Of a stretch of DNA of 64,000 bases, positions 1 through 64,000 are shown in pieces (the stretch's first letter is position 1; every line of letters begins with the position of its first letter). This stretch comes from Auanema rhodensis (Eukaryota; Animalia; Nematoda). The stretch covers positions 15,686,001 to 15,750,000 of the forward strand of contig OZ059898.1 of assembly GCA_964057225.1 (NCBI GenBank), read 5' to 3'. The position numbers and the translations under genes were made by a program. The notes under the pieces were generated by a model. That model made no database searches. It was not told the origin of the DNA and saw only the letters and a program-made list of their open reading frames with translations.

Positions 1-949
1 GAGCAATTTCTCAGCCAGCATTTCCGAACCATTTAAGTTGTTTGTGTATTAAATATTCTGTGATGAGAATTTGAAAATATCTTGAGAGTGAAATGATACT
101 CAGCTAGCTTTCAATACTGCTTGACGTATGTTCTTCCTCTTCAGCTATTTCATCATAGTTTCAAAACTCTCGTAAATCTGAATATTAAACTTTACTCGGA
201 ACAAAAGATAGATATGCTAGAAGTATCACAAGGTACACCGGATATATCCGAATCATAGAAACGGCTTTTCCATATTCCATCTGCTACCTATAGTAGATTC
301 ATAAGCTTCTCCCCACTTCTCTCCCTCTCTCCCTCTCTCTCTTTCTCTATTTTTTGAAATTTTCCTCCTTCTACACGAATTACAAATTCAATATCTGAAA
401 TCAAATGCATTCTAGTAGAGTTGGTGTAGCTTAGCTATTGGCTGAAATATCGATTGCACTCCTCAGTAGAGAGCTGAAAGCTCCTCGGTTCTTTAAGCCC
501 CACCAACCATTCCACTAGCCGTTTCGTCTTTTTTTTTCAAATCTTCACATATATTATATATAAATATATAAATATTAATTAATTCATATATATATGTATA
601 TTTATAAATAAATTTTTCTTATTTTTTATATAACATTAGTCATAGACGATTGAAAATCAAATTTATTGATAATTCATTATAATTTTCATAAATATCGAAC
701 ATTTTATTTGATTTTTCTTGTATTTTAGATAAAGTATTATACATCAAAAATCCTTTTTCAGAAATAATTACATATCTCATATATATATATATATATTGTC
801 TTTATTTCTATAATCTTCTTTAGAATCTCTATAAAACTAAATATTAGATAAAAACTATATTTGCTTATTATTATATGTGAAGCCTTTTCCTTTACTTTTT
901 AGTAACTTTGTTGCTGGACTAAGGTTACTTCTTTCTTTTTCTCTGTATT

Positions 950-1000
950 GTCTTCTTCTTCTTCTTCTTCTTCTACTACTTCTTCTTCTTCTTCATCTTC
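950..1000. repeat. Imperfect (CTT)n microsatellite
   Basis: Read directly from the sequence. Confidence 0.85.
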
Positions 1001-2551
1001 TTTTTCTATAATGCATGATCAGACCACCTGTTTTCTTTTTTTTGTCCGAGATAATTCAAGAAGAAAACAAGCATCTAACCTCAACATATATTTCTGATGA
1101 TTATACATTCGTTTGTATATATATTTCTTTGCCGTTTCGTAGAAATATAAGCTGATTTTCCAAAAATTTTTACGAAATTGGCTATTATGCTCTATAACGA
1201 TGTATGATGTATGATCTGCGTGGTTCCAATGATTCCTCATAAAACTTTCGTAAAATTGCGAAAGTCACATCGAGTCTTCGATTTCAAAGATTTAGCACAT
1301 TACTCCTTTATCCCCTATTGTAGTTTCGATTCGTTTGCTCCAATCATCGTCATCCAATTCTTATTTGTCGGTTTTTTTGGGAACTTTTTTGTCCCCCAAA
1401 GGAAACCAAGTTGACTTTGTTTTAAGAAAATTTCAGCTAACTAACTAACTGAACTACAGATGATGTCATCTGTATTTGTGGCATGCTTGTTCTATTTTTA
1501 GAATTAAATGTTTCTAAATATCTATTGTTGGCATTTCCACTTTGATCACAATCCTATTCAATTCATATCTGCCGAATGTATATATTTCATCTGAAAACAT
1601 AAATATAAATAATAAAATTATATTTTTATTCATTTCATTTCATTCAATGAAAACAAAAACAAGCTTTTGCTGGTGATGATGATGATGTTGATGTCGATGA
1701 TGTTGATGTTGGCGATGATTATAATGGTGGTGGTAAGAAGAAGCTCATCGAATAGATCGTAATCTTCAACTTAAAACTTATCTTCAGCCTTTCGTTGAAT
1801 ATTTTTTCAATTTTTGGTTATTTAAGATGATTTTAAGAAATTACTTAATGAACTCAGCTAAGTTATGATACGAGCTTATAAAGATTTGAAAGAAGGAAAT
1901 ACGAACTCTAATTAGAAGCGCATATTACTCTTTATAATCCAGGATTATGGATTTAGTGTGGTCAGTTGACGTTTTTCTAAAATGTTTTTGTAGCTTTCTA
2001 ACATCTTTCGTCGTTTTTTTCAAGAAATATATAACCACAGAAAAATACTAAACCAGCTGTGCTTGAATTGAAGCAAATTGGTAAGTGGCATCTAACTCAA
2101 ATGATTCTAATGGGGGTACCAGCAGCATGTTGCCAGTGACAAGCTGTAACTACTATTGGCTACATAAACGTTTTGCCAACAATCATGTGTTAAATCTTTG
2201 ATTAATACAAATTATCATAAAAATCGGATTAGTACTTTATAATATTCGTTAAATCAGGCTTCAAAGTAACAGCTTGAAGCAAACAAAGGCTGAATGAAGT
2301 CCTACAACTCAGCGTATTTTGCAAACATACTATGGCTGTGTAGAAAGAAGAACAATTCGTAAATGTTTTGATACGAGGAAGTAAGCAGATGTTTTCTTTT
2401 ATTATGAATATCTAAAAAAACAATTAAAAGGTGTTCGAATGTCCTTTGTTGGATAAAAACATCGTTCATACATTCGAAGAGACAATTCTTCGCCATTGAA
2501 TCAAAAGAAAACTGAATTATCTGCATATTTCATACAAAAAATCTTATTATT

Positions 2552-2553
<2 letters not shown>

Positions 2554-2585
<32 letters not shown>
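2554..2585. repeat. (TA)n microsatellite
   Basis: Read directly from the sequence. Confidence 0.9.
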
Positions 2586-2588
<3 letters not shown>

Positions 2589-5500
2589 TAAGCTAGTAGA
2601 TATAGGTGAGATATTTCATTTGAACATCAATTTTCTGTCTTTTTAGTATTATTTACACTATCGCAATTCAAATTATCTTGTTGATTTCATAGCAAAACAG
2701 AAGTTGACAACATAGTATATCTCATAGCATGCATATACATACTTCCTTGTTTGATAAACCAAAAAAAACATTTTCTTGAACTTTAATTCGTTAAAAATTT
2801 CACTTTACTTGTGTTACTTTACATTAAACTGTAGGAAAAACTGACAAAAAGCAACAGGAGATACGTTATGATTAGTTTAATCTGATTGATGATCTCATGC
2901 ATTTTCTCTTACTTCTCAGTATTGAGGGTATAATTCTAAGATTTTTATTAATTTGTGCTATGGTTTTAGATGAAAAAGGTAAGGTTGCTTTGATGCTTTT
3001 GTTTACAATGTTCATGCTGTTTATAATATAAACTTGAGAGCATTACAAGCTATAAGGTTGTAACTTGATAACACTCGAATTAACAACTAGACTAATCAAA
3101 GAACTTTTCTCTAAACAACGATTTTCATCATTATTTTATTTATTCCATACCCTTCTTCCTATTTTCAATTATTACTGTGGACATTTCAGGAAGACAATAT
3201 TATTTTCCAATAACAGGTAGCTTAACAATAGTTGTTGCCCCGCTTTCGTCAGCATCAACACTCCTTATTGGGATTGATAAAGATTTTTTTATGTTCTCCT
3301 TTGTGTTTAATAAGACAAGGAACTTCTTTTTTAAAAAGCATCATCCTAATCATGTACTTGTTCTTCTATTTCTCCTCCCCACACTTATCCTCCAATTAAT
3401 TTTTTTAATCGAAAAAAAAAGAGTAGAAAATGCACATCTTCATAATACATTGCCATAGCAACTACATCGGCATGTTTGATTGTATCTTTCGGTTTCTATA
3501 ATTTTGTTGCTAAATTGGTTTTTTTTTCTTAATGTTCATTCAACTGAAGTACCAAAGATGGAGAAAAAACTAATTGTGTGGGTGGATAATCAACGAGAGA
3601 AGCAGAATGATGTTCTTCAATGGAAGAAATGCTGAGCACACTAGAAGCAATAGCAGATGGAAAAGCAAGAAACAACAGCAGGACGACTGATTGTGCAATG
3701 CTTTCCAATCCCTAAGCTTTACTTAGCATTTGTCTGGCTTTCTTCACGTAAGCATCACGAAGTTTCTTGCTCACCCCCGCGCTTCATTACTAGTTCAAGA
3801 GAAAGGCAGAGAGAGAGAGAGAGAGAGAAGCAGAAGAGGACGAATTTCTAAAAAGTAATCCATCCACTGCGTAAATCGTGGATCCATTCCGTTCACTAGA
3901 CTGTTGTTACTCACTTACACACTTACACTACAACTACCTACGTGCCTTTCCTTAACTTCTAATTTGATGCGGATTTTGTGATTTATTTCGAATTTTTTCG
4001 TCTTTGTATATATAAGAGCTTAAAATTTATACCAACAACTATTAAAGAACATATTTTTGAAATCATCGCAATCTGCTATTGCTACTACTACCTCATTCGT
4101 TTCACTCTCATTCTTTTGAATGTTTTTCTATTTCAACGTGTTCCTCAATTTTTTTCATGCATATCCCTTTACCCGTTATTTACTTTCATCACTTTTCGCT
4201 TTCGTAAGATTTCTTACATCATCTGATCTAATAGATATTTAACAATCTTTCAAAGTTACTTATTGTACTTTTTGTAAATAATTTTTGTTCTTCAATGAAT
4301 TAAACCTCGATGGGCCTTTAGTTTATGGGCTGTATGAAAGTACATGAGATTGAAATGGCACAATGCTTTGTAGTCATGCGTTTCTTCTCTCTAGACGACG
4401 ATGATGACGTTGATGTCATACACACACACACACACATACACTCAGGCGTACGACTATAATCTTCTCTCATCTACTGCTAAAGCTTCACTGCCAAACATTG
4501 ACCAGCCTGATCTTGCTCGTTCCTTTCATTTCATGCTTTCTAAAAATTTTGTTTTATTATTTCTCATACAAATCTACTTCTTCAATATTTTTCAATCAGA
4601 TTTTCTGAGAAAAATCTGTTATCTGAGCTGTTTATCTATCCTATTAAGCCAATTTCAATGTTCCATTCAACGGCAGAGATATTATTCCTCCAAAACAGTT
4701 CAATAAATCCAAAATCTGTTATCCAATTATTATTATTATTACAACTTGATTCTTCTCAATAATCACATCAACATTATCTTATATCGCATTTTTTTCTCAT
4801 TTTACTATGAAATAGACTACGCGACAACAAAAATATCTCATAATAGATTTTGAAAGTCATCTTGTCGGAAAAAAAAAGAAAAAAAAACGAATGAAAATAG
4901 CTTCTCTTACAAAACATCGCCACCTGTTCCAGATGAAGATGTTGAGAGTTATTTTGGAATGGAAATAGAAGAATTATTTTATCTGTGTTTATACAGATTA
5001 CACGTTTTTCCTCATCTGTGTTCGTTTTTTTCTTCTAAATTCTGTTTTCATTTGCCTTCATCTTCATCTTGTCTGATTCTAGATAATAAATTTAATTTAT
5101 TCTTTCGTACTATGAAAATGAATTAAATTGCTGGAATGAAAGAGGCAGTTGAACGTTTTTTTCACCTTTTATAGCAATTACACTACATCATCTGATGTCA
5201 GCTGGAAAATGGTGAATGTGAAATGAGCAAGAGCTCAGATCTACCATTCAGGCATTCACTCATCTTATTCTTTGTATGTTATGCTTTTCACATTACTTCT
5301 CTTTCTAAGGGACTCTTAAGATTTCATCATAGCAGAGGTCTTGAGTAATACTCATCAGCGTTTCATGCTTTCGAAACATGGCCATCGCCATCAGCTATTC
5401 CAAATAGCCGTATTCTTCAGATTTTTATTTAAAATGTCACAGAGTTCCTCTTACCCTCTCTTTCTTTCTCTTTTTTTTCATCATTCACTCTCTCTTTCTT

Positions 5501-7223
5501 TCCCTCTGTCAATATAATTCTCTCTTTTTGTCTTCATTTTCTTTTTTGGGCATGCTTCTTTATCAAAAATGAGCTTACGACATGTTTTTAATGAAAACTT
5601 CACACGTGATGTCGTCAGAATTAGAAATGAAGCAAGCAATAAAGAGAGATAAAAAGCTTCGTAATAATTCAAGAAAACTTCAGCATAACGCTTTTTATCC
5701 ACAGAATCATGGTGTAGGTGGAGATTCGAAAAACGAAATTAGGATGTAATATTCAAAACAAATCGTTGCAACTCCTCATCACACTATCCTCTGTCTCTCT
5801 TTTTCTTAAAACATTTTTTATTCTCCTAATTATTCTGAACAACCTCACATTGTAGCGATTTCATAGAACGATCAGATGTAACGATAGAATTATCTGTAAA
5901 GTCCCATGACATCAGATTACAGAAATAGGATCATTTTTTCCCGGGCTTTTACGTTGACGAAATCAAACTAGTGAATCACCCTCATCACCTCAGATCCATT
6001 ATTCATATAGTATTTGGTTTATTCATTTTCTTCAGATCTCTTCTCATTATTTCATCAATTATTTCATAAAATTTACAAACTTTACTTCAAGTTATCATCT
6101 GTTAGTTTACAACTCGTATTCATTTACAATGGTAGGACATCATGAACCCAAAATATCATGCCAGCAGATGAGCCCTATTCGACATTCATCATTATCAGAT
6201 CTAGCAAGAATAAATGAATTTTTAGTATTCTTGCACCCAAACTAGCTCCGCCTACTTTTCTCTTTACCCTTTCTGTCCTCAGAATTCACTATTGACTTTT
6301 GAATGCAAAGACTATGAGATCAGCTTGCTGAAGCGTATTATCAACTATGACGCTTTTTTCGTATGTTTGTAGTATATTTTCTGAATTGATGTTCTAGAGC
6401 AACCAAGATGTTTGTTCATCTTCCGGTCAGATTAGAAGATAAGTTTGACCCTTTCATCTTGAAAAAACTAGCTGAGTTTCTATTTTTATCGTCAATATCA
6501 TATTCTGTTTTTATCCTTTATATCACATACATACATCGGCTCAAAACTGTTATCTTCCTTTGTGTATGTGTGTGTGTGTGGATATGTGTGTGTGTGTGGC
6601 TCAGCTGTCAGATAAAAAATCCCCCCGCTGTGCAACTTTTCGAAATTTGGCAAATGTTTCAACTCATAATTTCATCAAATCGAAGATATACGTATAACTC
6701 CGATGTTAGTAGCTTCTTATCCCTGTTTTAACTGATTATCCTGGACTGTTAACATCAAGAACTGCTCAACCATATGCATATATAAACAGATTTTGAAGTT
6801 TTCTTTTGTTTTTATAATCTTTATTATACAAAATAGCTTATTAATCAATGTAAATCAAAAGATTTTCGTAATTATTGTTCAGATCCACCTTGCGAATGCA
6901 TTTTTTTTTTCGTTTTTATTATTTTCTATCAATTCTGAAATACCGTTTGATATTATTGCCTTTGTCCAATTTTCTTCATTTTTTCTTGTTTTTTTCTTTT
7001 CTTTATCAAAGATTTGGCTGTTTTCTTTCGACTTGTTTGAAACTTTTTTTTTCTTTTTTTTTTACTATCTCTTCTATAAATCTCGAATATATCTTTTTGA
7101 ATAACATATTTTTTCAGTTTTTTTTTTCAACCTATGTCACCTCGAACTTTTGTTCGTGGATTCAATACATATCATATCCTTCTTTCATCGTTGTAACAGA
7201 CATCTTCTATCTGAAGTTTAACA

Positions 7224-9992
7224 ATGGTCACATCAGACGTCACAGCGCCATCGTTGGCATCTTTGAACTCTCAAAAGGTTTACCTTAAATGTATTTAAAT
7301 AAAGTATTGCAGTTTTAATAGTTTTATTTGTGAGATAAAAAAATATTTGCACATTGATTTTTTTTAAATTATTCTAACTTTTCATTATTTGTACAGGTAG
7401 GCAGTAAATTCACCTTGGAACGTGTAGAAGAGCCTGATCTTCTGGAGACACCAGCACCAAAGCTGACTTTCTACCATTTATGGGGACGCTGCAGGTTTCT
7501 TTATTTTTAGCTCTTGCACGAATGTTGAAATTTGAATGATTTTTATACCTAAGTAAAGAACTATTATTAAAAGATAATTATAATAAGAATAATATGTTTT
7601 ATATAAAATATATGTTGTGCTCAGTGGCAAAAAGAAGGAAATACATCCATTTCATAATAATGACCGAAATAATAATTGTAGTTATACTAGTTATTTAATA
7701 GAATATTTAAATTTATATATAGATATATATATATAATTGATTAAACAACCGTGTTGCACGTAAATAATATGTAAAATGAGTATTTTCACGTGTACGCTAA
7801 ACTTCACGGGATATGCAAATGTGATATGTGATATCTAAATAATCTAATTTATATATTAATTTACAAATATAATATTGTGATTCACAAATAATTATGTTCA
7901 AGTTATGTACATGTTTTTTCCCCTCAAAAAGTAGTGATAGCCAGAGATATTATTAGATATTAGTTACAGTATAATTTCTTATTTCTTATTGAGAGCTTGT
8001 TTTGATTATTGTACATACGGAAATAGTAGAATAAACACACTTTTTTTCTAATTTTTACTACTTTTCATTTATTATATATTGATGTATAAATATGTCTATT
8101 TTCAAGGTATCTCGTATTACTGTTGGCAGTATTTTGCTTCACCGCAGCTCGGTCTAATGACCTCGTTTTTGCGTTCACCATCATTTGCATGACCAATAAT
8201 AATTCTGAAAGTGGCGTAAGTAAATTTGAAAATTTGTCTGTTTATAAACAAAGCCTGTGATTGTTTTTTCATTATGTGTTTGTGGATTTCAGAGCGAAAC
8301 CATTCCTTTATCACCTCAAGACTTATCGTTGTCTTTTGCGGGTGCTGGCGCTGGATCTATATTAGCAGCTATGCCTTTAGCATTTTTACTGCAAATTTTT
8401 GGTGGACGGTATAGCTTGATCTAAAACTAGAATTAGTTTAAATTCGATTTTTTAGGGTAGTTATGAGCATACTTTTGCTCTCAACAGCTCTGTGTACATT
8501 CAGCTTACCATTTGCTGCATCCTTTGCACACCAAAATGGTTGGCCCATTTTCAGTTTGATATTCCCACTCAGATTGATTCAGGGTATGGATCATAGAAAG
8601 TTGATAGAAAGCAAATTAATATTTCAGGTATCGGAATTGCATCTGTAATGCCAATGATGGGCTTCGTAAGTGCTCATTGGGCTCCTGTAACAGAAATTGG
8701 AAAGTTTGTCACAATTCTTTCAAGTGCTAGTCAGCTTTCACAAATTGTTACTATGCCAGCTTCTGCTCATCTTTGGTATGGGTATTAGTAAAGCTGAGAA
8801 GAGTTTCAATCATTTTAGTGTGACAGCAGGATGGCCTTGGGCTTATTACCTTCATGGAATGCTTGCCATCACAGGAGCAGCGCTCTTCTTGTTAATGTTC
8901 CGAAATTCTCCAAACAAACATCCTTGTGTATCTGAATCAGAACTTTCCAAAATAACAAACGGAGGTTTTCTTGAAAATACCAAATTCAATTTATCATCCG
9001 TTTATTTCTTTAGTTCAACACAGAAAACGGAAAGATCAATGTATACCATATCGTAGCATTGCTACCAGCAAGCCTGTATGGGCAGTTTGGTTAGCCTTTC
9101 TGGGAAATTCTTTTGGTTTCCAAATAATTGTTCAGTACGTATCAATAATTATAGATTAGGAAAATATATTTGATATTTAGATTTATGCCCACGTATTTGA
9201 ACAAAGTTCTCTTAGTTCCTATTGAACGTACTGGATTTTCTGCTGTACTTCCACCAATTGCTCAGCTTCTTATTAAAATTTTGGCAGGATATTCGAGTGA
9301 TAAGATAACTTTCTTAGGGGTAATTTCTTCTTTTTCAAAAACTTTATTTGAAAAATTCTCATTTTAGGAACGAAGAAAACTCCAAGTCTTCAATACTATC
9401 GCCATGTGTGGATGTGGTCTATTCCTTCTGCCTCTTGGATTTCTCGATACATCACAAGCGTCGTTAGCCATAGGTATGTCGAAATAATAACACAGGTTAC
9501 TTAATATATAAAATCTTCAGCTTGCTTCTCTAGTTCTGTATCATGCTTGGGTCTTGTAACATGTGGCTCAATGAAAAGTGCTACTATGGTTGCTCGTCAA
9601 TACAGTCATTTCGTAATGTCAGTTGTACAGGTTTGTCTATTTCTGTAATCTTTTTTACAATGATGCAAGTCATCTTTCAGTTCGTGGTCTGTATTGGTTA
9701 TCTCGCCGTCCCCTTTTTAGTATCAACTCTTGCACCAAACAATGTCATCGAAGAGTGGAGGTATAATCACCATATTCTGTAACTCCCACCCATTAATCTT
9801 TTTTTTTTCAGAAATGTTTTTGTTATCGTTGGCCTTATTCTCTTCCTCTCCAATCTCGGATTTTGTATCTTATGTGATTCAGAACCAGCAAAATGGACAG
9901 TCGACAGCATCCGTATTCCCAGTACCAAAAACATTCCTCTCTTGTCTGATGATCCACAGGCCACAGTGGCTACAATCGCTGAAAGTGCCTGA
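7224..9992 (+). CDS. MFS transporter, SLC17/sialin-like nematode family (multi-exon)
   Basis: Spliced exons give [76 protein letters not shown] and [11 protein letters not shown], ending ATIAESA*. The start at 7224 is inferred. Confidence 0.88.
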
Positions 9993-11003
9993 ATATAATT
10001 TTATATTTTGAAATCTTTTTGCCTAATTTTTTTGAATTTGTTATTGATGACGAATTCTTTGCGAGCCATTGTTCAAACTTAATATAATTTTCTACGGTTC
10101 TGATATTGTATATAAATCTTATTTTAAAAATAAATATTTAATAACCACTGCTCAAGATTTAGAAAAAAAATTTTAAAAATATTTAAGCTACATAAATAAT
10201 ACAAAAAAAATCTTTATTCGAGAATTTCCTCATTCCTAAACCAGTTTTTGAATATTTCTTCAAATATCCCAAATTTGGCGCTAGCGTTACAGATTATTAA
10301 TTTGAACAACGGCCTACAATATAAAGTATGATTCACTTATACTCGTGTTATTGTATTCAAGAACTGAATAATTCATCGTTACGAATGTTAATTTTCATAT
10401 TAATTTTTAGAAACTACAATAAATGTAATTAATCTAAATAGTTGTAATATCTTGGGCGAGTAGCTCAACTGGTTCTTCAGTTGAGTTTATAATCTTTCGC
10501 TGATAATTTTTTATTGATTTTGATAACTCTTCTTACTGTTGCTGTATTTCTTTCTATAGTTTGAAAGGAACAGCTCAATGTGTATCGATGAAAAGATGTT
10601 GAAGTCCGTTATTTATGCGCGAACGTCTTTGGTTTCTCTCATTTAACACACTCTCTCGCTGTGTTCTGTTTACTGCATCATCCATTACGAGGAAGCTCAT
10701 TCTGCTTTATCAAAATTTAATTCCTTAAAATTTTTCTTTTCCAAAATAAAGTTTTAAAATTAAATTAAAAATTAAATTTATTTATTCAAGCTCTCATATT
10801 TTCAATACGGTTTTTACGCGTCGTAAATTTCATTTCTTTTGTTACAGGTATCCTCGAAGGCTATTTTTATTTGATTAGAAAGACATATATACTAGGTTGT
10901 TATCATTTTGTCTATCATCTCAAATTTTGTTGGAAGGACCAGGGTCTTGAGTTCTTTGTCTTGTCAAGTTCGCTTCCTGTCTACCAGTCCTATTAACTTA
11001 AAA

Positions 11004-14000
11004 ATGACTATCAAAGATGAAGTAGGTTCTTCTATTGTTATTGTTTCTGAAATTTCTTTTTTAGCTTCCTGATGGTCTTCTCCAATCCGAAGAAGTGATA
11101 TCTGCTTCGAATAGACTCACTTCATTCCCAACGGAACTCCTTCTACCAAAAGGTCCAACACAGCAGGTTTTATATTTGTTTTTGTTTTGATTTCATAATT
11201 CTCCTAATACTCAGGAAGCGTTCTTACAAAAATATCCCAGCTTTGATGGTAGAGGAATTGTCATTGGTGTTCTTGATACGGGAGTTGATCCTGCTCTACC
11301 TGGCTTACAAGTTTGGCACGTAATTTAAAATAAATTATATCAACATTTAAGGTAACCACAACTGGCGAAAGAAAAATAATTGATGTTGTTGATTGCTCCG
11401 GAGCTGGTGATGTGGATACTTCAACTGTTAAAACGGCGGAAAACGGTGTTGTTATTGGATTAACGGGAAGAAAACTTCAAGTATGAAAATAAATTTTGTA
11501 TTTTCCATTATAATTTAATCTTAGATCCCTGCTGAATGGGAGAATCCCTCCAATAAATACCATTTGGGTATTAAAAGCATTTATGAGTTATACTCTAGTA
11601 GTCTTTTGAAAACTATTAAGGTACAAAGCATATATCAAACAATGTTCTTAGTGAATTTTATTAAAGGAAGAAACTAATAAGAATGTTTGGGATCCAATAC
11701 ATCAAATGACTATGTCTGATGTGCAGCGCGCAATGAAAAAACATGAAGAAGCTGTTGGAGGATATAGTGAAAAAATAGTACGTTAACTTTACTTCAAGTT
11801 AATTAAAAATTACTTTTAGATTGAAAAATATGAACGGGAAGATTTGGCGAGTCAAATTGATTACTTAAAATCCGCTGATTCATTCTTTGATAAGGGTCCT
11901 ATTGCTGATTGTTTGGTTTGGCATGATGGAAAACAGTGGAAGTGAGAAAATTATGAAATTGTGAGAAACAATTTTTAATTTGTAGGGCTTGTGTTGATAC
12001 ATCATTCCGTGGTCGTTTAAAGTTATGTACTCCTATGGGATCTTTTAAGGAAACTGGAGAGTTTAACTATCTCACTGAAAGAGGTTCTACTATAGATTTA
12101 TGAGAATAAAGGTGTAATCTCCGTTTCAGATCAAGCAACTTACTCATTCCGTATAAATTCAAATGGTAATTCTCTTGAAATTGTTGTTACTAATGGTGCC
12201 CATGGATCCCATGTTGCGAATATTGCTGCTGCTAATTTCCCAGAAGATCCGAAGTTGAATGGGTTAGCTCCTGGAGCTAAGGTTAGAATACTAAATAACA
12301 TAAGAATCTGACAATTTATTTAGATCGTTTCTTTCTGTATTGGAGACAATCGTATGGATTCCCTTGAAACCGGTACAGGTTTGACTCGAGCCTTTAATAT
12401 GTGTGCGGATTATGGTGTGAATGTGCTTAACATGTCCTTCGGGGAAGGAACTCATATTCCAAACCAAGGGTAATTTATCAAATTTATGAATTTCAAACAA
12501 CAAAACCTATTTCCAGGAGAATAATCGAAGAGCTCCAATATCTCGTCGAAAAACACAATGTAATTTGTTGTATTTCTGTGGGCAATAGCGGACCTGCTCT
12601 TTCAACCGCTGGCGCTCCTGGTGGAACAACTTCTTTAGTTTTAGGTATTTCATTATCTTTAAATATGACAACATATGTTTATTTTCTTAGGAATCGGAGC
12701 ATGCTTGTTCCCCTCTATGGTTGATCCTCTTTATGGATGCCTTAGTACCGTGGAAGGCAACCTTTATCCATGGAGTTCCCGTGGACCGAGGCAACAATAA
12801 AGCCTTCAGTTTCTTTCTTATTCTGTGCTTACAGTGCTGATGCTAGCGTTGCCGTTTCACTTTGTGCTCCTGGAGCAGCCATGACTGGTGTTCCAAAGTC
12901 TTGTCGTAGATCTGCTCAGATGATGAACGGAACATCTATGAGTTCTCCTAATGCTGCTGGATCTATTGGTTGATATATTACCTTGGTTGATTTAATATCT
13001 TAGTTATTCAGCATGTGTTTTGTCCGGACTCAAGGCTAATAATCGATCATGGACCTACTATCAAGTTCGTATGGCTTTGGAGAATTCTGCCCTGCAAATG
13101 GATGAAATTGACAAATTCTCTCAAGGAAATGGAATTGTGCAGGTAAGTCGAATTTTTAGAATGTTCTGACATGAGCGTCCTCTAGATCGAGAATGCGTAT
13201 GATTATTTGATGAAACATGATGAATTCCTTCCATCTAAGCTAGTTGATCTTAAGATTGATGTTCATAGTAAACGAGGTTTTGGCACATCTTTCTTATTAT
13301 TTTCATTGTTTTCTTTTCTTTTCAGGTATTTACCTTCGTGAATTTGCTGAAACTCAAAAAAAGACTGAATATCTTGCTGATATCACACCTGTTTTCGCTA
13401 CTTTTTCAGGTTTTGTTCAATTAAAACATTATGAAGCAAATTTTCATTTTTTCAGACCCTGTTCAGAGTATCGAGTTCACTAAGAATGTTTTGTTGAAAT
13501 GTAATGCTCCATGGGTAAGAGTTCCTGAGACATTCATGCTGGTGGCATGTGGAAGAAATTTCCGTATTGAAGTTGACCCTACGCAACTTCCACCTGGATC
13601 AGTTAATTATACTGAGGTTTGAGTCCAGAAACTTCTTTGTATACATTGAACGAGGTTTTATAGGTGTGTGCCATTGATCCACTTTGCCCTGAGTTGGGCC
13701 CACTTTTCCGTGTTCCTATCACTGTCATAATTCCTGAAGTTCCATTAGACGATGGTATTATTGAATTTGGTTTTGATTCTCATCCGGGAGAGATTGTTCG
13801 TCGTTTTGTACATATTCCAAAGGAAGCTAATGTCATGGGTATAATCCATTTTCATTCAATTATCAAGTAATTTCTTTGTTTTCAGAGGTTGAAATAATAA
13901 ATCTATCAAAGGTTCCGCAAGATCAATATACCCTTCATGCAGTTTACTTAGACCACTTACGCAGTTCAAGAAATTCTGAACTTCATAAAGTAAGTTCCTG

Positions 14001-16581
14001 TTGTTGAGTTTATATATCGTTCTGTTTTGAAGACGTTGACTGCTTTAACTGAATGGAAAAACTTTCTCCGTGTAACCCCAGGAAGAACAGCTGAGCTTTG
14101 TGTCGCTCGAACATGGAGCAGGAATGGCGATCCATCGAAAATCCTCATGAAAGTAAAATTCCACGGAATACAGCGCGATGCTCTTACAATGGTTATTTTT
14201 TATCTATATATATTTAATTATGTCTTTCTTCCAGTATCATGGTGAGCAACTTGGCAAGGCTACTATAACTGCGGCATCTTTCCGTAATGTAGATATTTTA
14301 CCAACCATCGCTTTAAAGTATTTGACTTCATTTTTTAATATCATTCTTACTTACATAATTTTTTAAGTTTTCTATTCAATACTGTACAACAGTCTAGTCC
14401 TTTCAAGATTGAGCCTCTTGGACCTCAAGATGTGTTCCAATCAGGGTTCCAAATACACCGTCTCCTCTTAACTTATAAGTACACAGGTACGTGTTATTAT
14501 TTTATTGGTTATATTTTCATTGTTCTGCTCTGTTAGTGACGAAAGCTTCCGGATTTTACTTCGTACTTGGTGGACTTACGAGGTATTTGTATGAATCTCC
14601 GGTGGATTGTGTAAGATGTCAGGTTTTCACTTCCAACAAAGAATATGTAGGAGCTAGTGGAGTATATCCGGAAAGAGTATGTCTTATCTCATGTTATATA
14701 ACTCTTCCTTACTCTTCATATAGAATCCAGTTCACTTAGAAGCAGGAGAATATATCATTCAAGTTCAAGTTCGTCACCATGACCTCCAAGTTTTAGAAAA
14801 CTTGCGTGATATTCCACTTCAGTATATAATCTGATTTTTTATATTTATATGTATCAAATTTCTTATAGAGTTGTCATCAAACTTCCACAATCAATCAAGC
14901 TGGATCTTTTCAGAACTATTAAACAAGCTGTCACCGGTATGAAATCAGAGGTCGTTATCTGACTATCATCGTGTTTTCAGAAACCAAAGAAACTATGAAG
15001 AAAACTATCCTCGGTCATGGAAAACAATTCTCTTTCTTCTACCGTAGTTTAGCTCCCGAGAAGTGAAACATTTTTGTTCTTAACTAAGTTAGAATTTATC
15101 TTTTCAGGTTCAAAGGATTGCCCGTACGTGCTGGATCTACGTTCTCCGGCAATTTGAAAGTTCTTACTGAACCTAATGGCAGAGCGGTGCGCCTTATCAA
15201 ATTATTAATTTGATTTTGTTAATTCCAGGTTGATGAAACTTCTTTTACCTATGTTGTGCCTGAGTTCTCTGAAAAATCCTCAGCCGGCTTATCTGAAGTA
15301 GTGATGAAAGAAAAACCCGAGAAGAAAACTTTGAAGCAACAAATGGATGGTATAGTTTATATACAAAATGCTTAAATTTCAAATTCTTATTTAGAGCGTC
15401 TTCGTGATATTCAAATTGTTTGGCTAGCAAACCTTACTGATGAAAAAGAAGCTGACCTGCTATACAATGAACTTGTTGCCAAGTATCCAACACATTTGCC
15501 TCTTCTCTTAAGCAAACTTGATCAAATCTATAAGAAGAATGTATGGAGTTTGAATATTTCGAAGTTGACATTAGTTTTTAAGGTTCACAATGATTCTGAT
15601 ATGGCGCTTTTGAATCAGATTTGCGAACAGATAATGGATATTTGTAAGCCTACCGAAGTTCTTCAATTCTTCGGATGCTGCAAGGAAGGTGTTGAAGATC
15701 AAGTCAATATAAAGAAGTACTGTATATCTTGTTTATTAAGTTAAAAAAATATTTTATCAGGGATATGGAAAAAAGAAAAGAAGCTATCATTGGGTGTCTT
15801 CTTGTTAAAGCACATGTACTTGCTAACAATCATTTGAGAATCAGTACTTTGAATATACCACCAAGCTTCCGTGAAGCAAACATAATGGAACTTGCTTCAG
15901 CTTTCGTAAGTATAAAATTTAAAAAATACAGTAATTTTAATTTACAGCCTCCTGTTATTCAAAATGAGAATCAAGCTGCTGAAGCTAAATTTTTGAAGAA
16001 TGATAAGGTTGAAACTGTTTCTTCCCTTGATGAGATTACTGACGAAACCCCAAAGAAAGAAGAGAAGCCTAATTCGGTTTCAGATGATAATACTGCTTCC
16101 GATCCCTCCAAAAAAGAGGATAAAACTGAAGGCGTTCGAGTAGCATTAAATTCATAATCAAATGAAATTATTTCAATATATTCAGGTTACACGAGAAATG
16201 GTTGACTCTGCATATTTTGAATTATTGAAGTGGACCGGATCCGAGGATAATAAAGTAAGTTTCTTGTTGATTTGTTAAGTAAATGTTTTACTATAGGTTC
16301 TCTTCCTTTCTGCTAAACAAGCAATTGCTCATGAACACTTCGGCCGTGCCTTGAAGTTCCTACAAAAGGCTTCTGATGCCGCAAAATCGAAAGGAACACA
16401 AACCTGTAAAATTGACACAGCTGTTTCTGAAGTATGATAGTATATGTACAAATGGGTTCTGATCTGATATACGTTTCAGATTTGTGACAACCTAGGATGG
16501 GTGCACATCAGCAATCTCATGAAAAATAAGGCATTGCACAAGAAAGCTGTAGCTTTCCGACCATTTCAATGTATTCAATAG
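11004..16581 (+). CDS. tpp-2: Tripeptidyl peptidase II (subtilase), about 34 short introns
   Basis: [21 protein letters not shown] (catalytic Asp), [12 protein letters not shown] (His), [13 protein letters not shown] (Ser), RGIYLRE and a C-terminal LGWVH..FRPF. A longer N-terminus is possible (see findings). Confidence 0.96.
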
Positions 16582-18918
16582 TGTAAGCACGCCATGTCGA
16601 TAAACTAGATGTATTATGAACAAATTTTTTAATTCTTACGGTTAACAAAGTTTTTAAATATTTTTTTTTGAAATTTTTCTTTCAACTGATCATCCTTAAT
16701 ACGGTATATAGAGACACCTTATTTAGTCATTTTTCTATTTCACGCCATACAAGGCTGAGTCAGATGTCACCATAACAGCGAAATGAAACAAAATCACCAA
16801 AATTTATTGGAATTCTGGTTCAGATGACATCAAGGCATTCAATATTAAAACGTAGTTGAATCAGAATTCCTAAAAAATCTGTGAGCTTATGACTGTACCT
16901 ACAATCTCTTTTGAGTCATGTAAATGTAAATGATTGTCGAGTTCTTTTTCCCGTTCGAGTTAGAAGAGTGGCACTTGAAACAGCTTAAAGAGTAAAGAAA
17001 TCAAGGTGTTGACATAGCTTGTTCTATTACCTTTTCCAGACATAAGACCTTCAACAAACATTCCAAACAGAGGTTAAGGGTAAACCATGTAAGATTGCAG
17101 AAGCCGAAGTCATCAAACGATCTAAGAGATCAAAAAAAACGTTGAAACTACATATTGTGAAAGTGAATCATGAAAGGAAACACTTCGGAAAGCCTCTTCC
17201 GGCATTGGTTGATAGAATGCAACTTCAAGGGCTCCTCGAGAAGTTTCAATGATGAAATGGAGCAGCATGGCATTTAATCATGATTAGTCATCGGAAATTA
17301 GAAGAAAACTGGGTGTGAGCTGATTCGTGTTTCCAATTTAGGTAAAATTATGATTCTATTAATCATTTGTTGTAATTTTAACTGGATGAGCCTGTTCTTG
17401 ATTTCTGTTCTACGTTCAGAAGACAATCAGAACACAAAAAAGGACTGAATATCATATAAAAGTGCCGATGACACATCATTATACTTTTAAATTTTTAAAA
17501 AACAAGTTTCAATGCTGTTGTAGTTTCTATGTTTACCATTAGAATCCGTAATGCGTCAATTGTGACCACATTTTCTATCGACATCATCTAGAAGGGTTAC
17601 AACAAGAAGCAGACAAGGACGGTTCTCCCGCACCTGATGTCATTGTCTTCACGTGGCCAGTTAGCCACACCCTTACACTAGATGTTCTCTTTTTTAGGCG
17701 GTTGAAATTTGTAAACAAAAGAAATGAGGAGGTCGCTAATCACCTGAACACGTTCACAAGTAAACGAGATCGTGAAGAAATCTGAAAGACCAATTTTTTC
17801 GACAAGCCTTGAAACAGCTCAAGTAATCGCCCCTACGAATTAACCTACATTCCGCTGATCTTTGTTCATTGCTGCAAAGGGTGTTAAGCATTTCGCGATC
17901 GTTTGTGTGTTCCAACCAAAATTCTAAAGAACTTTCTTTACTTTCATTCTTTTAGAGAACGCTCAAACTTTCACGTAAGTTTTGAGTCAAGTTGAGCAAT
18001 GTTGTATATTTATGTGTATGAATAGTTAGGGACACCGTTGTTGTGGAATTATATGCCAAGAAAAGTAAATCTGATTGAGAAATATACAAGAATACCTGAA
18101 ATTACGTTTGTATTTCGTTAAGTAAACATGGGCAGGAACGTGTAAAAAGGTTACAAGTTTGTAATTCAATTGGCAACTTGAAGAAATCTAAACCTATCGA
18201 TTTCGTGATTTTTCAGAAAATAGTTGAACGGATGCCAACAAAATGGGTTGATTGAGCGAAAAAAAAATCATTTTTACCTCAGTGAATGGGTGGTGCAGCT
18301 GTGTTTTTATATTAAATATAATTAGTCATATACATTCTTATGAAATCCAATATAGTTTCTAAATTCTGAGGTGTTTTTTTTGAGAGAAAATAGAAAAATC
18401 AGACTATGATTCGATATCAGAATACATTTTTTGCCAAATCAAAAAAAAACTATTAAACCTATGTTTGAATGAATTGAATTGGCTTTTCATTTTTTTGACC
18501 TAAGCTCACTCCTACACATAAACGATGTGTCATATCTGTCCAATGAATATGATCCAAACGAATTTCTCAGAATTCTTACCTTGGAGTTGTGAAATCAAGA
18601 AGTTTTTTTCCCTGCAGCTACACTACAGTACACGTGCGTAGTATACATGCTTAAAGGATAAATGTAAATAGGTGTTACTGACAAACTTCATACCAAATTG
18701 ATAGAAGAAGCTTTCTAATTTCAAATACTGATAACAGGTTTTTCAATATTATCTCGGGCATTTACATTAATTAGAATTTACATATGCGTAGGGCGTTGTC
18801 CATTATATGAAGGGTCTTCCGTTGACATGCTAGTTCACGTGCTCGATATGATTCATCAGAAGTATTCGAACAAGAGGGGGGGGGGGCAACGCCCCAAACA
18901 GAAAAAGGCTGGAAGTTC

Positions 18919-18926
18919 TATAAAAG
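18919..18926 (+). promoter_or_regulatory. Candidate TATA box (TATAAAAG) after a G11 tract, upstream of hsp-43
   Basis: Consensus match about 1.07 kb before the TTTTCAG acceptor that precedes the hsp-43 ATG; supported by position only. Confidence 0.35.
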
Positions 18927-19989
18927 GAAAGGGAGAATTCGACGATCAGCCAACAATTTTATATCTCACCTCTGAATGATTTCATTCACTTTGTCCGTGT
19001 AATTGAATCGAATATTTGATATTTGGCATCTGTTAAACACATATTCTATTGCCTGGCTTTAAGCATTCCAATATAAGCTAACAATCTCTCTTTCGTTTCA
19101 TTTTTCTTTTCCAAAACTTATTTTAATAGTCTTGATGTTCTAATTGTATGATTCACAAGAATAATGCTTTTCATACACTTCCCATTCTCGTTTTTCAATT
19201 TTTTTAAATAAAGAAAGTGAAGTGACGGCTATTTAATGGCATTAACTTCCATATGCATTAATCAAAATATATTTTTTTTATTCACCCAATTCAAAATATG
19301 ATATTTAGAACATATATTAGAAAAGAATTTCATCAACTTTCTATGAGACAAAATTTTAAATTACAGCATATTCGCTTCAAAAGTTTCAATAAAGAACTGT
19401 ATCATCATTATTTTCATTTTTACTTTTTTTTTTGCCCTCTTGCCTATAATTCTTGTTTCGGAAAATTTCCAAATAATTACTATCTGACGTTATGAGCTCC
19501 GCCTTCCATAGTTGGAGTCATTTTCTTGTGTTTTTCTTCTCTTTCAACGCCAGTTTAACAATTTTTCTCGAAATCTTCTATAATTAGAAAAGGTTATTCG
19601 TATTTCATGATAGTTCCATGAATTCTATTTTACTTTCTTCCGATTCCTAAAAATTCGTTTGTTTATTATTATGAATGATCCGATCAATTAAACATCATTC
19701 GTATTTATACATGCAATTTATGAAATTGGCCTTTTTCTCTATTTCGAGATGCTTGTCATCTCAAAGTTATTGAAAATGTGCGATAAAACTCATAAAAGCA
19801 GCACAAATGTGTTGATTTTCGGCTGTAACTCCGCCTATTTGCGTCGAGACATGGTTTTTGATCAGTCATCATCCAACTTGTTCATTGCGAAGTTTTCATT
19901 TTGAACCTAAACATTCTACACATTTTCTCTTTGCTACTGTTCATTTCTGTAATCTATTTAATTTGATTTCAAGCTGTTCTTTTCAGAAA

Positions 19990-22900
19990 ATGGCTGTTGC
20001 TATGCGTCGTTGGCACGATGATCTTCCTCTTCATCACCGACAATCGTCCTGGGGGCGCGATGACTGGATGAGCGATTGGAAAGATTGGCCCAAGGATTGG
20101 CCAAATCCAAAGGATATCATGGGCAAGGTAAGAGTTAAAGTTGTATTTTTGTCACATCAGACCCAGAAGAAACATGTAAATATCCGAATATTGATTCGGT
20201 TTTGGGTGTAATTTTCGTTTATGTTGCTAAATTTAGCAAAGTGCTGCCTGGAATTGTCGTATTTTCGATCTTGTTTTGTCATTCAGATTACGAAATCAAT
20301 ATTATTTTGCCATAGTTTGCTAGCACAACGATTCAGTAATCCGAAAAACGTTCTAAAAGGGTGGCGGAGATTGAGAAGGAAGTGAAAAAGTAATAAAGAG
20401 GAGTAAGAGAAGAATAATCATTTATCTACTTTCAACTAAATTTTCTACTTTTCTTCAACTTTTCAATCGGTTTTTGTATTTCAAAACGACTTTCTGGAAC
20501 CTTTCACATGTGTTTCATAAAGCATATAAAAAAATAAAACTGAAATACAGAGAGAGAGGAAAAGAAAAAAGAGAGAAACCCAGCATATTCATGCCCTGCA
20601 GCACATCAACAAACTCATTACGGTACAGGTGGCCAAATACGTCAATTTTTATGTATATTGATTAGTTCAGGTAGCTATTATATTCTCCGTAAAAATCATA
20701 CCAACAGCCTTCTCTATCCATTCTCTTTCAGCCAGTCCTCATCTAGTAGTCATCATACCTCATTCACGTATAGTTCTCAACTATCTATCTTCTCTCTTCC
20801 TCTCTTTATTCACTTGATTCACCTCTCTCTCTCTTTGTTTCTCTTCCTCTGTTGGAACTCCGCCTATACCTCGTTATCGCTCGCTAAGTTAGCCATCCAG
20901 TTATTCTCTTTCTGTCCAAAGACAGTCAATTCATTGCAATTTAGAGCGAAGGATCTAAGCTAGACTATATCCTCTTCGTGTTTTTCAACTATTTTCCAGA
21001 AAAAACTGCTTACTTTTGTTATTATTTGCACTGAAATTCCTAACATTTCCGAATTTTGACTCATCCTATTCAGAAAAATTCGAATAATTCAAATAATTCA
21101 AATAATTTTCTTAAATATGTTTTCTGTTTCAGTTTTGGAGTGACACCGACCACTGGTGGCGCGACTGGCCCTCCGATTGGCCACGTATGGATGCCGTCAT
21201 GCCTCGCGTAAGTTTTCATTTCATATTTGGTAACTTGTGAAGATGAGTCGATGTCAACAATGACGTTGATGTACCGTTCCTCCTCAGTTCCAGGCTTCTA
21301 GTCTGTCGAGGAATAGGCCAAAATGGAAAAGGGGAGGAGTGAGGAAGAGGTTGATCGGAACAAACAAAGTTCTCAGCAGAAAATAGAAGCCAAAGAAAGA
21401 AGAGTCAGATACAAGTGAGGGAATGAGAATAGAACTGAGAATAAGTGAAAATCATTGAATACATCATGTTTGCCACCTTTTAACGATAGAAGGAAGAACC
21501 AACAAGGCAAATATCGAAGCTCATACTCATTTTGCCCTTTCATGGGGAAAGCACATGCCGTTTTTTGCTCTTCTCAGACTAGATTTCATTTTCAATTTCT
21601 CAACAGCCCACGACATTCAAAACTTTTCCGGCTGTCGTTACCAGCGGCTTGATTTTTTTTATTTTTAGAGTTGTTAAACCATTTTGTACAGCAATTTCTT
21701 CCTATTTTTATTGAATACACCAAAAATGTCGTATGGAAATTCGATGAAAAACGCTTTATGTATATATATTTTTTTATAATATCAGTCATGAAATGTTTCA
21801 AAAATATACAAGAAAATCATATAATCATACCGTAGTCAAAGAATGTTGTTCTTTTATTCCATTTCTTCTCTAAACAACACTATTCAACAACATTTTTCTT
21901 TCCCTTTTTTTCGTTTTGATCGACTAATATGAGCTGCTCTCAAGGTCAAACGCAGATTAAACACAGAAACTTTAATTGGTTTTATGGAATAATTAATGAA
22001 ATTTTTGTTTTCTGAATTTCATTTAACACAACAACAATGTTTCAGATGACTTCCCAGTTAGATCGCATTGACCGTAACTGGAGAGACGATCCATTCTGGA
22101 TGGATATTTATCCCCGTTGGGCTGAACCTATTTTCAAGGTCTTTAGTCGGAAATCATTCAACTTTAACCGCAACTTTATTTTTTAGGATGGAATCGATGT
22201 TCACTCATCTATCACTAATGATGATCGCCGTTTTGCTGTTGATATCGATTGTTACCAGTTTAGACCAGAAGAAATTCAGGTTAGGTTTTATTTAAAAGCT
22301 TTGCTTGGATTATTGGAATAAGAAGAAAATGGAAAAATGAATTATTACCAAATGTTATTGTCACATGTCTCAACGAGCTATTCCAGGTAAAAACATTGGA
22401 CGATACTCTGATCATCGAAGGTCGTCATGAAGACGTCAAAGATCGTGATAATTTCACAAAAATGTACTTCATTCGTAAATACCAACTTCCTCAAGATCTG
22501 GAATTAAGTCAACTTTCCAGCTCTATTGATAACCGCGTAAGGATGCCTATCTCTTAATCTCTTTTGAACTTTTTTTTATCAAATATTATTGTCATAATGG
22601 AGGGTTTATATCTGAAATTTAGGGTCGTCTGAGCGTTGAAGCTCCAAGAAGAGCTCCATTAGCTGTCAACAGCAGAGAACGTGTAATCCCTATTGAAGGA
22701 CCAAGTGGCCGCCGTACCGCTACCAGCACCAATACTTCTCCTCGTGGACGTCATGATTCCGGATATTCGAGTCTGTTTTTCAAAAACATTAAAAATTACT
22801 TGGATGATATGAAAGACAAGATGCATCAAGCTGTTAAACCTTCAACCAAAAAGGGACCAGCCACTGAAACGGCACTGTAAATCCTGTATCTCTGTCACAT

Positions 22901-24356
22901 CTTCTACCCAAATACATGAACTCATTACGCAATACTTTAGAGATTTAGCCATTTCACTTACTATTTTCTTTCAAGTTTCTATTAATTATTTGATTATATT
23001 AAGCATATAAACTTAGTCAACTTCCAATATATTTTATTATAATTATAAATATTTTGTAAGAAATAAATTATTTTACACAATTTTTTGTTCAGACGGCTAC
23101 TCTTCTCGTGGACAGACATCTCCAATTCATATTCAAACTGCTGCTGACGATCATCGTGGACGTGAAATCCGTGTGGATACTAGCTACGGAAGCGGCCGTG
23201 ATAGCTCTCGTGGAGGTGATTTCTCCGGTCGTAGTGATAATCGCGAATTCCGTGATCATCTGAGCCCTAACTCTCGTGATGGCTACACCACTTCCCACTC
23301 ATACAGGTACAACAAACAACGTGTCAATGTGCTAGAGCAATGGTTTGAATTCATTTCAGTTATCACCGTAGTGAATCAAGATCTCGCTTATCTCCACATG
23401 ATGTGACAATTTCCAATGAAAATAGAGCTTATGGTAACAATAACAGTCCTCATCGTAATAACTTTGATTCAAGATCAACTGATCATCACTCTGGTTAGTT
23501 TTAATTTTCAAATTTTAAACGTTTTTTTCTCAAAAAAAAAACAAAAATTTTCAATTTTTCTTTATTGTATCTTTGAAAACCGTCTCTTATTTTTTAATCA
23601 AACATTAGTTATTCAACAATCATCAGACGAGGCAAGGTCTCCAGCTCCTGGAATGTTCGAAGAGCTTCGTGACAAATTTGAAAAAGGTTCAGGTTTCGAC
23701 GAATCAAAGTCTTGAGCACAACGCATACCACCTCAATCCCCTTCATATATCCTCACTTTGCCATATAATTTGCTCATGAATCATTATAAATGATTTTTCA
23801 ATGAACATTACCTTTGCACATTGCATGTAAATCAAGAAAACCATTGAAATTACAATGAATTTGCTAACTCTGATCTCCCAACTAAATTCACAAACAGAAA
23901 ACAAGACGAATATCAAATGAAAATAAATAGTTTCTTCAATTTACAGGATTCCGTTCTCAATCACGAGGACCTGAAGTTCGAGTTGATACTTCCCGTAGTG
24001 AGTCTCGTAATCGTGATCGAGATTATCACTCCAATGGATATTCCACCAATGAAAGTCGAAACGGTACGTTAATTGGAAACAAAATTTTTGCAAAATGAAA
24101 GCAAAAAACAAACTTGAAGCCGTTTTAAAGTTTGAGTATGAGTTTGAGCTTCTAAAGATAAACGGTTTTATACATTAATACAAACATGAACATGTCCATC
24201 TTTCTCATAATAGTTGTAATTTCAGGATATCGTGTTGAATCTCCAGCTTCAACAACTACTGGAATCTTGAAGAATACTTCTGATTTACCACCCCGTGCTG
24301 AGTCTCGTTCTGAAAGCCTTCGTAGCGTTCAAATTCTCAGAAAGACCTTTGGTTAG
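19990..24356 (+). CDS. hsp-43: Small heat-shock protein HSP-43 (alpha-crystallin domain with Ser/Arg-rich tail)
   Basis: Trp/Asp/Pro-rich N-terminus (DWKDWPKDWP, WWRDWPSDWPRMDAVMPR, DPFWMDIYPRWAEPIFK), then DCYQFRPEEIQVKTLDDTLIIEGRHED..KMYFIRKYQLP. The longest form ends RSVQILRKTFG*. Confidence 0.93.
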
Positions 24357-25218
24357 GCAGCTTTAAAGTAATGATTTCATTCATAACGACATCGAATGTG
24401 ATTATAATTCTAACATAACATCACATTTATACACAATTCTTCATATATATTGGCTCAAAAAAAAGTTTTTAACTCAACTGTATTGTCTTTAAAACAAAAA
24501 AAACTTCCATTTCATTGGCCTTACACATCTTCGTCATCAACCTTTGTATTTCATTTTTACCTTGAATGCTTTTATTATTTGGCTAGTCCAACTCATGCTT
24601 CTAGTTCTAGTTATTTGTCTGAGTATATACATTCATATGTTTTCTTTTTATTTTCAAAAATAAATTTTATTTGACGATGTACGAGACCAACTACTATTCT
24701 ACAAATTCATCGTTTTTCTACAAGAAGAAACAGTCTATTTTATAATTTCAAAATACAAATCTATATTTGAATATTTTGATTTGAACTAATAATTTAGAAC
24801 AGACACTATATATACTACTGAACAGCACTATTTTCAGTTTGAAACACACTCAGAAGTCTAGTTAATCAATTTGCGAAAAAGAGAGAGAGAGAGAGTTAGA
24901 AGAAATAGATTATTGACATGCTTCAGAAGTTCTTAATGGTTTCGAAGCAATTCTAGACGTTGTTTTAGGCAATAGCTAACGCCTAGGCCGGCAAGTGAAA
25001 GAGACAATATTGCAAAAAAGTGAATTTTACCACTGATAGAATATAAACTTTCATAGCAGCTTTCTCAGTACTTCATACCTCAGTCACTGTGAATTTCAGT
25101 TTGAAGAGAGTGTATGAATGTTTTTCGAAAGTAATTTACTACAATCTACTATGGATTACAAGAACTGCAGAGAGTTGAACGTTTTCAAAAAAAGCTTCAA
25201 GCAAAACCAAGTTAGAGA

Positions 25219-27837
25219 TCAGACTAATTCCAAGTACGAAATGGGTACTCTTCCACGAACTCCATTCTTTTCACCCATGATGAAATCAGCATCTAAGCCC
25301 GGCAATCGGTACACAATTAAAATCTAAATAAATGAAAATTAAGCATGATGGAGCCATGTAAGTATTTCTATTACGTCATTCTCTTTTACGGACAGCTCAT
25401 TGGGTAGAACAGCATCATAGTCTAACACAACACGAGCTTGTTTAGTGCCCATATCATCAACATTGAAGCCTTTACCACCAGGGCCCTATAATCAGTTCAT
25501 TATTTTCATAAGCTAATTCAGCAGGTTATGATTTTCATGGGCATGGGAAACTAACCTTAGGTCTAACGCTGTTGCCAGGTGCAGTTGTTACAGTGGTGCT
25601 AACCAGCGTGGCCGATGATCCCAGGAAGGACATAGTTCTGAAAAGTTATTATCCAGTTAAGAAGCGAACGCTTTTCATAAAGTACTTCAAATTTATTTTG
25701 AAAATTCTGAGAAAAGCCAATACAACTGTACAGAGAATCAGGGTCACAATTAAAGAAAATAAATAGAGAAAAAAATTGTGACTCTGTGATTAAAAGACAA
25801 AACTATGCACCAGCACAACTATTATACAACTTTAAAAGCATGCTCGACTTAGTTAAAACATCGGAATATTGAATCTAAAACAATTTTTCCATGTTAACTA
25901 AGAAGTTTCAGCCTTCTATGTTAATATTAGATTATAATCATGTTAGAATTAATAGACAACAAGTAAACATTTCTACCGGAAAACTCAAGCTCACAACACG
26001 GGAAAGCATCAATACAGAATTAGAATTATGTCCAATAATCTCGATCATACCAGCGTCAAGCAGACATTTTGTCTCATAGAAGTTCATCAATAACAAGAAC
26101 TTATCGCTAAAATTTTTGAGGGAAACTCGGAGAATAGGAAAAAATAGATCGAAGACAGAATGGGGAATGTGTTGGTGTGTTGGTATGTGCAAAAATGAAA
26201 AAAAATAAAAACAATCAGTATACATATGCAGAGAGACGATGTTTCAATCATTCATTCCTACAGAAATCCGCGTCATTCTAGACATTAAGCCTTATTTCAA
26301 ATCTTCCGCAAGACTGTTTACCGAGCCTATAGTTCTTGAAGCATCAGAATGTCCACCGGTGTACAAGCCAAATCCAGCAGAATCGCTAAGCGAACTAAAA
26401 CACATCACAACTACGATATATCGCAAATCACAAACGTTCTTCAAGGAAAGATTCGAAAAGTTGAGCAAATACCTACCCGCTGAGATCACGTTGAAGATCA
26501 GACATCATTTGATGACATTGAGCATGGAAAGACATCTGAGCTTCGACAAAGTCACGAAGACATTTAAGTTGGTTATTCTGAGATGAAAGTAAAATTCAAA
26601 AGAAAAATGATTTTAAAAACGTACATGAGCAGTTTGAATGCCTTCTAAGAGCAATTTAGTAATTTCTGCCTGTTTATCAAACTCTGCTTGGGCAACACGA
26701 AGGTCGGCTTCGGCCTGAGAAAAAACAAATAACAAAAAATAAAGTTCTAATATAGAATATTCAAACAACAAAAACTATCTATATCAAAATCAATCACGAT
26801 ATCACAATATTCAAACAAACCTGTTCAAGGGTAAAACCTCCTCCAGTTTTACTATTAGACTAAAAGCATTATTCAAGATTTTTTCAAAAAGGAAATGTTT
26901 AAAGAAAAATCGATGAACTTACGCTGGTCTGGCTTTCAGCTGTTTTAGCTTTACGTAAACGACTCTTACAAGCATCCAAATCCAAACGCTTGCTGTTGAG
27001 AATTTTGCGTTCTTTCTAAACAAAACAGCAAAGAATAAGATCAGAGAGTACTTAAAGCTCACTTGGATAGTTTTCATATCTCCTTCTAAAAATCGTCTGA
27101 TGGGCAATAAAGTTTGAGTAGCACATTGATTAACAAACTCTCGATCAGCTGTGCCAAGTTTTTGCTCGGTTTGAGCAACTTTAATTAACGCACTTCCTAT
27201 AATATTTTTGAAGCAATGTTTTTCTCAATGTCATGTGATACCATAAGGAGTTGTGCTTCCAAATTCTTCCCCAGCCTCAGTCATCGCTTGAGCAAGGTGC
27301 TCCAGGTTATTTAAACGTCCTCCTCCATCTTTCTTCAACTCCAATTTTTCGTAAAATACTTCTTCCATACGAAGAGCTAAAATGTTTATTTGATTCATAG
27401 TTGAAATGTATTAAAAATCCAAGATTTAGGCTAATGACTGGCTTTCTGAATTTGAATTCTCAAATTAGATTTATATTTTCCCATTCATGACTTTGTCAAC
27501 GCTTGCCAGAAGTCAAATTTGCAAATATTTGATATTATAAGGCAGCGAGATATGAAGTAGACAAATGAGAACAAGTAACTTACTAGGATTAGGTTGAAGA
27601 TAACTTTCAATTGATCCCAGAATTTTCCGAGTATGATCCTCGGTTTTATCAGCCCTTTGGAGCAAATTCTCAAAATGAGCATCAAGTTCGGTTCTTTCAG
27701 CTTTCAGAAAAGTTTCTTCCGTTAGCTGAAACATATTTACTAATAAAGGCCAGGGAAACCAGACTGGTACTCACCTGTTTAGCACGGTTGAAGAAGCCAC
27801 CAGCTTCGCTTGCTAACTTTTTGAAGTTAAACTCCAT
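25219..27837 (-). CDS. erp-1: Endophilin B (N-BAR + SH3)
   Basis: MEFNFKKLASEAGGFFNRAKQLTEETFLKAERTELDAHFENLL; AEADLRVAQAEFDKQAEITKLLLEGI; SH3 ARVVLDYDA...RGRVPISYLELV*. Confidence 0.95.
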
Positions 27838-27839
27838 CT

Positions 27840-28575
27840 GTAAAAAAAAGTTATAGCTAAGAGAAAATATATAGAATGCTTTCTTCAAATGAAAAGCACG
27901 AACTACTGACGCACATCAATAACAACACACACAAAAACGGAAAGATCGATACGTTGCCGAGACCCAATAGAAAGAAATTGCAGATGAACTCAAGCTCACT
28001 GAAGCTAAATATCTGAGCACATACACGCACACTTTCACATTTTGGGATAATCTTGATTTCGTATTCAAGTAATAAAGTTTAAGAAGTATTAATCAACATT
28101 CATTGAAAAAGGAAGAGCTATAAAATGAGCACAAAAGAAAAAGAGCAAATATGTAAATATATCAAAACAGTTCATTGAATTTCATAGTTTAAGCTTCTCC
28201 TTGATGAAACAAATTGGAACAAAGACAAGTTACACAAAAAAAAAGTTTAGAAAAAAAAAGTCAATGAACATGCTGGAAGAAAAAAACATTAGTAAACAAA
28301 TGACCCGTTTGTAAATGGTGACCTGTGGCTAATACTGCAGTCCTTGAAAAGCGATCTCTATGTTAAGCGTGTTCTATACCTCATCACCGACATATAACTA
28401 ATATACATATTCAGTTTAGTAAATTCTAGTCAATAATATTCTGACAACTGTAGCCTTGCGTGGCATCATATCTAGAAGCACAATTTTATTTGACTCGTTC
28501 ATTTTTTCTATATATTTTTTGGTTTATTCGCTTGAATATCATATGATAATGAAAAGTAACTGGTTCGTTCTTCAG
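27840..28575. promoter_or_regulatory. Divergent promoter region between erp-1 and lcmt-1
   Basis: Head-to-head starts about 740 bp apart, each ATG directly preceded by an AG acceptor. Confidence 0.5.
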
Positions 28576-28576
28576 A

Positions 28577-30014
28577 ATGGAAACTGAGGCTTGCGTTGAT
28601 GACGAACATCTTTCAGCCACAGTTTCTACAAGAAGGAGGTCTCATTCAGTGTCTGATGATTACTCTGTTCAATGTACCAATGACGATGCTACTTACTGTA
28701 AATATGCCGCTGTTCAAGTAAGCCCAACATGTTTAGTAAATTGAATTAAAAACTGAATTATGATTATTTTCATATACATATGGATTGAATTAACTATTGT
28801 TATGCTTTTCAGCTAAAATACTGGGAAGATCCTTTCATCGATAGATTTGTTTCTTCCAGCCTTGATAAAAGAGTCAGAAGAGATCCTGAGATCTCCATTG
28901 GTTATTGGGCTAGAGTTGCTGCTGTTAATAACTTGGTTAATAAATTCCTTCAAGCAGTAGAAGGAAAAGGTCAAATTGTTATCTTTGGTTAGTTCTAAAT
29001 TTGTGCAATAAATTAAGTTTAACTTATTGTAAAGGATGTGGCTTTGAGACAATGTATTGGCGCTTGAAGAAAGCTGGAGCGAAATTTACTCGATTTGTCG
29101 AAGTGGATTTTAGCTCAGTTACTGCCAAAAAGATTCGTCATATTATGAAACCTGGATCCGATGCTTTAAGATCTTATTTCACAAGTGACCGTAAGTTTTC
29201 CATTACGTTACGAATTGAAAAAAAATTATTCAGCTAAGGAAGAACATCACTCTGATATGCATTGTGGTGATTATCAACTCGTAGGAGCTGATCTTCGTCA
29301 ATGGGGTGAACTCAAGGTTTGATACAACAAATTTCGTACATATTTTAATATTGTGTACAGGGAAAGCTAGACAAGGCTGAGCTTGATTACAATCTACCCA
29401 CTTTGGTTTTAACTGAGTAATTATTCTTCATTAAAAGTATTAGTTTAATATTTTCATTGAAGATGTGTTCTTGTCTACATGTCTGTAAGTCAAAGTGATA
29501 ATTTATTGAAAAATCTTGCCGAAACTTTCGAAACAGTCGTATGCGTCAACTATGAGCAGGTAATTTTCTATTTATGAATAAGCTGATATTTATCTATAGT
29601 TCCGCACTTCTGATAAATTTGGACATGTGATGGAAAAGAATTTGGAGCAGCGAGGAATCCAATTACTTGGACTTGGTGCTTGTGCCAGTGTTGAATCCCA
29701 GAGAGATCGGTATGCATCAACTTTCTTATGTATGAATCAAATCATGACTTCAGATTTGTGAACAACGGTTGGCATTTTGCTTCCGTAATGGATATGGAAG
29801 CTGTGTATAAGAAAGTTCTGGATAAGAACGAAGTTAAAAGGTTATATTTGCTAACAACGGTCTGTAAATCTAACATGGATAACATTTCAGAATCGAAGCT
29901 ATCGAATCATTGGATGAGATGGAGCTGTTGTGGCAACTCTTATCTCATTATTGTATTGTGCATGCTATATCTGACAAAGACGGTAGCCTTTTGGCGAAAT
30001 TAGATTGTAAGTAA
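28577..30014 (+). CDS. lcmt-1: Leucine carboxyl methyltransferase 1 (PP2A methyltransferase)
   Basis: DDYSVQCTNDDATYCK, RRDPEISIGYWAR, LSLGCGFETMYWRL, ECVLVYM, VNYEQ, IESLDEMELLWQLLSHYC. Confidence 0.94.
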
Positions 30015-30195
30015 GAATTAAACAAAATTTTATATGTCATTGATCTGAGTTTCATTGTATTGTTAAGACGTGTTTGAATATTTTATATATAATGCATATT
30101 TGTTTTTTTCTTCTAATTTTCTTCGAACTGGGTAATATGGCCCGAAGTATCTATTTATTGTTTTCGCCTTTTTTGTCTCATTTGCTCTGTATAGG

Positions 30196-30928
30196 ATGTC
30201 ACTCAGTCAATGGAAATTGGATTTTAGCTCAGCTCCAAGAAATTTAAAAACTTTAGATTCTTCTTTCAATCCTCCTGGATTTTCCTCCTCTGCAACCACT
30301 GTTCAACATCATGTGAGTTGTGGAATGTCAGGGAAAATTTGTAAAGTATTTTTTCAGGTGGACAGTGAACAAGGAAATGATAATCACGAGCATCTTGCTA
30401 GGAAAAGAGTTTGGGATGTAGCTATGGGTCCAGCAAAGGGCTTGCCAATGAACTTGTTTGTAATGTACATGGCTGGTAGAAGTGTGAGTATTGATGATGT
30501 CGTAATTTTGTTTTATTTGAGCATTTTAGGTTTCTATTTTCCCCATCATGATGGTTGGTATGTTATTGTGGCGAACTGTTAAAGCTCTATTTTCTGTCAA
30601 CGATACATTCAAGCCACTCCAGGTAAAAATTGGTTTCAGAATCTTTTCTGACGCTTGTTTTAGGATCAAAATTCAAAATCAATGATTGTGCAAAAGCTCG
30701 TTTTTATTTTGGGAAATATTGGAGCCATTGTTATAGCTATTCATAAAGTTTGTCTCTTTTTTTTATTTTAGGGTTTTATTAACTGATATTTCTGTATAAA
30801 TGCTTATGCTTCGTGTGTTTCAGATTCACACAATGGGTTTGTTGCCAAATACCCCTTCAGATTGGCTCGAGTTTCTTCCTCAACCAAGACGAATTCAATA
30901 TTCCACGTTCAGTTCGACCTACGTCTAA
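30196..30928 (+). CDS. emc-4: ER membrane complex subunit 4
   Basis: [38 protein letters not shown] and MGLLPNTPSDWLEF. Confidence 0.95.
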
Positions 30929-31515
30929 AATAATAATTTCAATTCCATTTAGTTCCTCTTTTGTATTTGATTTATAATTCTTACTATAAGTTGTTTTATT
31001 TATTTTACAAGATTAAACCTTATTTCCATTATTCTTTACATAATTTTGTACTTTTCACGTTCGTATCCTGTGTTTTTGAGTTGACAGTTTCCAAGAAACA
31101 CGAAACTTTCTGATCCTCTAATCAATTCTTGTAGTGATTTTGAAAATCGCTGCAATTCTTGTGAAGCGATTTTCAGAAGTTAGTTCAAGTAACCAGAATA
31201 AGTTGTTCTGAACAAAAGTTTATTGCGAGGCGTTTGATTCCACAATAGCTACGAGGTTTCTCGTTTCTTGGACTTGTTTGCTCTTCTAATTCAAAGTGTT
31301 GCTCACTATGCACTTGTACATAAAGGGACAATTGATCATATGAGATCTAAGAAATATATTGACTATATGACCATGGCGTGGTAACTGCATATCACATTTT
31401 AAATTATGGTTGGGCCCAATCTCTTTTCTAGATGTAACAAGTTTAAGTTCCAAACGTCCTTTAACGATGAACTTTTTTTACTGAATATTGAGTATATTGA
31501 GAGAACTACATGAAT

Positions 31516-31552
<37 letters not shown>
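31516..31552. repeat. (GA)n microsatellite
   Basis: Read directly from the sequence. Confidence 0.9.
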
Positions 31553-31556
<4 letters not shown>

Positions 31557-33109
31557 GACCAGTTCTTGTTTAATTCCTGCTGCTGTTTCGATCCCAAATA
31601 GTTACCATAGCAACAATATGTACGTATATAATTGGAAACAATATGCTTCTTTCCATATTTTGTGTTTATACTCAATATTGGCAAATCTATTCATAAACTT
31701 TTGATAATTCCCACTTGAAGAGTTGAAGTAACATCTAAGAATAAGTGTATAAGAAGACATCATCGATGTTTCATTCAAACACAAAAACATGAACATTTAG
31801 AATCAAGAAAGGTTTTTCTAATCGAAACTAACAGCAAACATCTGGACCCCCTTCCCATCCTCTCCAGCTTTGCTTTAATTTGATTTCAGTACTTGAAGAG
31901 TTTTCATAAACATGAGAACCTTCCCAGTTTTATAGAAAATTCATTTTTCAAGTTCAAAGTTACATTTTCATCTGTTTTGACAAGAAATATGGAAATATTT
32001 CAAGAAGGAACAATGAGCATAAAACATGAAAATTCATGTTAAGCCTATGAAAAATGATTTGAAATTTGTGTTAAAACTCATAATTTTTTTTTTAATTCTT
32101 AGTTTGAACTATTCGTTACATGTTTTTCATGTTTCCTTTGATGGTAAGGAAATGAAAATTTCTTTTAATGTACTTGATTACCTCATCTTATCCAATATAT
32201 TTCCTCTGCTGTTTATACGATTCGTTTGATTTTCTTCATATTTCTTCATTTCACAGAAATCTCTTTTTTTATTTTTTATGTGCAAATTGTAAATTTATTC
32301 TATAAATATGTTATTTCTTTTGTAAAATACAAGCTTTCACTCTCTAAATTTTGTACTAAAAATTACGAAGTTCCTTAATTTAATTAAAAATTCATGTTTC
32401 TACCATTGAGTTTAAATATCATATAATGATGGAGCTTTTACAACCAGTTTTTAAGATCCAAAAACGAATTTTTAATTAGTCCTTCGTTAAAATTTCATCC
32501 TATTAACGTGTTTGGTACTCGTAAAAAAATTTATATCATGAGTATATGGTCAATGAAATCTTTATTTTTAGAAAATGAACACATCATCCGTTTAACAGAA
32601 GGAAGTAATAAGTAGAGTTTCTGATGAAATTCATGTATTAACCACCAAAACCAGTGTTAATTGAACCAGATGTGCGTACTGTTTCCGATGAAAATAGACG
32701 AAAATTCTTTTTTTTTTGGTTCAAAAATGCACATTCATCTTCGAAAAACGTCTGCTCAAGAGAGTAGAACATCCACATTTTGTGTTTTATCATCCTAATA
32801 AGATCAACTCGTCTTTTTAAATTTAATAGAAAAAGATCAAGATACATAACTAGAGCTATAATAGAAATCAGAGTTGCGTGAGAGAAAAGGTTAACTCTCG
32901 TACTTAATTGGAAATAAGTCAAAACATGTTATTCCCGAAAAAAAAAACGAATTCGTCTCCTCTGTTTTTACCCCAATGAAGGCATCAACAGCAGTATTAT
33001 TTCTTAATTGAGCTTATTTTACCTGCTTAGAGCTTGTCTTCAAGGTTATAAGCCTAAACATTATAGCTACAATCAATACTAGTTCAATAGGCAGAGGGAT
33101 TGCTGGTTG

Positions 33110-33290
33110 AAAGAGAAATATGAGAGTGAAAAAGAGATAGATAGAGCTATATAGATAGAAAGAGAGATAGAGAGAGAAATTGAGAAATTAGAGAGAAAAG
33201 ATAAAGAGAGAGAAAGAGAAAAAGAAAATGAGATAGCCAGTGTGAGAGAGAATACGAGAAAGAAAGAAGGGATAGAAGAAGAGAAAGAAC
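33110..33290. repeat. Long degenerate GA-rich polypurine tract
   Basis: Read directly from the sequence; a similar tract lies near 36550-36725. Confidence 0.75.
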
Positions 33291-36200
33291 ATCATAGGGC
33301 TTGCTTGTGTCTTGTTGTTGTTGTTACTCTTCGATTTTCTTCCCTTTTTAGCTCTTAGAATCATTCGACATCGTTCTGTATCACAACTGACCATGCTTTT
33401 CTTTTTTTTCAAATCAAATATCTTGTGATGTATCCTCAAGCAATCTGTTTAGCTATCTGACCTCTCCGTTATCTTTAGTCTCTAAGTGCTTTTCTGTATC
33501 TTCAACCGAAAAAAAAATTTGATCAGATGGGCTTAGCATCAATTCCAATTTCTGGGCTATCGTTGATAAATCAACAATCAGTAAAATAGAATTATGATTC
33601 CGCCTTCTTCCTTATGTGTTCTACAACAGTCACTGTAGTCACACTACTATATAGAATTGATTTAATTATAAATTCTTTTTCGTTTCTGAGCAAACTTCGA
33701 CAAAGTTGTCATTTCGATGTTCTCACAGCCTAATATATGGCTGCTTACTCATTCACTTACTCTCTTCATACTATTTATACTCTCTCATAACCTTTTCATT
33801 CCACTTGTCTTCCTATTCATTTCATTGTTTCCAAGAATTTCTTGAACTCATTACGTTATAATGCTTATCATATACTTTGAAAATATTTCTTTATCTTCTC
33901 AATAGTCACCATACAAACACAAAATAGAAGGTTCGTGTGACATAAATATACTTGTAAATACAACGAAAACCAGTAAATCGAAGAAAAAAAGAACAGGAAT
34001 CTAATAAAGTATTTGGATGTGAGTGATAACATTCATGACATATACATATATAGCCCACTATATCCCCTTTTCATAGGTCATACATAACTATATTATATTT
34101 AGTTTAATAGAAAGACAAAAAATGAACAAAAAGAATAACAAGCAATATGAGATCCTTCTCTCTCTCTCTCTCTCTTTCTCTCTCACTATATACTTTGTCC
34201 TCTTTATAATCTTCTGTCGTATTTCCCTTTCGGTTTCTTGTGATTATTCTTTGTAGTTTAAAGCTAACAATGCCATGTCTGATTTAAGTTTAAAGAGTAC
34301 GCACCCATATTATGATTAAGATTTTACCATGCATTTATCTATGATATTAGTTCGTAAATAGATAATAGCATTCCTCAAAATAGAAGAAAACTTCAAAAAT
34401 TAAGATAAAAATTCATTTTGGCCCTGTTTTCTCCTCAGCTTGCACCGATTTTCGGGGAGACTTTGGCTTCTCTTGACCAAATTAATCTGATTATGATTGC
34501 CTGATGATAAGAAAGCGTTCACATCTCAATATACATTTCCATCACATTTTACCTTTTCTCTCCATTAGATTCTATCTTCTTCGTGTTAATACTATCATTT
34601 ACTCTTCCTTGATCTATGGCTTATATCCTGCTCAGCAACAACCAAAACAAACTATCATGCCCGGCTATTTGTCTGATGCTCTCGGGAGATTCATTATAGC
34701 TGATGTAGCAGACATTTTCCGACAAGAAGTGAGCCAAGAATAGGATGGATTGAAAGGGAAGAATAACTTTAAGAATGATCCTCATAAGCTGTCAGAATAA
34801 CTATGCCCTTATCTTATATAGTGAGCTTAACGCATTTAGTATTATCAAACTGATATTGTTCGGAAGTTCAATTTGAAATGCCTATTCTCGGGTACATGTA
34901 TATGAATAATAAAATCTGTAATAGAATTTTTCATGTAAGATGAAGAAAAAGAAGAAGAAAAGTTGAGAAAATTCGAGAAAAGCGCAGACAAATACTTCAT
35001 ATGAGCTGTTGAAGTCTAGCTAAATGAACTTGGCCCGGGCCTATTGACATCGAGAGATGTTTCTAAAAAAATTGACCAGCTATATCAAGAACGTCCCTCA
35101 TTTATCTTGTGGTTTATACATCAGAAAAGTTTATTAAAATGGCAATTATCGTCATCATTTCTGATCTTTATCCCAACTACCTCACTTCGTCAATCAGCAG
35201 GCTTTATCGCCTTTTATTTCTGCCATTCTTCTGCCTTTCGTTGGCTATTTTAGACTCATAAGCTGGTTTCGATTAATTAGATTTATAGTTTATATATCAA
35301 CTTCTACGTAATATCAGATGAAGATGTCATTTTGCATTTCGTTGTTGTACTTCTTGGATTTTTGTGAAATTTTGTTTAATGATGTTGAGCTAAAAATAAT
35401 AATTAATAACTTCACTACTATTGAATAAGCTATTCAATCTGAATTTTATTAGAATATAAAATGTTCTTCAAGACTATTTCTTCAGATATTAAATGGATAT
35501 ATATAGAGAGTGAGAGTGAGGGAGATAGAGAGAGAGGGAGAGAGAGAGAGAAACAGAGAGAGTTCATTCTTTTGATACTTCTTTTTACGCTCAACATCCT
35601 GATATTCTGACTTTGGTTAAAAGCTTTGACAACTGCATATACATATCTGAGCTAATGTCACCATATACATACGTGCACATGTCCCCTTCTAATAGGTCGG
35701 AAGTTCATACTTTCAGTAGTTTTGTACTTCTTTCACTTTCATCGAGTTTATACGAGCACTCAGGAAATTATTTCCTGTTGTCTGTATCTACTATGATGGT
35801 TTGCATTTACCTTATTTCTTCTAAAAGCGTCTAATTGAAGGCCGACTTTCTTCTTCCATTTTCTGATCTAAACATAGATGCTGTTGATTTGAGATTCATT
35901 ACTGATTTCAAGTGTTCTGAAACATAGTATAGTAGAAGCTTTGACCCTATAAACGCTTAAATTTCATTCTCTTCAATTGGCTTTTTTCATTCACATTTTC
36001 TTCCTCTGTTAATAGAGAAAAGACTTGAAAATCGCTTAAATATGTAAGAATTCTTACTCTTATTCTATTATTCAATATATTCGTTAGTGCTGTTCTTTCT
36101 TTTTCTATTTTCCACTCCTTTTTTTGACAAAGAACTTGGTTAAGATGGGTGAACATGACTAACGAAGATGAAGTTGGGTATTGGTGTGTAGTAGTAGAAA

Positions 36201-38467
36201 GCAAGGAAAACGAGGTGTTCAAGAGAGGCAAAAGGACTACGTGAACAAGCGAGTGAAGTAGCTCGAGAAACAGGATAGCAACGTGAAGCTTCATAAACGG
36301 CGTGAGTAGGACTTGTATGTTGCATGTAAGAGGCTATACATCCGGCTACAGCTGTTACGGATTGATCGAACTGCATCTCTTTCATACATGGTTCGTAGAT
36401 ATTATGTTTCTCTTTGTGCTCTCGGCTTCTCTCTCTTCCGCATTGACGTCGATGGCGATGTCCTCAGTTTCCAAATAAGGTTTTCAGTCGATCAAGCTGC
36501 TGCCCTGCGCTGATGCTCGTTGGATGTTCTTCTATGGATTCAGAATGAATGAGAAAGAGAAAGAGAAAAAGAGAGATTGAGAGAGAAAAGATGACGTAGA
36601 AAACATGCAAGAAAAATAGGGGCAGGCAACGGCAGAAAGAGAGAAAGTAGAGAGAGACGTCATGAAAAACAGGAATAAGGAAGAGGGAGGAGAGAAAGAA
36701 AGAAAAGGAGATAGAGAGAGAGAGTGCTTGACTGAACCCTGCTAGCTGTATGGAGGAGGGGGGACAGCTTATTTTCCATTTTTTCAAACTACAAATCGAT
36801 TTTTCATTTCAGTTCTTATTCTATTTTCTTCTTTTCATCGGTATGTGCTGTTTTCTTTTATTTTTTTGAGTTTTTCTCTGTTTCTTCTCTCCCCTATCCC
36901 CTGTTTTTAGTCAGTTCGGTTGATGATGATGGCGTAATCCTCATCTAGCTTGTCGTCTATTTTCTATGGAACGGCCTCATTTTCTAAAACCTTTATATAT
37001 CATGTCGAAGGCTTTGCCATGCACAACTATTCCCCATAAACTTCTGATAGTAGCCAGAGAATGGGTAGAAAACCGAATGTTGTTGTCCATGGCATCATCT
37101 TCTTCTTCTTCTTTTTCTTCACTTTCTACTTTTTCATCTTTTCTCTGGTCTATGCTTCTATTTTTTTCATATTTTGGTAGTAATTTCCTCTCCAAAAAAA
37201 ACCGATCAAACAGATTAAGTAGGAAATAATAATTTGTTATTAATGTATTGGTTTTACTAAGATATGATGATGTTGGAAGTCTTCTTTAACAAAGGTTTCC
37301 GGAAAATAAGAATGAAATAGTAGTAGAAGTAGTTAGAGAAAAGATCTTTTCTTATATTTTTCGATTATTTGTTCTTTTATCTGATATTTATTCGAAAACT
37401 TTATACCATATCATTTAATCTTTTATAATTTTGCTAAGTTGTTTTCAACATATTTTTATTTTAAAATTTTGGCTTTGAATTGCTTTTTCAAATGTAAAAA
37501 AAATATAAATTTCATTCCTTTTTCCGTATGTTAGATTGTTTTTTTTTCTTGGCATCATTTGAACATCACAAATTCCATGCATGTTATAACAATAATCAAA
37601 CAAAACTTCATCAAATATAGTTTATATATAGATTTTTCTATCAATATCTTTCTTGTTTGGCTGATCTTTTGACTTTATTCAATTAAAAGTTTTTCCATAT
37701 TCCCTTTTAACTCTTTTACTTTACTCTTTCATTGTGTTCGTTACTCTATCACTCTATCGTACTCCCCCCATGTTTCCATCACTCTTTCGATGTGATGTGT
37801 TCATCATCATCATCATCATCATCGACATCGACATCATCATCAACATGATGTACATTTCGTCGTCGACGAATTGTCGATTGGACTTGTCGACGGAACTGAT
37901 GATTCTCATTAGCAGAGCCGTGGAAACCTAGGAAATGAGCTTTCACAAGCTAACTCTGCAACACCACTTCTCAAAAGCTGCTCTTTGACCTTTTCATTTT
38001 TTATTTGAACATCCTTTTCCGTACAAAAGTTTTATTAGAAGAAGCGTCTAGTATACGAGAGAAATTAGAGAGTAAGAAGAAATGAAAAAGTAGAAAAAAG
38101 TTCTAAAATAACATGGCAAAGAGAGAAAATGAGGTATTTACAAACAGGTAGAGAGCTAGAGAGGGTGAGAGAGAGAAAGAGAAATTTAGAGAGAAAACAA
38201 GTATGAGGGAGATAACGATGTCAACAAAGAAAAAAGAGAGAACGACATGCTCATTTGCAGGATTACCACGTTTTAGTTTCATGCTATATGCTATACGTCT
38301 GATTAATAAATATTCGTTCAGATCGTGATGACTTTCTCCTCTTTCTATCTATATTTACCGATATTATAAGCAATTTACCACGGAAGAGACTTTATTTATA
38401 TGCATGAAATTGTTCATTTTATAGTTTTTTTTCAATTTTTCTTCTCAGTTCACTATGACTTTCCGTA

Positions 38468-38471
<4 letters not shown>

Positions 38472-38529
<58 letters not shown>
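38472..38529. repeat. (TC)n microsatellite
   Basis: Read directly from the sequence. Confidence 0.92.
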
Positions 38530-38805
38530 AGTATTCTCGATATTACTTGGTTATTCGTCTTCACACTAACAGCAGTAGTAGTAAAATTGATTGTTGTTAA
38601 GTGGAAAATGATTTCATACTTATGCATAACTCTGAACGCTACTTATTCACTACCTCACATCGTCTTACATATCTGACACTCATTATCACCTGTTCGTTGT
38701 AACTGATTCAAAGTGACAAATATGGGTTAGACGACATCTCTAATCTCTCGACTAAATACTTGAAGCTGATTGTTGTTTGCTTTTGGCCTATTCAGCTTTG
38801 GTGCC

Positions 38806-38843
38806 AGCAACAGCAACAGCAGTAGCAGCAGCAGCAGTAGCAG
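38806..38843. repeat. Imperfect (CAG)n microsatellite
   Basis: Read directly from the sequence. Confidence 0.8.
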
Positions 38844-39531
38844 CCGACAACTCAGACTTCAGCTGTTTGCTACTTCTTCGTTAGGATTTTCAGCACTATG
38901 CATTGCTGATATTCATTTTTTTTCTTTTTTTTTCTGTCAAACATTTCTTTTTTCTTTTAATCAATTCATATTATTTTATTGATCTTATTGCTTTCAAGAG
39001 TTATGTTGAAGAGAGAGGGAGAGAGAGACACACACACAAAAGAACGAGAGAGAATTTATGCGACAGAGGGAAAGAGAATGAGGGAAAAGAGGACACACAT
39101 AGAAGAAAGAGAACCAGAAAGGATGAGAGACAGTAGAATATGTTTAATGCATGTTTCTCGTTTCTTAAGATTTCTCCAGCTTCTTCCGCTTATGAACAGC
39201 CCCTGAAATTCAAATTAGATCTTTCTTCTGCTCTATCTCACTTTTTTTTTCGTGTTCACCAGAAAATTGCCTACAATGCATTTCTCAGAAAGGTAGAAAT
39301 AGTTTTTTTTATCTTTAATATTCAGTCTATTCTAGCTTTAACCATGTTCGTACATATTTCCGCTTTTACATTTATGAATTTCGTATCAGTTATGACGGCA
39401 TCATGTTTTATCAAATCTTATTCAGGCAGATGTGTGGACGGTAATACGCGATACTACAGTGGCTATACTAAGCCCAATTAACAATTTTTAACATATTCTC
39501 ATCTATATATTGAACTTCCTACAACGTGATC

Positions 39532-41228
39532 ATGACAAGCGTATGGTGGGATCTAGCTATATCCGGTGTTAACCATTCAATTATTGGCAATGGAGGAGAT
39601 GATTGTCTGAATGTAAGTTTGAACAACATATCAAACATCTTTCCTTTTCTTCTTCTTCTTCATCGTTTTTGAATTTGATTTGAATATTTCTGATAGAGCT
39701 AACTTCTTTCCAATTCCCAAAAAATCATCAATTTACATTTTTTTTCGCAGCAAAGTGTATTTGCGAATTTAATTTATATTTTTTGCATTGAATTGGAAAC
39801 AAAGTTGTGAAAAACCTGTATGCAACAAAGATTCAGCTTGAAGCTTTCATCAACTTTACCAACTTATTTAGTTTTACAAATTGTTTTAAAGTATAAATGT
39901 TCTATGTTTAATTCATTCTATTTATTGGCTATAATGATGATGATGATGTTGATTTGAGTACATGTTTCACTTAAGCTTATCCATTTTCAGTATGTTCCGG
40001 GATGGCAAAGATCTCTAGAGACGATGTTGTTTGTACCATTGGCTATCTGGATGGCTTCAATGTCTTTCCCATACCTTGACTGTTCCTTCTCCAAACGTCC
40101 ACGAGACTATTCTCGTTATACCGTACTTACCGTATACAGCCTCATATTCGGAGCTGAGCTAGCTTTTAAGATGATTTCAAAGTATTATTCATTTTTATTT
40201 AATTCTTTTTAATTATTTCTATTCAGAACCGGTATTTTTTTATTGAATCCGTGTCATATAACTACAACTATGCAATTGATATTGTTATCTAAAGATGCTA
40301 ATGATAAGTAAGTTCAAGTCAAGTTTATTCTACTTTTCTCGAAACTTAGAGCCAACCTTTTAGACGCGTTTGTTTCTTATTCCGACTTCATCTCTACTTT
40401 GTTCCTGGTGCATTTTTTGCTTTAGCTTTTCCAATTCTGAACACAAGAATGGTTAGTTCATTGTTATCTCTTTTTCATCCTCATTTTCCTCTTTTTATAG
40501 TTACCAGGAGAAGTTTTCATTTACTATGCTCAACATATAGCTATTATACTTGTCCCAATCTATCTGATGTATTTGAAAGGTTTGTTATTCATCTTCTGCA
40601 AAAATATCTTTTAATCTTGATGTTTAGGAGCATTTGAACCTGAAAAAGCTCAAGATTTTACGTGGACGGTGTTTGGCTTGTCAGTATTTTTATTCTATCA
40701 CTTTGCTGTTTTGCAAGCTACAGCTATCGTAAGTTCTTTCTATTCTGTTATCTTTTTGCTTCAAAAAAAAAAACAAAAACGAATTTTTTTTCTGTAAAAT
40801 CATTGATTATTCTTAAAAGTTTTTTTGTTTTCAAAGTTTTAATATTAAATATTTCAATTTTAAGGTTTATGTATATAATTAAAGTTTTGATACATTTTTC
40901 TCAACTTTTAAACTAAATAACTTATCAAAAATTCGTAAAAATACACATGAATATCAATGATACAATTTTGAATACTAATCTTTAAATTTTTTTTTGTTGC
41001 ACATTATAATTATATAAAAATATATATTTATATTTTCAGTATTCTCGGGTAAATCTGAATAACATTATGTGTCCAGCTGTGTCTGATCCATTCCAAACAA
41101 GAGCCTACCGTATCATTGCTGTCGGTCATCAATTTCTACTGATTCCCATTATTTCTAAAACATTTTCTTCAATCGCTACTACATGTTGCGATATTCTGGA
41201 TGAGATATGGCCAAATAAGGATGATTAA
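39532..41228 (+). CDS. TMEM164 family membrane protein
   Basis: [67 protein letters not shown], ending WPNKDD*. Confidence 0.92.
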
Positions 41229-42569
41229 TACACTTTGTTCATCGGATACTCGGATAACAGAGCTGTTGAAAGCGAACGAAGCGTCTGTCAGATCTTCTTC
41301 TGTTTCTTATTTCATCATGCTACGTACGAAATTTTGTTTAAATTTGATTTTTTTTTATTTACTTTTCATCTTTCAACCAATATTTTCATTTAATTTTACA
41401 ACATTTACTACCTTCGACTGTTAAGTAATCCGCTTTCTCTCTCTCTCTATCTCTCTCTCTCTCTCTGTCCCTCTTTCTGGCTCTGTCCTCTCTACATATA
41501 TGAAATATGTGGTGTTTTTTCTTAAAATTTTCCATGGTTGTTGTTGACACATTCAGAAACCAGTGACATTATTTGAATACAATTTGCTTGATATAGCACA
41601 ACTACTAGTTCCAAATTATTATTTTTTCTGTTTCTCACAGAAATTTTTTTAATTTTTTTTTCAAAATCAAAACTTTTCAAACAAAATGGAAAAGAAATAC
41701 AGTACGGCTCTTCTTGTAGATCAGATGTTTTAATTCATCTTAGATGATGTATGTTCTTGTTTATTTGTTTTTTGCAACTCAAAACGAAAGTATGTTTGTC
41801 AACTGTTTAACTGCAACTTTCATCTCTAGTCGTATATATCTGTGATATTGTGAGTTTTCTATATGAAAATTCGTTTGCCATTTAAAAAGATTTGTATCAT
41901 AGATTAATAAAGAAAATTAAAGTTTCTATTTCAAACTTAATTTGTCTAAACTTGCCATATTGAAACTTAGCCTTCTTTATGTCTAGCGAAATATTCAGTT
42001 TGAGGATTTAACGAAGAAAATATGAATAGAGTCATCATTAGCAACACCGAGTCAATAGAATTGCCTTCTTCACTCAATAACTGCGTTAATCCATTTTCAA
42101 TGAAATAGCCAGCAATCGCAACCTAGTATGATATTCAACTTCATAATTTTTCAAAATAAATTTATACGATATTCTATATATAGATATCACCAGGAAATAC
42201 TTGATCTAATAAATTACAATTCTTATAGCTGAAGCATTAACAGCTTAACATAGCAGCATTGGCAGGAAACTGTCGGAAGGCAAGATTATGTGGCCATTCA
42301 GAAAACAACATAAAATCAAATATGACAATTGAGAAAAGACGAATCGGAGGCACATGAGGTCATCGAAATCTAGCATCAATAAGTTGAACAAAGCAATATT
42401 GAATATGAGACGGAAAAAAACATTATAGTTAGCATAATTTGATGAATGAGCGTGTTAACTGTGGCTCATTTTCTTGCAAATGTCGTATTGCTATTGTGTT
42501 AAATAGTTCAAAGAAGATGGAAAAGGAAGGATTGAAGAAGTCAATGAGGCACCAAATGAAATGGTACCA

Positions 42570-42573
<4 letters not shown>

Positions 42574-42620
<47 letters not shown>
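42574..42620. repeat. (AG)n microsatellite
   Basis: Read directly from the sequence. Confidence 0.92.
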
Positions 42621-42623
<3 letters not shown>

Positions 42624-42716
42624 ATTACTTGTTAACTATATTGTTGGATTACAATATGATATATAAAACTTCTAAAAATAACTCTATGATTAACATAAAC
42701 ATTGGATAAATATATG

Positions 42717-44669
42717 TTATACATATATTAATAATTGAGTTAATAATATAGAAAATATTGTTAAAATTGGAAATGAAAATTGATTTCCAGTTGAAACGAG
42801 GCCTTTACCATTTGCGTAGCAATACTTTCTTTCTTTACATATACATTCCTTAATATCTAACACCTTATGAAGCCTGAAATTAGAATTTGAAAACTGTGAG
42901 AAATTAGATTTTCCGTTTTGGAAATTTTCAAGAAATCGCACTCACTTCGTGCACGTGTTCTCAGGCTGTTCATCAAGCAACTTAGTGTCAATTGCTCCAA
43001 AGTTTTCTGCGCATCCTCGCAATACGAAAGAAGCTCCTAAGAGTGAAGCAACATAAGAAAATTAGTTGAAAGGTTTTTACCTTCATTCTGATCTACAAGT
43101 GCTAATGTTTGACAATATCGATGTTTGCATGATTGTTTATGAAGTTTGGAGAAATTTCTTGCACTAACACATTCAGGAGTTGCAACTTCTGGAATGATGT
43201 CATCATGAACTATTATGCTGTCGTAATAGTTATTAATTCAAGTTTTTAGATTGTTATTTGAAAAAAAAATGAAACCTGTAGGATATGTTGTTCGACGGAT
43301 TTTCAAAAATTCTCTAATAGTCTTCTTCATGGCTGTCGATAAATGCTCAATGGGTGATGTACAATGATAGCACCAATTTTCTTCTTCGATAATTGGATCA
43401 GAATATTCTGAATTGAATAAAAGTTTAAATGAAATCAATATAAAGTGCCAGTTAGTTTTATGAAGTTTCTGAGTACAAAATTGAATTTTGAAGACTTTTT
43501 CTTTATAAACTTGACATAAGAAAAAGGTAAATAACAACCGAAATGACAATATAACTATTTGCATATAATAGATTCAATATTCTATTATAGAATTAGTTTG
43601 TCATGACTATACAGTACTATTCAAATAAATTTTCTTCGACAAATCTCAAAATACTTTGAACAAACCTTTTTCCTTCATACTCATTTCGGATTTTGTATTA
43701 TCTAACATGCTACTACTCTTGAATGAGTATTTTCTTCGAGCTTCATCTCTATAATAAATTAACATAATAATTAAAATAATTATATATATATATATATTTC
43801 AATAATATTTCAGCTTAATCACATATATCTTGTTCAATATAATAGTTTACCTTTGTTGTTTCAACTGTTGAGCTCTCATTTCAGATTCAAATTCTTTCTT
43901 CTCCTGTTCAATTATCTGGAATTTTTTATTGTAAATTAATAGAAAAAAACTTTTAGTATTGTTCTTATTCTATATTTTTCACTAAATGAACTATCAGATC
44001 TTGTATTATATTAAAAACAGGACAATTTAAGATTAAGAAATGTAACTCGACGCTAACCGGTTTGTTAAATCTCGCCAGTGACTCTAACAACTCGAAAATG
44101 TGTGGAAATAGTAATATAGTTAAGTACTTGATGTTATAAAAATACAATATAAATATAAATATTATGCTTATGATCTTAGTCATTTCTAAACGAAATTAAG
44201 GATTTTTCTTCTAATTTCATTATATATCTATTTAAAAATTACTAATTAGTTCCCACTTTCTGGCTTAGAGAGCAATGCTCTCCGTCTGATGTCAATTTGT
44301 GTTGAAAATTCACAAATTGTTTCAGAAATATAATTCTATGAGTGAATTGATTCAAGGGAAAGATGAAAAAACTAATTTTCGAGACCGAAACTAGCAATTA
44401 CAAGTTTTTAGACATTTCTGAAGATTGTTAACAGCAAGCAAATACTAACGAAAGTGGGCAAGTGTTTCAAGATCACAATACTCCCAATAGAAATTACGGT
44501 TTTAAAGGTTTACAAGAAATTATGATCATCATGAAAATCTGCTTACCATGGCTATCCTCTGAGCCTCATCTTGCTCTGTCCATTGAATGGAAGCAGAACT
44601 ATGACTAATAGATAGACTCCAGAAAAATAAGAAAGAGAACAGTATCTGCCTGAGTAGTAGACGAGGCAT
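42717..44669 (-). CDS. Ly6/uPAR (three-finger, quiver/sleepless-like) surface protein, probably GPI-anchored
   Basis: Seven in-phase exons: signal peptide MPRLLLRQILFSFLFFWSLSISHS, a charged helical region, a 10-Cys domain (WCYHC...SCKHRYC...VLRGC...ECICKERKYCY) and a hydrophobic C-terminal tail. Confidence 0.82.
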
Positions 44670-46848
44670 GACTGTTCTATGACGAAATTTAGATAATTTC
44701 TTCCTATAGGAGTAAGCAAGTATCAAATAAACTAATATGAGCTTAGTACCAGACGCAAGCAGAGAGTACGATAGACAGTACTTAGTCGAACAGTCGCCAA
44801 CTGTGTGACTGCCCTCTTCGATCAATATGCAACTCCCCTATTGGCCCCTCCTTTTTCCCTCATGACCATACATGGAAAACGGTCGGCCGCTCGACCAGTT
44901 GTCGCCGATAACGACGCCGCCCTATGCTCCCTCTATTCTCTTCTGATGTGAATGTTATGTTGACGTATTTTTGACCTTCAGGCCGAGAACCTCGGAACGA
45001 CCATGAGCCATGAAGAGAGGACACCTAACCTAACCTAACCTACCTCTATCACCTTCATCTTCTTCGTGCCCTCATGTGAATCTGCGCATGTCTGTGTGAG
45101 TATGGTAATTATGATAGAAGGCTATACCATTTGGTCAGATCGAGAAACATTGAAGAATGAGGATAGAAAAGGTAAATGAGGTGATCCACCAAATCTGATA
45201 AGAACATTTCCAAGAGGCAACAGATTTGGTGTAATTCATCACATCCTTCACAGGATTATTGATACTCCGACCGTTTGCAGACATCTGACAAGCCATAGGC
45301 TACGATGCACCGATAAAATCCCTTTCAACCAGCAGGCATCCCGGATATGTTGGTGTTATAAAGATTGACTGTAGGGATGTCTTGCTATACTCTTTCAAGA
45401 AAGAGATAAAATTTACAGCATTTTTCATCCATTTTAAATCCTTATTTTCGTATTCACAGCTTGGTTAAACTATGGCAGTCGGATTATGTTAATCTCTCTT
45501 CCGGAAACTAGTAATCAAACTGGCAAGAGCTAAACTTTAATCAACACTTTGTATACGAATATATAATATTATACTTCTTCATCTGTCAGAACATTCCAAT
45601 ACAAAACGCAATTATGCTACCAGACAATAGTGAATTTGATGCCTATGCCCATAACTAATTAATATAACAACCTTAACATGCCAAGGTTCATGTAAATATA
45701 TTCATATATTTGACATAAATAAAACTACGCGTAACGTTGAAGTGATTGAAAATATTCATTCAACAAGAGAAGGGTTAATGAGCCAAGGCTTTTTTTAAAC
45801 CCAAAAAAAACAGAAAATACTGATTTAACCGAAAGATACATGATTTTTCAGATGAAAGTCGCAATTAAGACCAAAGCATTTCATCCGACAAAGAAGACTA
45901 TCCTCGAAAACTGACACATACCTTCAGAAATTCCTATATTAGAAATAAAACAAGAAAGTGTCATATAACATATATGTATATTTTCCAAAAATGTATGAGA
46001 AAATCATCTTCACGGTCATCAGTTTGCATAATTACCGATCATCTCCATGCATGTCGTTTCAGATGAGATATTCATCTTACTTTCACACTCTCATCTTCTT
46101 CATTATTCCCAAACCCCATACAAAAGAATATCTACTTATCCATGCTTAGGGCTGGACGACACAAAATTGAGTTTTTCATAATTCTCACAACATATTTTGA
46201 GCTCAGGATCACATCTCGTAACATTACATTCTCTATAAAAGCGACCAATGGAATAACAAAATTAATACATAAACAAGAACAACAAAAAAGAAAAACACCT
46301 CCAGGGCCGTCCAATTGATAAATTTCATTTTCAGCGGGTGCAACCGGTTTCAAACATTATGATGTTAAAATGAAATGTAGCGTAGTATTAAGTATTCGTA
46401 TGCTAATTTGTTAATGACGCGGAATGGTTCTTCTTTAAGTTAAGATTTATAAACGTGATTAAGAAGCTTTACTTCTAAGGCACGGTAATCAGTTTAATCG
46501 AAGGTATATTACAAACAAGCAGACCAGACCATATATAAGAGCAAAGAAAATTTATATAAATATGATTATAAGAACATACACGTATAAACCGTTTCATAGT
46601 TAAATTTTTTACATTTTCATTTGCAGCGGTTCAGGAGAAAACGCATGGGACAAAAAAACATTGAACACGCTTGATCCCCGCAAGCAGTAGAGATAGTCGG
46701 GCAGAGAAATTTGGGTAATTATTAGAACTATAAATCGCATGCTAAGTTTCCAGAATACCCACAGGGAGTAAGATTCCATTACCATCTACGTGAAACCCTA
46801 CCGGGGATAACCAATGGAATATAATACTCGTATGATCCCTACACTCAT

Positions 46849-47806
46849 TTACAATTTTGAAGCTGCTCCTTTGTCCAAAAAGAAACGAAGATGGTTATTG
46901 TGCGGCCTCACCAAAGAAGCTGGATAGGCAGGATCTCGTTCAATGACATTCTATAACGTATATTAATGATAAAAAACTATCCATCTTTGCGAAAAATACC
47001 TTCACCATATCTGCCTTATCTTCTCCGTTAATGATGAAAGCAACATTTTTAGCAGCATTAATGCAATGAAGAGAAATAGTAACACGCTCTGGTGGTGGCT
47101 TAGGAGAATCGTTAAGGTGAAGAATCCATGGTTTAAAATCAGCCTTTAAAATTTGAAAATAACAGAGAATACGGGACTTTCAGCATACTTTCAATAAACG
47201 ATGATTGGGGAACAAACTACATGTATGGCCATCAGGACCCATACCCAAGAATAAAACATCAAACCGAGGCACACCGCCCATAAGTTCTGGCATGATTTGT
47301 TGTCTTAGTGTTGTCTCGTACTGTTGAGCTGTTCGGGGTACTGCAAGAAAATTCCGATAAGAAAGATAAACCGAACAATTATTTACATGTTTCACTGATC
47401 TGAAGGGGAATCACGTACTGATGTAAGTGGGATGGAAGCCTGTCAATATATTGACGATAGTTACTATCCTCATGAGAAAGGGGGACAACTCTTTCATCAA
47501 CCTGAAAACAGCACATAATAATGAATTAAACGGAAAAAAACTACCATGAATATCCTAATTCTACTCCATTCAAATCTCTCTAGTGATTTGAAAATATCGC
47601 ATAAAACACCAGGCATAGATCCACCTGAAATAAAACATCAAGTAAAATATTTCTCAAATCATAAACAAACCAGACACACCAATAGATACAAGCCCATTAA
47701 GTTGGAGTAGGGGTTTAACAGTCTCGATAAAATATTGTTTTAATTTCAACCGCAGATCTTCCGGTGAACTAGTTACAGTGGTCACTACTTTATCCTTCAC
47801 AGTCAT
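46849..47806 (-). CDS. 6-phosphogluconolactonase
   Basis: IGVSGGSMP, VDERVVPLSHEDSN, FDVLFLGMGPDGHTCSLFP, DSPKPPPERVTISL, ending GAASKL*. Confidence 0.95.
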
Positions 47807-47984
47807 CCTAAGAAAAATAAAGAATAGAAGCATATAATACAAATAATTTGGTAAATATCAATTAAACGAATTAACGTCAAGTATAAATACATATTAAAAA
47901 ACGAAAAAAAACAAATGTACTGTTCAAATACAACAAGTAAATACCCGCAATGAAAATAACAAGTCAGTGACAACAAAGTAAAAT

Positions 47985-49189
47985 CTATTCCTCCATTTCG
48001 CTCTGGATTTTAGAGACAACTTCTTCAACAATTTCAGCAGCAACGTCTGGCCTAGCGAGCGAGAGCACCTTAATGTTAGCGAGATAAGAAAAGGAGAATA
48101 TCACAGCAAAATTACATTGAATCGTAGTGACGTTTCATAGGCTTGCATTACAGTAGTATCGTAAACGTAGATACAAGCATCAGCCAAGATTCGAACACAT
48201 TCAGCAAGACGAGCCATAGTTTTCCGAGTCTCAAGAGAGATAACCTAAAAAAAATGCATAAAAAAACCAAATCTCGCCACAAACCTCTTCTAAATTTTGA
48301 TTGTATCCACCGTCGGGATCTTCACTCAAAGCGGGAGATACCCAAACAAACCCATTACAACCAATTATAACTGCAGCGCCGCATGGCAGAGAGTGGAAGT
48401 GAGTTTTTCTTCTTTTAACAAGATAAGATGGAATCTAAACAATTTGTTAAAACAACATATTTGAAAAAAATTCGCACCTTAACAAGCATACCCTGAGCAA
48501 GTTTACCATATTTCAAGTTTCTGGTATGTAAATTAATAAGACCATCATGATTAACTTGTTGAACTTCAGCACTCACTATATCTCCTTCTTTCAAATATTC
48601 TCGCATCATCAATTCGTCCTAAATATTGAGCTTATCTTTCACTGATAAGAATGACAACGGAAAAATACCTCAACACTTTTTCTTCGCAATTCACCTCCTG
48701 GCAAGTTGACGCTGCTCAAAGGCAAGTTACTATCAAGACGAGAATTTGTATCTAACTTTAAAAAGAATAATTGTTGAATAAGAGCTAAGAAAACTCACTT
48801 TCCAACGTTTTTGCTGAACATCCGTTACACGTCCTACAACTACATCTCCTACTTCTCCGCTATATCTAAATATCTCAAGCATATACCTAAATTCTTGCGA
48901 AAATATTGAACCTGCTCTTTATGGACTTAACAGACACCAAACGATTTACTTGCTGCACAGTTCCAGCCAAGGAAGCTATAAGATCCTCACCCTTCATGTA
49001 TGTTCCATGTCCTCTAAAAAATAAGAAATAAAACGGTAAAAGGTATTTGAATACTTGCCTCATAAAGCCAGAAGTCGTGGATACTGCATTTCCGGGAGCA
49101 ACTAACTTTTCTATCAAACCAGGTCGCTCAACATTTGAAAGGACACGACTCGCAGAAACATTCGGTGGTCCTATAATATCAGTGGACAT
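47985..49189 (-). CDS. exos-2: Exosome cap subunit RRP4/EXOSC2
   Basis: GFMRGHGTY, RYSGEVGDVVVGRV, LSSVNLPGGELRRK, YLKEGDIVSAEVQ, LHTRNLKYGKL, IIGCNGFVW. Confidence 0.95.
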
Positions 49190-50040
49190 TCTAAATTATG
49201 ATATAATAAAGAAAAAAAACGGAAATATTTGAATTATATATATGAAGAAGAATATGACTTCTTTGTGTAATATGGCTCAATAATATAAGTAAACTTTATA
49301 AACTTTCAACATAGTACGGCACAACACAACCATCAACTTTAAACGATAAAGGTTGCACTTGAGGAAAAAAGAGAACCTAAATTGTTAGTTAACAATTAAT
49401 GTATAAAACATTGCCTTTCGATGACAGAATGTTGTGTACGTAAGATAAGAAGGAAAGGATGTTTCAAAGCAAAACAGGAGCACAAAAGAGACAACTCCAA
49501 CCAAATTAAATGTATATGGAGCGCGAATATCAATGAATCAAGTCGAAATTCATGTTCGACGACAACCACCGGGCCAACCGACTAAACATTTTTATACGAA
49601 TAAAATCCAAAAAAATTAAAAATCTAATATTAGCTAGGTCGTGTGGTAAAACTGCAAACAACACCACATCGATATTGGGATAATACTGAAATCGGAAGAA
49701 GTCGTGCTGAAACTAGAGAGGGGAAAATATGATGGGTAAGGTACTTCACCATTTTGATTAGGGAACTAACACAAAGAGTGAGTCAGACCCGGAAAAGGAA
49801 ACAAAAAGGACCGGCAGTGGTTGTGCCTATAACTTAATTTCTACCTCAACAGGTTTAGGCAAAAAAAGATATATATAGATATATATATATAGGAATTGAA
49901 ATACAAACGTTCCAAATGCTGAAATAAGAAATACAAACAATTAGATGCCAATAAAACCACAAGAATGATATTCCCAATATGCTCACACTGAAATGTGGCT
50001 ATTTAAATAAACAAATTAAAACATGGCCAGCATACTTGTC

Positions 50041-52161
50041 TTAAGAAGATGCTTCGACATTTTCTTTCTTGGATGATTCGTCAGCTTCGATGTTTTTGTT
50101 ATTATCATCCTGAAGCCCATATTATTATTAATGAAAACACAGATCGAAGCACACCTTTTGATGTTCCTGGCTTTTGTCTTCAACAACATCACCAGCTACA
50201 GAATTATCATCGTTAGCTTTTTTCTCATCATCTCTCTTGACATTTCTATTGCCAAAATTATTTTTACCACCGCGGTGAACACCACCAAAACCTCGACCAC
50301 GACCCATGAAGCGATTATCAACACCATACTAAAATTACAGCATGACAACATTAAATATAGTCTAAACAAACCGGCATTGGAGCAAAGGGCATGGGGAACG
50401 GTTGGTAAAAAGCATTGGCATCAAGCCATGTGTTTTTAAATCGTTCATCTTGGGGAACATTCATAAGGTGAGGTGGAGGGGGATGTGGAGGAGGAATGAA
50501 TGGAGGTCCGCGAGAAAACAAAACAGAAGGTTGACCTTAAATAATAATAATTGAAGTATATTATTGCTTTCTTTCTTACCTTGGAACATAGCAGGGTTCA
50601 TATTAGAAACAACAGGATGGCCCATTCCTCCTCGCCCATTGGTCATTCCAGCTCTGCCCCTAAACCCTCCTCGATTTTGAGCATCATTCATACCGTTTTG
50701 AGGATATCGGTTATTCTGTAACAACTGAATAACAAAAGCTAAATACTAATCACTATACGTCGATATCTCTTGGCCGATTTTCCCTGTTGTCCATTCCTCG
50801 GAAGCCAGCTCGTCCTCCTCTTCCACGGATAGAACCACGGTTACGACCATTTTGTTCGAAGCGCTCACGTTCATTTTTTTCCCCATTAATTACTCTGATG
50901 ACGAAATAGTTAATAAAAACATATCACAAAAACGCATACTGCTCAACGCGCTCCTTGTGAACTTGAGCTTTTCTCAGCCTCTCATCCCAAGTTAATTCTC
51001 GAGTATCTTCCCTAGGACGACGATCACGGTCATGTTTCTTATTACGTCCAGCATCGTCCTACAATCTCATATTTGAGGTACAATATGCATCATCAATAAT
51101 ATAAAAAAATATAATAAAATGAAAACTAACAAATGAAATACGTACTTGTTGGCCAAGACCTGGCCACTGCTGCGAATGTAGGATAGGTTTAGTATCCCAC
51201 GGAGTCATGTCACGATGTGCCTTAATCACAACACTCAGCAAAAGCTTAATGTTAAATTCGGCTCACCTTATAATTATCATGAAGTCCCATACTATTAAAT
51301 TGATCAGTGAAATTAGAAGAGAACATGCCCAAATCTTCTCGTTGCAGATTTCCATACTGAAAAATAGTAATGTTTTTAATTAATAATATTAACAAACCTC
51401 AGGTTCATCCTTGAGATCAGGTGGAATGCTAGAAGTGCTGCTAACCCAGCTTGCGGTATACGCAGCAGCAGTTTGAGCGGGGTTTTCTAGAATAGATAGA
51501 CTAGCTGAAAATAGAAATATAATTTTTGATGTTATACTTCAAAAATTCACCATGGAAAGTGTTATCTCCATTCTCTCGCTTAATAATTGGAGGAGGACGA
51601 TTCATATTCGGAGGGGGGGCGCCTGGGTTAAAAGCTGGACCTCTAACAGCTTCTCGTTGATCAGTCCCAGCGTATGTTCCATACACTTGCTGCTGTCCAG
51701 CATAACCAGCAGTATTTTGATAAGCGGGTTGTTGGCTCCATTGAGCAGTAGGCTGAACCAAGAAAAATAAATACAGCTAAAGAAAAATTAAAACCTGAGC
51801 ATGGCTGTAAGGGGTACCAGTAGCATATCGAGTTCGGTAATAATCACCGTCCCCCATAGGTTCAGCATATTGAACAGGGTTGTACTGAGTACTATAAGCA
51901 TTTTTCTCGGCATAGGCGTTGACATCACCATGGAATTGAACAGGGTAATGAACAGCCTTTAATGAAAATAATAAAGAAAATGACATATATTTTAAAGTAC
52001 TTGTGGTTGAGGCTGAGTCCATGTTCCCACGTTATTACTTCCCGTGGTTTGATAACCAGCATAACCAGCTTGCTGATACATTACTTGCTGCACATTCGGA
52101 TCTTTAAAAAGCAAAAAAATTTACTGATATAAATTCACCAAAAACCTTGATTTGTAGACAT
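50041..52161 (-). CDS. Unidentified low-complexity protein (Q/Y/G-rich N-terminus, RGG/RG repeats, Pro-rich stretch, charged tail)
   Basis: About 12 GT-AG exons join in frame: MSTNQ/DPNVQQVMYQQAGYAGYQ.../RGSIRGRGGRAGFRG/RGGFRGRAGMTNGRGG/MGRGRGFGGVHRGG/...NVEASS*. No family recognised. Confidence 0.8.
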
Positions 52162-52259
52162 GGTGGTTTACTTGAAAATATCAAGTAAAAGCTATCACAA
52201 AAATACCTTCCAATCACGAGCCACCACTCGTACCGAAAGGAGGTTACCTAAATAGACCT

Positions 52260-52670
52260 GATAGAAATAGAACTTGGAACAACGTTCGAGCAAAGGAGAA
52301 AGGATTGATTTCTAATGAGAAATAGGAAATATTATAAACTATGCAACTAGTTTAAATATTCGTTTCAGAATTTCATGAATGAAAGAAAATTTTTTTTTAT
52401 TCTACTGAGGTTGTATTTTTCAATAAATTTTCATATCTTATTAATAAATAAAATTGAAAATAACTGTAAAAGATCAAAATTCAAATCCAAGGGGGCGTGG
52501 CTTATATAACGCATTTTTGCACAACCGTGCGGCATATTGCATTCTATCGTAACGTTATAGATTAACAGGCGTTTCGTCTCGAGACTATTATAAATTGCAT
52601 TCATTTCATCTACCCTGACCGGCAGGCAGAATTTCCTGATTTCCTGAAGAACCCGCGAAATTTCAGAATT
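52260..52670. promoter_or_regulatory. Bidirectional promoter region with an Sp/KLF-type GC box (GGGGGCGTGGC near 52491)
   Basis: About 500 bp between divergent starts at 52161 (-) and 52676 (+), with a CpG-richer patch in AT-rich flanks. Confidence 0.55.
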
Positions 52671-52675
52671 TGGAT

Positions 52676-55600
52676 ATGGGTAAGATATTTGAATTCATAC
52701 TTCAAAGAAAGCTGTATTTTTTATTTTAATTTGGAAAAATGACTTTTAAATTTTTTTTCAAACTTTCTAAAATATATATGACCAAGGGCAACATTGAAAG
52801 CTTCAGATGATGGCGGAAACAGTAATGAAAGGAACTTTGTTGATCGTCCTGGCCCATCAAGGCTTGTTCGTGAAGTTGTAAATGGAGATGATGAATTTGC
52901 AAACACAAAACTTAGGCGGACAAGTTATAATTCTCACAGAAATGAACAGAGCCAAGAAGTTCATGTTCGCGTGCTTCATAAAACAAATTTCATACTGATA
53001 TTTAGGTTGCCGGTTCAACTGAGGAAGATGAGATCCAAATTATACAGGACTCATCAGCCATTGTACAAAGGGTACGAAAATTAATCTGAATAAACGAAAT
53101 AAGATAAAGAACTTAATGCATTTGTTTAATTTCCAGGATGCAAATGGGGAAATGTTTGTGTTAATGGATGAAGTTGAGGGAAACGGTTGAGCTTGAAATC
53201 TATATCTGAAGTATTATAATTTTCATTTAGATATGTCTGTGGAATATGTCGAAGATGACGCATTAGATCCGATTCATTACTCCACAATAAGATCAAACAT
53301 AGAAGCTGTTTTTCCTAGGCGCCCCTATGCGGAATTTCCACAAGGTTTGCTTTCAAAAAATGTACGAAAGTAACTAGTTTTACAGGTCTGAAAGCTCGAA
53401 AGAATCGACAATATGGTAATTGTAAATGTCCCGAATGTGGTGCTTCTTTTGTAAATACTGCACGGTTAGAAAGACATTTGTCTGTTCACCAGGTGAGATT
53501 CCTTAAAGTATCTTCAAGATAATTGTTCGATTTACAGGTGTTTGGATCATTTTTGTGTCCACTGTGCGCGAAAACTTATAAATATGAATATAATTTGTTT
53601 TATCATTGGAGGAAGACCTGTAAAGATCTTGATGACTTAATACCTGCTCCTCAAAGAAATGTATTTTTTGGATTGTTCATATTCAATCAGACTGATTCTT
53701 TGCAGGTGATGGATGTTTCAACCCTTAGGCAACTAGTAGATGAAGTAGTTAAAAAAAAGGCAGATTTTGGACCTGTTGATATTGGGATATCTCGTTCTGT
53801 ACTTTTTCAATCTGGTCCCCTCTCTCGGTTAGAAATGCCTTCCAATCCCCTCGGTATAGATATTATTTGTTAGCCTATTCATTAAGATATTTTTAGGTAG
53901 GCGAGGTAGTGCTTGTAGAGCATGTGGTATAGTTGTGTATACAAATCATATGCCAAAGCATCTTGGTCTTCATCAAGGTGATGGAAACCCTGACGATAGA
54001 TCAGTAACGGGTGGATATATCTGTGATTTGTGCGGAATTGCATTTCGGTAATTTTTCTTTTAATATTAGTTAAGCCATATTTTATTCTAGTCAACATCGA
54101 AATCTTTTAAAACATTGGAGATGTGGCTGTCCTGAGATACAAGCCAATATTTTGGAAAATGCTACTTTATTAACGGATGATGAGCTGCGACATACTGTGT
54201 CAGATTTGTTGAAGAGAGCTGTAACTATTCAAATAGATAGATTAGCTCAACCTAAGCGTAAATTGATTTTCTTATTTATTTACTAAATCATGGAGAATTT
54301 TAGAAGATTTTGGCGAGGGTGGAAGTATTTCAAGAGATGGCGGTGGGGGTGATGATTCTAATGTGAGCTTGTTCTTACTGATTTTAGTTCAACTACTTTT
54401 TTTAGAGAATAATTCTAGATAGAGGCTTCGATGATAATGGTGTTGTTGATGTTAGCCAAAGGCAAGGCGGTTGGGATTCTACTGATCAAGTAGGAACTTT
54501 TTGTTTCATACAGTTATAAGTTAAATTTTTTCAGTCTATTGTTTTTGCCGATGATTTCGGGGACGATGTTGATGGAGTTCTGGATAACTCAGCGTCTTTA
54601 TTAGGTCAAGAAAGTAGAGAAAAGTGGAGAGTCGGAATACCCGGAAGTGCTGGTCTTCAATGCCCAGAATGCTTCAGGTAATGAGTTATTTTCCTTTTTC
54701 TGTTTATTCGACATATATAGATCTTTTGCTAATGTGGGTCGCCTTGAACGACATATTGCTGGATTTCATGCGTCGTTTGGGTCTCATCACTGTGTATTAT
54801 GCGGCAATAGGTAGTCTTCATTTTATACCTAATATTTCTATTATACATTTTTAGGTTCAAATATGATTATAACCTTCTTTATCATTATCGACGTAGCTGT
54901 CCCTATACAAAAACGTTTATTCAGCCCGAAATTAGAGAAAATGTGAGCTTTACTTTTGATTTCTTTTCATAAATATATGAACACGTTGTTTTGGGAGTTT
55001 CCCTTTAAGTAGTTAATTAAATTTTTTCTAATTACGCATGTAACCGGTTATTCACTGTTTAAATTCCTATCTTAGCATAGTGTGACTATTACTGGCATGT
55101 AAGTAAATATATCATGATGATCTTTGAAAGAATTCGGCCTTTTTAAAAATGTTTCAATCTAATTATATACTATACAGGTTGATGCTACATCTCTACGAAG
55201 AGCTGTACGAAACTTAGCCCAAAAAGAAGTGAAACTAACTCCCCAGGTAAAACCGGAGGTAATAAGTTTTTTCAGATCATGACTTTACCATTGTTTTTTA
55301 TAGACATTAAGATTAATACGAGAACGACATCCAAAAGGCAATGATTCCAAAATTAGAAAAGAAATGTTAAAATATCCCAGTCATGGAGGCCCTCCACCAC
55401 CGCAATTGTTAACACCTCGTCATGGTGTACCGGGAGCTGAAGCTTGTCCCGTTTGTGGTATGACACGTTAGTTTAATCCTTATCATTTCATGATTTAAGG
55501 TGTTTTCTTCTACGGGAAAAAATCTTTAGATAGGCACGTGCATAATGCACATGGAATTGAACCATCTGAATCACTTGCCCAGAATGCAGACATCCAAATA

Positions 55601-56336
55601 GTAGCAGACGAAAGAGCTTATGGTAGCAAATATCTGTTTACTAGTTTCTCATTATAAATTTAAGATCGTCGAGAAGAGTATTTGGTAGAATACTTAGAGG
55701 AGCATGAAGAAGAAGATGTATTAGAACCCCCACCACAACTAGAAAGACAAGAACCTGTACAGGTTGATTATTATTTTGGCAAAATATTTTCATGTTTCAT
55801 TACAGTCGCCAAGAAGGGAAATTGAAAACACAATTATATTTTTGGATTCCCATGGTAATCCTAACATGGACCTCGATGAAGCTAATGCATCTGCATTATC
55901 CCAAATGTTTGAAACAGGTGAAGTGAATGTTGGAGATAGGGTTACGGTTAGAAATCAAGGCGTTAGTTAAAACTATATTTTTTGAGATATTCTGTTCTGT
56001 TTTAGTTACTTATTCAATTCAATGTTATTTCGTTTATTACGAACAAAAAACCATGGACTGTTACAATAGTTAAGGAAGCAGCCATCCCTGTTTCATTAGA
56101 GGGTACCTTCGATTAACCGAGTTCTTTCTGCTAATTCATGTTTTTTCAGAAGAAGCTATGTATGCTGAGGAGCTAATGAGTAGTAATCAAGACAATGTAA
56201 GTTGATTGTCCTGTTTTCCAAATTCTAAATGTTCCTTCTATTAAAGGTCGATGGGCATGTAGAATTTGGCAGTGCCATATTAGAAGGAGAAGTAGCTGAA
56301 GCTCTTCATGAAATGAAAGCAGACAAAATGGAATAA
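52676..56336 (+). CDS. Zinc-finger protein with 7 fingers (three C2H2+C2HC pairs and one C2H2)
   Basis: ATG G|AT split start; CPECGASFVNTARLERHLSVH, CPLCAKTYKYEYNLFYHWRKTC, CRAC..HLGLH, CDLC..HWRCGC, CPECFRSFANVGRLERHIAGFH, CVLC..HYRRSC, CPVC..HVHNAH; acidic C-terminus. Confidence 0.88.
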
Positions 56337-56678
56337 ACTAACAGAGAAAACATATCAAACTGTGTTAGATACTCGTTCCTAACATTCTACTCTTAAATCT
56401 CTTGTATTTTGTTCAAGTATTTTACCAATTTTGTTGTTTATTAAGTATTAAATTCATAATTCCTCAAGTTTTGCGGTTTTGGCAATGTCACTTTCACTCA
56501 TATTTCAATATAGATTTATATTTAATATGTATTGTACAATCATCTTCATTGCTTGATCTCATTATAAAACTTCTATCAGTTCAAAGATTTTTCGTTCTTC
56601 GTTTAGTATGTTTTATCTCTAGTCACCCTACCTATCTATCATGAACTTCCCGGTTTCACCTACATATAGTTATTCAGG

Positions 56679-57161
56679 ATGCAAGAGAATGATATGTCAC
56701 AAGAACATAATGAGCAAGAAGATAGCGGAACTCATAGCATCCCAATAGCAAGAATCAAAAATCTCATATTTACTGTCAGTGATGTTCTAGCGCCATCGCC
56801 CGACGGATTGTTCGCTTTTGCGAAAGCTTGTGTAAGTTTAAGACAATATGTGCTACGCCGTGTAGGCCATCTTATCGGAAAATCTAACATACGATACACC
56901 TTTCGATTGAGTTGATAAGATTTTGAATATAGGAACTATTCATCGATGAATTAGTCAGAGGAATTCATTCTCAATATGGTAATAACATTGATTATGATGA
57001 GGTTGCTTCGTTCATATCAGAAAATGAAGATTTATGTTTTCTTCATGGTAAGACGATTTGTATAAATTATGTCGTTCATTTAAATATTTTTAGAATTTTT
57101 CCCACGTTCTATGACCTTCGAGGCTGCTGTTCAAAAAGTTAAAGAGAAGAACTCTGAGTAA
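56679..57161 (+). CDS. Histone-fold protein, CHRAC1/CHRAC15-like (NF-YC/DPB3 class)
   Basis: IPIARIKNLI...DGLFAFAKAC|ELFIDELVR...IDYDEVASFISENEDLCFLH|EFFPRSM matches the CHRAC1-type histone fold. Confidence 0.8.
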
Positions 57162-57600
57162 TTTTATCTTCATGACCTGTACAGTCGCTTTCTTGTTTAT
57201 TTTTTTTCGTGCTATTCTGTAACGATTGTGTTATCTTGTGCGCGTAAAACACACTTTTAACTACAACGTCGTCGTATTCTTATCAGCTTGGAGTATTTTT
57301 CGTTGTGCTTCTATTCACTTTTTGTATTCAGTAATCACTTTTGTTTCTTGTTATATACTTCGCATTAATTTATTTTTGCTTTATACCACATTTAATGGTA
57401 AACCAGTCTGACCTTCATAATCTCACCTCATAAACTCGAGTGTAGTCTCGTTCTTGTTTTCATTGATTAAAATACTTCATTCCATTCTCATCTGTCTTGT
57501 TCGGGTTGGAGGCCTCTATATTTTATTTATTACGCGCATTTTTCTTTATAGTTTGCAGTCACTATTCTTCCTTTCTCTATATAAGTTTTCTTCAGTAAGA

Positions 57601-58132
57601 ATGAGCTTAACCCTTAGCAGAACCGAGGTTGCTTCCCATAACAACAGCAAATCTTGTTGGATCGTTATTGGAAATAAAGTTTACGATGTTTCCAAATTCC
57701 TAGATGAAGTAATTGATTTATAAACTTGAAATTTACTCAGCATTTGTTTCTAGCATCCAGGAGGATGTGAAGTTCTTCTCGAACAAGCTGGCAAAGACGC
57801 CACGGAGGCTTTTGAAGACATTGGTCATTCCTCAGATGCTCGTAGTATGAAAGATGATTACTTCGTCGGTGATTTAGTAAAGGTACACTAAATTTTTGTT
57901 CATTAATAAATCTTAAATTCTTTTTCTTGCATAGGAGGATCATCAATTGTACAGCTACGATAAAAGACACCGCAGCTCATCTTCCGGAGATAATAAACAA
58001 AGGTAATTTTAGAAAATTATTCTAAATTCATTTGTTTTATATTCCAGAAATCAAGCAAGTCCCTTGGATGGAATGATCATGCCCCTCTTTGTCGCTGTTA
58101 TTGTAGGACTTCTTTATTATCTTCTTGCCTAA
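57601..58132 (+). CDS. cytb-5.1: Cytochrome b5, tail-anchored
   Basis: [46 protein letters not shown] and a C-terminal transmembrane helix. Confidence 0.95.
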
Positions 58133-58321
58133 GAATAGTTTTTAACCGTTAATTAAACACTCTTTTTATAATATACATATATTTGTCTTCGTGTGATACA
58201 GTTACGGCTTACAGTAAATGTGATAATTGATCTTTTCTTATTTTTCCTTTTCTCTTTGGTTTAACCCAAACTTATGTGATAATCAACTTCATAAATTTTC
58301 AAATTTCCTTCGTTTTCAAGA

Positions 58322-61300
58322 ATGGAGCTCTCTGAAGATAATAAGGAAAATGTGAAAGGAACTGAAATCAGTCCCATATCTGAAAAAAGTTAGAGTTTAT
58401 ATTATATATTTCATTGAAATGTCTTTTAGATATCATTAAGTCAAATGTTGTTTGGCATTATGAACGATCAAAGGGTGACTGGGTTTATTACACTGAAGAT
58501 ATCATTGAAAAATTAAATAAGTTTGTATCGAAAAACATATTTGCTAATAATTAGTGGTTCTAGTGCTAAAGAAGATGATGTAGTTTCTGTTAATGTAGAG
58601 GAAGCAGATTTAGACATAGATATGAAAACTATGAAGCAAATTAATATGATATCTTCGTTCCGTAGAAGTGTTCGATGTTGCGTTCAAACTGATAACGATG
58701 GTTCGCACATTGTTCCAGATATTTCTAAACGATTCCATTTAGAATGCATTCTTTGGGAAGCTATGAGGGGCAGAATGTATGTTCCTTTACCACGATCTCT
58801 TCAAGTTGAATTCGAGAAGCAAAAGGTTCGCTTCATTTGAAATAGTGGATATGTTTGTTCTAATTTATAGTCTGATGGACAGGAAACTTTCAAAATTAAT
58901 TACGCTGATGACGAGTGGGAAGTGAACCTGTTAGACATGGAGATGAAGAACCAGAAGGGAACTAGAAAGGTGATCGACAACTTTAGGGATATCTGTAGTT
59001 TGTTTTTTTCAGAAGTTGAGACGCCAAGAATGTACAGCAGAAAGTGCGATTTCCGCAGTCCCAACTGTTACTGCAGTTCGGACGAGAGGCTTAACAAAGC
59101 GGTCTCTGAAAAGTGTAGAATATAAAACTGAAGTCAAAGAAGAGATTGTAAGTTTTACTTTTGAAAAAAGATATTCGAAAATGATTTAGGATGATGATGA
59201 ATATGAGGAAGCACCTGCTAAAAAAGGAAAGAAAAGTGCTGGAGATGTCAAGCCTTCGAAGAGCTCGAAGAAAAGTAGGACTGTCTTCACTCCTTCCTCA
59301 ATTTGTTAAATTCATCGTTCAGGCATTAAGAGCAATTCTGACTTTTATAAAAGTACTAAGAGAGTTGTGCTTGTAAAGGGTAGAGCTCCAGTTGATCCTG
59401 AATGCACTGAGAAAGTTTCTGTTGCTCATGTTCTCGACGAAGGGAACACTGTGTGGGATGCTATGCTTAACCAAACTAACATTTCTCAAAATAACAATAA
59501 ATTCTACATACTACAACTTCTAGAAGATGATAAAGCGAAGAGTTATAGGTTTGTTGAGCTCATTTTTCAAAATTAGCTATTCATCATTTTCAGTGTCTGG
59601 TTCCGTTGGGGAAGAGTTGGATATCGAGGTCAAAGTAATCTGCAAAATTTTGGGGAATGCTTGGATGAAGCTAAAAAATGTTTCTGCAAAAAATTCCGCG
59701 ATAAGACATACAATGATTGGTCTGAAAGGCATGAATTTGAGAGGGTTCCTGGAAAATATACATTGATCGAAGTAACTAAACTATTGTTGCTTCTTAACAT
59801 ATCATTGTTCTAGATGGACTATAAGCTTAATGACAAAAAGGAAGAAAATGATTCAGAGGTCAAGAAAGAAGAAGATGATGGAGAAGACGATACTGGGAGC
59901 TATGTAAGTTTCCTATTCAAGTTAGAGGGGATGCTTACATCGAATTTCATAAATATTTTGTTTTGTTAGTTCTGCGCTAGTTATTTTTTCAAACACCTTT
60001 TTTGTTAATTGTGTTTCATTTAGGAGGAGTCAAAACTTGATGAAAGAGTTCGAAGTTTCATGGCTTTATTATGTAATCGTCAAACTATGGAAGAAGCAGC
60101 TATGGAAATGGAGTATGACTCTGCTAAAGCTCCTTTAGGCAAGGCCCTTATCTAAAGTTATAGTAATAATTTTATTATAGGAAAGCTAACTGAAACTCAA
60201 ATCGAGGAAGGTTATCGTCTACTTGCTGATATTGAAAAGTTCATAGCGGATAAGAAATTCGGCCGCGAATTCCTAGATGCTGTGAATGAATATTATACGA
60301 AAATTCCTCATAATTTCGGGTTTGATTATCAGTTTCTTCAGTTAGTACTGTACAGTTTATAGTTTCCGTCAACCTCCACTGATAAAAACCAATGATATGT
60401 TGAAAAAGGAAAATGAATTGCTTGAATTCTTGCAAGAAATTGAAATTGCTATTCGTATTCTTGGAAGTGGAAAGAAGAAGGGAGACAGGTTCGTTTTAAC
60501 CACACTCACTGAATTATCTTCCGTGCTTGTAGGCGTGATCCTGTGGACCGTTATTATGATAATATGAACTGTGACATCACTGCAGTTGAAGAAGGAGACG
60601 AAGAATACAAGGTATGGTTTCTCATTATAATTATCTTTGTGCAAATTGTGTATTTCAGATGGTTGAAAAGTACTTGAAAACAAATCATGCCTCTACTCAT
60701 ATGTATTCTATGAATATCGTTAATATCTTCAAAGTCAAAAAAGATGAAGAAGAAGAGAAGTTTAAAACTGATATTGGCAACAGGTATTGGTACATTTCTA
60801 CTGTATAATATTTAATTCTATTAGAATGCTCCTTTGGCACGGGTCTCGTCTTACTAACTTTTATGGTATTTTATCCAAAGGACTTCGTATTGCTCCACCT
60901 GAAGCTCCTACTTGCGGTATCACTTGATTTAATAATATATTTAATAAAACTTATATTCTTAGGTTATATGTTCGGAAAAGGTATTTACTTTGCTGATATG
61001 GCCAGTAAGTCTGGAAACTATTGTTATCCAGCTTCTGGAAAGCCGGGAGTTTTGCTTTTATCTGAGGTTCAATTTCATTTTTATAAAATGTTTTGACATA
61101 ATTTTTAGGTTGCTCTCGGAAACCCTAGAACTCTTCGGGACGCCGATTACCAAGCTAATAAGCTTCCCAAAGGCACCCATAGTACCTTTGGTGAAGGTCG
61201 CACCATTCCCAAAAAGGAACAACATGCTACTTTGTAAATCACTATAAAGATATCAAAGAATTAATTTTTTTTCAGGGATGATGGACTTGTTGTTCCTTGC

Positions 61301-61420
61301 GGTAAACCAGTTAAACGTGAAGATGATGGAAATTATTCTTTGCTCTACAACGAATACGTTGTATACGATACTGCTCAGGTTAAAATGAAATATGTCGTTG
61401 AAGTTGAGTTTGATATGTAA
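58322..61420 (+). CDS. parp-2: PARP2-type poly(ADP-ribose) polymerase (WWE-WWE-WGR-regulatory-catalytic)
   Basis: [84 protein letters not shown]; the H-Y-E triad is intact. Confidence 0.93.
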
Positions 61421-62185
61421 TGATGTTTTACTTGTGAATGCTCTAACTCAGTTTGATCAGATACTCATAGTTGTTCTCATTTAATTCCTTAATCTCGATA
61501 AACAACGTGTAATTTTCTTTTTTATCGTAATAAAGTTTCAATTGTTCAACATCTTAGTAGGAGACAGCCCGCTGTGCTCATAAGTTGATATTGTGTTCGT
61601 TTATTGTCAAAAAAAACAAAGCAGTTATATGATTATGAACTATACTGTTTACGCCTGATTAGAAGGTTGGTATAATTGGATTTTCTATAATCTTTCACAA
61701 TTCGGGCCGTGATGGTCATCATGGTAGTGCGCCGCAATATTACTAATAACCTTTTAAGGAATCCTCAATCCTTTTTGTCGAATACATCACTTGTGTTGAT
61801 CAAACAGTTTAATTTATATTTAATCAGAGAAGACGAATATTTCGCACTTGTGGTTCTTAAGAAGTGATCTCTCTTTTTCTATATAATAATCTATTTCGTC
61901 GTACACTGCAACAGTTGGCTCTTGCTTCTCTCATACTTGCTTGAACCATTGTATTCCGTGAAGCTTTATCCTACGTTCTTTATTGATTTCTCATCATTTT
62001 TGTTATATTTTCATAGCCATTGTTTTGATTATATCACTCAGTTTGAACTTTAAAAGAACTTCATTTCAGCTTAGTTCTTTCTCTTTTGGCGTTGTGATGG
62101 TTGTGCTCGCTTTTTGTTAAAGTTGTTTTTGTGATTGTGGCCAGCCTGTTTGTCTCTGTGATACTTCTCAGTTCCATTATACAGA

Positions 62186-64000
62186 ATGGACTCGTTATAT
62201 TTGAATACTCCTAAACCTTTTACCAAATATCCCACTGGCTATAGGCCAGTAAACTCAAGTTTAGCTGGTGCTCGTCGTTTCGGCAGTGTATCGTCGTTGA
62301 GCAATAATTACAATTTTAATGATTGCTCACCAAATCAGCAGCATCATCACTCAACGTCCTATCATCAACAGTATAGTCCCAATAACCCGAATTCTTTTGC
62401 GGAAGTGACTTCTCAGAGCAGCAAAAGCTATCGCTATGGTAGTGTTGGACCCTATGGTGAAATGCCTCAGGATAATAGCGCTCTTTCATCTAGAGCTGCT
62501 TCGCCACAGAGATACATCTTCCCACAAACACCAAATCTACTCGAAAGCTCAGTAATTCACAGTGAAGTTCCACGAACAATGACAGGTGAAGAATTTCTTG
62601 AAAAACTTCGTCGACAAAAAGAAGAAATCGAGCGTACGCTATCCAAGCCTTTGGTCTCCAGTTACATTCAATCACCTCCTCCCTATGGATCCGAAGAGTG
62701 TTCCCCTATGATGAAGGCCAACTTTCATGTTCATGATAACATGCCAAATCACGATTCTCGCTTCTACACTAACTCAGCTCCAACACCGTTGTTCAAAACT
62801 CGATCAGAATCAGTAATAGATTATGACAGAAAATCTTATCCACATATTTCTCCAATGAATGATCAAAAGATGTGTTCTTCATTTAATGGCCAATTTCATA
62901 ATTCTGATCAATTCTCTCCTCCACAACATTTTAATCGTTTGAGTATGCCACCTCCTCCTACTCGTTCGATTGATGATCAAAATCTTCACTGTGAATCTAA
63001 CTGGATGACCCATCCCCCTCCACCTATCAATATGGATCCAAAGCCACATCGGAAGGATTTCAACGGAAACTATGGAGATTCACTTTCATTTAATTTAAAT
63101 GAATCGTTCAAAAATGGACAAACAATTGTTCCTATTAAGCTGGATGATGATAGAATTTTGAAGATTTATGCTCCTCAAATACAACCACAGAATGATGCTG
63201 TTTCTTCTCCTCTAAATATCAAGACTGGTCAACACACACCTGTTTCTAATCCATTGCTTCCGGCATCTGTTCCAAGAGAAGTTAAACCATTTGAGTCAAA
63301 TAGTTATCCTACTTCACCTTACGATTTACGATTTGAACCGTCATCTGATAATGGACCTACATGGAACAGTCCGGTTTCTGCTCCAAATTCTTTTATCCAA
63401 CCTCCACCTCCAAAATACCACCAGCACAACCCTCGGGCAGATTCTACAACCAGCCGATCTATGAGAGTTGGTAGTGTTCAAGATGTTAGCCGAGATAGTT
63501 ATATAGCGAAGGATTATGACAGCAACAATTTCCCAGAAATACCATTAAGTGTGCGGGAAAATAACATACCTGTCGTTTCGCAGCGAACCCGACCTTCACC
63601 ATTTAATTCGCGCCTGGATGAACCTAGCAGAAGAGATTCTTTCTTTGGTCCCGTATCTTCAAAAGTATTTCCAGGTCACAGCCGAATTAACGGCTTCATA
63701 AATGATTCTACACAAGCTTCAGCAGGAACATTCCAACAGGTGGAGCAAACACGAACATCAGCACCCAAGGAGAGATCCTTTGCTATTGTTTCCCGACCAA
63801 GCTCTCCTCCTGTTTCTGTGGAAAGCACAACACGAACGATTCCTAACCATACATTGCGCCAAAGAGATTTTTCCCCTTCCCGAATGAACGAACGACCTTT
63901 TACCTTATCTTCACCGACACAAGAGCCCAGCTCCCCACGATCTATCAGCTTCAGCCCGACGAACTCAATTACAACAAGAAGCTTGGGTTCTCCTATGTCA
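62186..64000 (+). CDS. Partial gene: single long Pro/Ser-rich exon of 605 codons, open at the window end
   Basis: ACAG|AATG start, then MDSLYLNTPKPFTKYPTGYRP... with no stop through 64000. It is absent from the ORF track because it lacks a stop. Confidence 0.85.
   Translation, partial: MDSLYLNTPKPFTKYPTGYRPVNSSLAGARRFGSVSSLSNNYNFNDCSPNQQHHHSTSYHQQYSPNNPNSFAEVTSQSSKSYRYGSVGPYGEMPQDNSALSSRAASPQRYIFPQTPNLLESSVIHSEVPRTMTGEEFLEKLRRQKEEIERTLSKPLVSSYIQSPPPYGSEECSPMMKANFHVHDNMPNHDSRFYTNSAPTPLFKTRSESVIDYDRKSYPHISPMNDQKMCSSFNGQFHNSDQFSPPQHFNRLSMPPPPTRSIDDQNLHCESNWMTHPPPPINMDPKPHRKDFNGNYGDSLSFNLNESFKNGQTIVPIKLDDDRILKIYAPQIQPQNDAVSSPLNIKTGQHTPVSNPLLPASVPREVKPFESNSYPTSPYDLRFEPSSDNGPTWNSPVSAPNSFIQPPPPKYHQHNPRADSTTSRSMRVGSVQDVSRDSYIAKDYDSNNFPEIPLSVRENNIPVVSQRTRPSPFNSRLDEPSRRDSFFGPVSSKVFPGHSRINGFINDSTQASAGTFQQVEQTRTSAPKERSFAIVSRPSSPPVSVESTTRTIPNHTLRQRDFSPSRMNERPFTLSSPTQEPSSPRSISFSPTNSITTRSLGSPMS

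Follow-up and report, generated by a model that had tools for sequence, protein, structure and literature searches.

A probable PARP2 orthologue with two N-terminal WWE domains in the nematode Auanema rhodensis

WGR domains sense 5'-phosphorylated DNA breaks, the helical domain of PARP enzymes exerts autoinhibition and the H-Y-E triad supports polymer synthesis. Human PARP2 is built on such a WGR-regulatory-catalytic body, which is preceded by a short, basic N-terminal region without a WWE domain. Mammalian PARP2 binds poly(ADP-ribose) (PAR) with its WWE-less N-terminus and is activated in this way, and recruitment of the mammalian enzyme is largely dependent on PARP1 and PAR. The WWE domains of DTX1/Deltex, ZAP, RNF146, TRIP12 and HUWE1 belong to E3 ligases, to mono-ART PARPs or to inactive PARPs and not to a polymer-forming PARP. 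The Y144, Q153 and R163 residues of RNF146 are reported to serve as ligand contacts (Wang et al. 2012).

Further RNF146 WWE residues (Tyr107, Arg110, Trp114 and Lys175) have been described, of which Tyr107 is tied to a preference for iso-ADP-ribose; HUWE1 and TRIP12 carry Trp at this position (PMC11269756). According to Perina et al. (2014, DNA Repair 23:4; PMC4245714), many metazoans other than mammals have PARP2 homologues with WWE domains. C. elegans PME2 consists of the WGR, PRD and PARP domains only (Citarelli et al. 2010).

The window analysed here, a 64-kb stretch of the A. rhodensis genome (C6:15686001–15750000), contains a PARP2-type gene of 18 exons at positions 58322–61420 on the + strand, the strand of every feature described below. 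The gene was modelled by a three-frame reading combined with splice signals. Its coding sequence of 2283 nt encodes 760 residues and a stop codon, or 746 residues if an additional 42-nt intron is real. Exon 1 (58322–58388) provides the start codon (ATG at 58322) and a short acidic N-terminus with an NKENV motif, which recurs in the N-terminus of the 738-residue Auanema sp. JU1783 protein CAI4225979.1 (P0001), the nearest full-length relative that the searches returned. The reading phase is compatible at all 17 joints, and no stop interrupts the frame across exons 4-5-6-7. The introns are short and of the nematode type, with 16 measuring 41–48 nt and one measuring 120 nt. GT is the donor in 16 of the 17 introns; the sole GC-AG intron (60139–60180) opens with GCAAGG at 60139, and only splicing at this joint recovers the regulatory-domain motif PLGKL. 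All 18 exons align to P0001 in order and abut one another, with exons 2, 3, 4, 5 and 18 placed on P0001 residues 23–47, 50–119, 120–152, 153–197 and 692–738, respectively. This ordered, contiguous alignment supports both the exon model and the continuity between WWE and PARP. Splice phases and colinear orthologues together support a single gene in which the WWE exons run on into the PARP body, and the encoded parts follow one another in the order WWE1, WWE2, basic linker, WGR, PARP_reg and H-Y-E catalytic domain.

The two WWE copies are each divided by an intron. WWE1 is formed by exon 2 (58430–58520) and the first part (58564–58678) of exon 3 (58564–58825), and WWE2 is formed by the end of exon 3 (58745–58825) and exon 4 (58871–58969); exon 5 starts at 59013. 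Exon 2 encodes the N-terminal half of WWE1 with the pattern W-x-Y-E ... G-x-W-x-x-Y and matches P0001 residues 23–47 at 16 of 25 positions. The C-terminal half of WWE1, with the pattern M-x-Q-x-N ... R-x-V-R, was recognised by a Pfam WWE half-match and in a six-frame genome search. In RNF146 numbering, WWE1 contains W105, Y107, E108, W113, Y116, L144, Q153 and R163. WWE2 is degenerate; its N-terminal half, aligned to the WWE2 of the orthologues, contributes W105, E106, A107, Y113 and L116, and its C-terminal half in exon 4, identical to P0001 residues 120–152 at 16 of 33 positions, contributes W144, M153 and K163. Across the WWE region, the exons of the window are 48–64% identical to P0001. 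Both peptide strings that the original prediction had quoted for 58430–59030 are present there, encoded by exons 2–4 together with the beginning of exon 5.

When the exons were scanned singly with the Pfam WWE profile (PF02825), exon 3 gave a match (E=0.0027) of 18.5 bits against a cut-off of 21.1, and exons 2 and 4, each of which holds a half-domain, gave none. The exon 3 match spans profile positions 31–66 of 67, that is, just the C-terminal half, as expected if exon 2 carries the first half. A phmmer search of PDB sequences with exon 3 found none, a result of little weight for a query made of two half-domains. A second profile, based on the N-terminal regions of 17 orthologues and containing no window sequence, was run on all 2115 six-frame open segments of at least 20 residues in the 64-kb window. 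This profile selected exactly the exon 2, 3, 4 and 5 segments, in profile order, at positions 27–59 (E 1.3e-7), 55–127 (E 2e-14), 129–162 (E 1.1e-3) and 161–201 (E 1.1e-6), respectively. The best segment outside these exons reached an E value of 0.39.

An exhaustive database search with exon 3 returned four informative matches: Auanema P0001 and three fragments, one from Heterorhabditis bacteriophora, one from Plectus sambesii and one unnamed. P0001 contains two WWE domains followed by WGR, PARP_reg and PARP. Once separated, the two WWE copies of the orthologues each exceed the Pfam cut-off, with WWE1/WWE2 scores of 35.6/29.3 bits in Auanema P0001, 43.3/59.6 in Plectus and 30.7/37.4 in Ascaris. 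An AlphaFold (AF2) model of P0001 residues 1–200, calculated for this orthologue rather than for the window protein, has a pLDDT above 94 over residues 21–160 and comprises two units, each built from a β-sheet plus a helix. Foldseek ranked the tandem WWE of DTX1 and Drosophila Deltex (8r6a, 2a90) first, followed by WWE1-WWE2 of ZAP/PARP13 (7sz3). The single WWE domains of TRIP12, RNF146 (3v3l) and HUWE1 matched with TM scores of 0.7–0.83 at 1.1–2.2 Å. All of these best structural matches are sequence relatives as well. The superposition on the tandem structures is loose (TM ∼0.4), so the two copies may be packed differently. The N-terminus of P0001 is thus predicted by the model to fold as a tandem WWE. 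The window gene product differs from P0001 in length (∼760 versus 738 residues), in a possible linker insert that P0001 lacks, and in WWE2, where P0001 keeps Tyr at positions 107 and 144 but the window has Ala and Trp.

The PARP body follows in canonical order, and WGR, PARP_reg and PARP all exceed their Pfam cut-offs exon by exon. The WGR domain (59454–59738) is encoded by exons 7 and 8 around an intron at 59549–59593, and its two parts score 29.4 and 54.3 bits over profile positions 1–29 and 32–78 of 79. The helical PARP regulatory domain (60024–60488) occupies exons 10–12, which score 36.5, 37.1 and 29.3 bits over positions 1–36, 38–85 and 88–125 of 135. The catalytic domain (60659–61420) extends over exons 14–18 to the stop codon at 61418–61420, with Pfam PARP matches in all five exons that together cover positions 6–199 of 199. 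Alignment with human enzymes places the catalytic His at 60838–60840 (LLWHGSR; human PARP1 and PARP2), the Tyr at 60986–60988 (GKGIYFAD; human PARP1 and PARP2) and the Glu at 61352–61354 (LLYNEY; human PARP1), and the H-Y-E triad is intact in the sequence. No exon gave a Pfam match to a zinc finger, PADR1 or BRCT domain. Exon-wise Pfam matches, the orthologue profile, and the Pfam hits and predicted fold of P0001 therefore bear out the proposal that two WWE domains, the second degenerate, are fused to a WGR, regulatory and H-Y-E PARP.

The WWE tandem is joined to this body by exons 5 and 6 (59013–59274), which encode a conserved basic linker (RR..E..AESA.S..P....RTR..KR) and, after it, a stretch rich in Lys and Ser. 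The linker is identical to P0001 residues 153–197 at 31 of 45 positions, and its motif is common to the Plectus, Ascaris and filarial orthologues. Between WWE1 and WWE2, exon 3 contains an additional 42-nt stretch (58701–58742; GTTCGC...CCATTTAG) that is in frame, free of stops and absent from the 17 aligned orthologues; neither WWE copy is affected by it. Its length equals the modal intron length of the gene, and its removal gives the Auanema linker length, as would be the case for an intron. Against an intron, its GC content of 0.36 resembles that of the exons. In-frame GT..AG stretches of 40–50 nt are common by chance, with 20 found inside the exons of this gene, and splice signals alone therefore prove nothing for this stretch. 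It is either a 14-residue insert peculiar to the A. rhodensis gene or an unrecognised intron.

Comparison with human PARPs identifies the body as that of PARP2. P0001 residues 220–738 score 509 bits against PARP2, 388 against PARP1 and 166 against PARP3. We regard the assignment of the window gene as the A. rhodensis PARP2 orthologue with tandem WWE domains, in both identity and architecture, as highly probable. A search of the A. rhodensis genome (181 Mb, 112 contigs) detected additional loci of both kinds: two with a PARP catalytic domain, located on C7 and C4, and two with WWE. The same order of one to three WWE domains, basic linker, WGR, PARP_reg and H-Y-E domain is found in non-mammalian metazoan PARP2 proteins, including those of Ascaris suum (F1KXC7), Brugia/Loa, Xenopus tropicalis and Danio rerio, which align with P0001 over the full length at 40–47% identity. 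WWE copy number varies among PARP2 proteins, from one in zebrafish and two in Xenopus to three in the sponge Dysidea.

Of the 120 best full-length relatives of P0001, nearly all combine PF02825 (WWE) with PF05406 (WGR), PF02877 and PF00644, and those with informative names, from sponge to amphibian, are called poly [ADP-ribose] polymerase 2. These 120 include nematodes (Ascaris, Toxocara, Brugia, Loa, Wuchereria, Dirofilaria, Enterobius, Syphacia and Panagrolaimus) as well as a brachiopod, molluscs, a nemertean, rotifers, sponges, a cnidarian, a hemichordate, echinoderms, many fish, amphibians, a lungfish and a snake. Some of the relatives are encoded on 2.4–4.3 kb contigs assembled from sequencing runs, which are too short for introns, so the fusion is present in transcript-sized sequence. 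In the Steinernema and Pristionchus relatives, the WGR domain starts near residue 72, which leaves no space for a WWE domain. C. elegans PME-2/PARP-2, taken here as the orthologue by assumption, shares the WGR, regulatory and catalytic domains of the window gene but lacks WWE, and WWE-less PARP2 thus occurs in three nematode lineages. The WWE+WGR+PARP_reg+PARP arrangement is the ancestral and commonest animal PARP2 architecture, and the WWE-less proteins of mammals, C. elegans, Pristionchus and Steinernema are derived cases of loss.

The original prediction had stated that mammalian PARP2 and C. elegans PARP-2 lack WWE domains and had supposed that similar fusions might exist in other invertebrates. 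The short basic N-terminus of human PARP2, the WGR, PRD and PARP composition of the C. elegans protein (Citarelli 2010) and the architecture survey, which extends from sponges to echinoderms, agree with these statements. The implied novelty of the fusion does not survive: the architecture is not newly fused but is the standard one of PARP2, is present in many nematodes and has already been published (Perina et al. 2014; PMC4245714).

Conservation was surveyed in both WWE copies of 118 relatives at seven positions that belong to the domain signature or contact the ligand; the relatives comprised 98 non-nematode and 20 nematode sequences, one of the latter (P0006) being assigned to nematodes by similarity only. 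RNF146 numbering was derived from an alignment with 3v3l and from PMC11269756. In non-nematode sequences, WWE2, the copy nearest to WGR, is almost invariant; among the 93–95 sequences aligned per position, W105 is kept in 91, W107 in 88, W113 in 87, Y116 in 89, Y144 in 93, Q153 in 90 and R163 in 92. WWE1, found in approximately half of the 98 non-nematode sequences, keeps Q153 and R163 but never Tyr144, and Tyr144 is missing from the WWE1 of every PARP2 examined. The W/W/W/Y/Y/Q/R signature of WWE2, nearly invariant outside nematodes, is decayed in the window gene and, among the 20 nematode sequences, is kept in Plectus only. In the remaining nematode sequences, position 153 is occupied by I, M or L, position 163 mostly by Y, position 116 by V, F or L and position 144 by F; Q153 is lost in 19 of the 20, and the equivalents of R/K163 and Y116 are lost in most. 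Nearly all 20 nematode sequences retain W105, Y/F107, W113, Y/F116, Q153 and R/K163 in WWE1, and WWE1 of the window conforms to the nematode consensus at all seven positions (W105, Y107, W113, Y116, L144, Q153 and R163). Position 107 of WWE1 is Tyr in nematodes versus Trp in other animals. On the evidence of this survey, WWE2, canonically the copy that binds the ligand, seems to have decayed in most nematodes.

Three other explanations of the locus were weighed. The WWE-like pattern could have arisen by chance in an N-terminus of low complexity, a notion that gains from the failure of any single window exon to reach the Pfam WWE cut-off and from the absence of a Pfam match to exons 2 and 4 alone. 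The probability of such a coincidence is nevertheless negligible: the orthologue profile separated four ordered exons, at E values from 1e-3 to 2e-14, from the rest of the window, where the best value was 0.39. Chance resemblance is refuted by this profile together with the Pfam-passing WWE copies of the orthologues and the tandem WWE fold of the P0001 model. It is also very improbable, if less extremely so, that the WWE exons constitute a separate small gene or transcript with the PARP starting downstream. Databases do contain WWE-only proteins from relatives, namely those of Heterorhabditis (282 residues) and Plectus (218 residues) and an unnamed one (176 residues). However, these short entries extend into the same basic linker, and that of Heterorhabditis continues into exon 7-like sequence just upstream of WGR, so they look like truncated models. 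The compatible, stop-free phases across exons 4–7 and the full-length colinear proteins of dozens of animals, nematodes among them, some encoded on the intron-excluding 2.4–4.3 kb contigs, also argue against two genes. A WWE-only gene was thus rejected on the strength of the phases, the full-length relatives and the colinearity with P0001.

The more substantial alternative concerns function. The WWE tandem may be a relic that has ceased to read ADP-ribose and that either persists in a structural or protein-binding role or is on its way to loss, which we consider the less probable state of affairs but one to be taken seriously. The loss of WWE2 Q153 in all but one of the nematode sequences, the additional lack of an aromatic residue at position 107 in the window WWE2, the missing Tyr144 of WWE1 and the WWE-less PARP2 of three nematode lineages all point in this direction, and failure to bind PAR has been reported for some WWE domains, for example the one in PARP14. 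Against a relic, nearly every one of the 20 nematode sequences retains the WWE1 contact positions and the tandem is predicted to be well ordered in P0001, both of which argue for continued selection. Moreover, a single copy binds the ligand in the Deltex and ZAP tandems. Taken as a whole, the locus is best explained as a PARP2 orthologue that has kept the ancestral WWE N-terminus, with a proposed role at PAR sites, a reading almost as secure as the identity of the gene itself.

As a PARP2 orthologue, the A. rhodensis enzyme would be a DNA-break-activated poly(ADP-ribose) polymerase in which WGR binds breaks, the helical domain autoinhibits and the H-Y-E domain builds the polymer. The WWE module would help to bring or hold the enzyme at sites that already bear PAR, made first, most likely, by the PARP1 orthologue. 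By analogy, such a role would parallel the PAR-dependent recruitment and activation of mammalian PARP2. The reader-writer function of the original prediction, in which the enzyme is recruited by its own product, is plausible on sequence grounds. In animals with an intact WWE2, the WWE module probably does perform PAR reading. In the A. rhodensis protein, reading would either fall to WWE1 or be weakened. The functional proposal is weakened here for the second copy, WWE2, which lacks the canonical contacts; WWE1 lacks Tyr144, and binding of PAR or ADP-ribose by the A. rhodensis protein itself is judged from its residues to be possible but somewhat doubtful. Were this lineage still able to bind the ligand, the more probable reader would be WWE1, since it keeps W105, Y107, W113, Y116, Q153 and R163, and WWE2 would probably act as a structural partner, comparable to one copy in the Deltex and ZAP tandems. 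A further and rather unlikely scenario is that the PARP2 reader has been rewired in Rhabditida, with the WWE2 contacts lost and Trp107 of WWE1 replaced by an RNF146-like Tyr favouring iso-ADP-ribose, reading having moved to WWE1 or being in decay towards a C. elegans-like loss.

Hundreds of database entries, among them those of many nematodes, share this architecture, which counts for little as a discovery. The decay of WWE2 in nematodes calls for caution in transferring a "PAR reader" annotation to nematode PARP2 genes. Worms that keep the WWE domains (A. rhodensis, Auanema sp., Heterorhabditis, ascarids and filariae) are a place to test the role of WWE in a polymer-forming PARP. If the rewiring were true, the A. 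rhodensis gene would be a natural intermediate for asking what WWE domains contribute to PARP2.

The introns of the 18-exon PARP2 gene are strikingly uniform in length (window positions 58389–61275), with 16 of the 17 spanning 41–48 nt and the remaining one 120 nt. The GC content of the introns ranges from 0.15 to 0.41, versus 0.38 for the exons. All donors of the gene are GT except that of one GC-AG intron (60139–60180; GCAAGG...TATAG) within the regulatory domain, and removal of this intron by splicing re-forms the conserved PLGKL motif. Between the first and second WWE copies (WWE1 and WWE2), a 42-nt stretch (58701–58742) remains in frame. This stretch may be an unrecognized in-frame 42-nt intron or, alternatively, a lineage-peculiar linker insert of 14 amino acids.

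The PARP2 gene is located directly downstream of a cytochrome b5-like gene (57454–58132, forward strand) on the same strand. The upstream gene carries a Pfam Cyt-b5 match in each of two exons (38 and 41 bits) and ends with a hydrophobic C-terminal tail and a stop codon at 58130–58132. Only 189 nt separate this stop codon from the PARP2 ATG (58322), and a same-strand intergenic gap of this size is typical nematode operon spacing. At the 3′ end, a plausible polyadenylation signal of PARP2 is an AATAAA hexamer (61529–61534) situated ∼110 nt past the stop codon. Further downstream, a long Ser/Pro/Asn-rich open frame on the forward strand (62186–64000) continues past the window end and yielded no Pfam match.

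The relatives returned by a search with exon 3 of the PARP2 gene include two short entries named "WWE domain-containing protein", A0A1I7XG89 from Heterorhabditis bacteriophora and A0A914VUE2 from Plectus sambesii. The terminal sequence of the former matches PARP2 exon 7, immediately before the WGR domain, and the C-terminal end of the latter corresponds to the PARP2 basic linker. Given these matching ends, both entries look like split or truncated PARP2 gene models.

Besides the PARP2 gene, the A. rhodensis genome contains two PARP catalytic loci, at 13066814–13067573 of contig C7 and 13762442–13762845 of contig C4, and two WWE loci, at 18913949–18914122 of contig C3 and 11739298–11739538 of contig C6. 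The additional PARP loci probably represent a PARP1 orthologue and a tankyrase- or PME-5-like gene, and the additional WWE loci are probably WWE-bearing E3 ligases.
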